Notes under the pieces: model-generated
Told to the model about the DNA's origin: nothing
Seen by the model: the letters and a program-made list of their open reading frames with translations, nothing else
Databases searched by the model: none
Translations under genes and position numbers: made by a program
In this document: one piece after another, positions 1 through 64,000 of the stretch
Position numbering within the stretch: position 1 is the stretch's first letter
Layout of the letters: the number at the start of each line of letters is the position of its first letter
From: Bdellovibrionota bacterium FG-1
Lineage (GTDB): Bacteria > Bdellovibrionota > UBA1018
NCBI GenBank assembly: GCA_051382295.1
Contig: JBBCAW010000078.1
Span: forward strand, 1 to 64,000
Direction of reading: 5' to 3'
Length of the DNA stretch: 64,000 nucleotides

Positions 1-77
1 GGATTAACGTCAACAGCGGTGACGCGCCAAGGAGGGGTGAGACCTAATAGGAGTTGATAGAGTTCAATATCGCGCAT
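1..77 (-). CDS. ISL3-family transposase, N-terminal part (truncated by the window edge)
   Basis: Manual translation MRDIELYQLLLGLTPPWRVTAVDVN matches the typical ISL3 transposase start (MxDxELYxxxLGLxxPWxVxxV). Confidence 0.8.
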   Translation of the reverse strand, partial: MRDIELYQLLLGLTPPWRVTAVDVN

Positions 78-180
78 GGCGAGATTTGAACTCTGGAACC
101 ATTTTTATGCAAGCACAGCGTTATACGCACCGAGTCTTACTATCGCAAATGACCTTACCCACTCGAAAGCCTGAAGAACC
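1..180 (-). mobile_element. ISL3-family insertion sequence, left end (continues beyond the window start)
   Basis: The minus strand from 180 reads GGTTCTTCAGGCTTTCGAGTGGGTAA, an ISL3-type terminal inverted repeat. An ISL3 transposase N-terminus follows, and the flank TAAAAACT is AT-rich. Confidence 0.8.
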
Positions 181-222
181 TAAAAACTGATCTGCTTCTT
201 CGATGGTAAATTTCAACGTCAA
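181..222 (-). pseudogene. 5' fragment of a RelE/ParE-like toxin, interrupted by ISL3
   Basis: TTG start overlaps the antitoxin stop (TTGA). It gives 14 codons (MTLKFTIEEADQFL) and then runs straight into the IS terminal repeat. Confidence 0.6.
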
Positions 223-512
223 CCAACGGCTTTCTTGGTGCGCTTGCCGAATACTCGATCTTTTGCTCTTTCAATGGCGGTTGTCGTGGATGCGGAAGTG
301 GCCTTGCGAGTACGTCCTTGAATCACATCGTTCAGACCCTGAGCCACACCACGAAGGCTTGCCAGTTCCATCTGCATTTTTTCGAACTCATCCGCATTAA
401 GAAGCACAAAAGCTTCACCACTTTTACGAGTAATCTTAACGGGTTCCGCACGCGCTGCTTCCATCCACTCTTTCAGATTGGCTCTGAAATCATTGGTATT
501 GGTTCTATCCAT
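219..512 (-). CDS. Phd/YefM-family antitoxin
   Basis: MDRTNTNDFRANLKEWMEAARAEPVKITRKSGEAFVLLNADEFE fits the Phd/YefM pattern. AGGAGG RBS lies upstream of ATG 512. Confidence 0.85.
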   Translation of the reverse strand: MDRTNTNDFRANLKEWMEAARAEPVKITRKSGEAFVLLNADEFEKMQMELASLRGVAQGLNDVIQGRTRKATSASTTTAIERAKDRVFGKRTKKAVG

Positions 513-531
513 AGCGTACCTCCTAAACCAT

Positions 532-560
532 ACTGTACGCCTAACGGTACCGTTTGTCAA
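532..560 (-). promoter_or_regulatory. Sigma70 promoter of the TA operon with a palindromic operator
   Basis: TTGACA-17 nt-TACAGT. The perfect palindrome AACGGTACCGTT (543-554) lies in the spacer. Confidence 0.75.
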
Positions 561-627
561 GGTGACCTAGGTACCAGCGAGGGGACGAACGCGATGACTC
601 TATAACGAAACGCCTCGCGGTTGCCGC

Positions 628-787
628 CTAATGCGAACGGTATTTCAGTACTCGCTTGAGAGTCAGCTTTTCGATCACCTTATTCATCAAGGCAAACATC
701 TCTTCAACGTCAATCGGTTTTCTCAGGAAAGCCATTGAACCGTTCCTCAGAGCATTCACGGCGTTTGTTTCGTCTCCGAAGCCGGTA
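628..787 (-). pseudogene. Response-regulator receiver-domain remnant (C-terminal half)
   Basis: TGFGDETNAVNALRNGSMAFLRKPIDVEEM contains the receiver T...KP motifs. The N-terminal half is missing and is replaced by AT-rich DNA next to tRNA-Ser. Confidence 0.6.
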
Positions 788-823
788 AATTTATAAGTGA
801 TTGAATTTATTGACTTTTTTTGA

Positions 824-914
824 TGGCGGAGAGGGCGAGATTCGAACTCGCGAGACGCTTTTGGCGTCTGCTCCCTTAGCAAGGGAGTGCCTTCGACCAC
901 TCGGCCACCTCTCC
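824..914 (-). tRNA. tRNA-Ser(GCT)
   Basis: GGAGAGG acceptor stem, CTCCC-TTGCTAA-GGGAG anticodon arm, long variable arm, TTCGAAT loop, encoded CCA. Confidence 0.97.
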
Positions 915-1188
915 ACAGGTAAGCTAATTCAGGTCGATGATGCTGCTCACCGTACCAAAGGTTTTTACTGAGAGCAACGAAAGTAAAAGCCAAAACAAAC
1001 AACACATGGCGTCAATCCATCTGCCATTGCCCCAATCTGAAATGATTCAACAAATCCTAATCCAATACAAACACGATCCCAGCAGTTGCCAGAGTAAGAT
1101 TTATTAGAAATAATTAAGAAGTGGCAGGATGCCGCAGTTATCTTACCCGGCTTGATCCCCGGGGACCCCCAAGGACAGGTGGCCCAAT

Positions 1189-2301
1189 TTGAAAAAAACG
1201 ACCTCACTCTTTTTCTTTATTCCCCTCCTCTGTGCCCTCGCCCTCCCATTAATCTGCGCTTCCGGAATCTGCGCGCACCTCCAACACACCCCGACTCCTA
1301 ACGTCATTCTATTGACACTCGATGGAGTACGCTGGGAGGAGGTCTTTCAAGGCGTAGACCCAGGCCAAAGCCTCGACTCCAATCCTAAGGTCTTTGATTT
1401 CTTGCTAGGTACCTTGAGCCAAGAAGGCTTCTTGGTCGGCGATCGCAGCCGCGGCGAGATCGTGAATGTCGGAAACCGTGCACAGAATAGCCTCCCTGGC
1501 TATCAGAGCATCATGGGGGGCGCGACCCAGCCATGCGAGACCAATGCTTGCGGCCGAATTAAGGTCGAGACCTTTCCTGAACGGATTGTTCAGGACCTCG
1601 GTCTGCGGACGGACCAAGTGGCAACCATTGCATCGTGGGAAAAAATCGCCCTCGCCGCTGAACATGTCGAAGGCACCACCTTTGTGAATGCCGGCAATCG
1701 ACCTTTCCAGCTCCCCAGTGGTCCTGATCCAGAAATCGAAGCACTGAACCAACAACAGGCACAAGACCCAACGCCGTGGGCTTATGCTCGCTTTGATAAA
1801 TATACTTTCGCACACGCCCTTCACTTTCTAAAAAAAGAGCGGCCACGTTTTTTATTTATTGCCCTCAATGATTCAGATGAGTGGGGCCATAAGGGAAAAT
1901 ACGAAAAATACCTAGCCACGCTCCGCCAACAAGACAGTTGGGTTAAAGAACTCGTCACCACCCTGAACGGAATGGGTGACTATGGCGCCCAAACCACCCT
2001 CATCATCACAACTGACCATGGCCGTGGTGATGGCAATGATTGGAACGAACACGGCTCTGGCTATAAAGATTCAAAATCAGTTTGGATCTATGGACGAAGC
2101 CCCTATACCCGCACGGTACAAGCCCGCGCCGGAACCCATACTCACTCACGAATACCAGCCTCTAAGCCCGCTTATTCACACCTCGATATCAGACCCACCA
2201 TTGAGGCCATCTTTGGACTTCCACCCAAGATGGACGGCGTCTCGCCCCCCCCCGGAAAAGTGATTCAGGAAATCACCGGAATACTCGCGCCCCATCTCTA
2301 A
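1189..2301 (+). CDS. Secreted alkaline-phosphatase-superfamily (phosphoglyceromutase-like) metalloenzyme
   Basis: Signal peptide plus NVILLTLDGVRW, DEWGH, TTDHGRG and EHG metal-binding motifs. Confidence 0.8.
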   Translation: MKKTTSLFFFIPLLCALALPLICASGICAHLQHTPTPNVILLTLDGVRWEEVFQGVDPGQSLDSNPKVFDFLLGTLSQEGFLVGDRSRGEIVNVGNRAQNSLPGYQSIMGGATQPCETNACGRIKVETFPERIVQDLGLRTDQVATIASWEKIALAAEHVEGTTFVNAGNRPFQLPSGPDPEIEALNQQQAQDPTPWAYARFDKYTFAHALHFLKKERPRFLFIALNDSDEWGHKGKYEKYLATLRQQDSWVKELVTTLNGMGDYGAQTTLIITTDHGRGDGNDWNEHGSGYKDSKSVWIYGRSPYTRTVQARAGTHTHSRIPASKPAYSHLDIRPTIEAIFGLPPKMDGVSPPPGKVIQEITGILAPHL

Positions 2302-2307
2302 AGGAGA

Positions 2308-3030
2308 TCAGGGTTTCCGCAGTGTTCTTAATATTTCATCGGCCATCAAAGCCACTTTTCGCACCGGCGAATTCTTTGCGCTTTCTAGCGCCGCCAGGGT
2401 CTGTTGATCCAATTCAGCATGGCGAGCCCCCGAAGTCAGGTGACCCGCAAACGACTTGAGCGCCACCAATTGAGGATAGGCAAGCGTGGTTTCGTTGGCC
2501 ATATCCCAGTGCTGCTCCTCCGGGCTAACCGAACCTGTATCATCGCGATCACAATGAGCGAGACTTCGACAAGGCGGTTCATTGAGAACCTGGTGCAAAA
2601 ATGCCACATCATCGGGAGACGAAATTTCGCGCCCCACCAAAAACACGATCGTTCCGCGCTCGTTGCGTTTTTCGAGGCTCAGTTTTGCGTACTTCTCCCT
2701 AAAAAGAGCTTTTGCCGGGGCATCGAGCATCCTGAACTCGCGGTCCAGCCTGGGATCATTGTCATTTTTTGAAATCAAAATTTCATCGAGCACTTTTACC
2801 TGCTCCAAATCATGCGCCGAGGCCTGGATAGGTGCGGAATTGCCAGAATTTGAAACCCCAGTCGGGCCAGAATGCAAATCAGGTGCAAGCGCCCCAGGAA
2901 CCGGGGTCGCGTGCACCTGATCTTGCGGACTAAGAACCTTTGCCACGCGTGGGTGTTTAAAACTCATAAAACTAACCAAGCAAAACCCAACCACCAGCAG
3001 CAAAGGAATAGAATAACGCTGATTAATCAT
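2308..3030 (-). CDS. Hypothetical membrane-anchored protein (HEAT-like helical C-terminus)
   Basis: 240-aa ORF with an N-terminal hydrophobic helix, overlapping the stop of the upstream gene. Confidence 0.7.
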   Translation of the reverse strand: MINQRYSIPLLLVVGFCLVSFMSFKHPRVAKVLSPQDQVHATPVPGALAPDLHSGPTGVSNSGNSAPIQASAHDLEQVKVLDEILISKNDNDPRLDREFRMLDAPAKALFREKYAKLSLEKRNERGTIVFLVGREISSPDDVAFLHQVLNEPPCRSLAHCDRDDTGSVSPEEQHWDMANETTLAYPQLVALKSFAGHLTSGARHAELDQQTLAALESAKNSPVRKVALMADEILRTLRKP

Positions 3031-3712
3031 TCGTCGAAATTGAAGAGTAAAGATCCTTTTTCAATTCTGCTTTTGCTGAAGATCCAGTAATGCGTTTGAA
3101 CTGATCATCGGAATAAATGCCCGAATCCATTTTGACCTTGTCCGTGCAATTCGTGCAAAACTTTTGAATATTTTTGAGCATGATCGTCGAAGATCCATAC
3201 GAACCGATCGAAGTCACATCACAAGCAGGTTCCCCCGCGAGCGTGGCGCCAGTCCAAATGCTCTTCATATCATGTCCCTGATCATCCAAGAAAGGAGTCG
3301 GACAAGTCGCATGGGACCAGTTGCCATTGGCGTCTTCGGTATGTCGAGACTCGTGAAAGACCACCATCATTTTTGCCACTTGTGGATGGCTAAAATCCGT
3401 ATAATTACGAGTCAGCCAAATTTTGGATGAATCATAGAACGGGATCACGCAGGCAACGGCTTTTCCGCCGCCGCAGTCATTCATGCCGACCGCGGTCACC
3501 CGAGTTTCAAAAAACTTTCCATAAAGCACGCCATCAACCGTCCCAAACACTTTTTGATGCAAAGGTGTAGCGCCATTACCTTTGATCGCCTTGATAAAGG
3601 CCATATCCTGGGTAATTTGATCGCGGACCCCTTGTGGAACATCACTATCGAAGGTATAAGCCTGGGCCAACGCCGGAAGAACGAGGGCTGTGAGAGTAAT
3701 CCAGAATTTCAT
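3023..3712 (-). CDS. Secreted Cys-rich protein with an HExxH zinc-metalloprotease motif
   Basis: Signal peptide MKFWITLTALVLPALAQA, motif VFHESRH, AAGGA RBS before ATG 3712. Confidence 0.7.
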   Translation of the reverse strand: MKFWITLTALVLPALAQAYTFDSDVPQGVRDQITQDMAFIKAIKGNGATPLHQKVFGTVDGVLYGKFFETRVTAVGMNDCGGGKAVACVIPFYDSSKIWLTRNYTDFSHPQVAKMMVVFHESRHTEDANGNWSHATCPTPFLDDQGHDMKSIWTGATLAGEPACDVTSIGSYGSSTIMLKNIQKFCTNCTDKVKMDSGIYSDDQFKRITGSSAKAELKKDLYSSISTND

Positions 3713-3828
3713 GGCAGCATCCTTTTGTGACAAGTTGAAAAACTCAATGCTAAGACGGTTGCACGCAAACGGTCGGCTTGCAAGACACAGTGCGTTTAAT
3801 GTGTATTTTTTAATAAGGCGTTTTGGCA

Positions 3829-4323
3829 ATGAGTCAATTTTTGGCAATCGACTTCGAAACCGCCAACTATTCGAATGATAGCGCTTGTGCGATCGGACTT
3901 GTTCGAGTCGAACAAAACCAAATTATTCAAAAAGAAGTTCACCTCATACGCCCGCCCCAGCGACAATTTATGTTTACCCATATTCACGGGATCACCTGGT
4001 CAGACGTTGCCAATGCCCCCACCTTTGGCGAATTATGGCCAAAAATTTCTAGTTTATTTGAAGGCTTAGATTTCATCGCCGCTCATAACGCAGGCTTCGA
4101 TAAGCGCGTCCTCTCGGGATGCTGCAGTCGATACGGCATTCCTCTTCCGAAGTCCGAATTTACTTGTACCGTTCAACTCGCCCGCAAGGCCTGGAACATT
4201 CGGCCCACGACCCTATCCCATGTCTGCACTCACCTCGGCATCCCCTTAAATCATCATGAGGCACTCTCGGATGCGTTGGCCTGCGCCAAGATCGTGCTCG
4301 CCTCAAATTTGGAAAGGCCGTGA
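3829..4323 (+). CDS. DEDDh 3'-5' exonuclease (DnaQ-like)
   Basis: AIDFETAN, AHNAGFD and HHEALSDA motifs. Confidence 0.9.
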   Translation: MSQFLAIDFETANYSNDSACAIGLVRVEQNQIIQKEVHLIRPPQRQFMFTHIHGITWSDVANAPTFGELWPKISSLFEGLDFIAAHNAGFDKRVLSGCCSRYGIPLPKSEFTCTVQLARKAWNIRPTTLSHVCTHLGIPLNHHEALSDALACAKIVLASNLERP

Positions 4324-4355
4324 TTCGGACTGAGGTTTATGGTACACGCATTGCC

Positions 4356-5378
4356 ATGACTCAATCCAACTTGCCAATTCTGGAGTTTATTCTCAATAAT
4401 TACAAGAACTTCAACTCACGAGCGACCCGTGATGCGACACTCTCCTATTGGCGGCATATTGAGGACGGCGGAAAAATGTTTTGGTCAGTCGCGGGCGCGA
4501 TGTCGTCAGCGCAATTGGGCATTACCCTGGCTCCAGCCATCCGCGCAGGCCTGATTCATGGCATGTCCGTGACTGGCGCCAACCTCGAAGAATCACTCTT
4601 TCGGCTTGTGGCCCATCACGGTTACAAAGATTTTCCAGAATACCGCTATTTCACCAAAGACGATGACACCCGTATTCTCGAACAACGCATGCGTCGCGTG
4701 ACTGATACGAGCATTCCAGAAGATGAGGCCTTTCGTGCGGTCGAAAAATACATCGTCCCTATGTGGTTGGATGCCACCAAGAATAATCATCGGCATTTTT
4801 GGCATGAGTACTTCTATGAGCTGATCCAAAAGATTGAGCCAAAACTCTACGAAGGAAACCCTGAGGATTGCTGGCTGCTCGCTGCGGCCCGTGCAAAGTT
4901 GCCTATGGTGGTCCCAGGACACGAGGACTCAACCTTTGGAAACATCTTTGCTTCGCACGTCAAAACTGGCGAATGTAGCGCCCTGATTGCAAAATCAGGC
5001 ATTGAGTACATGGGCCAGCTTTATGATGACTATCGTGAACTCTCCTCAGGCAAAGGTGTGGGCTTCTTCCAGATTGGTGGCGGTATCGCGGGCGACTTCC
5101 CCATCTGCGTGGTTCCATCGATCAAATACGACCTCGGGGAGCCTGTCAAACCCTGGGCCTATTTCTGCCAAATCTCGGACTCCACGACTTCGTACGGATC
5201 GTATTCGGGTGCTACGCCCAACGAAAAAATCACCTGGGATAAGCTCACTCGCGATACGCCGATGTTTGTCATCGAATCCGATGCGACGATCGTGGTGCCG
5301 CTCATGCTCAAGGCCCTCCTTGAAGCCAAGCAAAATCCACGCGAGGCCAATGCGCTCATCGCAAAGTGCGGGGTTTAA
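4356..5378 (+). CDS. Deoxyhypusine synthase-family protein
   Basis: AGAMSSA, TGANLEE, QIGGGIAGDFPICVVP and SGATPNEKITWDKL motifs. An alternative GTG start lies at 4320. Confidence 0.9.
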   Translation: MTQSNLPILEFILNNYKNFNSRATRDATLSYWRHIEDGGKMFWSVAGAMSSAQLGITLAPAIRAGLIHGMSVTGANLEESLFRLVAHHGYKDFPEYRYFTKDDDTRILEQRMRRVTDTSIPEDEAFRAVEKYIVPMWLDATKNNHRHFWHEYFYELIQKIEPKLYEGNPEDCWLLAAARAKLPMVVPGHEDSTFGNIFASHVKTGECSALIAKSGIEYMGQLYDDYRELSSGKGVGFFQIGGGIAGDFPICVVPSIKYDLGEPVKPWAYFCQISDSTTSYGSYSGATPNEKITWDKLTRDTPMFVIESDATIVVPLMLKALLEAKQNPREANALIAKCGV

Positions 5379-5432
5379 GACCAAGGCGCCCATATACACC
5401 TTCTGGCACAGATCTCGAATCAGTCGATCACT

Positions 5433-6092
5433 ATGCCAAGAAAAAATCTGATCAGAAACATTCAATTTCCCTACCATGTGACCGCCCGATCCAACAATAG
5501 AGAGCCATTCCCATTCGAGGTATCCCTATTTTGGAAAATTCTTTGCGATCAATCATTTGCGATCGGAATGCTATTCGACGCCCGCATTCATGCGCTGGTC
5601 CTTATGCCTAATCATTTCCATATGATTATTTCAGCTCCTGAACATGACTTAGGCGTGATCATGCAAGAATTTATGAGGTCCGTTACCAAGACTACAAATC
5701 TGAAAAATGGTCGATCCGGAAGAATCTTCGGGGCCTCCTACCATTGGACATTGATCAACTCACCGACCTATTTTGCCCATGCCTATAAGTACGTCTATCG
5801 TAATCCGGTCCGAGCGGGCCTATGCCAATCCGTGGAGGATTTTCCATTTAGTACAATTGAGAATTTGTCCTCCATTCGGCCCAAAGCATTCCCACTATGG
5901 TACCCCTTCGGGACCAGTAAATTTGCTTTAATTCCGAATGACATATCAGAGCAAATCAATTGGCTAAATACGCCGTTCCTTTTGGAACATGAACAAGAAA
6001 TCCAAAAAGCCTTGGCGAAGACGATTTTCCAACCTTCACGCCAGGGTTGGAAAAGAACTTTATCCGAATTGGCAAAAGACCAGTTAATTTGA
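5433..6092 (+). CDS. REP-associated tyrosine (Y1/HUH) transposase, RAYT-like
   Basis: YHVTARSNNR, LMPNHFH (HUH), YVYRNPVRAGL and FPFS motifs. Confidence 0.85.
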   Translation: MPRKNLIRNIQFPYHVTARSNNREPFPFEVSLFWKILCDQSFAIGMLFDARIHALVLMPNHFHMIISAPEHDLGVIMQEFMRSVTKTTNLKNGRSGRIFGASYHWTLINSPTYFAHAYKYVYRNPVRAGLCQSVEDFPFSTIENLSSIRPKAFPLWYPFGTSKFALIPNDISEQINWLNTPFLLEHEQEIQKALAKTIFQPSRQGWKRTLSELAKDQLI

Positions 6093-6129
6093 CGCACTCG
6101 GCATCAAAAAGTAACCTGATACCTTTTAT

Positions 6130-6204
6130 TGGTCCGAGCTGCAGGGGTCGAACCTGCGACATCTGCTGTGTAAAAGCAGCGCTCTACCACTGAGCTAAGC
6201 TCGG
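6130..6204 (-). tRNA. tRNA-Val(TAC)
   Basis: CCGAGCT/AGCTCGG acceptor stem, CTGCT-TTTACAC-AGCAG anticodon arm, A73, encoded CCA. Confidence 0.95.
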
Positions 6205-6216
6205 ACTTTTTACAAA

Positions 6217-9200
6217 CTAAACTGCCGCCGAAGCTTCCTCATGCCCCGAAGCCTCAATGCCTGCTTCTTCAGCCGTCTTTACGCGGGCCTGCAAGTACTT
6301 GTACTTGGTCAAACCCGTACCCGCCGGAATCAGACGCCCCATGATCACATTCTCTTTCAAGCCGCGGAGATAATCCACACGGCCTGCAATCGAAGCTTCT
6401 GTGAGCACCTTGGTGGTCTCTTGGAACGAGGCCGCCGAGATAAAGCTGTCCGTACTCAGCGATGCTTTGGTGATCCCAAGAAGCAACGGTTCAGCAGTGG
6501 CGGGTGCGCCGCCAGCTTGCAGAGCTCGTTGATTTTCAGCTTCAAAAGCCATCTTATCTGATGTTTCACCAGGCAAGAAGGTCGTGTCGCCCACGTCCTT
6601 GATCTTCACCTTACGAAGCATCGAACGAACCACCGTCTCGATGTGCTTATCGTTAATCTTCACCCCTTGGAGGCGATAGACTTCCTGCACTTCGTCAACG
6701 AGGTACTTAGCGAGGGCTTTTTCACCCAAGACCCGCAAAATATCATGTGGATTAATAGGACCATCCATCAGCGGCTCACCGGCTTTGACGTAGTCGCCTT
6801 CGTTCACCGCCAGATGGCGTCCCTTACCAATGAGATATTCTTTGGCTTCGCCGGTTTCAGGCGTGACAACAACCTTACGCTTGCCCTTGGTATCTTTACC
6901 AAAGGAGACGACGCCATCGATTTCGCTGATAACAGCAGAATCCTTGGGCTTACGCGCCTCAAACAACTCGGCCACACGTGGCAGACCGCCCGTAATATCC
7001 TTAGTCTTGGTGGTTTCACGGTGAATTTTGGCAATCGTATCACCGGCAGAAAGATGGTCACCATCCGTCACAACGAGATTGGCGCCAACTGGCACCATAT
7101 AACGCGCCACGCGGTTGGTATTCTCAATCTTTCTGATCTCGCCATTTTCATCCAAAATCAGGATCTTCGGACGTTTATCAGTCGACTTGGTTTCAGTAAT
7201 GACTTTATGAGAAAGTCCCGTCACGTTATCGAACTGCTCCTGCATCGTGACACCTTCTTCGATGTCTTCAAATTTCACGGTCCCAGAAATTTCAGTCACA
7301 ATCGGAGTCGAGTAAGGATCCCACTCGGTCATCAACCTGCCCTTATCGACAGACTCTCCGTCTTTGACAAGAACCTTGGCCCCATAAACCACGGGATATT
7401 TCTCGCGTTCACGACCTTGAGCATCATGAATCGAGATTTCACCGTTACGATTCATAACGGTAAGGTATCCCTCCTTGTTCGTGACCGTCACGATGTTCAC
7501 AAACTTGACCGTACCCTTGGTCTTGGACTCGAGGGTTGACTGCTCAGCGCGACGTGAAGCCGTACCACCGATGTGGAAAGTACGCATCGTCAGCTGAGTT
7601 CCGGGCTCACCGATCGACTGCGCAGCAATGACGCCGACTGCCTCGCCGATGCTCACCATCCGTCCGCGAGACAAATCACGACCATAACAAAGACCGCAAA
7701 TGCCCTTCTTGGACTGACAAGTCAGCACAGAGCGAATTCGAACGCGGTCGATACCGGCCTCTTCGATCTTTTTCATGAGGTCTTCGGTGATTTCCGAGTT
7801 TGCGGCAACAAAAATCTCGCCGGTCACAGGATCAATCACTTCATCCAAGGTCACACGACCCAAGATACGATCGCCCATGCGCTCGATCACTTCGCCACCT
7901 TCAATCAAGGCGCTGACATACAAGCCATCAAGGGTACAACAATCCACTTCGGTGACAATGACGTCCTGAGAAACATCGACCAAACGACGAGTCAAATAAC
8001 CCGAGTTAGCGGTCTTGAGAGCGGTGTCGGCCAAGCCCTTACGAGCGCCGTGCGTAGACACGAAGTATTGCAACACCGAAAGGCCTTCGCGAAAGTTGGC
8101 GACAATCGGAGTTTCAATGATTTCGCCCGATGGTTTAGCCATCAAACCGCGCATACCGGCCAACTGACGAATCTGGGCATTACTACCTCGGGCGCCAGAA
8201 TCAGCCATCATAAAGACCGAATTAAAGGCCGGACCCGTCATTTCAGTTGACGGCTGAGCATGCTTATCGGCGCTCTTCCAGCCCACTGGGGCCTTGAAGG
8301 TCTGAACCGAAAGACGTTTCATCATCGCGCTAGCGATTTGTTCCGAGGTCTGGGCCCAAATGTCGATCACCTTATTGTAACGCTCACCATCGGTAATGAG
8401 ACCTTCGATGTATTGATGCTCGATTTCATGCACTTGCTGGTAGGCTTTTTCGAGAAATTCTTTCTTTTCCACAGGCATTTGCATGTCGTGAATGGAGATC
8501 GAAATTCCGGCCTTCATAGCTTCGCGGAAACCGGTCTGCATCAAATGATCGGCCAGCAATACAGTCTTCTTATTTCCGGTGAGACGGAAACAAAGATCGA
8601 TCAACTCAGCTAAGTCCTTCTTGCCCAAAACCTTGTTGTACGAGCTAAAAGGGATTTCCTCGGGCACAATTTCAGACAAAAGGGCGCGGCCTACCGTGGT
8701 ATCGTGAATCGTCCCGGCAATACGGCACTTAACCTTGGTCTGGAGACCAACAACTCCCGCATCGTAAGCGTAATGAGCTTCGATCGGACTTGAAAACACC
8801 TTGCCTTCGCCCTTGGTGTAAAACCGTTCACGAGTCATGTAGTAAAGACCCAAAACAATGTCCTGCGAAGGAACAATGATCGGTTTACCATGGGCAGGTG
8901 AAAGAATATTATTGGTCGACATCATGAGCACACGAGCTTCGACCTGAGCTTCGATCGAGAGTGGCACGTGTACAGCCATTTGGTCACCATCGAAGTCGGC
9001 GTTGAAGGCCGCGCAAACGAGAGGATGAAGCTGGATGGCCTTTCCTTCGATCAATACGGGTTCAAAGGCCTGAATGCCGAGGCGATGAAGGGTCGGAGCA
9101 CGGTTCAAAAGAACAGGGTGTTCCTTAACGACTTCTTCCAAAATATCCCAAACTTCTTGGCGCTGTTTTTCGACCATTTTCTTCGCAGATTTAATGGTCG

Positions 9201-10374
9201 TGACATATCCGTACTCAGAGAGCTTATTATAGATAAAGGGCTTAAAGAGTTCGAGAGCCATCACCTTAGGCAAGCCGCATTGATGCAACTTGAGCTCAGG
9301 ACCAACCACGATTACTGAACGGCCGGAGTAATCGACACGCTTGCCGAGCAAGTTTTGACGGAAACGCCCTTGCTTACCCTTAAGCATGTCTGACAAAGAA
9401 CGGAGCGGGCGCTTATTTGGACCCGTAAAGGTCTTGCCGCGTCGACCGTTATCAAAAAGCGCATCCACAGATTCCTGGAGCATGCGCTTCTCATTACGGA
9501 TAATAATTTCAGGAGCATTCAGTTCCATCAGGCGCTTTAATCGATTGTTACGATTGATGACGCGACGATAGAGATCATTCAGATCCGATGTGGCAAAACG
9601 ACCACCATCCAAAGGAACCAAAGGACGAAGCTCGGGTGGAATAACAGGAATCACATCCAGCATCATCCACTCTGGCTTATTTGTTCCAGAAACCTTAAAG
9701 CTTTCAACAACTTTCAGACGTTTAGAAAGTTTGGTTCGCTGCGCCTCAGAGGTCGTTTGCTTGAGTTCACGACGAAGCTGACGAGATAAAATTTCAATTT
9801 CGACTTTCTTCAGCCGATCACGAATGGCTTCGCCACCCATCGAAGCGGTAAAACTAAAGCCTTCCTTAATCAACTGACCATACTTCTCTTCGGAAAGAAC
9901 CGAATTTTCTTCAACGCCGCTATTGCCCGGATCCAGAACCAAATAGGCTTCGCAATAAAGAACTTTTTCGAGATCCTTGAGAGTGATGTCCAGCAAAGCA
10001 CCAATACGCGAAGGAAGCGACCGCAAGAACCAGATATGGGCGACTGGGGTAGCTAATTCGATATGCCCCAAACGCTCACGCCGCACCTTAGATTGAATCA
10101 CCTCGACGCCGCACTTTTCGCAAACGACGCCACGGTGCTTCATGCGTTTATACTTACCGCAATTACATTCGTAGTCCTTCACCGGACCAAAGATCTTGGC
10201 GCAGAACAAACCATCACGTTCTGGCTTAAAAGTACGGTAATTGATGGTCTCAGGCTTTTTTACTTCACCATACGACCACTCACGAATTTTCTCAGGCGAA
10301 GCCAGAGAAATCCGGATGCCGGTAAAACTCAACGGATCTTTAGGTTTGTCAAAAAAGTTAAGAAGATCTTTCAT
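6217..10374 (-). CDS. rpoC: RNA polymerase beta' subunit
   Basis: [12 protein letters not shown] catalytic motif and N-terminal Zn ribbon. Confidence 0.99.
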
Positions 10375-10481
10375 TCTGCCCTCGATCTTGTCCGCCTAGC
10401 TCTCCCATCCTTGGGGTTCGCTTCAGGCTATCGCCAGCACTGGCCGGCGGCTTGGTCCATCCAGAACCTGGTTCCGTATTC

Positions 10482-13400
10482 TTAGAGCAATCCGCTCTTC
10501 ATATTCTTATCTTCGGCCTCAATTAACTCCACATTCAATGCGAGTGACTGAAGTTCCTTAACAAGAACATTGAAGGATTCAGGCAAGCCAGGCTCGAGCA
10601 GATGCTCGCCCTTGACAATTGCCTCATACATTCGATTGCGACCCGTTACGTCGTCTGACTTAACGGTGAGGAATTCCTGAAGTCCGAAGGCAGCCCCATA
10701 GGCCTCAAGCGCCCAAACTTCCATTTCCCCAAGTCGCTGACCGCCAAACTGCGCTTTACCACCCAACGGCTGCTGAGTAACGAGCGAGTATGGACCGATC
10801 GAACGTGCGTGGATCTTTTCTTCGACAAGGTGATGCAACTTAAGCATGTACATAATGCCCACAGTCACTTCCTCAGCGAATGGCTCACCCGACACACCAT
10901 CATACAACGTGGTCTGACCACGAAGAGGAAGGTCGGCGTGTTTGAGCATGCTCTCAATATCCTTCTCACTCGCCCCGTCGAAAACCGGAGTAGCAAGATG
11001 AACACCGCGCTTCAGATGACCCGCCATCTTCTTCAATTCGTCGTCAGATGCCTTTTCGAGGAACTTGTCCACATCGGGATGACTGTACGTATCCTTGAGC
11101 GTCTTACGGAGCTTGTCTCCGTCAAAATCCTCAAGATAATGGGTGACCTTCTCGCCAATGCCGTGCGCTGCCCAGCCCAGAGTGACTTCAAGCAACTGCC
11201 CGATATTCATACGGGATGGAACGCCCAGCGGGTTCAGAACCATATCCACTGGAGTACCATTGGCCATAAACGGCATATCTTCCATAGGAAGAATTCGTGA
11301 GATAACACCCTTGTTACCGTGACGTCCTGCCATCTTATCGCCCACCTGAAGCTTACGCTTGATGGCGATCTGTACCTTGACCATCTTGATCACGCCCGGA
11401 GCGAGCTCATCACCCCTCTTGAGCTTGTCGGTCTTGTCCTTGAAGACGTACCGAACGGCATCGATCTTCTCTTTCGCCGTCTTCATGATCGTAGTCACTT
11501 CTTGTTCCAGATCTTCTTTGACCGGAATGAATCCGAGAAGATCAAACGGGATAGCGACCAAGGTTTCCTTATCGAGTTTTTGCCCCTTCTTGAGCAGCTC
11601 TTCCGAGCCGTCTTCTGAAAGCAATTTACCCGTGGTGGATGCACCATCCAAGGACTTGGAGATCTTATTGAAAGCCGATTGCCGAATGGCATCCGTCTCG
11701 ATTTTTTCGTCACGACGAATCTTAGAGATCTGCTCCTCCAAAATTTGCTTCGTACGTTCATCCGGCTCAGTGCCCTCGCGAGCGAAGACCTGAGCATTAA
11801 TCACGATCCCCTGCACCCCCGAAGGAACACGAAGGGACGTATCACGGACATCGCCGGCCTTTTCACCAAAGATAGCGCGCAACAACTTCTCTTCGGGAGA
11901 GAGCTGAGTCTCACCTTTAGGAGTCACCTTACCGACGAGAATATCACCCGGCTTGACTTCGGCACCAATGCGGATAATCCCACTTTGATCGAGGTCTTTG
12001 AGGGCTTCTTCGCCGACATTCGGAATGTCGCGTGTGATTTCTTCTTTGCCAAGCTTAGTATCGCGGGCAACACACTCAAATTCTTCGATGTGAATCGAAG
12101 TGAAGGTGTCTTCCTTGATCAGACGCTCAGAAATCAGAATCGAATCTTCGAAGTTGTAGCCGTTCCAAGGCATGAAGGCAATTAAGATGTTCTGACCCAA
12201 GGCCAGCTCGCCCGCATCAGTTCCTGGACCATCGGCCAAGACATCACCCGCTTTGACCTTGTCGCCGGCATTAACAACCGGACGCTGAGTCACGCAGGTG
12301 TTCTGGTTCGAACGCTGGTACTTAGTTAGATTGTAAATATCAACATCAGACGCCACTTCATCTGCTTTGTGGACATCACGACGAACAACAATCTTGGTAC
12401 CATCGACCATGATCACTTCGCCGTCTTCCTTGGACAGCAACACCTGACCGGAGTCACGAGCAACCACACGTTCGATCCCAGTGCCGATCAACGGCGCATG
12501 GGTACGAATCAGCGGCACCGCTTGGCGTTGCATGTTGGAACCCATCAAGGCACGATTGGCATCATCGTGTTCCAGAAACGGAATCAGCGATGCGGCAATC
12601 GAAACCAATTGATTAGGCGAAACATCCATGAGTTCAACTTCGTCAGGCTGAACGAGAGAAAAATCCCCCTTACGCCGAGCCGAAATTAACTCACCCTGCA
12701 GTTTATTACTCCGCAACGCATCGGGTGCGACTTGGGCGATAATCTTGTTCTCTTCCTCAGTTGCAGTAAAGAACTTGATTTCGTCGGAGACCATCTTCCC
12801 TTGAATCACGCGGTAAGGCGTTTCGATAAAACCGTACTCATTCACGCGAGCGTAAGTTGAAAGACTGGCGATCAAACCAATGTTCGGACCTTCAGGCGTT
12901 TCGATCGGACAAATACGACCATAGTGCGTATTATGAACGTCGCGAACCTCAAAGCCGGCACGCTCACGAGTCAAACCACCTGGTCCGAGGGCCGAAAGTC
13001 GCCGTTTATGCGTGACTTCGGACAACGGATTGGTCTGATCCATGAACTGAGACAACTGACTCGACCCGAAAAATTCCTTAACCACCGCTGAAACTGGCTT
13101 CTGATTAATCAAATCGTGGGGCATCAGGGTTTCGATTTCCTGAATGCTCATCCGTTCCTTGATTGCCCGCTCCATGCGCACCAAACCAATGCGATATTGA
13201 TTTTCGATCAACTCACCCACAGCGCGAACACGACGATTACCGAGATGATCGATATCATCGATCGTGCCACGACCATTGTTGAGTTCACAGAGATAGAACA
13301 GCGTGGATAAAATATCCGCCTTAGTAAGAGTGGTCGTATCCGAAGGAACATTGTTTTCCGGAAACTTATAATTCAACTTTAACCGACCGACGCGAGATAA

Positions 13401-14615
13401 ATCGTAGCGATCCGTATTAAAGAACAAATTATCAAAAAGCTGCTTGGCAGCTTCAATCGTCGGAGGATCACCTGGACGCATGCGCTTATAGATTTCAATC
13501 AGCGCCTCTTCAGGGCTGGAAACCTTATCCAACGTCAAGGTATCGCGAATAAAGGCGCCATAGGTTAAATTGTCAGTGAAGATGACCTTCACTTCTTTGA
13601 CACCCTTAGCCTTCAACTCCTCAATCTTAACTTCGCTCAACTCCTGATTACACTCGAGAAGAACTTCACCTGTCTTCTCATCGACAATATCTTCAGAAGC
13701 CACTCGCCCAAATACAGCCTCGGTCGGCACTTCAAGACGCTTAATGCCAGCATCCTGAATGCGCTTAATCACTGCCTTGGTGAATTTGCGATTCTTTTTG
13801 ACGATCGCTTCACCCGTTTTTGGATCTGAGATGTCATCTTCGGCGCGCTGACCTGACAAAATATCAAGATCTACCGCTTTATAGAACTTACCGTCCTTAT
13901 CGAAAATGACCTTCTCCATGCGATAGAAGAAGTTCAAAACCTCAAAATTGGACATCCCCATGGCGCGCAAAATAATCGTCGCCGGAAGCTTTCGCTTCCG
14001 ATCGATACGAGCATAAAGAACGTCTTTATGATCGAACTCGAAATCGAGCCAAGAACCGCGATGCGGAATGACACGGGCCGAATACAAGATCTTACCGCTC
14101 GAATGACTCTTTCCAGAATCATGATCGAAAATAACACCGGGTGAGCGGTGCAATTGACTGACGATCACGCGCTCGGTTCCATTAATGATAAAAGAACCGG
14201 CTTCGGTCATGAGCGGAATTTCGCCCATGTAAACTTCCTGCTCTTTGATATCACGAATATTACGAGTACCAGCCTCCTCATCTACATCATAGACAACAAG
14301 GCGAACAGTAATCTTCAGAGGAGCCGCAAACGTCATTCCACGTTGACGGCATTCGCCAACATCATACTTTGGTTTTTCGAGAGAGTAGCTCTCAAATTCC
14401 AAAGATGCTGTGCGATTGAAGTCTTCAATCGGAAAAACCGATTTAAAGACAGCTTGAAGACCCATACTCTCGCGCTTTTGCGGCGAAACATCCGCCTGGA
14501 GAAATTTCTCGTAAGACTTGCGCTGAAGCTCAATCAGATTCGGAATCTCGACCGGGGAGGTGATTTTTGAGAAATCCTTCCGGATTCGGCGATTTTCCGA
14601 AAAAAGGGAGGCCAT
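10482..14615 (-). CDS. rpoB: RNA polymerase beta subunit
   Basis: [33 protein letters not shown] and GGQRLGEME motifs. Confidence 0.99.
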
Positions 14616-14784
14616 GCGTGCTCCTTAAGGAGAGATATCCTAGAAATTAATAACTTTTTAATGACAACGTGGGCATGCCCGCGACCGCACCCTACCTACC
14701 CATATTTTCTACAGGAAGGCAAGGGCGCAGCGCAGGATTTTCAAGTCACGGGCAACTAAATAAAATAAAGCAAATATGTCAAGA

Positions 14785-15168
14785 TTACTTGATCTCAACC
14801 TTGGCACCTTCAGCTTCGAGCTTCTTCTTAATTTCTTCAGCTTCAGCCTTAGCAATGCCTTCTTTAACGGCCTTAGGAGCGCCTTCAACGAGATCCTTGG
14901 CTTCTTTCAAGCCAAGACCGGTGATCGCGCGGACTTCCTTAATCACGTTGATCTTCTTTTCGCCAGCGGCAGCAAGAACAACCGTGAATTCGGTCTGAAC
15001 TTCAGCAGCAGGACCAGCGGCAGCGGCCGAACTACCACCCATCATTACAGGAGCAGCGGCCGAAACGCCAAACTTGGTTTCCAGGTCCTTAACGAGCTGC
15101 GAAAGCTCGAGAACGGACATGTTTTCAATGAAGGAAACAACTTGTTCTTTAGTGACTGCGGTCGACAT
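14785..15168 (-). CDS. rplL: 50S ribosomal protein L7/L12
   Basis: [27 protein letters not shown]. Confidence 0.98.
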
Positions 15169-15288
15169 GAATTACCTCTACTTTTACTTCTTAATTCCTG
15201 CTGCCGTCATGACACCAGGCTTTGTTTTAGAATCTGTTTCCGACAGCTTTCCTGACTGTCAGTTAAGCTCGATACCCAGTCGCGCGCA

Positions 15289-15828
15289 TCACGCTTGGGG
15301 ACTCGCCTTCTTCTTTTCAATGGCCGAAAGTACCGTGACCAGACTACGCGGCACTGCGGCCAAGACACCAACGAAATTCCGAATGGGGCCATTCATCGCA
15401 CTCAACAACATCCCCAACAGAACTTCCTTGCCCGGAAGCTTCGCGAGTTCTTCGACGCCAGACACGCCTACCCGCTTCGTCCCCATGAGGCTCTCCTTGA
15501 GCTTAAAGGCCTCATTATCCTGGGCAAACTTATGCATAATTTTTGCGGCAGCGGCAGGATCGCCGTAGGCAAAAGTAACGAGCGTCGGTCCGACGACGCC
15601 GTCCATCAAATTTTTAGCTTCTTCACCCATCGAGCCATCTTTAGTCAAAAGACGAGCGACGTTGTTTTTCAGCACCTTAACTTCAGCATGAGTTCCGCGC
15701 AACTGCCGACGAAGATCGTCCGCCTGAGTAGCGGTGATCCCCTTATAGTCAGCAAAGATCGCAACCTTGGCCTTATTGAACTTTTCCTTAAGCACTGAAG
15801 CGAGTTCAGTTTTTTCTGTACGATTCAT
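15289..15828 (-). CDS. rplJ: 50S ribosomal protein L10
   Basis: ADYKGIT, LRRQLR, VLKNNVAR and LAKLPGKEVLL motifs; conserved position. Confidence 0.97.
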   Translation of the reverse strand: MNRTEKTELASVLKEKFNKAKVAIFADYKGITATQADDLRRQLRGTHAEVKVLKNNVARLLTKDGSMGEEAKNLMDGVVGPTLVTFAYGDPAAAAKIMHKFAQDNEAFKLKESLMGTKRVGVSGVEELAKLPGKEVLLGMLLSAMNGPIRNFVGVLAAVPRSLVTVLSAIEKKKASPQA

Positions 15829-15873
15829 GGCTATAACCTCTAAAATCTTTGGGTTTCCTAAAATCAGGGATGA

Positions 15874-16611
15874 TTAGACGCCCGTTGCACCCGACGTCGC
15901 ATCGACAGGATCGAGCGAAATTCCAGGACTCATAGTCGCAGACAATGTGACCGACCTCATATAGGTGCCCTTGCTGGTAGGCGGCTTGGCCTTCATCAGA
16001 GTGCTCACCAAAGTATTGAAATTTTCTCTTAACTTTTGGGCGCCAAAAGACTTCTTACCAAGAACGACATGCACGATCCCGGCTTTTTCGGTGCGATACT
16101 CCACCTTACCCAACTTTTGCTCTTTGACGGCCTTAGCCACATCAAAAGTCACCGTGCCCAACTTTGGATTCGGCATCAAACCACGGGGGCCAAGGATCTT
16201 ACCCACCTTAGAAACTGCCACCATCATATCCGGGGTAGCAATCATCTTATCGAACTCAAGCCAACCACCCTGAATTTTTTCGATCAAGTCATCGGAGCCC
16301 ACCACGTCCGCTCCAGCAACCTCAGCCTCTTTAGCTTTATCGCCCTTAGCCAAAACCGCAATACGAGCGACCTTACCTGTGCCGTGAGGCAACACTACCG
16401 CTCCACGAACCATCTGGTCCGAATGCTTTGGATCCACACCCAAGCCAAAGGCCACATCAACGGTCTCGTCGAACTTAGCGAAGGCTACCTGCGGAAGCAG
16501 ATCAAATGCTTCTGACACAGAATAAATCTTGGTCGCTTCGAATTTTTCAAGAGCGGCAAAATATTTCTTACCGTGTTTACCCATTCTTTTCACTTTAACT
16601 ACTTCTGCCAT
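15874..16611 (-). CDS. rplA: 50S ribosomal protein L1
   Basis: [15 protein letters not shown] and [16 protein letters not shown]. Start at 16611 (GAGG RBS) or 16584. Confidence 0.98.
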
Positions 16612-16623
16612 AATCATTCCTCG

Positions 16624-16657
16624 GTGGTTCAAACGCCAAAACAAGTCTGGCTCCCAC
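16624..16657 (-). promoter_or_regulatory. Putative L1 autoregulatory RNA site between rplK and rplA
   Basis: GTGGGAGCC...GGCGTTTGAACCAC matches the GUGGGAG...ACCAC L1-binding hairpin consensus and abuts the rplA RBS. Confidence 0.65.
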
Positions 16658-16690
16658 TTTTTAAGACTGACCCCTACGGGGCCCTAGAAA

Positions 16691-17116
16691 TCAATCAACA
16701 ACCGTAATCCCAGCACTACGAGCAGTACCGGAAACCGTACGCATTGCAGCCTCAACACTGCCCGCGTTCAAATCAGGCAACTTGATTTTAGCAATTTCTT
16801 CCACTTGCTTTTTTGTGACCTTGCCCACTTTAGTTTTATTAGGCTGGCCTGATCCCTTTTCAATCTGCGCTGCTTTAAACAGAAGAATAGATGCAGGAGG
16901 GGTCTTCGTAATAAACGTAAAAGAACGATCCGAATAGACGGTGATAATCACCGGAATGATCGTACCCTTTTGGTCCTGCGTCTTGGCGTTAAAAGCCTTG
17001 CAGAACTCCATGATATTGACACCACGTTGACCGAGCGCCGGCCCCACAGGAGGAGCAGGATTCGCCTGTCCACCAGGGATTTGAAGCTTGATCTGACCAG
17101 TTACCTTCTTTGCCAT
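16691..17116 (-). CDS. rplK: 50S ribosomal protein L11
   Basis: [29 protein letters not shown]. Confidence 0.99.
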
Positions 17117-17190
17117 AAATACTCTTTCCTAAAATACGCTTTCCTAAACGGCGATTGGAATATGGAATCGCGACCTATTAGCACATATGC

Positions 17191-17748
17191 CTAAATCTTT
17201 TCAACCTGAATAAAATCTAATTCCACCGGAGTGGACCGGCCAAAAATACTCACAAGCACTTTGACCTTACCTTTATCGGGATTAACGTCTTCAACCACTC
17301 CATTAAAGTTCGAAAAAGGCCCATCAATGACGCGGACACTCTCCCCCTCTTGGAAGGAAATCCGGGGGCGGGGCTTAACCTGACCCTCCGCAATCCGATT
17401 GGTCATTTTCTGAACATCACTCTCAGGCACCGGCATCGGACGAATCTTATCTCCCACAAAACCGGTGATTTTTGGAGTGTTCTTGACAATATGCCAAGTC
17501 TCCTCGGTCAAATTCATTTTCACGAGAATATAACCTGGAAAGAAACGGCGTTTGGTCGTTTTCTTTTGGCCCTTAACTAGTTCAACCACATTTTCTTCAG
17601 GTACAATGATTTCGCCGAAAAAAGCTTCTTTCTTCGAGGCCTTAATACGTTCCTCGAGACCTAGTTTTGCCTTATTCTCAAAACCTGAATACGTGTGAAT
17701 CACATACCAGGACATTTCATGAGCAGGTTGCATCAATAGCTCAGTCAC
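17191..17748 (-). CDS. nusG: Transcription termination/antitermination factor NusG
   Basis: WYVIHTYSGFE, FFPGYILV and a KOW motif. Start uncertain (GTG 17748, ATG 17733 or ATG 17715). Confidence 0.97.
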   Translation of the reverse strand: MTELLMQPAHEMSWYVIHTYSGFENKAKLGLEERIKASKKEAFFGEIIVPEENVVELVKGQKKTTKRRFFPGYILVKMNLTEETWHIVKNTPKITGFVGDKIRPMPVPESDVQKMTNRIAEGQVKPRPRISFQEGESVRVIDGPFSNFNGVVEDVNPDKGKVKVLVSIFGRSTPVELDFIQVEKI

Positions 17749-17759
17749 CCAAGACCCCC

Positions 17760-18134
17760 TTAAACGACCATCTTTAAAAGCGCAGTCCAAATATAATCCA
17801 AGAATCCCAAAAACATTCCGGAAAGAACCACCATAATGATGACCACAAACGTGGCACTGGTTGTTTCCTTTTGCGTGGGCCAGGTCACACGAGCAAGCTC
17901 GGTCATAACTTCATTCATAAATTGATTGGCGCGCTGATGGCGATACATTGCCATAAACAAAATCAAACCAGCCAAGACCGATAGCCCCCGAACAACGAGA
18001 TCAAAATTGCGAATGCGCGCTTCGAGGTCAAAAGCTCCACCGAGATGCAGGCCCGCCGAAAAAACGACGTACCCCACCAGAACGGCAAGAGCCAGATAAC
18101 TCGTATTTACCCACTTTTGATATTGAGATTCCAT
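17760..18134 (-). CDS. secE: Preprotein translocase subunit SecE (3-TM form)
   Basis: ELARVTWPTQKET motif; lies between tRNA-Trp and nusG. Confidence 0.93.
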   Translation of the reverse strand: MESQYQKWVNTSYLALAVLVGYVVFSAGLHLGGAFDLEARIRNFDLVVRGLSVLAGLILFMAMYRHQRANQFMNEVMTELARVTWPTQKETTSATFVVIIMVVLSGMFLGFLDYIWTALLKMVV

Positions 18135-18159
18135 AGTCTTCAGCCTTCGATCCGTAAAA

Positions 18160-18235
18160 TGGCAGGGCAGGAGGGATTCGAACCCACAACCCACGGATTT
18201 GGAATCCGTTGCTCTACCGTTGGAGCTACTGCCCT
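18160..18235 (-). tRNA. tRNA-Trp(CCA)
   Basis: Cloverleaf with ACGGA-TTCCAAA-TCCGT anticodon arm. Confidence 0.97.
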
Positions 18236-18241
18236 ACTAGA

Positions 18242-18391
18242 TTACTTACCTTCGCGATGAGAGGTATGCTTACGACAGAATTTGCAGAATTTTTTGAATT
18301 CAAGCTTATCCGTAGTTTTCTGTTTATTCTTGGTCGTAGAATAATTTTTTCGCTTGCACCCAGTACAGTCCAAACTAACGATTACGCGCAT
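18242..18391 (-). CDS. rpmG: 50S ribosomal protein L33, zinc-binding type (not in the ORF track)
   Basis: Manual translation [49 protein letters not shown], with two CxxC motifs. Confidence 0.97.
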
Positions 18392-18444
18392 AACTACTTC
18401 CTAACAAAAAGCACACCGAAACGTGCTTGAATTGAATTCCAAAC

Positions 18445-18467
18445 GGGGGAGGGTCAGCCCTCCCCCC
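18445..18467 (-). terminator. GC-rich hairpin downstream of tuf
   Basis: GGGGGAGGG...CCCTCCCCC stem followed by GTTT on the minus strand. Confidence 0.55.
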
Positions 18468-18487
18468 TCGGAACCTATGATCACTAA

Positions 18488-19678
18488 TTATTCGATAATT
18501 TCAGCAACGACACCTGCACCAACAGTGCGGCCGCCTTCGCGAATAGCAAAACGAAGCTCCTTTTCCATGGCGATTGGAGTAATCAATTCAACTTCCATCT
18601 GGATGTTGTCGCCAGGCATAACCATTTCCACGTTCGGAGGAAGAGTCACAACGCCGGTAACATCAGTCGTACGGAAGTAGAACTGAGGACGATAACCCTT
18701 GAAGAACGGAGTATGACGACCGCCTTCTTCCTTGGTGAGAATGTAAGCAGAGCCCTTGAATTTTTTGTGAGGAGTCACAGTGCCGGTATGAGCCAGCACC
18801 TGACCACGCTCAACTTCTTCCTTCTTGGTACCACGAAGGAGGGCGCCGATATTATCGCCAGCCTCACCCTGATCCAGAAGTTTGCGGAACATTTCAACAC
18901 CCGTTACAACGGACTTGATGGTTGGGCGCAAACCGATGATTTCAACTTCTTCACCGACCTTGATCACACCGCGCTCAACACGACCGGTGACCACAGTACC
19001 ACGACCAGAGATCGAGAATACGTCTTCAACAGGCATGAGGAACGGCTTATCTTTTTCACGTTTCGGTTGAGGAATGTAAGTGTCACAGGCCTCCATGAGC
19101 TTTAGAATGGCTGGCTCGCCCATTTCGCCCTGATCACCTTCGAGAGCCTTAGTGGCCGAACCCTTGATGATCGGAATCGAGTCACCAGGAAACTTATACG
19201 AGGTGAGCAACTCACGAACTTCCATTTCAACAAGCTCTAAAAGTTCCGCGTCGTCGACCATGTCACATTTATTCATGAATACGACAACCGCTGGAACACC
19301 CACTTGGCGTGCCAAGAGGATATGTTCGCGAGTCTGAGGCATCGGACCGTCAGCAGCCGAGACCACGAGAATAGCACCGTCCATTTGGGCAGCGCCGGTG
19401 ATCATGTTTTTCACATAGTCGGCGTGTCCTGGGCAGTCCACATGAGCATAGTGCCGATTGGCAGTCTGATACTCAACATGGGTGGTGTTAATCGTAATAC
19501 CGCGCGCTTTTTCTTCGGGCGCGTTATCGATTTGGTCATAAGCACGAGCCTGAGCCCAACCTTTCTTGGCGAGCGTCGTGGTGATGGCAGCGGTCAACGT
19601 CGTCTTACCATGGTCGACGTGACCAATGGTGCCGATGTTCACATGTGGTTTACTTCTATCAAATTTCTCTTTCGACAT
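18488..19678 (-). CDS. tuf: Elongation factor Tu
   Basis: [17 protein letters not shown] and NKCD motifs. Confidence 0.99.
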
Positions 19679-19815
19679 ACCTAAACTAGGCCTCCGAGTG
19701 TTTGGTGAGGTTTGTTTTTTGCCTAGAGCAGCGCTCGCTTAGCCACCGGAACCTACAACCGGCTTTTTTCGGCACAGGCCAGATAAACCCTACATTTATC
19801 CGGCTTGCAGAAAAC

Positions 19816-19890
<75 letters not shown>

Positions 19891-19934
19891 GAACCTAAAA
19901 TTTTTCGATCCAGAAGAAGTGTCACAGCTTGTTA

Positions 19935-20011
19935 TGGAGCGGGAAAAGGGACTCGAACCCTCAACCCTCGGCTTGGAAAGCCGATGCTCTAGCCAATTGA
20001 GCTATTCCCGC
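19935..20011 (-). tRNA. tRNA-Gly(TCC)
   Basis: GCGGGAA acceptor stem, TCGGC-TTTCCAA-GCCGA anticodon arm. Confidence 0.97.
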
Positions 20012-20122
20012 CCAAACCAAACTCCGCGCAATCTTCACACTTCTGCCAGATTATGACCCCTTTACCCTCAATAATTTGAAAAGTCTAAGAAGAATTCATT
20101 CTTTATTTAGACAAAGCAGCAA

Positions 20123-20208
20123 TGGTGGAGAGAGAAGGATTCGAACCTTCGAAGGCATACGCCGCCAGATTTACAGTCTGGTCCCTTTGGCCACTTGGGT
20201 ATCTCTCC
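20123..20208 (-). tRNA. tRNA-Tyr(GTA)
   Basis: CCAGA-CTGTAAA-TCTGG anticodon arm, long variable arm, CCA. Confidence 0.97.
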
Positions 20209-20335
20209 GATTTTATTACTACTTTTACCGATCTATCCCCTGAGCGAGCAAGTACTTACCAGGGAAAAACCAATGAATCCGTTGGCACTTACTGCCAGAA
20301 CTTCACAAGAAGTGCGAGCCTCTTTTTTGAAAAAA

Positions 20336-20411
20336 TGGAGCTGGAGAGGGGACTCGAACCCATGACCTGCGGTTTACAAAACCGCTGCTCTACCAACTGA
20401 GCTACTCCAGC
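20336..20411 (-). tRNA. tRNA-Thr(TGT)
   Basis: GCGGT-TTTGTAA-ACCGC anticodon arm, CCA. Confidence 0.97.
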
Positions 20412-20540
20412 CCATAATCACTCAGTCGCTCGCACCGACGTAGGTTTAGAAAAATTCCATCGTTTCAGCAAAAAGTCAATACCGAAATACAAGCGACTTA
20501 TACTTGACAGAGGAGGAGACAAGGTGGAAATTGCGGGCCT

Positions 20541-21179
20541 ATGAAAAAAACCATCCTTTTGATTTTATTGGCAGTTAGCTGTGCGATTGCTTCTGGATCA
20601 GCTCAAGCTCGAACCAAAAAATCTGCAGCTACAAAGACCCCTCACCCGGCCCCCACCGAAGAAACCGTGACCAGCCAAATGTCGGCACCTGAACATACCG
20701 ATAGCGCCATGACTTTCGGCGCAGGTGTGAGCACGAATTCAGCAATCCCCAATGGAGGTGCCAGCCTGACCGGCATCATCAACCTGACGTCTCACGACTT
20801 GATTCAGGTTTTGTTGAGCGTTCCTGGCACAGTCGGCGCTTTTCAGTTCGGAATTGCCGGAATGCTCAAACACACCGTATTTGGAAATCAAACCACAGGC
20901 TTCCATGTCGGTGGCGGTTTAGGCTTAGGAACCACGGGTGATTTCGCCATGGCGGTCTCTGGCGTCGTGGGAGTTCACTTTGAGATCCCCAACACCAATA
21001 TCTCTCTGCATTTTGACGGTGGCCCGAAACTGGGAATCTATAAGACCTCCATCCCAGCAGCAGCCGCTGCGGCTGCGGCCGCCGCCGCCGCAGGCCTCTC
21101 CACTAGCTCAACTGAGACGGATTTTTCGTTGGCACCTTTTTCAGGAGTCCTTGGAGCCAGCGCCATCTATATGTTCTAA
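20541..21179 (+). CDS. Putative small outer-membrane beta-barrel protein with a poly-Ala loop
   Basis: Signal peptide, Gly-rich alternating strands, C-terminal YxF. Confidence 0.7.
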   Translation: MKKTILLILLAVSCAIASGSAQARTKKSAATKTPHPAPTEETVTSQMSAPEHTDSAMTFGAGVSTNSAIPNGGASLTGIINLTSHDLIQVLLSVPGTVGAFQFGIAGMLKHTVFGNQTTGFHVGGGLGLGTTGDFAMAVSGVVGVHFEIPNTNISLHFDGGPKLGIYKTSIPAAAAAAAAAAAAGLSTSSTETDFSLAPFSGVLGASAIYMF

Positions 21180-21291
21180 GTCTGCTCTGATTTCATTCTA
21201 CCTATTATTCATGAGGGCATTTCTTGGACTGAACTTCAACCAAGAGATGCCCTTTTCATTTTCTCTAGAGTCGGTTTAATATAGAGAGAGA

Positions 21292-22269
21292 TTGAAACAC
21301 TTAGAACGCCGCAAACCCGTACTCATCGTCCAACATGCACCCCATGAGCACCCCGCTGCCCTCAGACGCGCCCTAGAAAGCCAGGGGATCCAAACCCTGT
21401 GGATTCATCCCTACCAGGGCGAAGCCTATCCGGAACGAAAAGAAATTGCGGGAATCATTTCGCTCGGCGGTCCGATGGGAGCCAACGACGAGCACCACCA
21501 TCCTTGGATTGACACTGAAATAACACTCATGCGCGAGTGCACAAGAGCCAGCATGCCGGTCGTCGGCATCTGTCTGGGTGGCCAGATGCTCGCCCGCGCA
21601 TTAGGGGGCGCCGTTGAACAAAACCACATTCATGAGGTTGGGTGGTTTCCGATTGAGGTAACCTCTGATGGTCGCAAAGACCCAATTATTGGAGCGGCGG
21701 GAATCCGACCTACGGTCTACCACTGGCACGGAGACACCTTTCACCTCCCCCCCAACGCCGTCCTCTTGGCGAGTTCGCGCGCCTGCCCCAGACAAGCCTT
21801 TCGGATCGGCGATCATGCGTATGGTTTTCAGTTTCACCCCGAGGCCGATCACCAGCTCGTCAATGAGTGGATGGATCTCGAAGGCGTCGAGGAAGAGATC
21901 CTCGCGGTTCAAAAGGATCACGGAGTCCGAACTGTTCAAGATTCGCAGACTCAACGAAAAAAAGCCCTCAAATATGAACGAGCCAGCCTGAAAATCACCA
22001 CCGGTATTGGAGCTCTATTTCGAAAAAGAGGATGTCGTCAGCACCAAACCACTACTCCAAATGCACAATTTTCCAAATGGGTGACCCTGCAAACGCGGCT
22101 ACAAATTGAGTTTGAAGGCCCCGATCGCAAATCGGTCCGCATGGAAGGCCGAATCGTCACTTTGCTTTCTATGCCAGCTGGAGACTTTGTGATCTTCAAG
22201 GATCAAAACAGACTTTTGTGGCCCATCCGTCAAACGGATTTAACCCAAGTCACTGCCCTCGTCGATTAG
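21292..22269 (+). CDS. Class I glutamine amidotransferase (GMP-synthase-like) with an extra C-terminal domain
   Basis: LGGPMG, GICLGGQ, HWHGD and QFHPE motifs. Confidence 0.88.
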   Translation: MKHLERRKPVLIVQHAPHEHPAALRRALESQGIQTLWIHPYQGEAYPERKEIAGIISLGGPMGANDEHHHPWIDTEITLMRECTRASMPVVGICLGGQMLARALGGAVEQNHIHEVGWFPIEVTSDGRKDPIIGAAGIRPTVYHWHGDTFHLPPNAVLLASSRACPRQAFRIGDHAYGFQFHPEADHQLVNEWMDLEGVEEEILAVQKDHGVRTVQDSQTQRKKALKYERASLKITTGIGALFRKRGCRQHQTTTPNAQFSKWVTLQTRLQIEFEGPDRKSVRMEGRIVTLLSMPAGDFVIFKDQNRLLWPIRQTDLTQVTALVD

Positions 22270-23075
22270 GGACTGAGCGCAGAAATAAGTATCCCGGTAG
22301 CCACCGAAACATTCAGAGAAGTGACCTGCCCCTGCGCTGGAATTTTGCAAGTCACATCACAGGACTCTTCGGTCAGCCTCCGCATGCCCTTTTCTTCATT
22401 TCCAACGACCAACAACCAAGGCCGATCTCGCTCAACGGTCCGAAAACTTTGCTTCGCATGCTCCGAGGTCCCCAAAATCCACAGTCCAGAATCCTTGGCC
22501 ACTTCAAAAGCTCGCTGTAAATTCGTCTGAAGAGTAAAGGGAACATACTCGACCCCGCCCGAAGCAACATCGTAAACCGCTGACGAAAGAGGCGCCGACC
22601 GCTCCTGAGTCAACAGAATGCCCTGCACGCCGAAAAATGAGGCCGCTCGAAAAATCGCGCCCACATTGTGGGGATCAGTCAAACTATCCAGCGCCAGCCA
22701 AAGTCCTTTACCCTCGGCCCGCTCGCGCGCGCCACGAAAAAGCTCTTCGGCGGATACGCCTTGTCGCTCTTGAAGGGTGGCCTCGGCCACTCCCGTTCGC
22801 CCGCCAGCCTCACGCTCTCCGGTTTCAGTGCGTCGCTCTCCCCGAGACGGGCGCGACGAACTCACTGCGCCCCCGGAAATAACCTTAACACCCTTGGCGC
22901 GCGCCACCTGAATGACTTTAAGCCAGGCGTCACGCCCGACCGCGACCTCGACACCACTTCCGCCTTTTTGTTCACGCTCAGTCAAGCTCGCCGGCACCGT
23001 AATTTGAGTCACATCATGCGGACGAGTTTCGAGCGCGGCTAAAACACTATGCGGATTTCGAACTTGTAATGCCAC
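22266..23075 (-). CDS. rlmB: TrmH/SpoU-family RNA methyltransferase (RlmB-like)
   Basis: DPHNVGAIFR, VGNEEKGM and SLNVSVA motifs. Confidence 0.85.
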   Translation of the reverse strand: MALQVRNPHSVLAALETRPHDVTQITVPASLTEREQKGGSGVEVAVGRDAWLKVIQVARAKGVKVISGGAVSSSRPSRGERRTETGEREAGGRTGVAEATLQERQGVSAEELFRGARERAEGKGLWLALDSLTDPHNVGAIFRAASFFGVQGILLTQERSAPLSSAVYDVASGGVEYVPFTLQTNLQRAFEVAKDSGLWILGTSEHAKQSFRTVERDRPWLLVVGNEEKGMRRLTEESCDVTCKIPAQGQVTSLNVSVATGILISALSP

Positions 23076-23775
23076 TGAGCACTTCCTCTACTACTTTGCG
23101 CGGATCAGCCGCCTCAATCACTGGTCGGCCCATCACAATCGCACTGGCACCCGCCGCGCGCGCTTGAGAAGGCGTCATCACACGCGCCTGATCATGAGCC
23201 GAAAATCCTTCAGGTCGGATACCCGGAACCACAGTGTAAAGACTTGGAAACACCTTGCGAATCGCGGCAACTTCGAAAGCGGAGCAAACCACGCCATCAA
23301 CGCCCCACGCTGGCGCATGTTCAATCAAGCCATCCACAGATTGACTCACCTCGACAGCATGCCCCGTAATCGCCTTAGTTACTTCAGCCCATCTCACATC
23401 ATCAAACGAGGTCAGAACGCTCACTCCCAAGATTTTCGGCCTGAGCTCTGGAATTCCTTCCAGCTCCTTTACAGCCGCTTTAACCATCAAGCTCCCACCC
23501 GCCAAATGAAGCGAAAACATCTCTACCTGTAATAACGCCGCCTGTTGGACCGCTTTGGCAACCGTATTGGGAATATCGTGGAACTTGAGATCCAAAAAAA
23601 CCCGATTTCCGCAATGCACTAATGCGCGAACGAGGTCAGGCCCCCCCGTCATAAAAAGCTCAAAACCCACCTTGTAAATCACGGGCAACCCCTTGAGGGT
23701 CTCCACCCATTCCCAAGCACGATCGGGTCGTGAAAAATCCAAGGCAACAATCAGATCTGTGTGTTGGTCTGGCAT
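23047..23775 (-). CDS. pyrF: Orotidine-5'-phosphate decarboxylase
   Basis: IVALD, FLDLKFHDIPNTV, VPGIRP and DQARVMTP motifs. Confidence 0.97.
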   Translation of the reverse strand: MPDQHTDLIVALDFSRPDRAWEWVETLKGLPVIYKVGFELFMTGGPDLVRALVHCGNRVFLDLKFHDIPNTVAKAVQQAALLQVEMFSLHLAGGSLMVKAAVKELEGIPELRPKILGVSVLTSFDDVRWAEVTKAITGHAVEVSQSVDGLIEHAPAWGVDGVVCSAFEVAAIRKVFPSLYTVVPGIRPEGFSAHDQARVMTPSQARAAGASAIVMGRPVIEAADPRKVVEEVLSGITSSKSA

Positions 23776-25245
23776 TCAATAACTCCTAGCAAAAATCGCG
23801 CGAACGGCATTCCCTCCGCCGCAAACCATACATTTGCCCGGCTCATCAAACGGCTTAAACTGGGGATCCATCGGCAAGCAGCGGATCGTCGCCTTGGTTT
23901 CTTCTTTGACCTTTGCCTCGCATTCTTTGCCCTGGCACCAGCCGGTGACAAAAAATCCGCCCGGTTCTTCAATTTTCTTCTGAAATTCCGCGTAAGTTTC
24001 CACCCGAAAAGTGTTCGCATCGCGAAATTGCCGGGCCTTTTCGAGCAATTCTTTTTGCATCGCGGTCAACATCACAATCACGCGGGCAGGCGCGTCGGCG
24101 AGAGGCACAAACTCTTTGACGCCTATATCACGACGCGTGATCACGACTTGACCCTTATCTAAATCGCGAGGTCCGAGTTCAATGCGCACGGGCGTACCGA
24201 GAAGCTCGTGCTCAAAAAATTTCCAGCCCGCTTGCTTGGTTTCGTCCTTATCCACCAACACACCCACTTCATAAGGCATGGCGTGCTTTGGACCTTCATC
24301 GCGAATCATCGCAGCAAGGTGATCCGCCGCTTCTAACACTCGAGGCGTTTGATCCGCCTTGGCCATGATCGGCACAATCACAACGTGAGTCGCAGCTAAA
24401 CGCGGCGGAAGAACCAAACCCTTATCATCTGAATGGGTCATGATCATCCCACCAATCAAACGAGTGGACACGCCCCAACTGGTCTGATGCACGGTTTTTT
24501 GCTTTCCGTCTTTATCCAAAAACTTGGTTTCAAAGGCTTCGGCAAAATGGGTCGACAAATTGTGGCTGGTGCCAGCCTGAAGCGCTTTTTTGTCCTGCAT
24601 CATCGCTTCGATGCAATAGGTCCGAAGCGCGCCTGCGAATTTCTCGCTCTCCGATTTCAGCCCCGGAAGCACGGGAATCGCCAAAATTTCTTCGGCAAAA
24701 TCGGTATAAACCTTCAACATGAGGCGAGCCTCGTCTTCGGCTTCCTCCGCCGTTGCGTGACAAGTATGGCCTTCTTGCCACAAAAACTCGGTGGTTCGCA
24801 AAAATAGGCGAGTCCGCATTTCCCAACGGACCACATTGGCCCATTGATTAATGAGCATGGGCAGATCGCGATAGCTCTGAATCCACTTAGCGAACATCGC
24901 ATTAATAATGGTCTCGGAGGTGGGCCGCACGACGAGTCTTTCGTCGAGTTCCTTGCCACCCGCATAAGTCACGACCGCGCATTGAGGCGCAAAACCTTCG
25001 ACGTGCTCGGCTTCTTTTTTGAGAAAACTCTCCGGAATAAAGAGCGGAAAATAAGCGTTTCGTACCCCGGTTTTTTTGATGCGAGCGTCCAAATTCTTCT
25101 GAATTTGCTCCCAAATAGAGTACCCATTGGGCCGAATCACCATGCAACCCTTGACCGGGCTATAGTCAGCCAGCCGTGCTTGCAGCACAATATCTTGATA
25201 CCATTGAGAAAAGTCCTGAGATCGCGGTGTGATTTTTTCAGCCAT
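23776..25245 (-). CDS. proS: Proline-tRNA ligase (archaeal/eukaryote-like type)
   Basis: [37 protein letters not shown]-terminal ARSY. Confidence 0.97.
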
Positions 25246-25252
25246 GAGCTGG

Positions 25253-25281
25253 AACATAGTCGCTTGGACGTGGGCCGTCAA
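25253..25281 (-). promoter_or_regulatory. proS sigma70 promoter (leaderless geometry)
   Basis: TTGACG-17 nt-TATGTT, ending 7 nt before the ATG; no SD sequence. Confidence 0.6.
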
Positions 25282-25350
25282 AGAAAACTCGCTCAGGCCT
25301 CCGCGTCTCCGTTCTGAGCGGCAACTAACTTGAGTGGGCGACGCCCGGAG

Positions 25351-25520
25351 CTGCCTGGGCGCGGCAGTAAATCAAGTCAAGACGGGAGTCAGTAGCTCCA
25401 ACTGCCGTGTGGCGGCAGAAAACCCGGTTGAAGTAGGGGTGAGCGCCTCCAACTGCCGCATAGAGGCAGTAAACTCGACTGAGTCCCGAGTGAGTCCTCT
25501 CAACTGCCGGACAAAGGCAG
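25351..25520. repeat. Array of four CTGCC-N7-GGCAG palindromes at an exact 51-bp period
   Basis: CTGCC starts at 25351, 25402, 25453 and 25504. Confidence 0.9.
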
Positions 25521-25585
25521 TAGCTGAGGCAAACATCACTGCTGCACCCACACCTCAGCCCACCGGCCTCATCGAGAGAACAAAA

Positions 25586-26005
25586 TCAACGCTTCCGAAC
25601 CGCCAAGGTCAAGCGACTCACGCAAACTAGTTGGTCATCCTGATGAATTTTAATTTCCCACACCTGAGTGCTGCGCCCGAGATGAAGGGGCGAGGCCTTG
25701 CCGGTCACAAAACCGTCACGGCAAGAGTGAAGGTGATTGGCGTTGATCTCAAGCCCCACACAGGCGCTTTCCTGAGAATCCACGACCATGTTTGCAGCCA
25801 TGCTCGCAACGGTTTCCGCGAGGACGCACGAAGCGCCCCCGTGCAAGAGCCCGGCGGGTTGCTTAGTTCGATGATCAACGGGCATCGTGCCGACCAAAAA
25901 ATCGTCGCCGATTTCGGTAAACTCAATGCCGATGAATTCCATCATCGTACCGGCGCTTCTTTTGCGAAGATCTTCGAGGGTGTAAGACTTAAACCAAATT
26001 GCCAT
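25586..26005 (-). CDS. Hotdog-fold thioesterase (PaaI/MenI-like)
   Basis: QPAGLLHGGASCVLAET, VGLEINANH and GRSTQVW motifs. Confidence 0.92.
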   Translation of the reverse strand: MAIWFKSYTLEDLRKRSAGTMMEFIGIEFTEIGDDFLVGTMPVDHRTKQPAGLLHGGASCVLAETVASMAANMVVDSQESACVGLEINANHLHSCRDGFVTGKASPLHLGRSTQVWEIKIHQDDQLVCVSRLTLAVRKR

Positions 26006-27326
26006 GGGGAGCCTCTTTCAAAAAATTCTCAATATCGATTCCTCGAGCAAATTCACAATGAAAAGGAGTGGACGTGACGACCTGAAGTTTTGATTTTGGA
26101 AAAATCTTGGGAAACCACAAAAAATCCAAGGGGCCCGCTTTACCTCTTTTGACCTCGATTAAGCGACGGTCCTCGGTCACAAAATCCAACTCATGCTCGG
26201 AGGATTGCCAATAGTACATCAGTTCCGGGGTTTCCGCGCCACTCACTGCTGCCTTACGCCACAGTTCTTGCGCCACCAACCACTCCAGCCACTTCGCTTG
26301 TTCGGTCTCTGGCAGCCGCTTCCAATCTTCGACCGAACGAATCCGATCGGTACTGAAGGCAAGCGCTGCGAGAGAATTGATCCAGTGAAATTTTTTAGCC
26401 TTCTTGGGAATGGGGTGAAAATGTCCTGCTTCAACCGGTATCCCCTGGCTCAAGCAAAGTGTATCTTGCAAAAGGTCAAGATAACCCTGGAGAACGGTGG
26501 CATTCGCGACTCCGGCCTCTCGTGCGAGAGTGACCAAGGGAACGGGGTTTCCGCCGCCCTGAATGAGCCTCCGGGCGATCCAGGTCAAGAGAGTTCGACT
26601 TCGTCCGGCGGCCGCGCATTCGCCTAGAATCCAATCCCGCGTGAGTTCTAAAACATACTCGGGTAAAAAACCATGTGAGATAAATTCATTCGCCGCCAAG
26701 GGTGACCCCCCGGTCAAAAGATAAACAATCCACGAATCGGCTCCGAAATATTTGCGACATTTAGACTCAAATTCAGCATAAGATATTGGCGTAAAAACGT
26801 AGTTGGTCCGATTCAGCCGGCCCTTTCGCCCGGGGAGTCGCTCTTTGCCTCGTCTCAGATCAGTCGCCTTAGATCCCGTCGTGACAATCAGGATCTTGCG
26901 GCTCAGTCCCTCATCATAAACGCGCTTGATGGCTCGCTCCCAATTTTCTACCGCCGTGATCTCATCAATAAAAAGGCGCTTGATTGGTTGATCGGGCGAA
27001 AACGCCCGAATGCACTCAACCAGTTTTTCATACAAACGCTGCCAGTCGATGATTTCATCCCCATTCAATAAAAGCACAGATCCTGGTCCCCAGCGCCGCC
27101 AAGACTCCCATGCTTGTTGCTCTAACCAAGTGCTTTTACCAAACTGGCGGGCCCCTCGCACCAGAATGAGCCCCGGAGTTTCGGGTAATTGATCGAGCCC
27201 AAAATGCACATCGAAAGAAATAGCCTGGTTTTTTAGCTCCTCGATATTTGGAAATAACCCTGTTATTTCATACGAATGAGGCATCTCATTCTGAAGAAGG
27301 AGGGTATTTTTTGTCTGAACGTCCAT
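25989..27326 (-). CDS. AAA+ ATPase (AAA_14/DUF4143-like) with a C-terminal PD-(D/E)xK-like domain
   Basis: Walker A GARQFGKST, Walker B LFIDE, TGS motif, ELDFV...IEVK. Confidence 0.85.
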   Translation of the reverse strand: MDVQTKNTLLLQNEMPHSYEITGLFPNIEELKNQAISFDVHFGLDQLPETPGLILVRGARQFGKSTWLEQQAWESWRRWGPGSVLLLNGDEIIDWQRLYEKLVECIRAFSPDQPIKRLFIDEITAVENWERAIKRVYDEGLSRKILIVTTGSKATDLRRGKERLPGRKGRLNRTNYVFTPISYAEFESKCRKYFGADSWIVYLLTGGSPLAANEFISHGFLPEYVLELTRDWILGECAAAGRSRTLLTWIARRLIQGGGNPVPLVTLAREAGVANATVLQGYLDLLQDTLCLSQGIPVEAGHFHPIPKKAKKFHWINSLAALAFSTDRIRSVEDWKRLPETEQAKWLEWLVAQELWRKAAVSGAETPELMYYWQSSEHELDFVTEDRRLIEVKRGKAGPLDFLWFPKIFPKSKLQVVTSTPFHCEFARGIDIENFLKEAPHGNLV

Positions 27327-27367
27327 ACCGTATAGATTCTATACGCTGTGAACGTCTAGATCAAGAG

Positions 27368-27769
27368 CTATTGAATTTGCACGAGTTTTAACGGCGAGCA
27401 TCGGGCGATCGCCGAAAAATCTTGATCCGATGTGAGCAATTCCAAATCGTGATCCACAGCGGTTTTGGCAATCATCCAATCTCCGAGCCGTGGAAGATTC
27501 GCGCCGCTTCGAGCGCAGTTTCGATAGATCATAATCCAGTCGTCGAAACCCTCATTTTTGAAATCAAAGAAGGCCATCTGCCCAAAAGATTTTGCCAACT
27601 TTTTTCGATCGAGGTCCGAAGTAATTCCCCGTAGTACCTCAAAATAAATCACATGACTCACGCAGACTTCTTCGACGAGTTTATCGGCAAGCTTTTCTAA
27701 AAACCGAGTGCACTGGTTTTCCCTTTTTTTGAGCAGATCGATCCAAACACAGCTATCCACCAGAATCAT
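27368..27769 (-). CDS. vapC: PIN-domain toxin VapC
   Basis: MILVDSCVWID, EVLRG, DWMIA and LLTSDQDF motifs. Confidence 0.9.
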   Translation of the reverse strand: MILVDSCVWIDLLKKRENQCTRFLEKLADKLVEEVCVSHVIYFEVLRGITSDLDRKKLAKSFGQMAFFDFKNEGFDDWIMIYRNCARSGANLPRLGDWMIAKTAVDHDLELLTSDQDFSAIARCSPLKLVQIQ

Positions 27770-27778
27770 CTTCTTACC

Positions 27779-27991
27779 TTACCGTGACTCTTTGTAGTCA
27801 TAGTCAGGATTAAATTCGACTTGGCTTTGAATGATTTCTTTCAACGCCTGGGAACTAGTCACCAAGCGCATCAGAGCAAAATCAATCACGTCCTTCGTGG
27901 TAAAAAGACCGGCAGCCGCCCCCACAATCTTCTTCGCTTTTTTGAGCTTTTCCATATCGAGTTCGACATTCGTCCGCTTCATTTTTTTCAT
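27779..27991 (-). CDS. vapB: VapB-type antitoxin
   Basis: MKRTNVELD...TTKDVIDFAL...DYDYKESR; AGGAGG RBS; lies upstream of vapC. Confidence 0.85.
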   Translation of the reverse strand: MKKMKRTNVELDMEKLKKAKKIVGAAAGLFTTKDVIDFALMRLVTSSQALKEIIQSQVEFNPDYDYKESR

Positions 27992-28005
27992 GAGCTATAC
28001 CTCCT

Positions 28006-28041
28006 ATACACAAATATAGTCATTTATGTGTATGAAGTCAA
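28006..28041 (-). promoter_or_regulatory. vapBC promoter and operator
   Basis: TTGACT-17 nt-TATATT, overlapped by the inverted repeat ATACACA...TGTGTAT. Confidence 0.7.
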
Positions 28042-28172
28042 GACCCATAGGGCCCTAAATATGTTTACACATGTAAACACTCCGCCCTACTTTTTCATTG
28101 AATTTTAGCGGCAACCGACCGAACCTAAGATCATCCAAGCAGTAATAAACGCGGTTCAAAAAAGGAGATCTT

Positions 28173-28766
28173 ATGAAATTCAAAATTCCACTCTTTGCTC
28201 TCACGTGCTTTGCCCTAACTTCAGTAGCAGCCCAAGCTGCCGTCGTGGATCAGTTCGAGTGCCAGATTGATTTTAAAGCCGTGCCTCCAGCATCGGATGT
28301 TCATGGACAAGTCACCATGAGTTTAGCGCGAATAACAATGAATCCCGATGATAATTATTTTAAACCTCCTGTTGACACCGAGATGACATCGGCTAATGGG
28401 GGATTTTCTTTATCAAATGGGGACCACAAAATTAAAATCGGTGGTGATCTTTCTTATCTACATGCTTACCGTAAATTTCCTGATGGAACGATCCATGCGG
28501 CCCAGGTACGCCCTTGTTTGGGCATCAATATTGGCATCGCCGGAGGAATGCCATCGGCAATAGCCTGCTCTAGCGGAATCTCAGATGGACAAAACCCCTG
28601 GGACCCGCTCACCGACCCAACATGGACCCACGTCGCGGTCCGCGATGGTGTGCCTGATTTTGCCCCTGGCCCACTCAAATCACACACCCAGGTCAAAAAC
28701 TATGAAACCGGCGAAGTCTTCGGCGAAGCTGACATGAGCTGTATCTTCAAGGGCACCCTGCACTAA
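28173..28766 (+). CDS. Hypothetical secreted protein
   Basis: AAGGAG RBS, signal peptide ending AAQA, four Cys in the mature part. Confidence 0.75.
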   Translation: MKFKIPLFALTCFALTSVAAQAAVVDQFECQIDFKAVPPASDVHGQVTMSLARITMNPDDNYFKPPVDTEMTSANGGFSLSNGDHKIKIGGDLSYLHAYRKFPDGTIHAAQVRPCLGINIGIAGGMPSAIACSSGISDGQNPWDPLTDPTWTHVAVRDGVPDFAPGPLKSHTQVKNYETGEVFGEADMSCIFKGTLH

Positions 28767-29593
28767 TGGAACGCCCGGTGATCTTTGACTATCGAGCAGT
28801 CCCTGCTTTTGTGCAGGCGATGCTGGAGTGGCGCAAGGCTCAGGATCCGAAATTTTCGATCCGCCGCAGTCTCAAGGGCGCCATTCCCTGCTCTCCAGGA
28901 CTGATCACTCTGGTCGCGCAGGGTAAACGCAACCTCACACGAGAACGGGTCGAAGCTTTTGCCAAGATCTTGGAACTCAACCGCGAAGAAACGACTTACT
29001 TGGATCGTTGGGTGGCTCTGCAACGCAAACCGCACATGCCTACGGCAAGCGAAACAGAGCCATCCCAAAAGTCTTCGCCGGTGGTGCCCCGCCGACCTGC
29101 GGCTCAAAATCATCTGCTCACGAATTGGCTCAATGTATACGTCAAAGACCTTTGCGAACTCCGAGGATTTGAACCCGACCCCATCACCCTCTCGCGAATG
29201 CTGGGTGGGATTGCGACTCCCCGCCAGATTCAGCGGTCCTTGGATTTTCTCGTCAAAAATGGATATTTTAGACGCACGCTCAAAGGTCAACTCGTCAAGA
29301 ATGAGCGCATGACCGTCACCACGGACGATATTCCGGACGCCAAAATTAAGGCATTTCACAAAAATGCCCTCAAACTCGCCACTCGCGCGGTGGATCTCTA
29401 TCCCGTCGAACGCCGGCGGGCCAATGCTTTAGTGATAGCGCTCAATCAAAGCAGTGTTGAAGAATTGAAGACTTTGCTGAAGGATTTTTACGAACGACTC
29501 CTGGTGTTTCTCGAAGAACACCCGGATGATGATGAACAACTCTATCAAGTATTGCTCAACTTGACTCCGATCGGAGGGGCCTGTGAAAATTAA
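28766..29593 (+). CDS. TIGR02147-family protein (N-terminal HTH + DUF4423)
   Basis: IFDYR...KFSIR...GKRNLT N-terminus, IKAFH, ERR, and LYQVLLNLTP C-terminus. Confidence 0.85.
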   Translation: MERPVIFDYRAVPAFVQAMLEWRKAQDPKFSIRRSLKGAIPCSPGLITLVAQGKRNLTRERVEAFAKILELNREETTYLDRWVALQRKPHMPTASETEPSQKSSPVVPRRPAAQNHLLTNWLNVYVKDLCELRGFEPDPITLSRMLGGIATPRQIQRSLDFLVKNGYFRRTLKGQLVKNERMTVTTDDIPDAKIKAFHKNALKLATRAVDLYPVERRRANALVIALNQSSVEELKTLLKDFYERLLVFLEEHPDDDEQLYQVLLNLTPIGGACEN

Positions 29594-30632
29594 CTCAGTC
29601 GCCGGATTGGCTTTATTTCTTTTCATTTCTCTTACCTCTTTGGCCCAAGCCGGTGGAGGCTCCGCGATTGGCAACGGTGACGATGTGATGAGCCACTATC
29701 TCGAAGGAACACGAGACGCCATTCGCCAAACGCTGATTCGCCTGACCATCCCCGAAAATCAGGGCCCAATTTGCGCGTCTCAGAGTTCGCTCAATGATGC
29801 CCAAAAAGCGGAGTGCAAAGCGTTTATTTTAGAAACTCTTCGCCCCATGCTCGTCCTCAACTCGAGTTCCCATCCAGTACCCTTCTTGCTAAGAACTGAA
29901 CCCCTCCTCGTGGTCGGACCCGATGGAAAAGAGCGCCAAGTCGATGCACGCACCGACCTTGGGCCGGAGGGCGCGATCGAATTTGATTTCAATCGCACCC
30001 AATTCTATTCGCCGCTCCAGATTTTCACGTTAATGGCCCACGAATTCGGCCATAAAGTTCAGTTTCACGGTCGTTACACCGAGGACAATCCCCCGACCGA
30101 GGCCTTCCCCAATGGTCGAGCCCTGATCGACAGCGCAGCCTATGCCTTGGCCGCAGCGGCGCAGGATTTTCGGATTCTGGGTTCTTACTTTCTTTTGAAT
30201 GATCGGTGTTATTGCATTATCGATTACGGCGGAGGCGCGCAGCCCCTCGGGATTGAAGGTTATAGCCCGCGTTTTTTTGCTTCGCCCAAAAGCTTTGATG
30301 CTTTCGAAACGTCCATCGGTCGACGTCCCACGGACCTCAATGTTTTTGTCGACGAGTACGGCCGCTCGCGCCTCCACCTGAGAATAATCCTCACCGAACA
30401 AAACGGCTGCCGCAAGGATATCAGCTCGGGCCGCTCCACACGAATTGAGTTGGTCCGCGCATTTTTACCGCAACCTAATGGGGACGTGCCTCCAGAAGAA
30501 GTGTTGAACTCCGAGGATCAGCCCGGAAAAAATCCATTGTGCGAAGACTCCCCCGCTCCGCTGGAATTGCGCTATGGACGGCTTCATTTTAGCTGCCTGT
30601 ATACCGGGTCGTTTGGGCAGGCGGCGGAGTAA
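29583..30632 (+). CDS. Secreted protein with a GGGSAIGNG N-terminal motif and HExxH
   Basis: Signal peptide, AQAGGGSAIGNGDD, LMAHEFGH. Confidence 0.7.
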   Translation: MKINSVAGLALFLFISLTSLAQAGGGSAIGNGDDVMSHYLEGTRDAIRQTLIRLTIPENQGPICASQSSLNDAQKAECKAFILETLRPMLVLNSSSHPVPFLLRTEPLLVVGPDGKERQVDARTDLGPEGAIEFDFNRTQFYSPLQIFTLMAHEFGHKVQFHGRYTEDNPPTEAFPNGRALIDSAAYALAAAAQDFRILGSYFLLNDRCYCIIDYGGGAQPLGIEGYSPRFFASPKSFDAFETSIGRRPTDLNVFVDEYGRSRLHLRIILTEQNGCRKDISSGRSTRIELVRAFLPQPNGDVPPEEVLNSEDQPGKNPLCEDSPAPLELRYGRLHFSCLYTGSFGQAAE

Positions 30633-30637
30633 CCCCC

Positions 30638-31810
30638 CTAGCCACGCGGCCATTCCTTAAGAAAATTCTGCTGCGTCCAGACCGTTTTTTCGGGGACAAC
30701 GAGATTCAAATACGCCTTCGAAAGATTCACTGCGGCTGAAGACCATTTCACTTCGATCGCCCATTGCTGAGCGAGAACAAAATCCACTTCGCCGGCCTTC
30801 CCGCTCCAATACCCCAAGCGGCTATATCTACGAGCTAACGCTTCATGAGCAACCAACTCGGCCATAGCGGCATCATGGTTTTCCTCCTGCTTTTTGCCGG
30901 CAAGCTCAAGGGAAATTCGATAGAGCAAAGGATCCGTGAAATAAAATTTTCGATCCTTCCGAAATCGAAAGGCCCCTGTATCCAAATCTAGGGCGTGAAG
31001 CTGTCGCACGGCAAAGCAAGATTCAAGTACGGCAATATATTCTTGCACCGTATTGTGAGATCCAATTCGGGTTTTTTTGGCTAGAGTTTGAAAACTGAGA
31101 GGGGTTTGTAGACACAACGCAAGCTGAGCTAGAAGTTCCTTAAGATAGCTTTCTTGTTTTCCCAGTTTAACCATATCCCCCACTAACCAACGCAGATAAG
31201 TATCCATGGCCTGCGAAGGCTTGTGGCCTTGGGGACCCGCTTCGGCAACGGCGGATGGAAATCCACCCACACGAAAATACGCACGAAGTTCTTCCAACCG
31301 ATTTTCAGATAACCAGCCGGCCTGACGACGGGCCTGCTCAAACTCCTCGAAATCCATCGGAAGCAGGTGAGATTCACCGCCCCCATCAAACCGGCCCGGC
31401 ATTCGGTCCGCTCCTCGCCGCAAATCCTCGGCATGAGATCCCGTCACCATAAGGATATGAGTATGGCCCGAATCAACTTCGTGTTTGACCGCTCGGTCCC
31501 ATTCCTCGACAAAATTTACCTCGTCTAAAAGAACGATCCTTCGATCCCTCACCGACTTAAGAATCTCAGCAAGCTCCTTGTAGGAGGCTACGTTCTCACA
31601 GCTGAGATAAAAGCATTTTTCTTGATTTGCATAATGGGACAGCACTGCCTTGAGCCAAGAACTCTTTCCAATTTGCCGGGGTCCTCGAATGATATACAGC
31701 CCCGCCTTTTCGGGAATCCAAGGGATGGGTCGTTGAAAGGGCATCGAAGCAACCCTTTTGAGATGGCGGTCTGCCTTTTCCCAACCTTGGTTTTCCCAAA
31801 AATATTCCAT
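30638..31810 (-). CDS. AAA+ ATPase (AAA_14/DUF4143-like)
   Basis: GPRQIGKSS, VLLDE, TGS, GGFP and EVDFV...IEVK motifs. Confidence 0.87.
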   Translation of the reverse strand: MEYFWENQGWEKADRHLKRVASMPFQRPIPWIPEKAGLYIIRGPRQIGKSSWLKAVLSHYANQEKCFYLSCENVASYKELAEILKSVRDRRIVLLDEVNFVEEWDRAVKHEVDSGHTHILMVTGSHAEDLRRGADRMPGRFDGGGESHLLPMDFEEFEQARRQAGWLSENRLEELRAYFRVGGFPSAVAEAGPQGHKPSQAMDTYLRWLVGDMVKLGKQESYLKELLAQLALCLQTPLSFQTLAKKTRIGSHNTVQEYIAVLESCFAVRQLHALDLDTGAFRFRKDRKFYFTDPLLYRISLELAGKKQEENHDAAMAELVAHEALARRYSRLGYWSGKAGEVDFVLAQQWAIEVKWSSAAVNLSKAYLNLVVPEKTVWTQQNFLKEWPRG

Positions 31811-32027
31811 AGTTATAACTATATCACATTTTTGGTCAATAGTAATATCATTTTTGGTCAGTTCTAAATTCGTTTTTGGTCAATCAAATCACCCATCCCC
31901 TCGAATCGCAACAAAATGATGCGATTCGGACCCTGTCTTGATGCGATTTGGAGGCAACGTCCTATTTTTTCCTGAAAACAGGAAAACTACCCGGGGTAAT
32001 TTTCCGGAAAACGTGATAAATTAGGAC

Positions 32028-33389
32028 TTGATGGATTTATTTAGACGAAATCTCCTCAATCAGCTGATTCATTGGAAGAATAAGACCACTCGACTTCCTC
32101 TCATCCTCTGGGGCGCTCGCCAGGTCGGCAAAAGCACCAGTGTCGAAGCTTTTGGCGCGGAGCACTTTCCGAAAAGTCATATTTTCAATTTCCAAAAAAA
32201 TGCTTCTCTAAAAACGGCCTTTCAAGGCGATCTTCAACCCTCCGAGATATTGAACGCGCTCCGAATCTCCCAAAAAACGGAGATCGGTCCTCATGATCTC
32301 CTCTTTTTTGACGAGATCCAGGAATGTCCGGAGGCCTTAACGTCTTTGAAGTATTTTTCAGAACTTCTTCCCCGACAACCTGTTATCGCGGCGGGGAGTC
32401 ACCTCGGTTTGGTCAAAAATGAAGCCGCCTTTCCCGTCGGGAAGGTAGAATTTCTTTCGCTTCACCCGATGACCTATTTTGAGTTTCTCGACAATCTTGA
32501 ACCGGAAACTTTCGACGTCATTTCCAAACAACCCTTCGACTCTCCAACTCCGATACCGGAATTTTTTCATCAACGCGCCCTGCACTGGCTGCGTCTTTAC
32601 CTGTGCGTGGGGGGCATGCCAGAGGCGGTCGCCGCTTTTGCAAGGTTGCGCGACCCCGAAGCCCAAGGGGTGCTGCGAGCACGTGAGGTCCAAAGACGTT
32701 TGGTGCAAGGGTATTATGGCGATTTCTCGAAACACTCGGGCACGGTCAATGCCAACCACATTGTGAGGGTCTTTGATGCGGCCGCAATTCAGCTAGGGCG
32801 AATGCAAGATGCCTCGGTAAAGAAATTTCAATTTTCAGATGTAATTCCTAAGAGGAAGGGATTCGAAAGCATTGATGGTCCTTTGACTTGGCTTGAGAAA
32901 TCTCGCCTAATCATCAAGACTTATATGGCGAATCGCTTCGAACAACCGATTAAGGCCTTTACCCAAACGAATTATTTTAAGGCTTACCTCTTTGACACCG
33001 GAATCCTGAACTGCATGCTCGATGTCCCAATCGAAAACCTTTTTTCGGAATCCTTAGGGACCTATAAAGGTTACCTTGCCGAAAACTTTGTGGCCCAAGA
33101 GTTATTTGCGACCCTCGACCGCCCTCTCATGGGATGGACTGAAGGAGAAAGCGAAGTGGAGTTCGTGGTTTCACGGGGAGCGGATCTTTGTCCGATCGAG
33201 GTCAAGGCCTCCAGTCGCACGCGAAGAGCAAAGAGTCTCGATTCTCTCATCAGAAAGTACCACCCACCCATGAGCATTAAGGCCACGGGTCAAAATCGCA
33301 GCTTTGCGGCTCAGCGAAAAATCCTGACGCTTCCGATGTATTTGGTGGCAAGTATCTGTTTTTCAAGTGACACGAAAATCAATCATTAG
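32028..33389 (+). CDS. AAA+ ATPase (AAA_14/DUF4143-like)
   Basis: GARQVGKST, FFDEIQECP, AAGS, FPVGKV, GGMPE and EVEFV...PIEVKA motifs. Confidence 0.9.
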   Translation: MMDLFRRNLLNQLIHWKNKTTRLPLILWGARQVGKSTSVEAFGAEHFPKSHIFNFQKNASLKTAFQGDLQPSEILNALRISQKTEIGPHDLLFFDEIQECPEALTSLKYFSELLPRQPVIAAGSHLGLVKNEAAFPVGKVEFLSLHPMTYFEFLDNLEPETFDVISKQPFDSPTPIPEFFHQRALHWLRLYLCVGGMPEAVAAFARLRDPEAQGVLRAREVQRRLVQGYYGDFSKHSGTVNANHIVRVFDAAAIQLGRMQDASVKKFQFSDVIPKRKGFESIDGPLTWLEKSRLIIKTYMANRFEQPIKAFTQTNYFKAYLFDTGILNCMLDVPIENLFSESLGTYKGYLAENFVAQELFATLDRPLMGWTEGESEVEFVVSRGADLCPIEVKASSRTRRAKSLDSLIRKYHPPMSIKATGQNRSFAAQRKILTLPMYLVASICFSSDTKINH

Positions 33390-33433
33390 CTTGCTTTGTC
33401 CCATCGGGGCGCTGTTGTAAAGCGTCACCGACC

Positions 33434-34867
33434 TCACCCCACCAAATCCTGAAATGAAATCATCCGATCAAAAAAACCGGACTCCATCACCGCGTCCGAC
33501 ACCTCTCCCAGATGAATCAACCCATGTTTGACCGAAAAGCCCTTTGGCCGGACAAGACGACGAGTCTTCTCCTTGGCCTCGTCGATCACTTCAGTAGAGA
33601 TCTTAGACCCCGATTTGATTTCACACAGATACAAAAGGCCCTTACGGCATTGAATCAGTAAGTCGATCTGAACGCCGGGTTTGGTCTTAGTTTTAGTCTG
33701 AAAATAGGGGCCCAATTGCACGATGTCGTCCGAAGGCAACTCCAGGCGATCAAGAACCGGATTCAAATGATTCAAAATAAGATTCTCAAACTGGTACCCA
33801 AAAGCCGCAGGCCAAGGAAGAAACGACAATGAGTCGGTTGGCCGTAATGGACTTTTTTCTAGGCGGCTTTTTCGAGGAGCAATATATTTCAGGTAGAATC
33901 GGGCATAATTGTCCGAAATTCGAAGCCGGCTGAGCCGAGATTCCTTGCCCGAAAGATTCCAAGTTCGGTCTCTCGCTAAAAATCCACCCGTCACCAAATC
34001 ATCCAGATATTCAGTCAAATCTCCGTTCAATGGAAGCCCCAAAGAGTGCGCTACTTCAACGGGTTGACGGGGGCCATCTACCAATTCGTTGAAAATCGAC
34101 GAATAGATCGGATAGCGCTTACCGAAGACATCCGAAAATATCACCTCGAAATCACGAAACAAGAGCCCGGCGGGGTTAAAGCAAAGTCTCTTCAAATTGC
34201 TTTCGACCGAGTCACGGGGCGCAATTTCTTCGAGATACTTTGGAACCCCCCCGGTTACCGACAGAAATTTGGCCAGCTCGGTGTACGGCAGCGGTGCGCT
34301 CGGATGCCTAAAAAACTCCATAGACTCCGCTATAGACAGCTCCTTCAACAATAGGGCGGCAGAAAGACGGCCGACAAACCCCGTGTGATCGAGGATATTT
34401 TTTTGAATCCAGCTCGACACTGACCCACAGAGTACTACCATGAGGTGATTTTGCTCAGAAAGGACTTCGTCCCAAGCGATCTTAAGCTTGCCTGCAAAGT
34501 CAGGGTCTTTGGCGCCCATCCAAGAAATCTCATCCAGGAGAATCAGACATCTTTTTCCACTCGGCAAGCGAGCGAGCTGCCCAAAGGCCTGGGACCAGTC
34601 CTCAAATTCGAGGTTCTTAACTTTCAGATAACCGGCCAGCGTGTGGGAAAAATGATCTAATTGGTCGCGATTGGTAATTCCCGGTCGCGGCGCAAGACCC
34701 TGAAACTCATAGAGCAAAACCCCTTGTTTGTGCGCGAAGTGCTTAATAAGGGTGCTTTTTCCAATTCGCCGGCGCCCTTGCAGAGTCAATAAAGTCGCCT
34801 TTTTTTGGCTCCAGCTCTCTTTCAAGACCGCCATTTCAGCCGCTCTTCCAAAAAAATGCGAACCCAT
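33434..34867 (-). CDS. Archaeal-type ATPase (DUF234-like) with a C-terminal nuclease-like domain
   Basis: FFGRAAE, GRRRIGKST, LLDEISW, CGS, TGGVPKY and QIDLLI...CEIK motifs. Confidence 0.87.
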   Translation of the reverse strand: MGSHFFGRAAEMAVLKESWSQKKATLLTLQGRRRIGKSTLIKHFAHKQGVLLYEFQGLAPRPGITNRDQLDHFSHTLAGYLKVKNLEFEDWSQAFGQLARLPSGKRCLILLDEISWMGAKDPDFAGKLKIAWDEVLSEQNHLMVVLCGSVSSWIQKNILDHTGFVGRLSAALLLKELSIAESMEFFRHPSAPLPYTELAKFLSVTGGVPKYLEEIAPRDSVESNLKRLCFNPAGLLFRDFEVIFSDVFGKRYPIYSSIFNELVDGPRQPVEVAHSLGLPLNGDLTEYLDDLVTGGFLARDRTWNLSGKESRLSRLRISDNYARFYLKYIAPRKSRLEKSPLRPTDSLSFLPWPAAFGYQFENLILNHLNPVLDRLELPSDDIVQLGPYFQTKTKTKPGVQIDLLIQCRKGLLYLCEIKSGSKISTEVIDEAKEKTRRLVRPKGFSVKHGLIHLGEVSDAVMESGFFDRMISFQDLVG

Positions 34868-34879
34868 GAAGCCTCCCTA

Positions 34880-34975
34880 AATTCCTCTGTAAAATCAAAA
34901 AACCCACTTTACAGAGGAATTATAGCACACCCAAAGCTCCTCTGCTAAATGATATTTCTCATTTTACAGAGGAGC
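34880..34975. repeat. Two tandem inverted repeats (TCCTCTG...CAGAGGA) upstream of an ATPase gene
   Basis: AATTCCTCTGTAAA/TTTACAGAGGAATT (34880-34921) and GCTCCTCTG/CAGAGGAGC (34936-34975). Confidence 0.85.
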
Positions 34976-35015
34976 CCACCCTCCCCTTTCCCCGGTTCCG
35001 ACGCTCCCACGTGTC

Positions 35016-35137
35016 AGCCACCATCAGGGCTTTTTGTTGAGGGTAAGGGGATCCGCGCGCGCAGGAGGCGCGTCTTTTGCGCGGAGGCCAGGAAGGCCGC
35101 CCCCGACAACCCTCAACAAAAAGCCCTGATGGTGGCT
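35016..35137. repeat. 122-bp element with perfect 29-bp inverted repeats (MITE/REPIN-like)
   Basis: AGCCACCATCAGGGCTTTTTGTTGAGGGT (35016-35044) is the exact reverse complement of 35109-35137. Confidence 0.9.
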
Positions 35138-36551
35138 ACTCCTTGGTTTCGATTCCGAACGACTTAATCTTGCGATGCAAATGGCTGCGCTCGACACCCA
35201 AAATTTGGGCGCATTTTGAAATATTAAAGTTATTTTCACGCAAAGTTTTGAGAATAAATTCCTTCTCAAACTCATGCCGGGCGTCACGAAGGTTTTTGCT
35301 CTGCACCGCCGCAGCGGCGGCGGCGGATTCAGAAGGCCCACTCAGCGCCTCATCCTCCCACTTTAAGCTCAAGACCTCATCTTTGAGGTGAGCCAACAAA
35401 TGAGCGGCCGTAATGGGTGACCCTTCCTCGGCCTCGGTGGTCAAAATAATCACGCGCTCAATGAGATTTTTAAGTTCCCGTACATTGCCCGGCCAAGAAT
35501 AAGCCTGAAGCACCTTAAAACCTTCCTCGGTGAGCACCCGGGGCGAACGACCGTGGGAAGTCGCAAATTCCTTGAGAAAATACTGCGCCAAAACCGGAAT
35601 ATCGTCTTTGCGATCCCGAAGAGCCGGAATGTGGAAGGGCACAACGTTCAGACGATAAAACAAGTCTTCGCGAAACGTCCCTTTGGCAATCTCAGCCTTG
35701 AGGTCCTTGTTGGTCGCCGCGACGATCCGAACATCCACTTGGATCGTCTGCGCCCCCCCGACCCGCTCAAATTTTTGCTCCTGAAGAATCCTAAGGATCT
35801 TGGCCTGTGTTTTAAGGGACATATCGGCAATTTCATCTAAAAACAGCGTCCCGCCATGGGCTAAATCAAATTTACCGCGCCGAAGAGAGGTCGCGCCGGT
35901 AAAAGCACCGCGCTCATGTCCAAAAAGCTCGCTTTCAATCAGTTCTTCGGGAATAGCGGCACAATTAATTTCAACAAAAGGTTTATTAAAGCGAGCACTT
36001 AAAGCATGAATCGACTGAGCGACCAACTCCTTGCCCGTCCCATTTTCGCCCGTAATCAAAACAGAGCCAGTCGTGGGCGCCACTCGCTTGATGAGATCTT
36101 GGATTTGCCTCATCGGGGCGCTATCCCCCACCAAAACTCGCCCTCGTTGAACCTGTTTGCGCAAAGCCTGGTTCTCGCGCGCCAGATCCTGCACTCCCGC
36201 CACATTTTGTAAAAGGACCAAAAGACGCTCCAAATTGAGCGGTTTTTCGATAAAATCAAAAGCTCCCAATTTAGTGGCCCGGACAGCAGTCTCGATATTG
36301 CCGTGACCCGACATCATGATGACAATCTGATCGGCCCACTCCGCCTTAATTTTCTTGAGCGTCTCAAGCCCATCCATGTCGGGCATCCAGATATCAAGAA
36401 TCACCACGTCGGGCCTGGAACTCTTCAATGTTTCCAAGCCTTCTCGTCCCGAAGCGGCCAAGGAAACGCGATAGCCCTCGTCTTTGAGTGCGCCGGCCAA
36501 CGATTGGCGGATCGAGTCTTCATCATCAATAATCAAAACTGTGCGAGACAT
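35136..36551 (-). CDS. ntrX: Sigma54-dependent response regulator, NtrX-like
   Basis: REC domain (DIWMPDMDG, MSGHGNIETAV), AAA+ domain with GAFTGA, Fis HTH (ERSHLHRK). Confidence 0.88.
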   Translation of the reverse strand: MSRTVLIIDDEDSIRQSLAGALKDEGYRVSLAASGREGLETLKSSRPDVVILDIWMPDMDGLETLKKIKAEWADQIVIMMSGHGNIETAVRATKLGAFDFIEKPLNLERLLVLLQNVAGVQDLARENQALRKQVQRGRVLVGDSAPMRQIQDLIKRVAPTTGSVLITGENGTGKELVAQSIHALSARFNKPFVEINCAAIPEELIESELFGHERGAFTGATSLRRGKFDLAHGGTLFLDEIADMSLKTQAKILRILQEQKFERVGGAQTIQVDVRIVAATNKDLKAEIAKGTFREDLFYRLNVVPFHIPALRDRKDDIPVLAQYFLKEFATSHGRSPRVLTEEGFKVLQAYSWPGNVRELKNLIERVIILTTEAEEGSPITAAHLLAHLKDEVLSLKWEDEALSGPSESAAAAAAVQSKNLRDARHEFEKEFILKTLRENNFNISKCAQILGVERSHLHRKIKSFGIETKE

Positions 36552-36562
36552 AGTCAACACCT

Positions 36563-38929
36563 TTAGCTGGGTTCACTCTTTAAGGGAATGCCTTTTCGGG
36601 TACGACGACGCTCTTCGCCCATCCGAGTCGAGGTCGGAAGTTCGATAATAAATTTGGTTCCCTCATCCGGAGCGGAGTGAACCCGAATAAAACCGTCATG
36701 ATCATTGATGATCCTCTTAACAATGGCTAGACCCAGACCGGTTCCTTCTTTTTTAGTGGAAAAATAGGGCTCAAAAACGCGCCCCTTCACGTCATCGGTC
36801 ATGCCTGGGCCATTGTCGCCCACTTCAATAACGGCAATCTGCAAGAGATCATGATAATGAGTCGCGACTTGAATTCGTCGGGATTTGCCTGCCGGCATCG
36901 TCGTCAACGCGGCGATGGCGTTATCCAGAAGATTGATCACCACCCGTTTGAGCTGATCCCGGTCAAATTCAAAAATCGGCAATTTTGGCTCTAAAGCAAC
37001 TTTGAAATCAATATTCTGATGCCCTTGCTGAAAAAGTTTAATCACTTCGGTCATGGCCGCGTTGAGGTCATGGGGAACAGGATTGGCCTCCGGAAAACGG
37101 GCAAAATTTGAGAACTCGTTCACCATCTCCTTGAGTTCATCGGTATGCTTTATAATGGTATCCGTACACTCCCTCAGCAGTTCCAAGCTTTCAGCAGTGC
37201 GCAAATTACCCGACCCCAACCTCCGCTGAAGCCTCTGCGCTGAAAGTTTGATCGGTGTCAGGGGGTTCTTAATTTCATGGGCGATGCGGCGGGCGACCTC
37301 GCGCCAAGCCATTTCACGCTGCCCCTTGATCAAGTGGGTCATGTCGTCGATCACGACAACCACACCCCAGTCCGTTTCGCTCTCTTGAAGCGGCGTCGCC
37401 ACGGCTGCGAGTGCCCGAACCGTCTCTGAAGTGCCTCTAAAATTCCACTGAAAGCTTTCAACTCCCGGAGCGGGGCTGGTGGCCGTACCACTAAAGGCCC
37501 GATCGATGATTTCATAAAGAACCGCAGCTTCTCCCTTAAGAATCTCCACATATTTATGTCCAATTGCATCGGCCGGCGCAATCTCAAGAAGCCGCGAAGC
37601 CGCAAAATTGAAAGTGGTGATAATCCCACTGCTATCAATCGAAATCACCCCTGTACTGATGTTGGCCAGAACAGCCTCGAGCTGCCGACGGCGCTTTTCG
37701 AGATCCGCGCCGGCTTGAATCAAACGCGCACGGTTATCCCTGAGATCCATGGTCATTTTATTGAAGGATTGGACCAAAGTCGCGATTTCATCATGTCCAT
37801 ACGCCGGAATCGTCACATCCAAATTGCCGGCACCGACCGCCTGCGCCCCAAAGACAAGCCGTTCCACTGGCCCCGTCAATTCGCGGGCCATATAAAGCCC
37901 CATCCAGATCGCCACAAAGATAATCACCAACGTAATCATGATCAAAATAACCAGATACGTCGTTTTCATGGGAGATTTAAGAGGATTGATATCCTTATTA
38001 TACTCGTCGACCGCTCCCGCGATTTCCTCGACCTTATTGACCAAGCCGACGGGGATATAACTACTCACCACCACAATCCCCACCACCGGGTTATTGCCTC
38101 CGCCTCCCGCATGAACCGGTACCAGAGCACGGATCAGGTCGCCGGTCCCCACATGCTCCATCACCGGAAAATGTGTGCCCGAAAAAGCCTTATCCAACAA
38201 ATCCAACGATAACCGAGGAAACGAGGCGGTAAACTCATGAGTCAAAGGGCGCTGAGCCAAAACCCGTTCTCCCAACGGGTCAGGGTAAAATTCAACCGCA
38301 TCTAATGCGAGCAGCTCCCGCTGCCCACGTAAAAACTCATCGATCCACGAAGGCGTGGCATGAGCCAAGGACCGTTCGTCACTGTTTTCAGGAAAAGTCA
38401 TCCTACGCCCGATGCTCGAGGCTAAAAGTTCTGAAAAGTGCATCGCGGCATGATCGGTACTGAGGTAATAAATTCGGGTGATTTCAAGCGATGTCTGGAG
38501 AGTGTTTTGAATCTTGACCGAAAACCAACGATCAAAGCTCGAATTAATGTACATTGCCGAAATCACGAATAAAACCAAGGTCGGCGTGATCGAAAACGCC
38601 ACAAAAGCCAAAACGAGTTTAGATTTAAGACGCGCGCCAAGAATCCGGCGTCGCCGCTCGATAAACAATTTACCGAGATTGCGCAACACTAGCCAAACCA
38701 ACGCAATCAGGATGATGATGTTGAAATTGAGAAGGCCGAAAAAAAAGATCGAAGTCAGAAAAGGCAGGGTGCTCGATACTTTAGTGAGCTTAAATTCGGC
38801 TATCGTCAGCGCAACAAAGAGCGCCGCAAGTAGAACAATCGCCACCCATTCGCGTTTGCGTTTGCGCCGCTCCCGCGAATCCAGGGGAGGAGGAGCAAGG
38901 GGCGTCATCAACTGACCGGACTCAGTCAT
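36563..38929 (-). CDS. ntrY: HAMP-PAS sensor histidine kinase, NtrY-like
   Basis: TM helices, AWREVARRIAHEIKNPLTPI, HATPase GTGLGL. Confidence 0.9.
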   Translation of the reverse strand: MTESGQLMTPLAPPPLDSRERRKRKREWVAIVLLAALFVALTIAEFKLTKVSSTLPFLTSIFFFGLLNFNIIILIALVWLVLRNLGKLFIERRRRILGARLKSKLVLAFVAFSITPTLVLFVISAMYINSSFDRWFSVKIQNTLQTSLEITRIYYLSTDHAAMHFSELLASSIGRRMTFPENSDERSLAHATPSWIDEFLRGQRELLALDAVEFYPDPLGERVLAQRPLTHEFTASFPRLSLDLLDKAFSGTHFPVMEHVGTGDLIRALVPVHAGGGGNNPVVGIVVVSSYIPVGLVNKVEEIAGAVDEYNKDINPLKSPMKTTYLVILIMITLVIIFVAIWMGLYMARELTGPVERLVFGAQAVGAGNLDVTIPAYGHDEIATLVQSFNKMTMDLRDNRARLIQAGADLEKRRRQLEAVLANISTGVISIDSSGIITTFNFAASRLLEIAPADAIGHKYVEILKGEAAVLYEIIDRAFSGTATSPAPGVESFQWNFRGTSETVRALAAVATPLQESETDWGVVVVIDDMTHLIKGQREMAWREVARRIAHEIKNPLTPIKLSAQRLQRRLGSGNLRTAESLELLRECTDTIIKHTDELKEMVNEFSNFARFPEANPVPHDLNAAMTEVIKLFQQGHQNIDFKVALEPKLPIFEFDRDQLKRVVINLLDNAIAALTTMPAGKSRRIQVATHYHDLLQIAVIEVGDNGPGMTDDVKGRVFEPYFSTKKEGTGLGLAIVKRIINDHDGFIRVHSAPDEGTKFIIELPTSTRMGEERRRTRKGIPLKSEPS

Positions 38930-38977
38930 TACTAAAGCCTAACCTATCGGTTTGGATTTCAATACAGCTTTCTCGTG

Positions 38978-39634
38978 TCAGGGGAGCCAAGCCTGACGGG
39001 CTAAAGCCTTAATGACATCCGCGGCGCCGCTGCGAAGCGAACTCTGGATAAAGCCGCTCAATAGCCCCGTCAGAGGAAGGTCCACTCGATTAGCGAGATA
39101 ATACCTCATGTAGACGCCCCCACTCGAAAGCGGTTCGACGTAAAAGGATCCCTCCATTCGGTTAAAAGCCGGGGAGTCACGATGGGGCCATCCTGCCTGT
39201 TTAGGCGTCAATTGCCATTCAACTCCCGCTGAACCTGGACCCCCGAGATTACGGTGAACGCGTACTTCCATATATTGCGACGAATGCAAACTCAGATAGC
39301 TCATGGATGAAAAGACATAAAATAGGTCCGGCGAAGTTCGTTCAACAAGAACGGACTCACTGAGGTGGGGCATTCCGAATTGGACAAAATGGTCATAATC
39401 CAAACCTGCAGCAAAAACCTTGGCGGGGTCCACATCCATCACGGCCGAAGCATCCGCCGAAAAGAGGTCACCGACCCGATTCGAAACAGTTTGAGTCACA
39501 TGCCGTTGCGCAAGATCCAAAAGCGCATTCTGAACGGAAGGGTTGATTCCAAAACGAGAATCATAGGCCTGAGCGACGTCTAAAACTTGAACAAGCTGGA
39601 AAACAAAGAGAAAAATGACTATTTTTTTGCCCAT
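38978..39634 (-). CDS. Hypothetical secreted protein, possibly START/SRPBCC-like
   Basis: Signal peptide, DYDHFVQFGMP, EGSFYVEP, C-terminal helix. Confidence 0.6.
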   Translation of the reverse strand: MGKKIVIFLFVFQLVQVLDVAQAYDSRFGINPSVQNALLDLAQRHVTQTVSNRVGDLFSADASAVMDVDPAKVFAAGLDYDHFVQFGMPHLSESVLVERTSPDLFYVFSSMSYLSLHSSQYMEVRVHRNLGGPGSAGVEWQLTPKQAGWPHRDSPAFNRMEGSFYVEPLSSGGVYMRYYLANRVDLPLTGLLSGFIQSSLRSGAADVIKALARQAWLP

Positions 39635-39678
39635 GGCAAGGCGTTTACCATGCTGCGTTAGTTCTGAAAACCCAAAAA

Positions 39679-40596
39679 TCAGACGAGCGAATAGACTTCA
39701 ATTTTATCGGGCCCCGCAGCCTTAGCCGAACGAAGGGCCTCGGACGCCGAGTGGGTCAAATCACTCATTTTAGCCTCTTGCTGATCTGCCGTAATGCCAG
39801 CTACGCCAATACAAGTCGTCAAGGGAGTGCTCGTCTTATCATTCTTATACGGTTGAGCCTGAAGAGCATCGCGAACCCTTTCAGCGACAAATTCGGCCCC
39901 TGCTAAGTCAGTCTCCATTAAGAGGATAAAAAACTCATCCGCCCCGATGCGCGCCACCAAATCGATACTTCGAATACAGGCTTTGAGGCGTTTGGCCACC
40001 TCCTGCAGAACATTGGAACCGAACTGAAACCCGAAATCCTGATTGATCTTTGAAAAATCGTCCAAATTAAGAATCAGAGATGAAATCGGCTTCCTAAAAC
40101 GACGCGACCTCAAGATTTCTTCTTCCCCTCGTCGATAGAGTGTCCGAAAGCTCAAAAGCCCCGTGAGCTCGTCGGTGGAGGTCAACTCATCGATGCGATC
40201 ATTGGCCCGACGAAGCTGGTCTTGCAGCTCCTTGAAGCGCAATAGGGCGCGCACCCGCAAAATCAGATCGTGATCTTGAAAAGGACGTCCCAGATGATCA
40301 TCGGTACCGGTCTGGACACCTTCCACAACCCTTTTGAGTTGGGCACTATCGACGATGAGCAAAATCGAAGAATAATGGCCCTCAGATACCGAGCGGATCT
40401 TAGAAATCCATTCGACCGCCCCCCCCGTAAAAATCCGGTCATCCAATAAAATCAAGTGAGGCTTCCAGGCCCGCAGACGGTGAAGCGCACTCTCCGAATC
40501 AGTTGCACTTTGCACGCTGATGCTCTCATTCGAAAGGATTTTTGTGGTGTGTTCAATGATCTCGCGGTCAGGCCCAACCACCAAAACTCGTTTCAT
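39679..40596 (-). CDS. REC + GGDEF-domain protein (PleD/WspR-like) with a GADEF active-site variant
   Basis: TDELTGL, LDDFSKINQDFG, RSID I-site, RIGADEF. Confidence 0.88.
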   Translation of the reverse strand: MKRVLVVGPDREIIEHTTKILSNESISVQSATDSESALHRLRAWKPHLILLDDRIFTGGAVEWISKIRSVSEGHYSSILLIVDSAQLKRVVEGVQTGTDDHLGRPFQDHDLILRVRALLRFKELQDQLRRANDRIDELTSTDELTGLLSFRTLYRRGEEEILRSRRFRKPISSLILNLDDFSKINQDFGFQFGSNVLQEVAKRLKACIRSIDLVARIGADEFFILLMETDLAGAEFVAERVRDALQAQPYKNDKTSTPLTTCIGVAGITADQQEAKMSDLTHSASEALRSAKAAGPDKIEVYSLV

Positions 40597-41759
40597 TTGT
40601 CCTCGCTTCCTGCAGATCCGGGCAACCAGACCGTCAATTGAGTGCCTTTTCCCACCTCAGTCGCAATGCTCACCTGTCCACCATGAGCTTCGACTATTTC
40701 TCGTGAAATAGAAAGTCCCAGTCCGCTTCCTCGATCTCCTTTAGTCGTAAAAGCAAAGTCAAAAACCCGCGCCAAGCTCTCGGGTGCAATTCCAACGCCG
40801 GTGTCCGCGATAATCACCTCAACTCCGGAGACAGTCCTTAAAGCAGGCCTCACGGTAATCGTTAAAACGCCTCCTTTGACCATGGCCTGGATGGCATTGA
40901 GCAATAAATTCAAAAACACCTGAGAAAGACTGGCGGCATCAAACCGAAGAGGGGAGACGGAGACGTATTTTTTTTCGATTGTGACCGAATACTTCAAAAA
41001 CTCGTGACGAAGGAGAAGTAAGGCCTCATCCAACGTCTGGACCACCGAGCCGAGTTGAAAAACGGGAGTATTTCTTGAAAAAGACTGAAGATTCCGTACC
41101 AACATCCCCGCTTTTTCAGCCGCAGCCATGGCAACACCCAAGTGATCGTGGATCTTGGCAACGTCCCTTTCAAGCAGCGCAAGGTCGGTTTTGCCGATAA
41201 TTCTTAATAAAAGATTGCCAAATTCATGTCCGATGCCGCGCGAAACCTGCCCGACGGCGGCTAATCGCTCAGATCGGACTAACCGATCCGTTTTTTGATC
41301 GCTTTGGCATTTTTGATTCCAAATGGCGGCGATTTGTCGGACCTTCTGCGCCAAAAAGTCTCCTCGAGAAGGAATCGGCAAAAAATCCCATTGAACCCTA
41401 AGCGCCGAACCCAAAATTTTGTCTATTCCATCGACCGACCATGTCGAATCCGAAGTGAGAAGGACAAAAAAGATATCAGGATACGCGGAGTGCATCACTT
41501 GAACAAATTTGAGACTCTGTTTTTGATTTTCAGGTCGAATGACATAAAAAACGCCAATTACAGGCCTCTTCTGTTCGAATTCATTGCGAATCAAAACCCG
41601 GGCATTGCCTTCTGAATGACTCAAAAGAAGGTTAAGACCTAACTCATGAGTCGCCGCTGACAGGGTTTCGACATCCTTCCGCAGAAAAGTCCGGTCATCT
41701 TCGACGATGAGGACAATCAGAAAGCCCGTTTTGTTTTGAATTGGATCTATTTTAAGCAT
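40593..41759 (-). CDS. Sensor histidine kinase with a degenerate N-terminal receiver-like domain
   Basis: SERLAAVGQ...GHEFGNLL, NLLLNA, DTGVGI, GSGLGL. Confidence 0.88.
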   Translation of the reverse strand: MLKIDPIQNKTGFLIVLIVEDDRTFLRKDVETLSAATHELGLNLLLSHSEGNARVLIRNEFEQKRPVIGVFYVIRPENQKQSLKFVQVMHSAYPDIFFVLLTSDSTWSVDGIDKILGSALRVQWDFLPIPSRGDFLAQKVRQIAAIWNQKCQSDQKTDRLVRSERLAAVGQVSRGIGHEFGNLLLRIIGKTDLALLERDVAKIHDHLGVAMAAAEKAGMLVRNLQSFSRNTPVFQLGSVVQTLDEALLLLRHEFLKYSVTIEKKYVSVSPLRFDAASLSQVFLNLLLNAIQAMVKGGVLTITVRPALRTVSGVEVIIADTGVGIAPESLARVFDFAFTTKGDRGSGLGLSISREIVEAHGGQVSIATEVGKGTQLTVWLPGSAGSEDK

Positions 41760-41910
41760 GTGATTGGTTCAAGTAGATCAAAGTGAGAAGAGAACAACAA
41801 AAAAAAATTGAAAAATTGTTTTCTGTTCTTGATCTGTCACGCTTTCAAGGTAACATCAGATCTATAAGCGTCGGATTTGGTTCGACGTGATTAACGGAGG
41901 AAATAATAAA

Positions 41911-41988
41911 ATGGCAACCAAGAAAAAGGCCACCAAGAAGAAAGCTACTAAAAAGAAAGCAACCAAGAAAAAGACCGCGAAGAAGTAA
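41911..41988 (+). CDS. 25-aa lysine-rich histone-H1-like microprotein (not in the ORF track)
   Basis: MATKKKATKKKATKKKATKKKTAKK; GGAGG RBS; synonymous variation between repeats; followed by its own terminator. Confidence 0.85.
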   Translation: MATKKKATKKKATKKKATKKKTAKK

Positions 41989-42010
41989 TCGGTCCTTGGT
42001 AGTAGTTTCC

Positions 42011-42044
42011 AAAAGCCCTGAGCTTCGGCTCGGGGCTTTTTTTT
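42011..42044. terminator. Bidirectional intrinsic terminator
   Basis: AAAAGCCCTGAGC-TTCG-GCTCGGGGCTTTTTTTT, between convergent genes. Confidence 0.9.
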
Positions 42045-42055
42045 GTTTTTACCGG

Positions 42056-42883
42056 CTATTTTAGGTCTTTTTCGACAGTTTTCTCTAAATGATCAAGCAC
42101 CCATTTGAAGACCTCTAGGTAGCTTGGCCCCCCTCGTAAGGGAATCGGACCGGTCTCCGAATAGTGATCTCCGGGCAAGGCGCCTAAGAATTTTCCCCAC
42201 TCCGCCGACTGAAGACTCACCATTCCATCGTTTTCAGGAAAACCAGCTTTTGCGATGATCTCATGGGCAACCCATAGCCAAGGAACCAGTGAATGGGTAA
42301 AAATTGACCCCGGAATGTAAAATCCGGCGCTAAAATACCTCACTCGAGGATCATTCTGGACCTCCGGGTTAAAAATCCGGTCCATATAATCCGTCGTTAG
42401 CTCATGGGCAGCACGCAAATCGCCTTCAAACCATTTTGAAAGGACCGCATTTCCGCCAGCGAGGTGCTTCACCACAAAATCCGCCAATGGACTCCCGTGA
42501 TGAGGCGTGGCCAAAGTGGTGATTGAGGCAATTCGATCGCCCAAGCCGTACCGATGCACGACCAAACGGCAATCTAGACCGCCCATACTATGTCCGATCA
42601 GATGCATGGACCCCTGGGGGACCAATCGATGGATTTCATCGCGCAAAATTGCAGCACGTTCTTCAATCGTGCCGTTAGAAGGGGTCTCGGCGATCAAAAA
42701 TTCATGGCCACGATCCCGAAAAAGCTGTTTCAAAGCAAAAAGCGCCTCATAGGGAAGGCTCGAAACCCCTAACCCATGGGCAAAAACGACGGGGAGGGGT
42801 CCTCTCTGTGGAGTCGAGGCCAACGCAGTGGCCGAATTCACGGCTAACCCAACAAATACCAAAAAAAGACCGCATGTTCTCAT
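42056..42883 (-). CDS. Secreted triacylglycerol lipase (alpha/beta hydrolase)
   Basis: FAHGL, GHSMGG, TPHHGS, NDGMV and DH motifs. Confidence 0.9.
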   Translation of the reverse strand: MRTCGLFLVFVGLAVNSATALASTPQRGPLPVVFAHGLGVSSLPYEALFALKQLFRDRGHEFLIAETPSNGTIEERAAILRDEIHRLVPQGSMHLIGHSMGGLDCRLVVHRYGLGDRIASITTLATPHHGSPLADFVVKHLAGGNAVLSKWFEGDLRAAHELTTDYMDRIFNPEVQNDPRVRYFSAGFYIPGSIFTHSLVPWLWVAHEIIAKAGFPENDGMVSLQSAEWGKFLGALPGDHYSETGPIPLRGGPSYLEVFKWVLDHLEKTVEKDLK

Positions 42884-43950
42884 CTCTTCTCCTCAAGTCG
42901 AGCTGCAACAATAGCCTGGGCCACTCTCACCGGAAAGGAGGGACCGCCAAAAATCCAACCTGAATAAATTTGCACGAGATCAGCGCCGGATTGCAAACGA
43001 AGCACCGCTTCCTCGGGGGTCATCACTCCCCCCACGGAAACGATCGGAAGGCGCGTGAACTGCCTGGCCTCGATCAAACATTTTCGTGATAAATCAGTGA
43101 GCGGTGCGCCACTCCAACCTCCGGTCATATTCTGATATTCACCGGCCAGCGTATTGGTGAGAACCCAACCATTCACACCCCATCCTTCAGCGGTCTGAAT
43201 CAAATCCTTGAGTTCTGAGCCTTGTAGCTCGGGGGCAAGCTTCAAAAGAAGCGGAGGCCGATGATTCCAGCTCGAAATCTGATCATTGACCTGACCCACG
43301 ATGGGTTGAAGTGCTTGCACTGTTTGGAGAGACCTCAGACCAGGGGTATTAGGAGAACTCACATTGATCACGACATAGTCGGCGATATTCCGAAAAGGCT
43401 CAATCGCGCGCACATAATCCAAAGCAGCAGCATCATTAGGGGTGTCTTTATTCTTTCCAATGTTGACCCCCACTCGAAACCCCTGGGGAAGTTTTGATTT
43501 CGCACTCGCTACCTGCTCGGCGACGAAGGATGCGCCTAATCCATTGAATCCCATCCGATTAAAGATAGCTTTCCGCTCGGGATCACGAAAAAGGCGAGGG
43601 CGATCATTTCCGGGCTGAGGCCGGGGCGTGACCGTTCCAATTTCAGCAAAACCGAAACCGAGTTCCGGCAACCCAGTCAAAATTTCGGCATCTTTGTCAA
43701 ATCCTGCTGCCAAACCCAGACGGGATTTGAAAGTCATACCCCAGACTTGATCCATGCTTGAATCCTGCTTTTGGGGCGACTTTTCGGCAATAGTCACCCG
43801 GCCCCCCCGAATCCCCCGACTCATCAACCTGAGCGGAAAACCTCCCAAACGGATAGAAGCCCGGATAAATGAGAGGGTGAGGCGATGAATACCTTCCGCA
43901 TCAAAGCAAAAAAGAATGCGCTTGAGAACGGACCAGATCCAAACCTGCAT
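42880..43950 (-). CDS. pyrD: Quinone-dependent dihydroorotate dehydrogenase
   Basis: GLAAGFDK, NRMGFN, NVSSPNTPGLR and KLAP motifs. Confidence 0.96.
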   Translation of the reverse strand: MQVWIWSVLKRILFCFDAEGIHRLTLSFIRASIRLGGFPLRLMSRGIRGGRVTIAEKSPQKQDSSMDQVWGMTFKSRLGLAAGFDKDAEILTGLPELGFGFAEIGTVTPRPQPGNDRPRLFRDPERKAIFNRMGFNGLGASFVAEQVASAKSKLPQGFRVGVNIGKNKDTPNDAAALDYVRAIEPFRNIADYVVINVSSPNTPGLRSLQTVQALQPIVGQVNDQISSWNHRPPLLLKLAPELQGSELKDLIQTAEGWGVNGWVLTNTLAGEYQNMTGGWSGAPLTDLSRKCLIEARQFTRLPIVSVGGVMTPEEAVLRLQSGADLVQIYSGWIFGGPSFPVRVAQAIVAARLEEKR

Positions 43951-45234
43951 TTACTGTCCTCGTCGGGTGAGGCACTGCATAAAAAAGCCGTCGGTGGGCC
44001 CCGGCCCGAAAAAACCGCCTGGCCCCGCCTCGAATTCAGGGTGAGCACGCAAGAAACGATCCACGACCTCGCGAGTCTCCGCTAGCCGGAAGGTACAAAC
44101 TCCAAAAACTAACCGTCCAGAACCGGCCACCAGCTGCGAATATTCTGAAAGTAATCTCAATTGGATTTCCGGCATCCTTTCCAACACGCTTGGATCTTGC
44201 CGCCATTTAATATCAGGATTGCGTCGCAATACGCCCCAGCCCGTGCACGGCGCATCGACGAGGACCACATGGGCCCGACGTTTAAAGCGTCCAATCGCTT
44301 CACTTTCTTGTCCTTCACGAACCTGTACGGTTTGAATGTTGGTCACGCCGGCTCGTGTGGCTCGTCGACGAAGCGCCTGCAGTTTTGGCGCAGAAGTGTC
44401 ATACGCATAGATACGCCCTTTTCCCCCAAGCGCATCCGCAATCGCCAAACTTTTGCCACCCGCTCCTGCGCACGCATCGACCACGTTCCAAGCAGGAACC
44501 TCTTGAGGAATCTGCGGCACCTTCAGCGGCATCGTCACGGGTCCTGGGCTCTCGCTTAAGAGAGGACCAAAAATTTCCGGCCAAAGCGCAAAAAGGGCCA
44601 TCAATTGGGAGCCTTCGTCCTGAATTTCAAACATCCCCTTGTGAAAAAGGTCGCTTCCTAAAATTGCGGCATACCCTGAAAGCCGAACGCCGAATGGCGC
44701 GAACTCTGAAACCTGGGCCCTCACCGGCAATTGACTTCCTCCAGCAAGCCCCTTAAGCAGTGCGGCAGCTCCGAGCCGTTTAGAGGCCCGAAGACTCAGG
44801 GGAGGCTCCTGTCCCAAGACGTTCACCAACTTGAGCGCAGTCGCATGACCCCATGCACTTTCCCACTCCTGAATCATCCTGGGCGGAAAGTCAGCCGGCT
44901 GCGGCTCGGGCATTTCAAGTCGCTGGCTCATCCCATGATAAAGACGCTCGCCGAGTAACTGCGCCGAACGCCAATGAGCTAACCCTTGAGGGTCTAACGA
45001 CCAAGGTTCTCCGGGTACCATCCCGACCCCCAAAACTTCGGCTTGCGAAACCGGACGGAGAAGAATGGGCGGCATCATTTGCGCAACCGTGGTCTTGGTG
45101 TTTCTTGGAAGCTTAGAAAGCGCCGAATCCAAATGTACGTGCGAACTAAACAGACTCTGCCAAACTTCATTAAATTTTTTTAAAACCGTAGCCGAAGAAG
45201 CCGACTCGGTGTCTGCATGGTGGCCTTTTTTCAT
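43951..45234 (-). CDS. RsmB/NOP family RNA m5C methyltransferase
   Basis: QDEGSQ, DACAGAGGKS, DAPCTGWG and CTF motifs. Confidence 0.9.
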   Translation of the reverse strand: MKKGHHADTESASSATVLKKFNEVWQSLFSSHVHLDSALSKLPRNTKTTVAQMMPPILLRPVSQAEVLGVGMVPGEPWSLDPQGLAHWRSAQLLGERLYHGMSQRLEMPEPQPADFPPRMIQEWESAWGHATALKLVNVLGQEPPLSLRASKRLGAAALLKGLAGGSQLPVRAQVSEFAPFGVRLSGYAAILGSDLFHKGMFEIQDEGSQLMALFALWPEIFGPLLSESPGPVTMPLKVPQIPQEVPAWNVVDACAGAGGKSLAIADALGGKGRIYAYDTSAPKLQALRRRATRAGVTNIQTVQVREGQESEAIGRFKRRAHVVLVDAPCTGWGVLRRNPDIKWRQDPSVLERMPEIQLRLLSEYSQLVAGSGRLVFGVCTFRLAETREVVDRFLRAHPEFEAGPGGFFGPGPTDGFFMQCLTRRGQ

Positions 45235-45327
45235 GAAGAGCCTTCTATCGCATTGCGGCGGGAAAATCTTTACCTATTCCAGCCGAATAGAGATAAATTT
45301 GAAAAATAAAAATAGGAGAGCTTCAAA

Positions 45328-46476
45328 ATGATCGACTTCACACTCACTGATGAACAAAAACAACTTCAAGAACTTGCCCGAAAATTTACCAAAGAAGAAA
45401 TCATTCCGAAAGCGGCAGAATTGGATAAGAGCGGCAAATATCCGTTCGAAATTGCAAAAAAAGCCTGGGAACTTGGAATCATGAATACCCACATCCCCAC
45501 TGAATACGGTGGGATGGGCATGGGGGTTCTCGAAGGCTGTATCATTACAGAAGAACTTTCTTACGGGTGCACGGGCATTGCCACAGCCATGGAAGCCAAT
45601 ACCCTGGCGGCGGCTCCGCTCATCGTCGCGGGAAGTGAGGAACAAAAGAAAGAATTCTTGAACAAACGCCTCGTCGATGAGGGAAAATTTGCTGCCTATT
45701 GTGTCACTGAACCTGGCGCCGGTTCGGACGTCACTGGCATCAGAACCCTAGCAAAAAAGGTCGGCGCGGATTATGTCATTAATGGCGCAAAAATGTGGAT
45801 CACCAATGCCTCGGTTGCCGACTGGTACTTTGTACTCGCCTATACGGACCCCACGGCCAAACATAAGGGGATGAGCGGATTCATTATTCCTGCTAATACT
45901 CCCGGAATCACCGTAGGCAAAAAGGAGTGCAATCTCGGGCAACACGCTTCGGACACCCGGGGAATCACTTTTGATGAAGTGAAAATTCCGGAAAAATGGC
46001 GTGTTGGGAAGGAAGGCGATGGCTTTAAGATCGCTATGGGCGCCTTTGATCACACTCGCCCGGCCGTCGCCTCCGGCGCTGTGGGACTCGCTCGCCGGGC
46101 CATGGACGAAGCTGTTGAATATGCTAAAACCCGTAAAGCCTTTGGGCAGCCGATCGCAGGATTCCAAGCCATTAGCTTTATGATCGCCGATATGGCGATG
46201 GAAATCGAAGCCGCCCGCGGCCTGGTCTATAAAGCAGCCTGGATGATCGACAACGGACAGCGCAATACCAAGTTTGCCGCCTACGCCAAGGCCTTTGCCG
46301 CTGACGTCGTCAATAAAACAACCACTAACGCCGTCCAAGTCTTCGGCGGCTATGGGTACTCTGAAGAGTATCCCGTAGAAAAGCTCATGCGCGATGCCAA
46401 GATCTATCAGATCTACGAAGGCACCTCGCAAATTCAACGACTGATCATCGCCAAAGAAATATTTGAGCGAGGTTAA
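45328..46476 (+). CDS. Acyl-CoA dehydrogenase (MCAD-like)
   Basis: [17 protein letters not shown] and [10 protein letters not shown] motifs. Confidence 0.95.
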
Positions 46477-46485
46477 GTAGTTTGA

Positions 46486-46515
46486 GGCGCGCATCCCAGC
46501 GGTGCGCGCCCTTTT
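46486..46515 (+). terminator. Intrinsic terminator
   Basis: GGCGCGCA...TGCGCGCC stem followed by CTTTT. Confidence 0.65.
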
Positions 46516-46522
46516 AACGCAC

Positions 46523-47008
46523 TCATTCTATAGAAAAAAGCTCGATTTCAAAAATGACATTAGCCCCGGGCGGAACCTTGTTTTGCCCTTTTTTTCCATA
46601 AGCAAGCGCAGCCGGAACCGTGACCCGACGCTTCTCCCCGATCTTCATGCCTTTGAGCGCCTGATCCCATCCCAAAATCACCGACCCCACCCCCAATTTG
46701 AACCTAAAGGGACGCCCCCGATCATAGGATGAATCCACCTTCTGTCCTGAATCTAAAAACGCCGTGTATTGAACCGTCAAAAAATTGAGGTTCTTGGCTC
46801 CCTCCCCGGAGCCTTCCTGTAAAATATCCGAATGAAGTCCTAACTTTTTACCCACCGTACGGAGGGATTTAACCGGAGCAGGCCCCGCGCTCACTGAAAT
46901 CAGCCCCATTCGTTGAATTTGGCGCCAAATCAAATAAAAAACGCCGCCCGATAGAACCCCATAAACAATCCAAATCAAAACCGTGGCCATTAAAAGAGAT
47001 CCTATCAC
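46523..47008 (-). CDS. FKBP-type peptidyl-prolyl isomerase with an N-terminal TM helix
   Basis: DSSYDRGRPF, VILGWDQAL, LAYG and VIFEIEL motifs. Confidence 0.9.
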   Translation of the reverse strand: MIGSLLMATVLIWIVYGVLSGGVFYLIWRQIQRMGLISVSAGPAPVKSLRTVGKKLGLHSDILQEGSGEGAKNLNFLTVQYTAFLDSGQKVDSSYDRGRPFRFKLGVGSVILGWDQALKGMKIGEKRRVTVPAALAYGKKGQNKVPPGANVIFEIELFSIE

Positions 47009-47032
47009 GAACTCAGACGCCCTGAAACTCCG

Positions 47033-48094
47033 TCAACCATCGCCCTTTTTAAGCGATTCAAAAATTCGCAAGTAACTGGAATGACGCACCAGCCAACCGG
47101 CGGCACATCCTGCCTCGCCCGAATGCAAACAGCCCACCCCCTCGCAAATGAGCCCGTGAAACTCCGGAAAAAATCCGGCCAACCGGGCAGGCTCGATCTC
47201 CGCTAAGGCAAATTCGCGCACGCCGGGAGTATCAATCCATTGAGATTCCTTGGGCCCATCCAATAATATGGCGCTACTCGTGGTATGACGGCCCTTTCCA
47301 GTGGAATCGCTGATCTGACCGACCCTGCCGACCTCGGATCCTAAAAGCAAATTCAGAAGCGACGTTTTTCCGGCTCCCGAACGGCCGCAAAACACCACGG
47401 TCTTTCCCGAAATACAGTGCCTAAAATCTTCGACTCCTACTCCCGTGCGAACACTCAGTTCAGTCACCTTCCAGCCAAGCTGACGATAAATTTCCCAGGG
47501 GATACTGCCCCCATCCTGCCAGAGATCAATTTTAGTCACGCAGATCATCACTTCGATTCCCGCAAGCTGCGCGCCCACCAAAAACCGATCCACCAACCCG
47601 GGCGAAAACTCGGGTGCACACAGGGATGCCACAATCACGACTAAGTCGACGTTGGCAGCAAGCACATGCTGAACTTTGCCCGCATCCTCGCCTTGACGCC
47701 CCGGTGCTCTCCGCATCAACCGGTTGCGTCGCTCACAAACCCCTTCGACGACCCCGCTATCGGGACTGGATCTTGAAACCAAAACACGGTCCCCAACCGC
47801 TACTGGCGTCCGCTCTCGTGATTCAAGTCCCGCTTGCCCGACCACCTGAGCCCGTCGATAACTACAAAGGAACGACAACGAAGCCGCAGGAAAACCGGAA
47901 TCAGGACAATCGAGGTTGATGCGGCATTGTTTTGGAAAAACTTCCGCGACGGTGGCATTGGCGTCCTTGCTCTCCAGATAAGTCGCTTTAGAAACATTGG
48001 CCTTTTTGTTTCGCATACCACTGCGTGAACCTGACGAAACACCTTCGTCGTCCATCCAATCGTCTGAATCACCCCGAAACCTGGGAGGTGTCAA
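47033..48094 (-). CDS. rsgA: Ribosome small-subunit-dependent GTPase A
   Basis: VGDRV, TKID, GRSGAGKTS, GRHTT, DTPG and C-terminal C-C-H-C motifs. Confidence 0.93.
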   Translation of the reverse strand: MTPPRFRGDSDDWMDDEGVSSGSRSGMRNKKANVSKATYLESKDANATVAEVFPKQCRINLDCPDSGFPAASLSFLCSYRRAQVVGQAGLESRERTPVAVGDRVLVSRSSPDSGVVEGVCERRNRLMRRAPGRQGEDAGKVQHVLAANVDLVVIVASLCAPEFSPGLVDRFLVGAQLAGIEVMICVTKIDLWQDGGSIPWEIYRQLGWKVTELSVRTGVGVEDFRHCISGKTVVFCGRSGAGKTSLLNLLLGSEVGRVGQISDSTGKGRHTTSSAILLDGPKESQWIDTPGVREFALAEIEPARLAGFFPEFHGLICEGVGCLHSGEAGCAAGWLVRHSSYLRIFESLKKGDG

Positions 48095-48190
48095 TTTCGT
48101 CCGCTCCTTATATCCAAAAAATCACCCAAAAACACTCTAGCACGGCTCTCAAAGTAAGCATATAGTTCCTAACCTGAAGGAGACTCCATC

Positions 48191-49447
48191 ATGCACCACG
48201 ACGTCGATCTTGCCCATCTGACTCAAAAAACCTCCTTTCCGAAGGAGCAAATCAAGGTATTGCTCCTCGAAAACATCCACCCTCTGGCCAAGGATATTTT
48301 GTCATCTGAAGGCTTTCAAATCGAAACCCTGCCGGGCGCCTTAAGCGAGGACCAACTCAAGGAACGGATCCGCGACGTACATGTCCTAGGGATTCGAAGC
48401 AAAACCTACGTCAGCGCGGCGGTGTTAGCCGAAGCTAAGAAGCTTTTAACGGTCGGGGCCTTTTGCATCGGCACCAATCAAATCGAACTCGAAGCCGCCA
48501 AAGCACGAGGAATTCCAGTTTTCAATGCGCCCTTCGGAAACACCCGTAGCGTTGCCGAAATGATCATCGCGGAAGTTATCATGCTTTCGCGTCAGCTCGC
48601 CCATCGGTCCATGGAAATGCATGGCAACGTTTGGAAAAAAATCTCAAAAGATTGCCATGAAGTTCGCGGCAAGACGATCGGCATTATCGGCTACGGACAC
48701 ATTGGGTCGCAAGTTTCGACACTTTCCGAAGCCCTCGGCATGCGAGTGCTCTTTTTTGACATCCTCTCTAAATTGCCTCTTGGCAATGCCAAACCCGCTA
48801 ACTCGCTTGCGAACCTGTTACGCGAAAGTGATTTTGTAACGCTTCATGTCCCGGAGACGCCTCAGACCAAAGGCATGATCTCGGTCGATCAAATTCAACT
48901 TATGAAAAAGGGTGCCTGTCTTTTGAATGCCAGCCGCGGCACCGTGGTGGATATCCCCGCACTCGCTTCCGCACTCAAAAACGCCCATTTGAGCGGCGCT
49001 GCAATCGACGTTTTTCCCAAAGAACCCGAAAACAATATCAATGACTACGTCACGGAGCTCCAAGGACTCTCGAATGTCATCCTCACGCCCCATATTGGAG
49101 GCGCCACCGAAGAAGCCCAAGCCAATATTGGCGAAGAGGTTCCGACCACCCTCGTTCGTTACGTCAACACCGGTGCCACCTCGGGGGCCGTCAATTTTCC
49201 GCAGGTCGACCTCGCCCCCAGTCACCAAACGCACCGCATTCTCAATGTGCACCGAAACGTCCCAGGGGTGTTGACGGCCGTCAACCGGATTGTCTCAGAC
49301 CTCGGTGCCAATATCAGCGCTCAATCGTTGGCCACAGACGGGGACATCGGCTACCTGGTCATCGATACCGACCAACAGCTTTCGCTCGATATCAAAAATG
49401 CGATCGAAGGGCTCAATACCTCGATTAAAACGAGAATTTTGTATTAG
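48191..49447 (+). CDS. serA: D-3-phosphoglycerate dehydrogenase (E. coli type, with ACT domain)
   Basis: GIRSKT, FCIGTNQ, GYGHIG, TPHIGGAT and HRNVPG motifs. Confidence 0.96.
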   Translation: MHHDVDLAHLTQKTSFPKEQIKVLLLENIHPLAKDILSSEGFQIETLPGALSEDQLKERIRDVHVLGIRSKTYVSAAVLAEAKKLLTVGAFCIGTNQIELEAAKARGIPVFNAPFGNTRSVAEMIIAEVIMLSRQLAHRSMEMHGNVWKKISKDCHEVRGKTIGIIGYGHIGSQVSTLSEALGMRVLFFDILSKLPLGNAKPANSLANLLRESDFVTLHVPETPQTKGMISVDQIQLMKKGACLLNASRGTVVDIPALASALKNAHLSGAAIDVFPKEPENNINDYVTELQGLSNVILTPHIGGATEEAQANIGEEVPTTLVRYVNTGATSGAVNFPQVDLAPSHQTHRILNVHRNVPGVLTAVNRIVSDLGANISAQSLATDGDIGYLVIDTDQQLSLDIKNAIEGLNTSIKTRILY

Positions 49448-49464
49448 TTCCCCTTGAATCCTGT

Positions 49465-50868
49465 TCAATCCAAAATTTTGCCTGGATTGAGCAGCCCAAG
49501 GGGGTCGAATATTTTTTTCATCGCGCGGAACAACTCCAACTCAACCGGCGTGCGCGAATACGCAAGCGCTCCTTTTTTTAGGAGTCCGATTCCATGCTCC
49601 GCGGAGACGCTGCCCCGGTGCTTTTGCACCAGCGCAAAAAGATCTCGATCGGCCGCTTTTGTATGCTGAACGAATGCCTCGCGACTCATCCCTTCGGGCT
49701 GAAGAGCATTGACGTGGAGATTACCATCCCCAATATGCCCGAAAAAATAGACGTCGATCCCGGCATACTGATCCCGAAAAAGGTCTCCCATGGCCGCGAC
49801 AAAAAACTCCAGTTCCGAAATCGGAAGAGCGATGTCATTTTTGTGCAAAAAGGCCTTACGCGCCAGGCTCTCCGCGACCCCTTCGCGCAACATCCAAAGT
49901 TCGCGGGCCTCGCGAGGAGACTGCGCTAAGGTGCCATCCAAAACCAGCCCCTTCTCAAAAAGCGAGGAAAGCCAGCCGTCCAGGACGGCTTGAGCATCTG
50001 CGGAGGAGGGCCGTTCCACTTCCATCAGCACGTACGCTCCGTACTGTTCACCGAAAGGAGACTTCAAATTCAAATTTACGGTAACAGCCTCAAGACAGGG
50101 GTGGGTGAGACATTCAAAAGCCATGAGGGTAAAGGGCGCGCGACGGGCTTCTAACAAAAGCTGGAAAACAGCCTTCATGTCCTGCACCGCAAAAAAGAAC
50201 ACATCCAACTTTTCAGGAAGACGTATCAATTTAAGCGTCGCCTCGGTGATGATTCCCAAAGTCCCTTCCGTCCCGATAAAAAGCTGACGCAAATCAATAC
50301 CGGTATTGTTTTTTTCCAGAGCACCATTGAGCTCAAGCACTTCACCGTTCATCAACACAACCTGAAGGCCAAGCACCCAGTTGCGGGTCATCCCGTAATG
50401 GATAACCCTCACTCCACCGGCGTTAGTCGAGATATTTCCCCCCACCTGACTCGACCCCTTCGAGGCAAAATCAATTGGCCAGGTCAAGCCATGAGGCTCA
50501 CAGTGTTTGTGAACCGCCTCGGTCACCGCGCCAGCCTGCACCCGAAGGGTATGCGCCAAACAGTCCACCGGCCCCAGATGATTCATGCGCACAAAACTCA
50601 GCACGATCTCACCGTGAGCGGCAACCGCACCGCCCGCCAGCCCTGTACGGCCCCCCGAAGGGACGAGAGCCACCCGATGCTCAGTGCAAAGCTTGGCAAA
50701 TCGAGAAACCTCATCCGTGGTCCTCGGAAAGACCACCGCCGAAGGTCGAGGTCGGTAGACCTTAGTCCAGTCTCGACCATAGGTTTCGAGAGCCTGGGGG
50801 TCGCGAGTCAAAAAATCCACTGGAAACCGGGATTGAATTTCTGCAAAAAAGGGGGTTAAGTCGCACAT
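49465..50868 (-). CDS. FAD-linked oxidoreductase, D-2-hydroxyglutarate dehydrogenase-like
   Basis: PSGGRTGL, FASKGSSQVGGNISTNAGG, KNNTG, GHIGDGNLH and SAEHGIG motifs. Confidence 0.88.
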   Translation of the reverse strand: MCDLTPFFAEIQSRFPVDFLTRDPQALETYGRDWTKVYRPRPSAVVFPRTTDEVSRFAKLCTEHRVALVPSGGRTGLAGGAVAAHGEIVLSFVRMNHLGPVDCLAHTLRVQAGAVTEAVHKHCEPHGLTWPIDFASKGSSQVGGNISTNAGGVRVIHYGMTRNWVLGLQVVLMNGEVLELNGALEKNNTGIDLRQLFIGTEGTLGIITEATLKLIRLPEKLDVFFFAVQDMKAVFQLLLEARRAPFTLMAFECLTHPCLEAVTVNLNLKSPFGEQYGAYVLMEVERPSSADAQAVLDGWLSSLFEKGLVLDGTLAQSPREARELWMLREGVAESLARKAFLHKNDIALPISELEFFVAAMGDLFRDQYAGIDVYFFGHIGDGNLHVNALQPEGMSREAFVQHTKAADRDLFALVQKHRGSVSAEHGIGLLKKGALAYSRTPVELELFRAMKKIFDPLGLLNPGKILD

Positions 50869-50924
50869 AAAACCTACTTTATCTGAAATAAGCGCTCTGA
50901 ACTGCTCCGATGTGAGACAAAATT

Positions 50925-51191
50925 TTAGCCTATTTTTTTTCTTTCCTTGATGAGCTGATCAAGTCGCTCGGTGATCCAGATCTTAATAAGGGACTGGCGG
51001 GAAACTCCGAGACGATTGGATTCCCGGTCCAGCTCGGCCACGGTCCAAGCGGGAAAATCTACGTTAACCCGGAAAACGGCGGTGTTCAGGTCGGCATACT
51101 CCATAATGCTCTCACCAGCATCAAACCGTTGATCCATCTCTTCAGCGGTGATTGGCTTTGGCTCGTGCTTCGTAGGCTTTTTTTTCTTCAT
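50925..51191 (-). CDS. brnA: BrnA/CopG-type antitoxin
   Basis: RVNVDFPAW...LGVSRQSLIKIWI ribbon-helix-helix pattern. Confidence 0.85.
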   Translation of the reverse strand: MKKKKPTKHEPKPITAEEMDQRFDAGESIMEYADLNTAVFRVNVDFPAWTVAELDRESNRLGVSRQSLIKIWITERLDQLIKERKKIG

Positions 51192-51420
51192 CGCGCGACC
51201 TCCTTACAGAAATAATTCTAATTCTTTCGTCTCGATACGTGATGATCGCCGTCCAAAATATTCCATCTATCTGACCCACGATCGCGTATCGGCATTCAGT
51301 TGTGGTCTTGAGCTCAAACTCAAAAAATGAACCGAACCAAAGGACCTGCGCCTCAACAAAATCTATCCCGTGTTTTTCTTTGTTGCCTTGGCTTTTCGTT
51401 AGATCAAACTCGAAGCGCAT
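51142..51420 (-). CDS. brnT: BrnT-family toxin
   Basis: FEFD..KS..NKEKHGIDF, RIRIISVRRSRDEE. Confidence 0.9.
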   Translation of the reverse strand: MRFEFDLTKSQGNKEKHGIDFVEAQVLWFGSFFEFELKTTTECRYAIVGQIDGIFWTAIITYRDERIRIISVRRSRDEEKKAYEARAKANHR

Positions 51421-51584
51421 ACCTGAATTTATACTATTTTTATACTATCATGTAAACGGTAGGGGGTAGGCTTAGGCGGTTTTTCTTGACTCGAGCGAGT
51501 TTATGCACCGTGTCTTTTTTAGTTGACAAAATCAGTATTCTGAATTATTTACTGCATCCGTATTTAAAATTTAAGGAGACCCCC

Positions 51585-51893
51585 ATGTTGCGTCTAACTG
51601 CCCTTCTGATTATCCTCGGTTCCCTTGCAGGATTTTCTCTGCCAGCACAGGCCAGCGAAATGCCAAAATGCGCAGCCCTCGCAGCCCGATCTGTCCAACA
51701 AGCCTTTCCGGCCCTTCGCGACACTCATCGAATCGATTGTGCATCCAAATCGACCCGCGACGATGGCGCGTCTCTCAGTTGTGAAAAAGGCGATCAAGTC
51801 AAAGTCTGTAAAATCACGACCTCGGATGACCTCCAATTCACTGTCGTGCTAGACGGCGATTGCGAAAGCACCCTAGTCACTTTTCAAGAGTAG
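51585..51893 (+). CDS. Small secreted Cys-containing hypothetical protein
   Basis: AAGGAG RBS and signal peptide ending AQA. Confidence 0.7.
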   Translation: MLRLTALLIILGSLAGFSLPAQASEMPKCAALAARSVQQAFPALRDTHRIDCASKSTRDDGASLSCEKGDQVKVCKITTSDDLQFTVVLDGDCESTLVTFQE

Positions 51894-51936
51894 TGATTTG
51901 CAGTTAGTGCTAGAATCCTAACGACCGGGGGCTAGC

Positions 51937-54900
51937 ATGACTCTTTCTGACCTTTCTATCAAAAAACCCGTCTTTGCCTGGATGCTCATGGCAGGACTTT
52001 TGGTTTTCGGCGCGATTTCTTACAGTTTTATGGGGATCAGCCAACTCCCCGACGTCGATTTTCCGGTCGTGACCATTCAAATCACCTGGCCGGGAGCTTC
52101 CCCCGACGTGATGGAAAACGCGGTCGCCGACATCATTGAAAATGCAGTGATGAGCGTGGATGGCATTCAGCTGGTACAATCCACCTCCCAACAAGCGATG
52201 ACTCAGATCACGATTCAGTTTAGCCTCGCACAAGACATCAACGTTGCGCTTCAGCAAGTCCAAACCAAGATTTCCCAGGCCCAAAAAAATCTCCCACAAA
52301 CCATTGATCCCCCGGTCATCACTAAAACCAATCCCAACGATCAGCCGATCATGTGGACCGCGGCCTATAGCGAAAACGGCACCTTGCGTGACCTCGCGCT
52401 CTTTGTACGCGACCATCTTCGTGACACGATCACCACGGTCAATGGAGTCGGTGATGTACTCATGGGCGGCTTTGTCGATCCTCAAATGCGCATTTGGCTG
52501 CATCCAGACGAGATGCGCAAACGCGAGATCACCGCCCACGACATTATCGACGCGATCAACAACGAACACCAGCTCGCGCCCACGGGTTACCAAGATCGCG
52601 GCAACACGGAGACCTATATCCGCGTCCATTCTGAATTCAAGAACGCCCAAGAGTGCAACGATTTAATTATTCCGGCTCGTTTGGGCTCGCCGATTTGGAC
52701 TAAATTGCGGATTGGCGATGTCGCCACTTGCGCGGAAGACACGGATGAAATTCGACGAATCTCGCGCTATGCCGGTATTCAGCCGACCATTGGACTTGGC
52801 ATCATCAAACAACACGGCACGAATGCCGTGGCAATCGGGGACGCGGTCAAAAAGAAGATCACGCAACTGGAAGACGTCCTCCCCAAGGGAATGAAGATGG
52901 GGATCGTGACGGACACGACGGTCTTCATTAAAGACGCGATCAAAGAGCTTTTGTCCACCCTAGGCATGGCGGTTTTACTGACTGCGATGGTTTGTTATCT
53001 TTTTCTAGGAAGCTGGAGTTCGGCTTTTAACGTCATTTTGGCGATTCCCGTGTCTCTCATTGGCTCTTTTATCGTGCTCAATGCTTTAGGGTTCACGATC
53101 AATACGTTCACTTTGATGGGCCTGTCTCTTTCGATCGGAATCGTCGTTGATGACGCGATTATGGTGCTTGAAAACATCACCCGCCACAATGAGCTCGGAA
53201 AAACCCGCGTCCATGCGGCGCTTGTCGGTGCTCGCGAAATCACGGGAGCCGCCACGGCGTCCTCGCTTGCCATTCTTGCCATTTTTGTCCCCGTGGTTTT
53301 TATGAAGGGCATCATTGGCAAATTTTTTTACCAATTCGGCGTGACCCTTTCCGTTGCGGTTATGCTTTCACTGCTCGAAGCACTCACGCTCGCCCCGATG
53401 CGTTGTTCGCAGTTTTTGGTGATTGGTAAAGGCAATTTTGTGACTCAAAAAGTATCCCACGCGATGGATTGGCTGGCACGCCTCTACCGCAAAGCGCTGG
53501 TGTTTTGCTTAAACTGGCGCTGGACGGTGCTCCTCATCGCCACCACGGTTTTCGTTGGCTCACTCTTTTCGACGGGCGCACTCCGCAAAGAATTTATCCC
53601 GCCCCAGGATCAAAGTCGGTTTTTAGTGACGCTCTATACAAAAATGGGCTCATCCATTCAATTTACGGATGGCATCTTTCGCGAGGCCGAAAAAATCTAT
53701 AAAGCCCGTCCGGAAGTTCAAACCTACTATGTCGCCGTGGGTGGTTTTGGTGGGGGGCTTGTTAATCAGGGAATTAGCTTTATCACGCTCAAGGCTCCGG
53801 AAAATCGCCCGATCGTAGCACCTTTCAAAAAAGCCCCGACTCAGCAAGAATTTATGGCCTTCCTACGTGGCGAACTCGTCAAAATCCCCGGTGTCCAGCG
53901 CGCGACCATTCTGGACCTTTCGCTGACTGGCTTTAGTGCTCAGCGCGGTTATCCAATTGAGTTCGTCCTCCAAGGACCTGACTGGAACAAGCTTGTCGAG
54001 TTGTCACTCGCCATGCGCAAAAAGCTGGCGGCCTCGGGCCAAATGGCCGATGTGGACAGCGACTACAACCCCAATATGCCTGAAACCGAGGTCATACCCG
54101 ACCGAGCCAAGGCCGCGGTCCGTGGCATTCCGGTGACCACCATTGCGAGCACGATCGCGGCAATGGTGGGGGGCATGAAGCTTCTGCCCAATAAGTACAC
54201 GGACCAGTCTGGGCATCGAGACGACATCCAAATCAAGCTGGCACCGGGTGAAAATCAGGGTCCCGCGGACATTAGTAAACTCTGGGTACGCAACGTCCAT
54301 GGCGAAATCCTGCCGCTCAAAGAAGTGATTACTATTGAGCCAGGGAGTACGCTTTTGACGATCACCCGCTATAACCGAGAACGGGGCATCAGCGTCTACG
54401 GGAATTTCAAACCCGGGAAATCACAGGCGGATGTCATCAACTACGTTAAAAAACTCGCAAAAGAAACGCTGCCCGAGGGCTATCACATCACGCTTGCAGG
54501 CAGCTCGCAGGCATTCAATGAGTCCTTCAATAGTTTGATGCTCGCGCTGATTCTCGGAATCTTTGTGGCGTACATGGTTTTGGCGAGCCAATTTAACAGC
54601 TTTTTGCATCCGGCGATTATTTTGCTGGCGCTCCCCTTCAGTCTAACCGGCGCGCTTTGGGCTATGCGCATCACTGACATCTCATTGAATATTTACAGCG
54701 TGATTGGGATTTTGCTACTCATGGGGATCGTCAAAAAGAATTCGATCCTCCTCGTTGAATTTACGAACCACAAACGTCTCGAAGGTTTCTCGGTTCGTGA
54801 TGCCTTGATCGAAGCCTGTCCTGTCCGTTTACGTCCGATCTTGATGACCTCCATCGCTACGATCGCGGGTGCCATTCCTCAAGCCCTTTCCTTTGGCTCT

Positions 54901-55080
54901 GGAAGCGAAGTGATTCGACCTATGGCGATATCCGTCATCGGCGGCGTTTTGGTTTCGACCTTTTTGACGCTCTTTGTGGTGCCATGCGCCTATAGCCTCG
55001 CTAGCCGCCTTGAAAGTGGAAAGCACAAAAAGGAACTCCATGAAGCAATGGTCCTTTTGGGAGAGAAGCCCGCACATTAG
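51937..55080 (+). CDS. RND efflux permease (AcrB/AcrD/AcrF family)
   Basis: PDVDFP, GIVVDDAIMVLEN, GIVKKNSIL and RLRPILMT motifs. Confidence 0.95.
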   Translation: MTLSDLSIKKPVFAWMLMAGLLVFGAISYSFMGISQLPDVDFPVVTIQITWPGASPDVMENAVADIIENAVMSVDGIQLVQSTSQQAMTQITIQFSLAQDINVALQQVQTKISQAQKNLPQTIDPPVITKTNPNDQPIMWTAAYSENGTLRDLALFVRDHLRDTITTVNGVGDVLMGGFVDPQMRIWLHPDEMRKREITAHDIIDAINNEHQLAPTGYQDRGNTETYIRVHSEFKNAQECNDLIIPARLGSPIWTKLRIGDVATCAEDTDEIRRISRYAGIQPTIGLGIIKQHGTNAVAIGDAVKKKITQLEDVLPKGMKMGIVTDTTVFIKDAIKELLSTLGMAVLLTAMVCYLFLGSWSSAFNVILAIPVSLIGSFIVLNALGFTINTFTLMGLSLSIGIVVDDAIMVLENITRHNELGKTRVHAALVGAREITGAATASSLAILAIFVPVVFMKGIIGKFFYQFGVTLSVAVMLSLLEALTLAPMRCSQFLVIGKGNFVTQKVSHAMDWLARLYRKALVFCLNWRWTVLLIATTVFVGSLFSTGALRKEFIPPQDQSRFLVTLYTKMGSSIQFTDGIFREAEKIYKARPEVQTYYVAVGGFGGGLVNQGISFITLKAPENRPIVAPFKKAPTQQEFMAFLRGELVKIPGVQRATILDLSLTGFSAQRGYPIEFVLQGPDWNKLVELSLAMRKKLAASGQMADVDSDYNPNMPETEVIPDRAKAAVRGIPVTTIASTIAAMVGGMKLLPNKYTDQSGHRDDIQIKLAPGENQGPADISKLWVRNVHGEILPLKEVITIEPGSTLLTITRYNRERGISVYGNFKPGKSQADVINYVKKLAKETLPEGYHITLAGSSQAFNESFNSLMLALILGIFVAYMVLASQFNSFLHPAIILLALPFSLTGALWAMRITDISLNIYSVIGILLLMGIVKKNSILLVEFTNHKRLEGFSVRDALIEACPVRLRPILMTSIATIAGAIPQALSFGSGSEVIRPMAISVIGGVLVSTFLTLFVVPCAYSLASRLESGKHKKELHEAMVLLGEKPAH

Positions 55081-55139
55081 CATTGCCGGTCAACGGTCAT
55101 TACGTTATTAGTCAGAGGTCATTTATCTTTTAAAAATGT

Positions 55140-55215
55140 GGGGCTGTAGCTCAGTTGGTAGAGCGTCGCGTTCGCAATGCGAAGGTCGTCGGTTCGATCC
55201 CGATCAGCTCCACCA
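55140..55215 (+). tRNA. tRNA-Ala(CGC)
   Basis: GGGGCTG/CAGCTCC acceptor stem with G3:U70, TCGCG-TTCGCAA-TGCGA anticodon arm, CCA. Confidence 0.96.
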
Positions 55216-55256
55216 ACGCAACTATTCGTAATTAAAGAAGAATTTTAATTATCACC

Positions 55257-55291
55257 AAGCGCTACTGGGGCTGCCCCGGGGCGCTTTTTTT
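55257..55291 (+). terminator. Intrinsic terminator after tRNA-Ala
   Basis: AAGCGC...GGGG/CCCC...GCGCTT stem followed by a T-run. Confidence 0.7.
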
Positions 55292-55411
55292 GTTTGCGTA
55301 GCATTAGCGTAGCACGTCGAGAATATGCATGAGCGCATCGCGGCCATGAGCATTCCCCTTCAATTTTTCCGTTAACAACATTGCAAATGCGCTCGTGCCG
55401 CAAACACTTCC

Positions 55412-55804
55412 CTAGTGAATCCGGCGCACCAAAGCTTCCAATAATGCGCAATGCTCGTCACGAATGCGATCAAAAATTTGCGCAGCAAAATCCTCTTTGT
55501 AGGTATGGGAAGTCAGGTTTCGATCCACCTTCATTTTGAGCCATCCATCCTGCTCGAGTTCACCAATCAACTTCATCTGAAATCCGGCTTGAATCGCCTG
55601 CAGAGGGGTGGCTACCTCCAACCCCTCCTCTTCCGCTATTTTTTTGAGCGTTTTCCACGCGAGCTCATAGCTAAACTCAAAAGCCTGAATGACGCCTGCT
55701 CGGTCCCGATCGGTCATTACTGGCGTGGTCAAAAACTCCCGAAGTTTCATTACCGCCCGAGACAAATTATCGATCGCCTGTTTTTCACGTAGGGTGTTTT
55801 TCAT
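55412..55804 (-). CDS. HEPN protein (HI0074-type nucleotidyltransferase substrate-binding subunit)
   Basis: IQAFEFSYELAWK and RNLTSHTY (RX4H). Confidence 0.9.
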   Translation of the reverse strand: MKNTLREKQAIDNLSRAVMKLREFLTTPVMTDRDRAGVIQAFEFSYELAWKTLKKIAEEEGLEVATPLQAIQAGFQMKLIGELEQDGWLKMKVDRNLTSHTYKEDFAAQIFDRIRDEHCALLEALVRRIH

Positions 55805-56138
55805 AAATCACAAGCCCTTCTACTTGAATATTCTGTTTAAGCTTTGAGTCAGCCTGAGCGAGATCGATTAAATCGTAACGATGCAAACTCGGAGGATCCT
55901 GATCCATCCACGCCAAAAACTGCGCCCACCCTTGAGTGGCCGCTGCAGGAAAATCGAAAGCCAAATCGAAATCAGACCGACTTTTTGCATCACCCCGTGC
56001 TCGGGACCCAAATAAAAAAATTTGGCGGGGCGCAAAACATTTGACGGCCTCCGCCACCAAAACAACCAATGGCTTGGGCAAAAGCGCCAACCGCTGATCA
56101 ATCGATACGGTTTTCAATGCATGAGCTGTCCAAGTCAT
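55785..56138 (-). CDS. Minimal nucleotidyltransferase (MNT) antitoxin
   Basis: LFGSRARGD...SDFDLA. Confidence 0.9.
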   Translation of the reverse strand: MTWTAHALKTVSIDQRLALLPKPLVVLVAEAVKCFAPRQIFLFGSRARGDAKSRSDFDLAFDFPAAATQGWAQFLAWMDQDPPSLHRYDLIDLAQADSKLKQNIQVEGLVIYEKHPT

Positions 56139-56350
56139 GTCTCATTTTACCAATAATCGTAACAAATGGAAATGATGGATAAAACGCTCCCTGAGTTACC
56201 CTCCATCGGAATATTTATGCATCAAGACGGAACCTGTAATCATGACAAGTAGTTAAGCCTAAGAAATCACGGCATAATACGACCAGCCCTTAATTTACCA
56301 AAACACTCAAGTTTTATTATAGAATAACGATAGGAGGACTACGAGGGTCT

Positions 56351-58816
56351 ATGTCCGTATCCCGGTATATCCCATTACTCGCCTACTGCCTATTCGCCGC
56401 AGGGCTGATGTCATGCGATGATTCGGGCGTCACCACGACCGTGACGATCGAACCCACGCCTATCGTACCGACTCCCGTCGTATCCAGTGATATCAGCTTC
56501 GCGGGCGCGACGGGGGCGATCAACCTGGACGGCACCCAGATCACGATTTCCTGGAACGCGGCCACGGGCACTTTTGTTCGTTATCGCGTCTACGAAGTGC
56601 AAGCCGATGGAAGTCTCAGTACCATCGCCTCGCTGCCTTCTTCCATCACCTCGTACACCGCCACCGGCCTGACCGTCGGAACCCTCCATAGCTACATCGT
56701 TCGTACCGTGGATGCCGCCAACGCCACCGACGGCAATACCGTGGTCGTGAGCGCGATGACTTATGCCGGAATCAGCTCCACCAGCGGGATTGGGCAGACT
56801 TCCGCGACGCTGAAGTTTGCGGCCTGTAATATAGCCGATAGCGTGAACATCTATTGCTCGCTCCGGGGGGGCGCCTACGCGCTGACCGCAACGGTGGCGG
56901 CCACGCAAACCTCCGCGTCCCTCACCGGACTTCAAAGCGGTGCAAGTTATACCTGCAAAGCATTGGCAGTCAGCCAGCTTGGCTTCGAAGACGGCAACAC
57001 GGCCACCAAGACTTTTCAAACGGTGCCCACTCACACCGCCAACTACAAAGGACCGATCCTCGTCCAAGCTTTCGGGGAGGCCGGGGATGCTTCATGGACG
57101 CCCTACACAGGCCAACCCAAAGCTCGACAAGTCAGGATTACGTGGAAACCATTTACCGGCGCCAACGCCTCCACGCTCTACAAGCTCGTCCGCGTAGCAA
57201 AAGATGGCGTCATCGATACCACGGTGACCAACGCTTGTACTGCGGCCACAAACAGCTCATGCGTGGTGCAATGCCCTGCGAGCGCGATCACAGGTACCGT
57301 GATCAGTGACGACTCGGCTAATCTCATCGGCACGGCCCCCAAAACCTGTACGGACAACAACGTCGCGGCATCACCCACTCAGTACGATTACTACATCGCA
57401 CAGGTAATAAACGGATGGACCGAAGAGTCGCCCACCGCCGCCAATGGGGGCGATAGCGCTTACCGAATCACGGTACCGATCCCGCCGCATGATATGGTGC
57501 TCGTGCATCGAGATTCGGCCAATTATGAAATGTGCAATCTCATGGGCAAATCCGACATGGATCCAACCCATCACCAACGCTGCGCCTATACCGGGCTCGG
57601 CGCGGTTCCGACTAACTCCAATCCGGGCAATCCGGCGCTCAATCTGGATCCAGGCTATTATGATTTTGGTTACAATTTTTTTGTGGATCGTTGGGTGGCG
57701 GGGTGTAATTGGAGTCCGAGTGCGGCGACTACGAACGGCACCGGTAAATGCGGCGCGGGCCGCACCAACGGCGATTGCTTTGGCAATGTAAACCCCGACG
57801 CGAGCCTCGGCGTGGACGGCAACGTCTACTATGACTGGAGCGGTGGTTACTGCTGGGTGAACGTCGCGCAGACGTGGAGGCAGATGAATGAAACATCACT
57901 GACGAGTTCGCAACGCTTGCAAGCCTACACGAACACCCCCAGTACAACCGTTAAAAAGCCGCCCTTAGTCTACTTTGATCAAAACCGCGGGGCCGATATC
58001 TGCGCCGCCGTGACCGACCCAGATTATGGCGCTAAAAGACTTTTGAGACGCCGCGAGCAGATCGTCGCGTCGGCGTGGCCTTCAATTACGGGCGAACCGC
58101 ACGCCGTGAATGATAGCGAAATCAATTATCTCGAAGGCGGCATGAATCACCCCATCACCCACGCTTGCAACTCGAACATTCATTACGGCGTCAGCGCGGT
58201 CGGCAAGACGTTCAATGATTCGGGATATGAACTCGCCCGAAGCGCGGCATCCGGACCGGAGTCGTTTGTGATCGGGAGCACGAGTACCGCCAACTGTATT
58301 TCGCGTTTTGGCGCCCAAGATATGGCCGGAAACGTGCTGCAGTGGATCAGCGACCAGCTCGGTACTTGTGCTGCGGCCACGCACTCCTGCGCAGGTGCCA
58401 CGAGCCTTTTGGATAGTGGCAACACCGATTTGAGCGGCTTTATGTTTGATGGGTTGGGTGGCGGCACGGGCAATCACGGCCCAGGTGGGGGTGCGGCCGC
58501 CGTAACGGCCTGGCAACTCTCTCTGGGTACGTTCAGTTCTACTTATTTTTCCGTGCCGCTCGGGCTCCCTCTCGTTGGCAATGATAGCGGTAATGCTGTG
58601 ACGACCAGTAACTTTGGCTCAGTCGGCGCCAAATTTCATAGCAACTACATTTCGCTCAACACGGATGTCGCCACTGGTGTCCCTGCCCGAGGGGCGTATG
58701 TCGGGGGCCATTGGAGTTATGGTTCGTATAATGGCCGTTTCACGTTAATGGTAGGCAATATCCCGACAACTGCTGACTCTGGAATCGGCATCCGTTGTGG
58801 GCTTCCGGCGGAGTAG
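56351..58816 (+). CDS. Lipoprotein with FN3 domains and a C-terminal FGE-type C-type-lectin fold (paralog 1)
   Basis: Lipobox LMSC, FN3-like ISWNAA...YIVR, SRFGAQDMAGNV.QW, terminal GG.W....GRF...IG.RC. Confidence 0.8.
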   Translation: MSVSRYIPLLAYCLFAAGLMSCDDSGVTTTVTIEPTPIVPTPVVSSDISFAGATGAINLDGTQITISWNAATGTFVRYRVYEVQADGSLSTIASLPSSITSYTATGLTVGTLHSYIVRTVDAANATDGNTVVVSAMTYAGISSTSGIGQTSATLKFAACNIADSVNIYCSLRGGAYALTATVAATQTSASLTGLQSGASYTCKALAVSQLGFEDGNTATKTFQTVPTHTANYKGPILVQAFGEAGDASWTPYTGQPKARQVRITWKPFTGANASTLYKLVRVAKDGVIDTTVTNACTAATNSSCVVQCPASAITGTVISDDSANLIGTAPKTCTDNNVAASPTQYDYYIAQVINGWTEESPTAANGGDSAYRITVPIPPHDMVLVHRDSANYEMCNLMGKSDMDPTHHQRCAYTGLGAVPTNSNPGNPALNLDPGYYDFGYNFFVDRWVAGCNWSPSAATTNGTGKCGAGRTNGDCFGNVNPDASLGVDGNVYYDWSGGYCWVNVAQTWRQMNETSLTSSQRLQAYTNTPSTTVKKPPLVYFDQNRGADICAAVTDPDYGAKRLLRRREQIVASAWPSITGEPHAVNDSEINYLEGGMNHPITHACNSNIHYGVSAVGKTFNDSGYELARSAASGPESFVIGSTSTANCISRFGAQDMAGNVLQWISDQLGTCAAATHSCAGATSLLDSGNTDLSGFMFDGLGGGTGNHGPGGGAAAVTAWQLSLGTFSSTYFSVPLGLPLVGNDSGNAVTTSNFGSVGAKFHSNYISLNTDVATGVPARGAYVGGHWSYGSYNGRFTLMVGNIPTTADSGIGIRCGLPAE

Positions 58817-58850
58817 GTGGGCGCTCTGTGGTCACGGCTTTGCCGCGCAG

Positions 58851-59180
58851 TTAAGCGGCGTACTTCTTTCGCTTCTCGGCCAGGAGCTTGGATGCCTTTT
58901 TGCTCACACGCGCAACCTCTTTTTTGAAAGTCCCTGCGGCGCCCTCGGGAAAGAGGATGAAAGCCGGGTCAATGCCCAGGGCAGCGCCAATGAGGCTTGC
59001 CCGACGGGTGCCAATCTCCACCTTGTCATTTTCGATCAAACTCAGGTTCGACTCTGCAATTTCGGTCATTTCACCCAGTTCTTTGAGCGTAATTTTCCAG
59101 TTTCGCCGGTGAGCCCGGATCACCGAGCCGGAAGTGGAGGGGGCCTTAACTTGACTAATGACTTCCAATAAATTTTTCAT
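58851..59180 (-). CDS. Xre/Cro-C1 HTH antitoxin (HigA-like)
   Basis: ITLKELGEMTEIAESNLSLIENDK. Confidence 0.85.
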   Translation of the reverse strand: MKNLLEVISQVKAPSTSGSVIRAHRRNWKITLKELGEMTEIAESNLSLIENDKVEIGTRRASLIGAALGIDPAFILFPEGAAGTFKKEVARVSKKASKLLAEKRKKYAA

Positions 59181-59182
59181 AA

Positions 59183-59485
59183 TTACTTCTCCTTTTTCTG
59201 ATAATCGTGGTCTGCGGTGATCCTGACTACCATGACCGTGATGATCTGATCTTCCACTTTGTAGATGATCCTACCTTTGTAGCTGAAGCCCGACGAACGA
59301 TGTTCCGACCACTCACCAAAGAGCGGATGATCAGCCCACTTGTGGGGCTGCTCTTGCAACTTTTCAGGCCCATACTTCACGACGGTTTTTGCCCAAGTCT
59401 GGATGGTTTCAAGATCATCGGCCGAGAGGCTTTTAGTTTTAAATATTTCCGCAGCCTCATCAGTGATAATCACTTTCCATGCCAT
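59183..59485 (-). CDS. RelE/YafQ-superfamily mRNA interferase toxin
   Basis: WADHPLFGEWSEHRSSGFSYKGRIIY; toxin-first order with the HTH gene. Confidence 0.8.
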   Translation of the reverse strand: MAWKVIITDEAAEIFKTKSLSADDLETIQTWAKTVVKYGPEKLQEQPHKWADHPLFGEWSEHRSSGFSYKGRIIYKVEDQIITVMVVRITADHDYQKKEK

Positions 59486-59704
59486 ATTATCGTTTATAAT
59501 AACTTATTAAAAAGAGTAAGTCTAGTTCCATTCTTGATCAGGGCCTGAGCTAGGGCTTTGGGAAGCGCATTGGAACGGCACCTGAAACCGGGGGATACCA
59601 CCCATCGTCGTCCGCCTAAGTGCATGAAATTATTAAGTTACCTATATTTAACCAAAACACTCAAGTTTTATTATACAATAACGATAGGAGAACTAAGAGG
59701 CCCT

Positions 59705-62164
59705 ATGTCGGAATCTCGGTCTATTCCATTACTCGCCTACTGCCTATTCGCCATAGGGCTGGCGTCTTGCGTGACCCCCGACGAAGCAGGACTGACGCCC
59801 ACTGCCACCCCCTCAGCCGAGCCTACGCCTGCCGCCTCGAACGTGATGAGTTTTGCGGGCGCGACCCAAGCCGTTAACTTGGACGGTACGCGAATCCAAA
59901 TTTCCTGGAATGCGGCTGCGGGAGATTTTGCGCACTACCTCGTGTACGAACTGCAAGACGACGGCACCCTCAAGCTCTTGGTGACGCTGCCGCCGGCCCT
60001 CACCACGTACCCGGTCATCGGCCTGACCGCCGGGACGCTGCATAACTACATCGTTCGCGCCGTAGATGCCTCGAACGTCACCGATGCAAATCACGTCGTC
60101 GTGAGCGCAATCACCTACGCCGGAATCAGCTCAACGAGCGGCGTCGGCCAGACTTCCGCGACGCTAAATTTTCCAGCCGGCGGGAGCGCCGCGCAGCTCA
60201 ACCTCTATTGCTCCGAACGCGGGGCCGATCCAGCACTCCTCGCCACAGTCGGACCAAGCGCCACGAGCGCCACGCTCACGGGCCTGAAGCCAGGGACCAC
60301 TTACGTTTGTAAAGCCCTGGCCCAAAGCTTATTTGGCATCGAGGATTCTAATACCGTCACCAAGACCTTTCAAACGATACCCACTCATATCACCCATTAC
60401 AAAGGACCAATCCTCGTGCAGGCGTTCGGGGCGGCCGGAGATGCTTCGTGGACGCCCTACACGGGCCAACCCAAAAACAGACAAGTCAGAATTACCTGGA
60501 AGCCGTTTGCGGGCGCCAGCGGCTCCACGCTTTACAAACTCGTCCGCGTGGCAAAAGACGGCATCATCGATACTCTGGTCACAAATGCCTGTACCGCAGG
60601 CACCAGTAGCTCATGCGTGGTGCAATGCCCTGCGAGCGCAACCACGGGCACCGTGATCAGTGACGACTCGGCTAACCTCGTCGGTCAAGCGGCAAAAACC
60701 TGCACGGATAATAACGTCGCGGCCTCGCCGACCCAATACGATTACTACGTCACCCAGGTGATCAGTGGCTGGGTCGAAGAATCGCCGGCCCCCTCAAACG
60801 GCGGCGATAGTGCTTACCGCATCACTGTACCCATCCCTCCGCATGACATGGTGCTCGTGCATCGGGATTCAGCCAATTATGAAATGTGTAGTCTCATGGG
60901 CAAGACCGATATGGACCCCACCCATCACCAACGCTGCGCCTATACTGGGCTCGGTGCGGTTCCAACTAACTCTCATCCGGGTAATCCGGCGCTTAATCTG
61001 GAGCCAGGGTATTATGACTTTGGTTACAATCTCTTTATAGACCGTTGGGCGGCGGCGTGTAATTGGAGCCCGAGTGCGGCGACGGCGGGCAGCACTGGCA
61101 AATGCGGAGCCGGGCGCACCAACGGCGACTGCTTTGGCAATGCCTACCCCCCCGACGCGAGCATCGGCGTGGATGGCAACGTCTACTACGACTGGAACTA
61201 CGGTATGTGCTGGGTGAACGTCGCGCAGACGTGGATCGACACGACTGGCACAACACCTACTGCCTCGCAGCGAATGCAAGCCTACACGAACACCCCCAGT
61301 ACGACCGTCAAAAAGCCCCCCTTTGTGTATGTCACGCAATCCGGGGCGGCTGATACTTGTGGTGCGGTGATCGACCCGGATTATGGCGCGAAGCGGCTCT
61401 TAAGACGTCGTGAGCAAGTCGCCGCGGCCGCTTGGCCCGCACTCGTTGGGGAACCTCGCGCCATGACAGATAGCGCGATCACTACGCTCTTAAGCGGCTT
61501 TGATCACCCCAACGCCCATGTTTGTAACTCGAACACTCATAACGGCGTAAGCGCGGTCGGCAAGACTTTCAATGATTCAGGATATGAACTCGTCCGAAGC
61601 GCGGCATCCGGCCCAGACTCGTTTATGATCGGGAGTACGGGGACGGCCAACTGCGTGTCTCGTTTTGGCGCGCAAGACCTAGGCGGCAATGATTGGATGT
61701 GGATCAGCGACCAGCTCGGAAGTTGCAGTGCCGCTACGCACTCCTGCTCAGGGATCACGAGCCCTTTCGATAGCGGCAATACGGATTGGAACGGGTTTCA
61801 GTTTGACGGGTTAGGCGGTGCTACGGGCAATCACGGTCCCGGTGGCGGTGCGGTCAACATAACGGGGTGGTTTCTCAATATCATTTCGTTCAATGCTACC
61901 TATCTTTCCTTGCCACTTGGGCTCCCTCTCGTGGGCAATGATGGCGGCAACGCTACCACGATCAGCACCCTCGGCGCAGCCGGCGCCAAACTTCAGTACG
62001 ACAATTTTGCGCTCTATACGGATAACGGCAATGCCACCCGAGGGGCATATGTCGGAGGTCCTGTTAATTGGGGTGCCGCTGGACGTTTCATGCTCTACTT
62101 GTACCAGCCACCGTCGAACTATGGCTCTACGATCGGTTTCCGCTGTGCGCTTCCGGCGGAGTGA
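59705..62164 (+). CDS. Lipoprotein with FN3 domains and a C-terminal FGE-type C-type-lectin fold (paralog 2)
   Basis: Lipobox LASC; colinear with 56351-58816; SRFGAQDLGGN.W.W and IGFRC. Confidence 0.8.
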   Translation: MSESRSIPLLAYCLFAIGLASCVTPDEAGLTPTATPSAEPTPAASNVMSFAGATQAVNLDGTRIQISWNAAAGDFAHYLVYELQDDGTLKLLVTLPPALTTYPVIGLTAGTLHNYIVRAVDASNVTDANHVVVSAITYAGISSTSGVGQTSATLNFPAGGSAAQLNLYCSERGADPALLATVGPSATSATLTGLKPGTTYVCKALAQSLFGIEDSNTVTKTFQTIPTHITHYKGPILVQAFGAAGDASWTPYTGQPKNRQVRITWKPFAGASGSTLYKLVRVAKDGIIDTLVTNACTAGTSSSCVVQCPASATTGTVISDDSANLVGQAAKTCTDNNVAASPTQYDYYVTQVISGWVEESPAPSNGGDSAYRITVPIPPHDMVLVHRDSANYEMCSLMGKTDMDPTHHQRCAYTGLGAVPTNSHPGNPALNLEPGYYDFGYNLFIDRWAAACNWSPSAATAGSTGKCGAGRTNGDCFGNAYPPDASIGVDGNVYYDWNYGMCWVNVAQTWIDTTGTTPTASQRMQAYTNTPSTTVKKPPFVYVTQSGAADTCGAVIDPDYGAKRLLRRREQVAAAAWPALVGEPRAMTDSAITTLLSGFDHPNAHVCNSNTHNGVSAVGKTFNDSGYELVRSAASGPDSFMIGSTGTANCVSRFGAQDLGGNDWMWISDQLGSCSAATHSCSGITSPFDSGNTDWNGFQFDGLGGATGNHGPGGGAVNITGWFLNIISFNATYLSLPLGLPLVGNDGGNATTISTLGAAGAKLQYDNFALYTDNGNATRGAYVGGPVNWGAAGRFMLYLYQPPSNYGSTIGFRCALPAE

Positions 62165-63669
62165 GTGGTCTCCTGAATCACTCTCTCCAGCTGGGTAATC
62201 TCCTCGTCCTTGAGCATGTGAAAGAACTTCGCGCGCTTCGCCGCGCTCAGGCGCCCGCCATTATGGAGGCAAAATTTGATGAACTGGTCGATCTTCTGGT
62301 CCGGCATATCGATTATTCCCTGGATTCCATTTTTAATCCGGTCGTAACTTACCAGGAGGTTAAGTTCCGTGGGTAGCTCGGTTTCAATGGTTTCCTCCAG
62401 GACCTGAAACATTGTTTCGCAGATCTTCGTCATGTCAATGGATCTGTAGTGCCTTGCTGTTTCGTTTCTCACTTCCATGGTGCCATCGGCATCCAGGGTG
62501 TAATCGATCAATGGCATGAGAGCGGTTGAAAAAGCTTCGAGGATTTCGTCGTACCTTCGGATATTCCTTAGAAGTGTCGCCGAGACCGGAAAGATCACCC
62601 CCTCTGGCGTGAACCGGCTAGCCGCCAGGATGTGGTGAATCAGAAAGCGGTGAATGCGGCCATTGCCGTCATCGAAGGGATGGATAAAAACGAAGCCAAA
62701 GGCGATGGCTGTGGCATGAACCACGGGATAAACTCCGGACCTGAACATTCGCGCGTGGGATTGCAGCAGGCCGTCCATGAGGGGGCGCACGTCTTGTGGT
62801 TTTGGCGGGACGTAATGAACCAGTTCGCGGTCCAAGCTGATGCTTTCCCCGATGTAGTTTTGGGTGGTCCGATAATCCGGATTGATAAAGCGCGCGTCAA
62901 CGATCTGGTTTTGAAGCCAGACGAGCTGTTCGCGCGTGAGAAAATCTTTTCTACCCGCCGCTTTAAGTGTCGCGACGAAGCGGGAGACGCGCGCCTCGTC
63001 AGGCTGGTCGCGCTCGATCTCGTAGGAGGACTTCGTTTCCTTCGTATAGAGATAATGAACAGCGCGGCTGATCACGTCTTCCGGATACTCGCGGATGATG
63101 TTGACGGTTCGTTGGTCGAGTTTTTTGTCCTCGAACTGCGCGAGCAGCGGAGTGCGCCTGACGAAGGGACAAAACGTTCGATCGCCTAAAAGGTTGTCGT
63201 TGATCCGGTGTCTGCGGCTTTGGACTCGCACCCCGGTGTAATAGCGGATGGGGTCCAGAAGGTCGACGTAGTTTCCCATGTCGAGATCGGGAATTCCGTT
63301 GAGCCGATTGCCGGTCAGCAGTTCATACAAATACCAGAGCTGACGTGCTCGGGTGCCAGTTCGTTTTTTGAGGACATATTCGACGATTGAGGCAGGGTCG
63401 ATTTTCTCGAAGACCGCTCCCAAGATCTCCAGATTCACTCCTTCGTACCTCAGGGCAAAGCTGACCTGCGAAACCAGGTCGGTGCCTGGATCGTAGCTCT
63501 TGGGGTACTGCTCCTCGATCAAGCCATTGGCCTGCTGGAAGGTCTTCCTTCCCCCGCGCTCGGCGATGGTGCTTGTTTGGAAATGGGGGATGACTTTCAG
63601 ATCGAACTGCCTCACGAGCGCCTGGTAACCGACCTGCTTCCATTCATTTGTTGACAAAGAGTTCTCCAA
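62119..63669 (-). CDS. Fic-family protein (long form)
   Basis: Canonical HPFDDGNGRIHR, plus SSYEIE resembling the inhibitory (S/T)xxxE motif. Confidence 0.92.
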   Translation of the reverse strand: MENSLSTNEWKQVGYQALVRQFDLKVIPHFQTSTIAERGGRKTFQQANGLIEEQYPKSYDPGTDLVSQVSFALRYEGVNLEILGAVFEKIDPASIVEYVLKKRTGTRARQLWYLYELLTGNRLNGIPDLDMGNYVDLLDPIRYYTGVRVQSRRHRINDNLLGDRTFCPFVRRTPLLAQFEDKKLDQRTVNIIREYPEDVISRAVHYLYTKETKSSYEIERDQPDEARVSRFVATLKAAGRKDFLTREQLVWLQNQIVDARFINPDYRTTQNYIGESISLDRELVHYVPPKPQDVRPLMDGLLQSHARMFRSGVYPVVHATAIAFGFVFIHPFDDGNGRIHRFLIHHILAASRFTPEGVIFPVSATLLRNIRRYDEILEAFSTALMPLIDYTLDADGTMEVRNETARHYRSIDMTKICETMFQVLEETIETELPTELNLLVSYDRIKNGIQGIIDMPDQKIDQFIKFCLHNGGRLSAAKRAKFFHMLKDEEITQLERVIQETTHSAGSAQRKPIVEP

Positions 63670-64000
63670 AAATCGTTATGAGTCTTTAAAAAGCATTATC
63701 GGATTGGATAGCCTATAAAAGTAATTATGATACCTTAAATTTTTATTATATTATGCTAAATTTTATGAAAAGCATTATCACTCACGTAGCGGGGGTTCTT
63801 GGGGTTAGCTAATACTTTGTTGTTAAATTTTCCCAACTAGTTGAAGTTATGTGTCTTTTTATTTTCCCACGGCGGTATGATGGCGGTCTCTGCCGGGACG
63901 GCATGAAAAGCAACATTCCTGAGGCGCATTTCCCAGTTAGTGCTTTATGTGTCTTAAAATCGAAGTGTTGCATTACACACAACAAACAAGTCTCAGCAAG

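Follow-up and report, generated by a model that had tools for sequence, protein, structure and literature searches.

The closest described counterparts in composition to the gene reported here are the chlamydial protein Hc2 (HctB; PF07382, NF038052) and the H1-like proteins of Burkholderia and Bordetella (NF038053), which share with it Lys-rich repeats with Ala, Val, Thr or Pro and no acidic residues. Protamines, which are Arg-rich, are also very short, about 60% basic and encoded by stand-alone genes. Hc1 and Hc2 are described as condensing DNA, with Hc2 binding RNA better than Hc1 does, and Hc2 consists of consecutive basic pentamers whose gain or loss shifts its length (PMC2848022). The KPAA tails of AlgP and PhaF and the C-terminal domain of eukaryotic histone H1 are disordered Lys/Ala polycations that bind DNA or polyphosphate: KPAA peptides are reported to bind DNA, and AlgP to localise to polyphosphate granules (PMC9239181), while condensation of DNA by H1 tails is stronger at higher charge density and with Arg (PMC11331069). 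The passages on nucleoid proteins in PMC11318664 and PMC10627809 name HU, IHF, Fis, Dps, SMC and histones and no H1-like peptide; the former, a 2023 review, calls the tight packing of the Bdellovibrio bacteriovorus chromosome open and allows for “yet unidentified proteins”. The literature searched, which took in few subscription journals and no supplements, held no description of such peptides, and small-ORF catalogues may list them.

Here we describe a 25-aa Lys/Ala/Thr-repeat peptide encoded by Bdellovibrionota bacterium FG-1, found in a window of 64,000 nucleotides (positions 1 to 64,000 of contig JBBCAW010000078.1, assembly GCA_051382295.1), and a wider class of similar genes. By analogy, the peptide would work like an H1 tail while standing outside the HC2, AlgP/PhaF, bS22 and protamine families. 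What is new is a locus and promoter fixed throughout the taxonomic class, a recurrent charge of +14, a range of 20-130 aa at a single locus elsewhere in the phylum, independence from the Bd0055-type histone, and a link to expression data from B. bacteriovorus HD100.

Table 1. Features of the peptide gene and its surroundings, in window coordinates
Feature	Position	Strand	Basis or remark
A-tracts 5' of the -35 box, UP-element-like (putative function)	41799..41815	+	sequence; A/T tracts here in most of 20 orthologous units, judged by eye
-35-like hexamer TTGATC	41829..41834	+	box kept in orthologous units
-10-like hexamer TAACAT	41851..41856	+	TAACAT in 18/20 orthologous units
5' leader hairpin	41868..41888	+	fold kept, sequence and length variable; putative mRNA-stabilising role
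Shine-Dalgarno GGAGG	41896..41900	+	GGAG(G/A) in 26/26 orthologous units
ORF, 25 aa, MATKKKATKKKATKKKATKKKTAKK, 14 Lys, no acidic residue, net +14	41911..41988	+	ATG 41911 to TAA 41988
Intrinsic terminator, GC-rich stem, UUCG loop, 8 U	42011..42044	+	hairpin 42015-42036
Sensor histidine kinase, divergent upstream	40593..41759	-	similar sequence in 2/19 orthologous loci; neighbour not conserved with the gene
Alpha/beta hydrolase, convergent	42056..42883	-	no match in 19 orthologous loci
pyrD, quinone-dependent dihydroorotate dehydrogenase, convergent landmark	42880..43950	-	conserved at locus

An earlier note on this DNA had described the promoter box, the GGAGG with its A-rich spacer, the 14-Lys ORF and the UUCG terminator, all of which were recovered in place; the 5' hairpin and the upstream A-tracts had been missing from it. 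In the window unit the two promoter hexamers are 16 nt apart, and an A-rich spacer of 10 nt separates GGAGG from the start codon. The units of the (ATKKK)4 repeat differ at synonymous sites only, units 1 and 4 being the same DNA, and the last unit reads TAKK. Of the 213 short ORFs in the whole genome that start with ATG and contain 25% Lys or more, this one has the highest Lys content; 238 GGAGG-led ORFs of 15-40 aa were found, three of them with a strong terminator, the window ORF alone being basic. We regard it as almost certainly a real gene. The peptide matches nothing in Pfam, NCBIfam, PHROGs or the PDB (chains at E up to 10), and neither a signal peptide nor an amphipathic face or moment is predicted from its sequence. 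Elsewhere in the genome a (TK)n frame (C35:15916-16071, minus strand), which stems from a 6-bp tandem repeat and lacks a Shine-Dalgarno sequence, is probably a DNA repeat and offers a contrast to the gene.

A generic promoter scan did not call the TTGATC-16-TAACAT box, which we take to be a promoter because it is conserved across orthologous units: TTG(A/C)NN-16 nt-TAA(C/T)NN is present in 19/20, and L020 has a variant with a 15-nt spacer. Under a matrix built from the other 19 units the window site scores 34.3 and the runner-up site in the genome 16.9; with every other genomic site far below the window's score, no promoter-defined regulon emerged. The 206-nt unit as a whole folds with a z-score of -4.5 against 200 shuffles, and no Rfam family reaches its gathering score on it (best 26.4 of 75 bits, driven by the terminator). 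Leader hairpins have negative z-scores in 20/20 units against 200 mononucleotide shuffles, with at most 10% of the shuffles equally stable in 15/20; the leader of L017 has no clear hairpin. A scripted search found terminators of -12 kcal/mol or stronger in 24/26 orthologous units, and the two it missed, L003 (at a contig end) and L013, do show the hairpin in their locus sequences. The terminator in the window probably also serves the convergent genes.

The unit adjoins pyrD in at least 36/40 genomes of the family. At 15 of the 19 orthologous loci pyrD is convergent and downstream of the peptide gene, and at a 16th the gene beyond pyrD, which we take to be RsmB-like, occupies that side; two loci run into the contig end and L018 shows neither landmark gene. 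Deposited records labelled Oligoflexia (L070) and Deltaproteobacteria (L021) have the unit beside pyrD as well, and this, with the Bd0055-type histone of the source genome, fits a placement in Bdellovibrionota. No DNA-handling gene is a conserved neighbour in the orthologous loci or in the cross-phylum flanks scanned. Further off in the window, positions 6217-14615 (minus strand) hold rpoC (6217-10374) next to what is probably rpoB, with a 1377-aa product.

A DNA search with the unit matched 29/41 related genomes, and 2 further genomes missed by it also carry the gene. The best 19 non-self loci (from 17 genera of the family and 2 other families) all carry the complete unit, with peptides of 21-33 aa (19-33 aa over the orthologous set), and the reading frame is intact in 20/20 orthologous ORFs. 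Syntenic homologues, the lack of which the earlier note would have held against its proposal, thus exist on the pyrD side. In codons 2-11 of 14 orthologues starting MATKKKAxKKK, the non-majority letters number 1/0/48 at codon positions 1/2/3, and pairwise codon differences are 427 synonymous against 13 non-synonymous, although these loci were chosen by DNA likeness and are kin, so that the counts are not independent. AAA-AAA makes up 23/191 Lys-Lys dicodons in the orthologues versus 1518/3687 in the long frames of the genome, a rarity that would match avoidance of slippery poly-A in a translated message. The sequence comparisons support selection acting on the gene at the peptide level and so bear out the earlier note's view of a self-contained, selected gene.

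The phylum-wide pattern check named in the earlier note also came out in its favour: a strict pattern matches 96 of 301 phylum genomes (115 matches), against 1 match for the reversed control. Judged by length, 73 of these matches (in 64 phylum genomes) are in frame, one of them, in G084, with an inner stop. In-frame matches occur in 50/76 class genomes and 31/40 family genomes; of the 9 family genomes missed by the pattern, 5 carry the gene in an out-of-pattern form and the other 4 gave no pyrD match. Eighteen out-of-frame and 2 in-frame phylum matches were inspected, the out-of-frame ones being longer proteins with the same start.

The number of charges varies less than the residues between them. 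Fourteen basic residues are found in 36/46 orthologues and, within the family (n=43), in 33 (range 12-15, SD 0.53), while spacer residues range from 5 to 11 (SD 1.16); charge rises by 0.24 per residue of length against a neutral expectation of 0.63, in a set partly bounded to 16-25 aa by the search pattern. In the sister family f10, 9/9 matches at the same unit are +14, and a tenth copy that lacks the box has +11; where paralogues have no promoter box, their charges run from 9 to 14. Across 23 independent pairs on a pyrD tree, spacers differ more in 10, charge differs more in 3 and 10 are tied (p 0.09), and one independent pair differs by 11 charges. Taken together, these sequences are suggestive of a charge constraint near +14 in the lineage.

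On a wider scale, a scan of GTDB contigs returned at least 120 loci; among the matches listed, 96 contain complete ORFs, 98 in all, that encode 16-31 aa and have a Lys content of 40% or more. These 98 short members (again among the matches listed) contain 59% Lys, 28% Ala, 6% Thr, 1.6% Pro and 0.4% Arg, with an acidic residue in two, and their middle part, which is free of the search pattern, has an equal make-up. By the depositors' titles, the matches listed span at least about 19 bacterial phylum-level labels plus Nitrososphaeria and DPANN archaea, although nearly all are metagenome-assembled genomes whose labels may be wrong (L093 was left out as doubtful). In further genomes the strict pattern was found in 0/120 of an alphaproteobacterial class, in 6/100 Acidobacteriota (5/99 without the unpublished G461), and with K/A-type peptides in 4/100 Thermoproteota, where 5 other matches are different sequences. 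The class is patchy across lineages and sits at unrelated loci. Likeness across phyla is one of low-complexity sequence, from which homology is not demonstrable, and convergence is possible. Of 179 flanking stretches 150 were scanned, and no neighbour common to the phyla appeared among them; 29 gave a Pfam match, many of the others being probably wrong frames. A single tRNA was found across 60 loci. On viral contigs, 28 of the 120 matches listed are short and contain 40% Lys or more, most of them lacking a Shine-Dalgarno sequence or differing in composition.

Exact look-up in a collection of 15 billion sequences found 19 of 20 peptides and long repeats absent, the SWIB fusion alone being present, and a homologue search with the 43-aa form gave nothing at E 0.01 among 7902 candidates; the blanks are probably due to short length and low complexity. 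The ESM Atlas does contain the 43-aa sequence, its nearest clusters being labelled 'hypothetical protein' (leads only), and databases carry 40-50-aa forms as unnamed hypothetical proteins.

Length is far freer elsewhere in the phylum. In f22, a sister family, the gene lies before one that we take to be miaB-like and encodes 20, 98, 118 or 130 aa of pure repeat; its neighbours are clp and the miaB-like gene in L262 and L279 and the latter alone in L266 and L270, and a fifth f22 locus, with a clp neighbour and a similar upstream box, encodes the tail plus SWIB. Lys tails with the same start and repeats occur as fusions with HU in L071 (PF00216, E 5e-17) and with SWIB in 4 loci. Long Lys/Ala N-terminal tails also occur on metabolic enzymes, namely fumarase (L265) and PPi-dependent phosphofructokinase (L096), and in Bdellovibrionota Lys tails are fused to acidic domains as well. 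Two groups of proteins from that phylum (L261, L264, L272, L278 and L263, L267, L271, L277) join a Lys tail to a domain with a Cys/His motif or to a strongly acidic half; five of them were scanned and matched no Pfam family at E 0.01.

Up to four short copies occur per phylum genome, and the source genome holds two more besides that in the window (C63:5883-5951 and C140:1441-1518, both minus strand). The C63 copy adjoins a transposase-like ORF, presumably IS91-like, and the recurrence of its upstream sequence in L053 suggests that it is mobile. The C140 copy faces an apparent broken remnant, which we take to be HU/IHF; a PhaR-like gene lies nearby, as does a region repeated on C119. There are two short copies each in L040, L113, G439, G625, G588 and G564, in tandem in the first two. 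The source genome also encodes, at C5:3372-3806 (minus strand), an H1-like protein with Lys/Ala repeats, a Gly/Ala linker, a His/Asp/Glu acidic end and its own Shine-Dalgarno sequence and terminator, which the PF07382 search of the genome missed and which has similar counterparts in L275 and L276.

Set against the described systems, the peptide has three Lys per pentamer where Hc2 has two basic residues, and 25 aa without conserved flanking domains where Hc2 has 165-237 aa. Membership in Hc2/HC2 was rejected, the peptide giving no match (cut-offs 40 bits in Pfam, 135 bits in NCBIfam) and the orthologous set, at 19-33 aa, lying far from the 150-240 aa and conserved flanks expected of the family; its longer relatives give weak HC2 scores (E 2.7e-5 to 1e-3, best 24.8 bits). 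It resembles the AlgP/PhaF and H1 tails in make-up but corresponds to the tail alone, with a charge density of 0.56, almost no Pro and no globular domain; for want of a folded N-terminal domain, and with Pro at 1.6% in the 98 short members among the matches listed, it was not placed in the AlgP/PhaF type. The highly basic bS22/mS38/eL41 (PF08213) and bL37 proteins, given as 24-33 aa, are alike in size and charge, whereas the peptide class has nearly no Arg or hydrophobic residues, varies in length and occurs in several copies per genome; neither PF08213 nor any solved chain was matched. The site of the bS22/mS38/eL41 family lies between h44 and h45 of 16S rRNA. The resemblance to H1 tails and Hc2 drawn in the earlier note stands. 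Its term 'protamine-like' fits in size and fails in composition, members among the matches listed having 59% Lys and 0.4% Arg, and the class was not assigned to the protamines.

A likely counterpart, highly transcribed, exists in B. bacteriovorus HD100, a predator that is non-pathogenic and open to genetic work. All five complete genomes tested of family f21 carry a 27-43-aa K/A/T ORF near mlaD, with a TTGACG box, a Shine-Dalgarno sequence and a terminator; these ORFs have 16-20 Lys, mostly paired. The leaders of this Bdellovibrio-type gene in L313-L317 contain a (CAA)n tract, a possible translation enhancer or RNA-protein site. Table S1 of PMC3627812 lists HD100 Bd3800 (NP_970506.1, hypothetical protein) as 132 nt with a GC content of 0.30303; a 780-nt gene precedes it at a distance of 105 bp, Bd3802 and the 777-nt Bd3803 lie downstream, and mlaD stands three rows on; the 43-aa K/A/T/V ORF of L314 equals it in length, GC, gap and neighbour sizes. 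Bd3800 is thus the likely HD100 counterpart, matched by position, length and GC and not by sequence, and it differs from the window gene in locus, family and promoter.

In the strandless Table S1 of PMC3627812, Bd3800 has an RPKM of 6803 in growth and 270 in attack phase. Growth and attack values there are 5041 and 11 for the histone Bd0055, 4283 and 48 for IHF-alpha, 768 and 14 for HU, 16593 and 22 for L7/L12, 22383 and 41 for EF-Tu, and 1108 and 14209 for Dps, with 4113 in growth for L9. Attack-phase RPKM is probably deflated by the dominant merRNA, to judge from Table 2 of the same paper. In microarray rows Bd3800 changes 1.5-fold and 1.0-fold upon entry into prey and 0.8-fold during host-independent growth, where Bd0055 goes up 4-5-fold (PMC2797640). 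From the RPKM and microarray rows, the Bd3800 locus is transcribed in both phases; its expression is not specific to a late stage, unlike that of Hc2. This RNA level supports high expression of the class, and not of the window gene. Rows Bd3799-Bd3802 are all absent from the supplement files of Hocher 2023 that were searched, and no paper naming Bd3800 was found in the literature searched.

These data loosen the tie, implied in the earlier note, between the peptide and the compact nucleoid of attack-phase predators. The HD100 counterpart is expressed in both phases, and the window promoter is sigma70-like: the Bdellovibrio FliA promoter is given as TTAAG-N16-CCGATA (PMC3627812), and assignment to FliA (sigma28) as an attack-phase gene was rejected, with no CCGAT in the 150 nt upstream and TTGATC-16-TAACAT as the conserved box. 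The family with the Bdellovibrio-type locus is related to the source genome at phylum level only, and similar genes are found in many lineages that are not known to be predatory.

By analogy and from its sequence, we consider it somewhat probable (about 0.55) that the peptide is an abundant, free H1-tail-like polycation that binds nucleoid DNA by charge. This reading is drawn from the composition, the free change of length, the HU and SWIB fusions and the known behaviour of Hc1/Hc2, KPAA tails and H1 tails. A sigma70-type promoter with A-tracts, the 5' hairpin, the strong Shine-Dalgarno sequence and the terminator would give an abundant, stable mRNA in all phases, and Lys triplets spaced by Ala/Thr would form a disordered, non-amphipathic chain. 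Oligolysine affinity for DNA scales with charge; lysine number may likewise set the peptide's affinity for nucleic acids, which would explain a lineage optimum near +14, and Lys instead of Arg would keep the condensed state weak and reversible. Made in quantity, the peptide would neutralise and bridge DNA, mainly the chromosome, as a free C-terminal tail of histone H1 might, working beside HU/IHF (four matches in the source genome) and the Bd0055-type histone without depending on the latter. Composition would count for more than sequence or length, since the clp-miaB locus of f22 spans 20, 98, 118 and 130 aa, and the joining of such tails to HU and SWIB speaks for nucleic-acid binding. A peptide of charge +14 binds polyanions of every kind, however, and DNA is for that reason not singled out as the target, as the RNA binding of Hc2 and the polyphosphate granules of AlgP illustrate. 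A fixed binding pocket would be another way to explain a charge that stays near +14, and the fusions to metabolic enzymes and acidic domains count against a DNA-specific reading. The candidate targets (DNA, ribosome or RNA, polyphosphate) need not exclude each other.

That the peptide is instead a small basic ribosome- or RNA-bound protein like bS22, eL41 or bL37, patching rRNA or coating RNA, seems unlikely to us. Its size and charge are those of bS22 (30-33 aa) and bL37 (24 aa), as given in PMC10081302 and PMC12123416, the source genome has no PF08213 match, so that such a pocket could be free, charge is near constant within the lineage, and Bd3800 RNA stands at the level of ribosomal proteins in growth; yet its attack-phase RPKM of 270 compares with 22 for L7/L12 and 41 for EF-Tu (PMC3627812). 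The peptide gene follows rpmA (L27) co-directionally, before a gene for an HHH_8 protein, in two Bacteroidota loci (L034, L111), but L27 is the sole ribosomal-protein family among the 29 Pfam-positive of 150 flanks scanned. Neither the absence of a match to PF08213, NCBIfam or any PDB chain (E up to 10), nor the 0.4% Arg among the short members listed, nor lengths of 20-130 aa at one locus and up to four short copies per genome, would be expected of a ribosomal component. We also hold it unlikely, and slightly more so, that the peptide serves polyphosphate granules, or a non-DNA polyanion of another kind, as a counter-ion or spacer, in the manner of the AlgP/PhaF tails, or as a stand-in for polyamines. 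The AlgP Lys/Ala repeat tail is needed for granule spacing (PMC9239181), the source genome has ppk1, and one Lys tail is fused to the PPi-dependent phosphofructokinase; AlgP, though, has a folded N-terminal domain that the peptide lacks, and ppk, CHAD and phasin families are absent among the scanned flanks. As to polyamines, no spermidine synthase match was found in the source genome and 5/24 family genomes match, all in frames of at least 500 aa, although a PF16653 gene in the source genome could provide another polyamine route.

The source genome encodes a 74-aa Bd0055-type singlet histone (C52:10900-11124, L287:1381-1605; E 2e-14 to PDB 8cmp/8fvx), which scores under the Pfam histone cut-off, and a Bd0055-type query matches 272/301 phylum genomes, above the 67% given in PMC10627809. 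A stand-alone linker-histone tail working specifically with this histone is nonetheless very improbable: just 4/50 peptide carriers from other lineages match the query, a single one that can miss distant histones, and no linkage of the two genes was seen, leaving an obligate histone partner unsupported. Improbable as well, if less markedly, is that the gene acts through its RNA, or that the peptide is a regulatory by-product (a Lys-sensing leader, lysine store, acetyl sink or antimicrobial peptide). The transcript is structured and A-rich, and a basic peptide could be acetylated or toxic to other cells; against this, variation is almost solely at third positions with frames intact in 20/20, and no Rfam family reaches its gathering score. 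An attenuator leader peptide was rejected, there being no co-oriented biosynthetic operon 3' of the terminator: the genes there are convergent in the window and at 16/19 loci, which leaves nothing to attenuate. The peptide also lacks a signal peptide and an amphipathic moment.

The polycation that we favour would escape notice. Digestion with LysC/trypsin, even with two missed cleavages, yields pieces of at most 5-7 residues, which accounts for its absence from nucleoid proteomes; the nucleoid proteomics behind the discovery of the bacterial histone used these enzymes (PMC10627809), which would leave fragments of this class too small to be detected. Routine gene calling, like trypsin proteomics, would pass the class over. 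If the reading is true, nucleoid-protein inventories of many uncultured phyla and of ammonia-oxidising archaea miss an abundant component, and if the target is the ribosome or polyphosphate, an abundant protein class has still been overlooked. More tentatively, and with our doubts outweighing our belief, a major chromatin component of many bacteria and some archaea may be a gene-encoded minimal polycation of 16-43 residues with lineage-tuned charge, one that gene callers, HMM libraries and trypsin proteomics all overlook; in B. bacteriovorus it would be Bd3800, the missing factor of the dense nucleoid.

A separate sort of Lys-rich peptide turned up in the same scans. L176:1501-1557 (minus strand), and likewise L223, L253 and L254, encodes an 18-aa Lys/Gly peptide with a Shine-Dalgarno sequence, overprinted in another frame inside a gene that lies between those for a phage portal and a major head protein.
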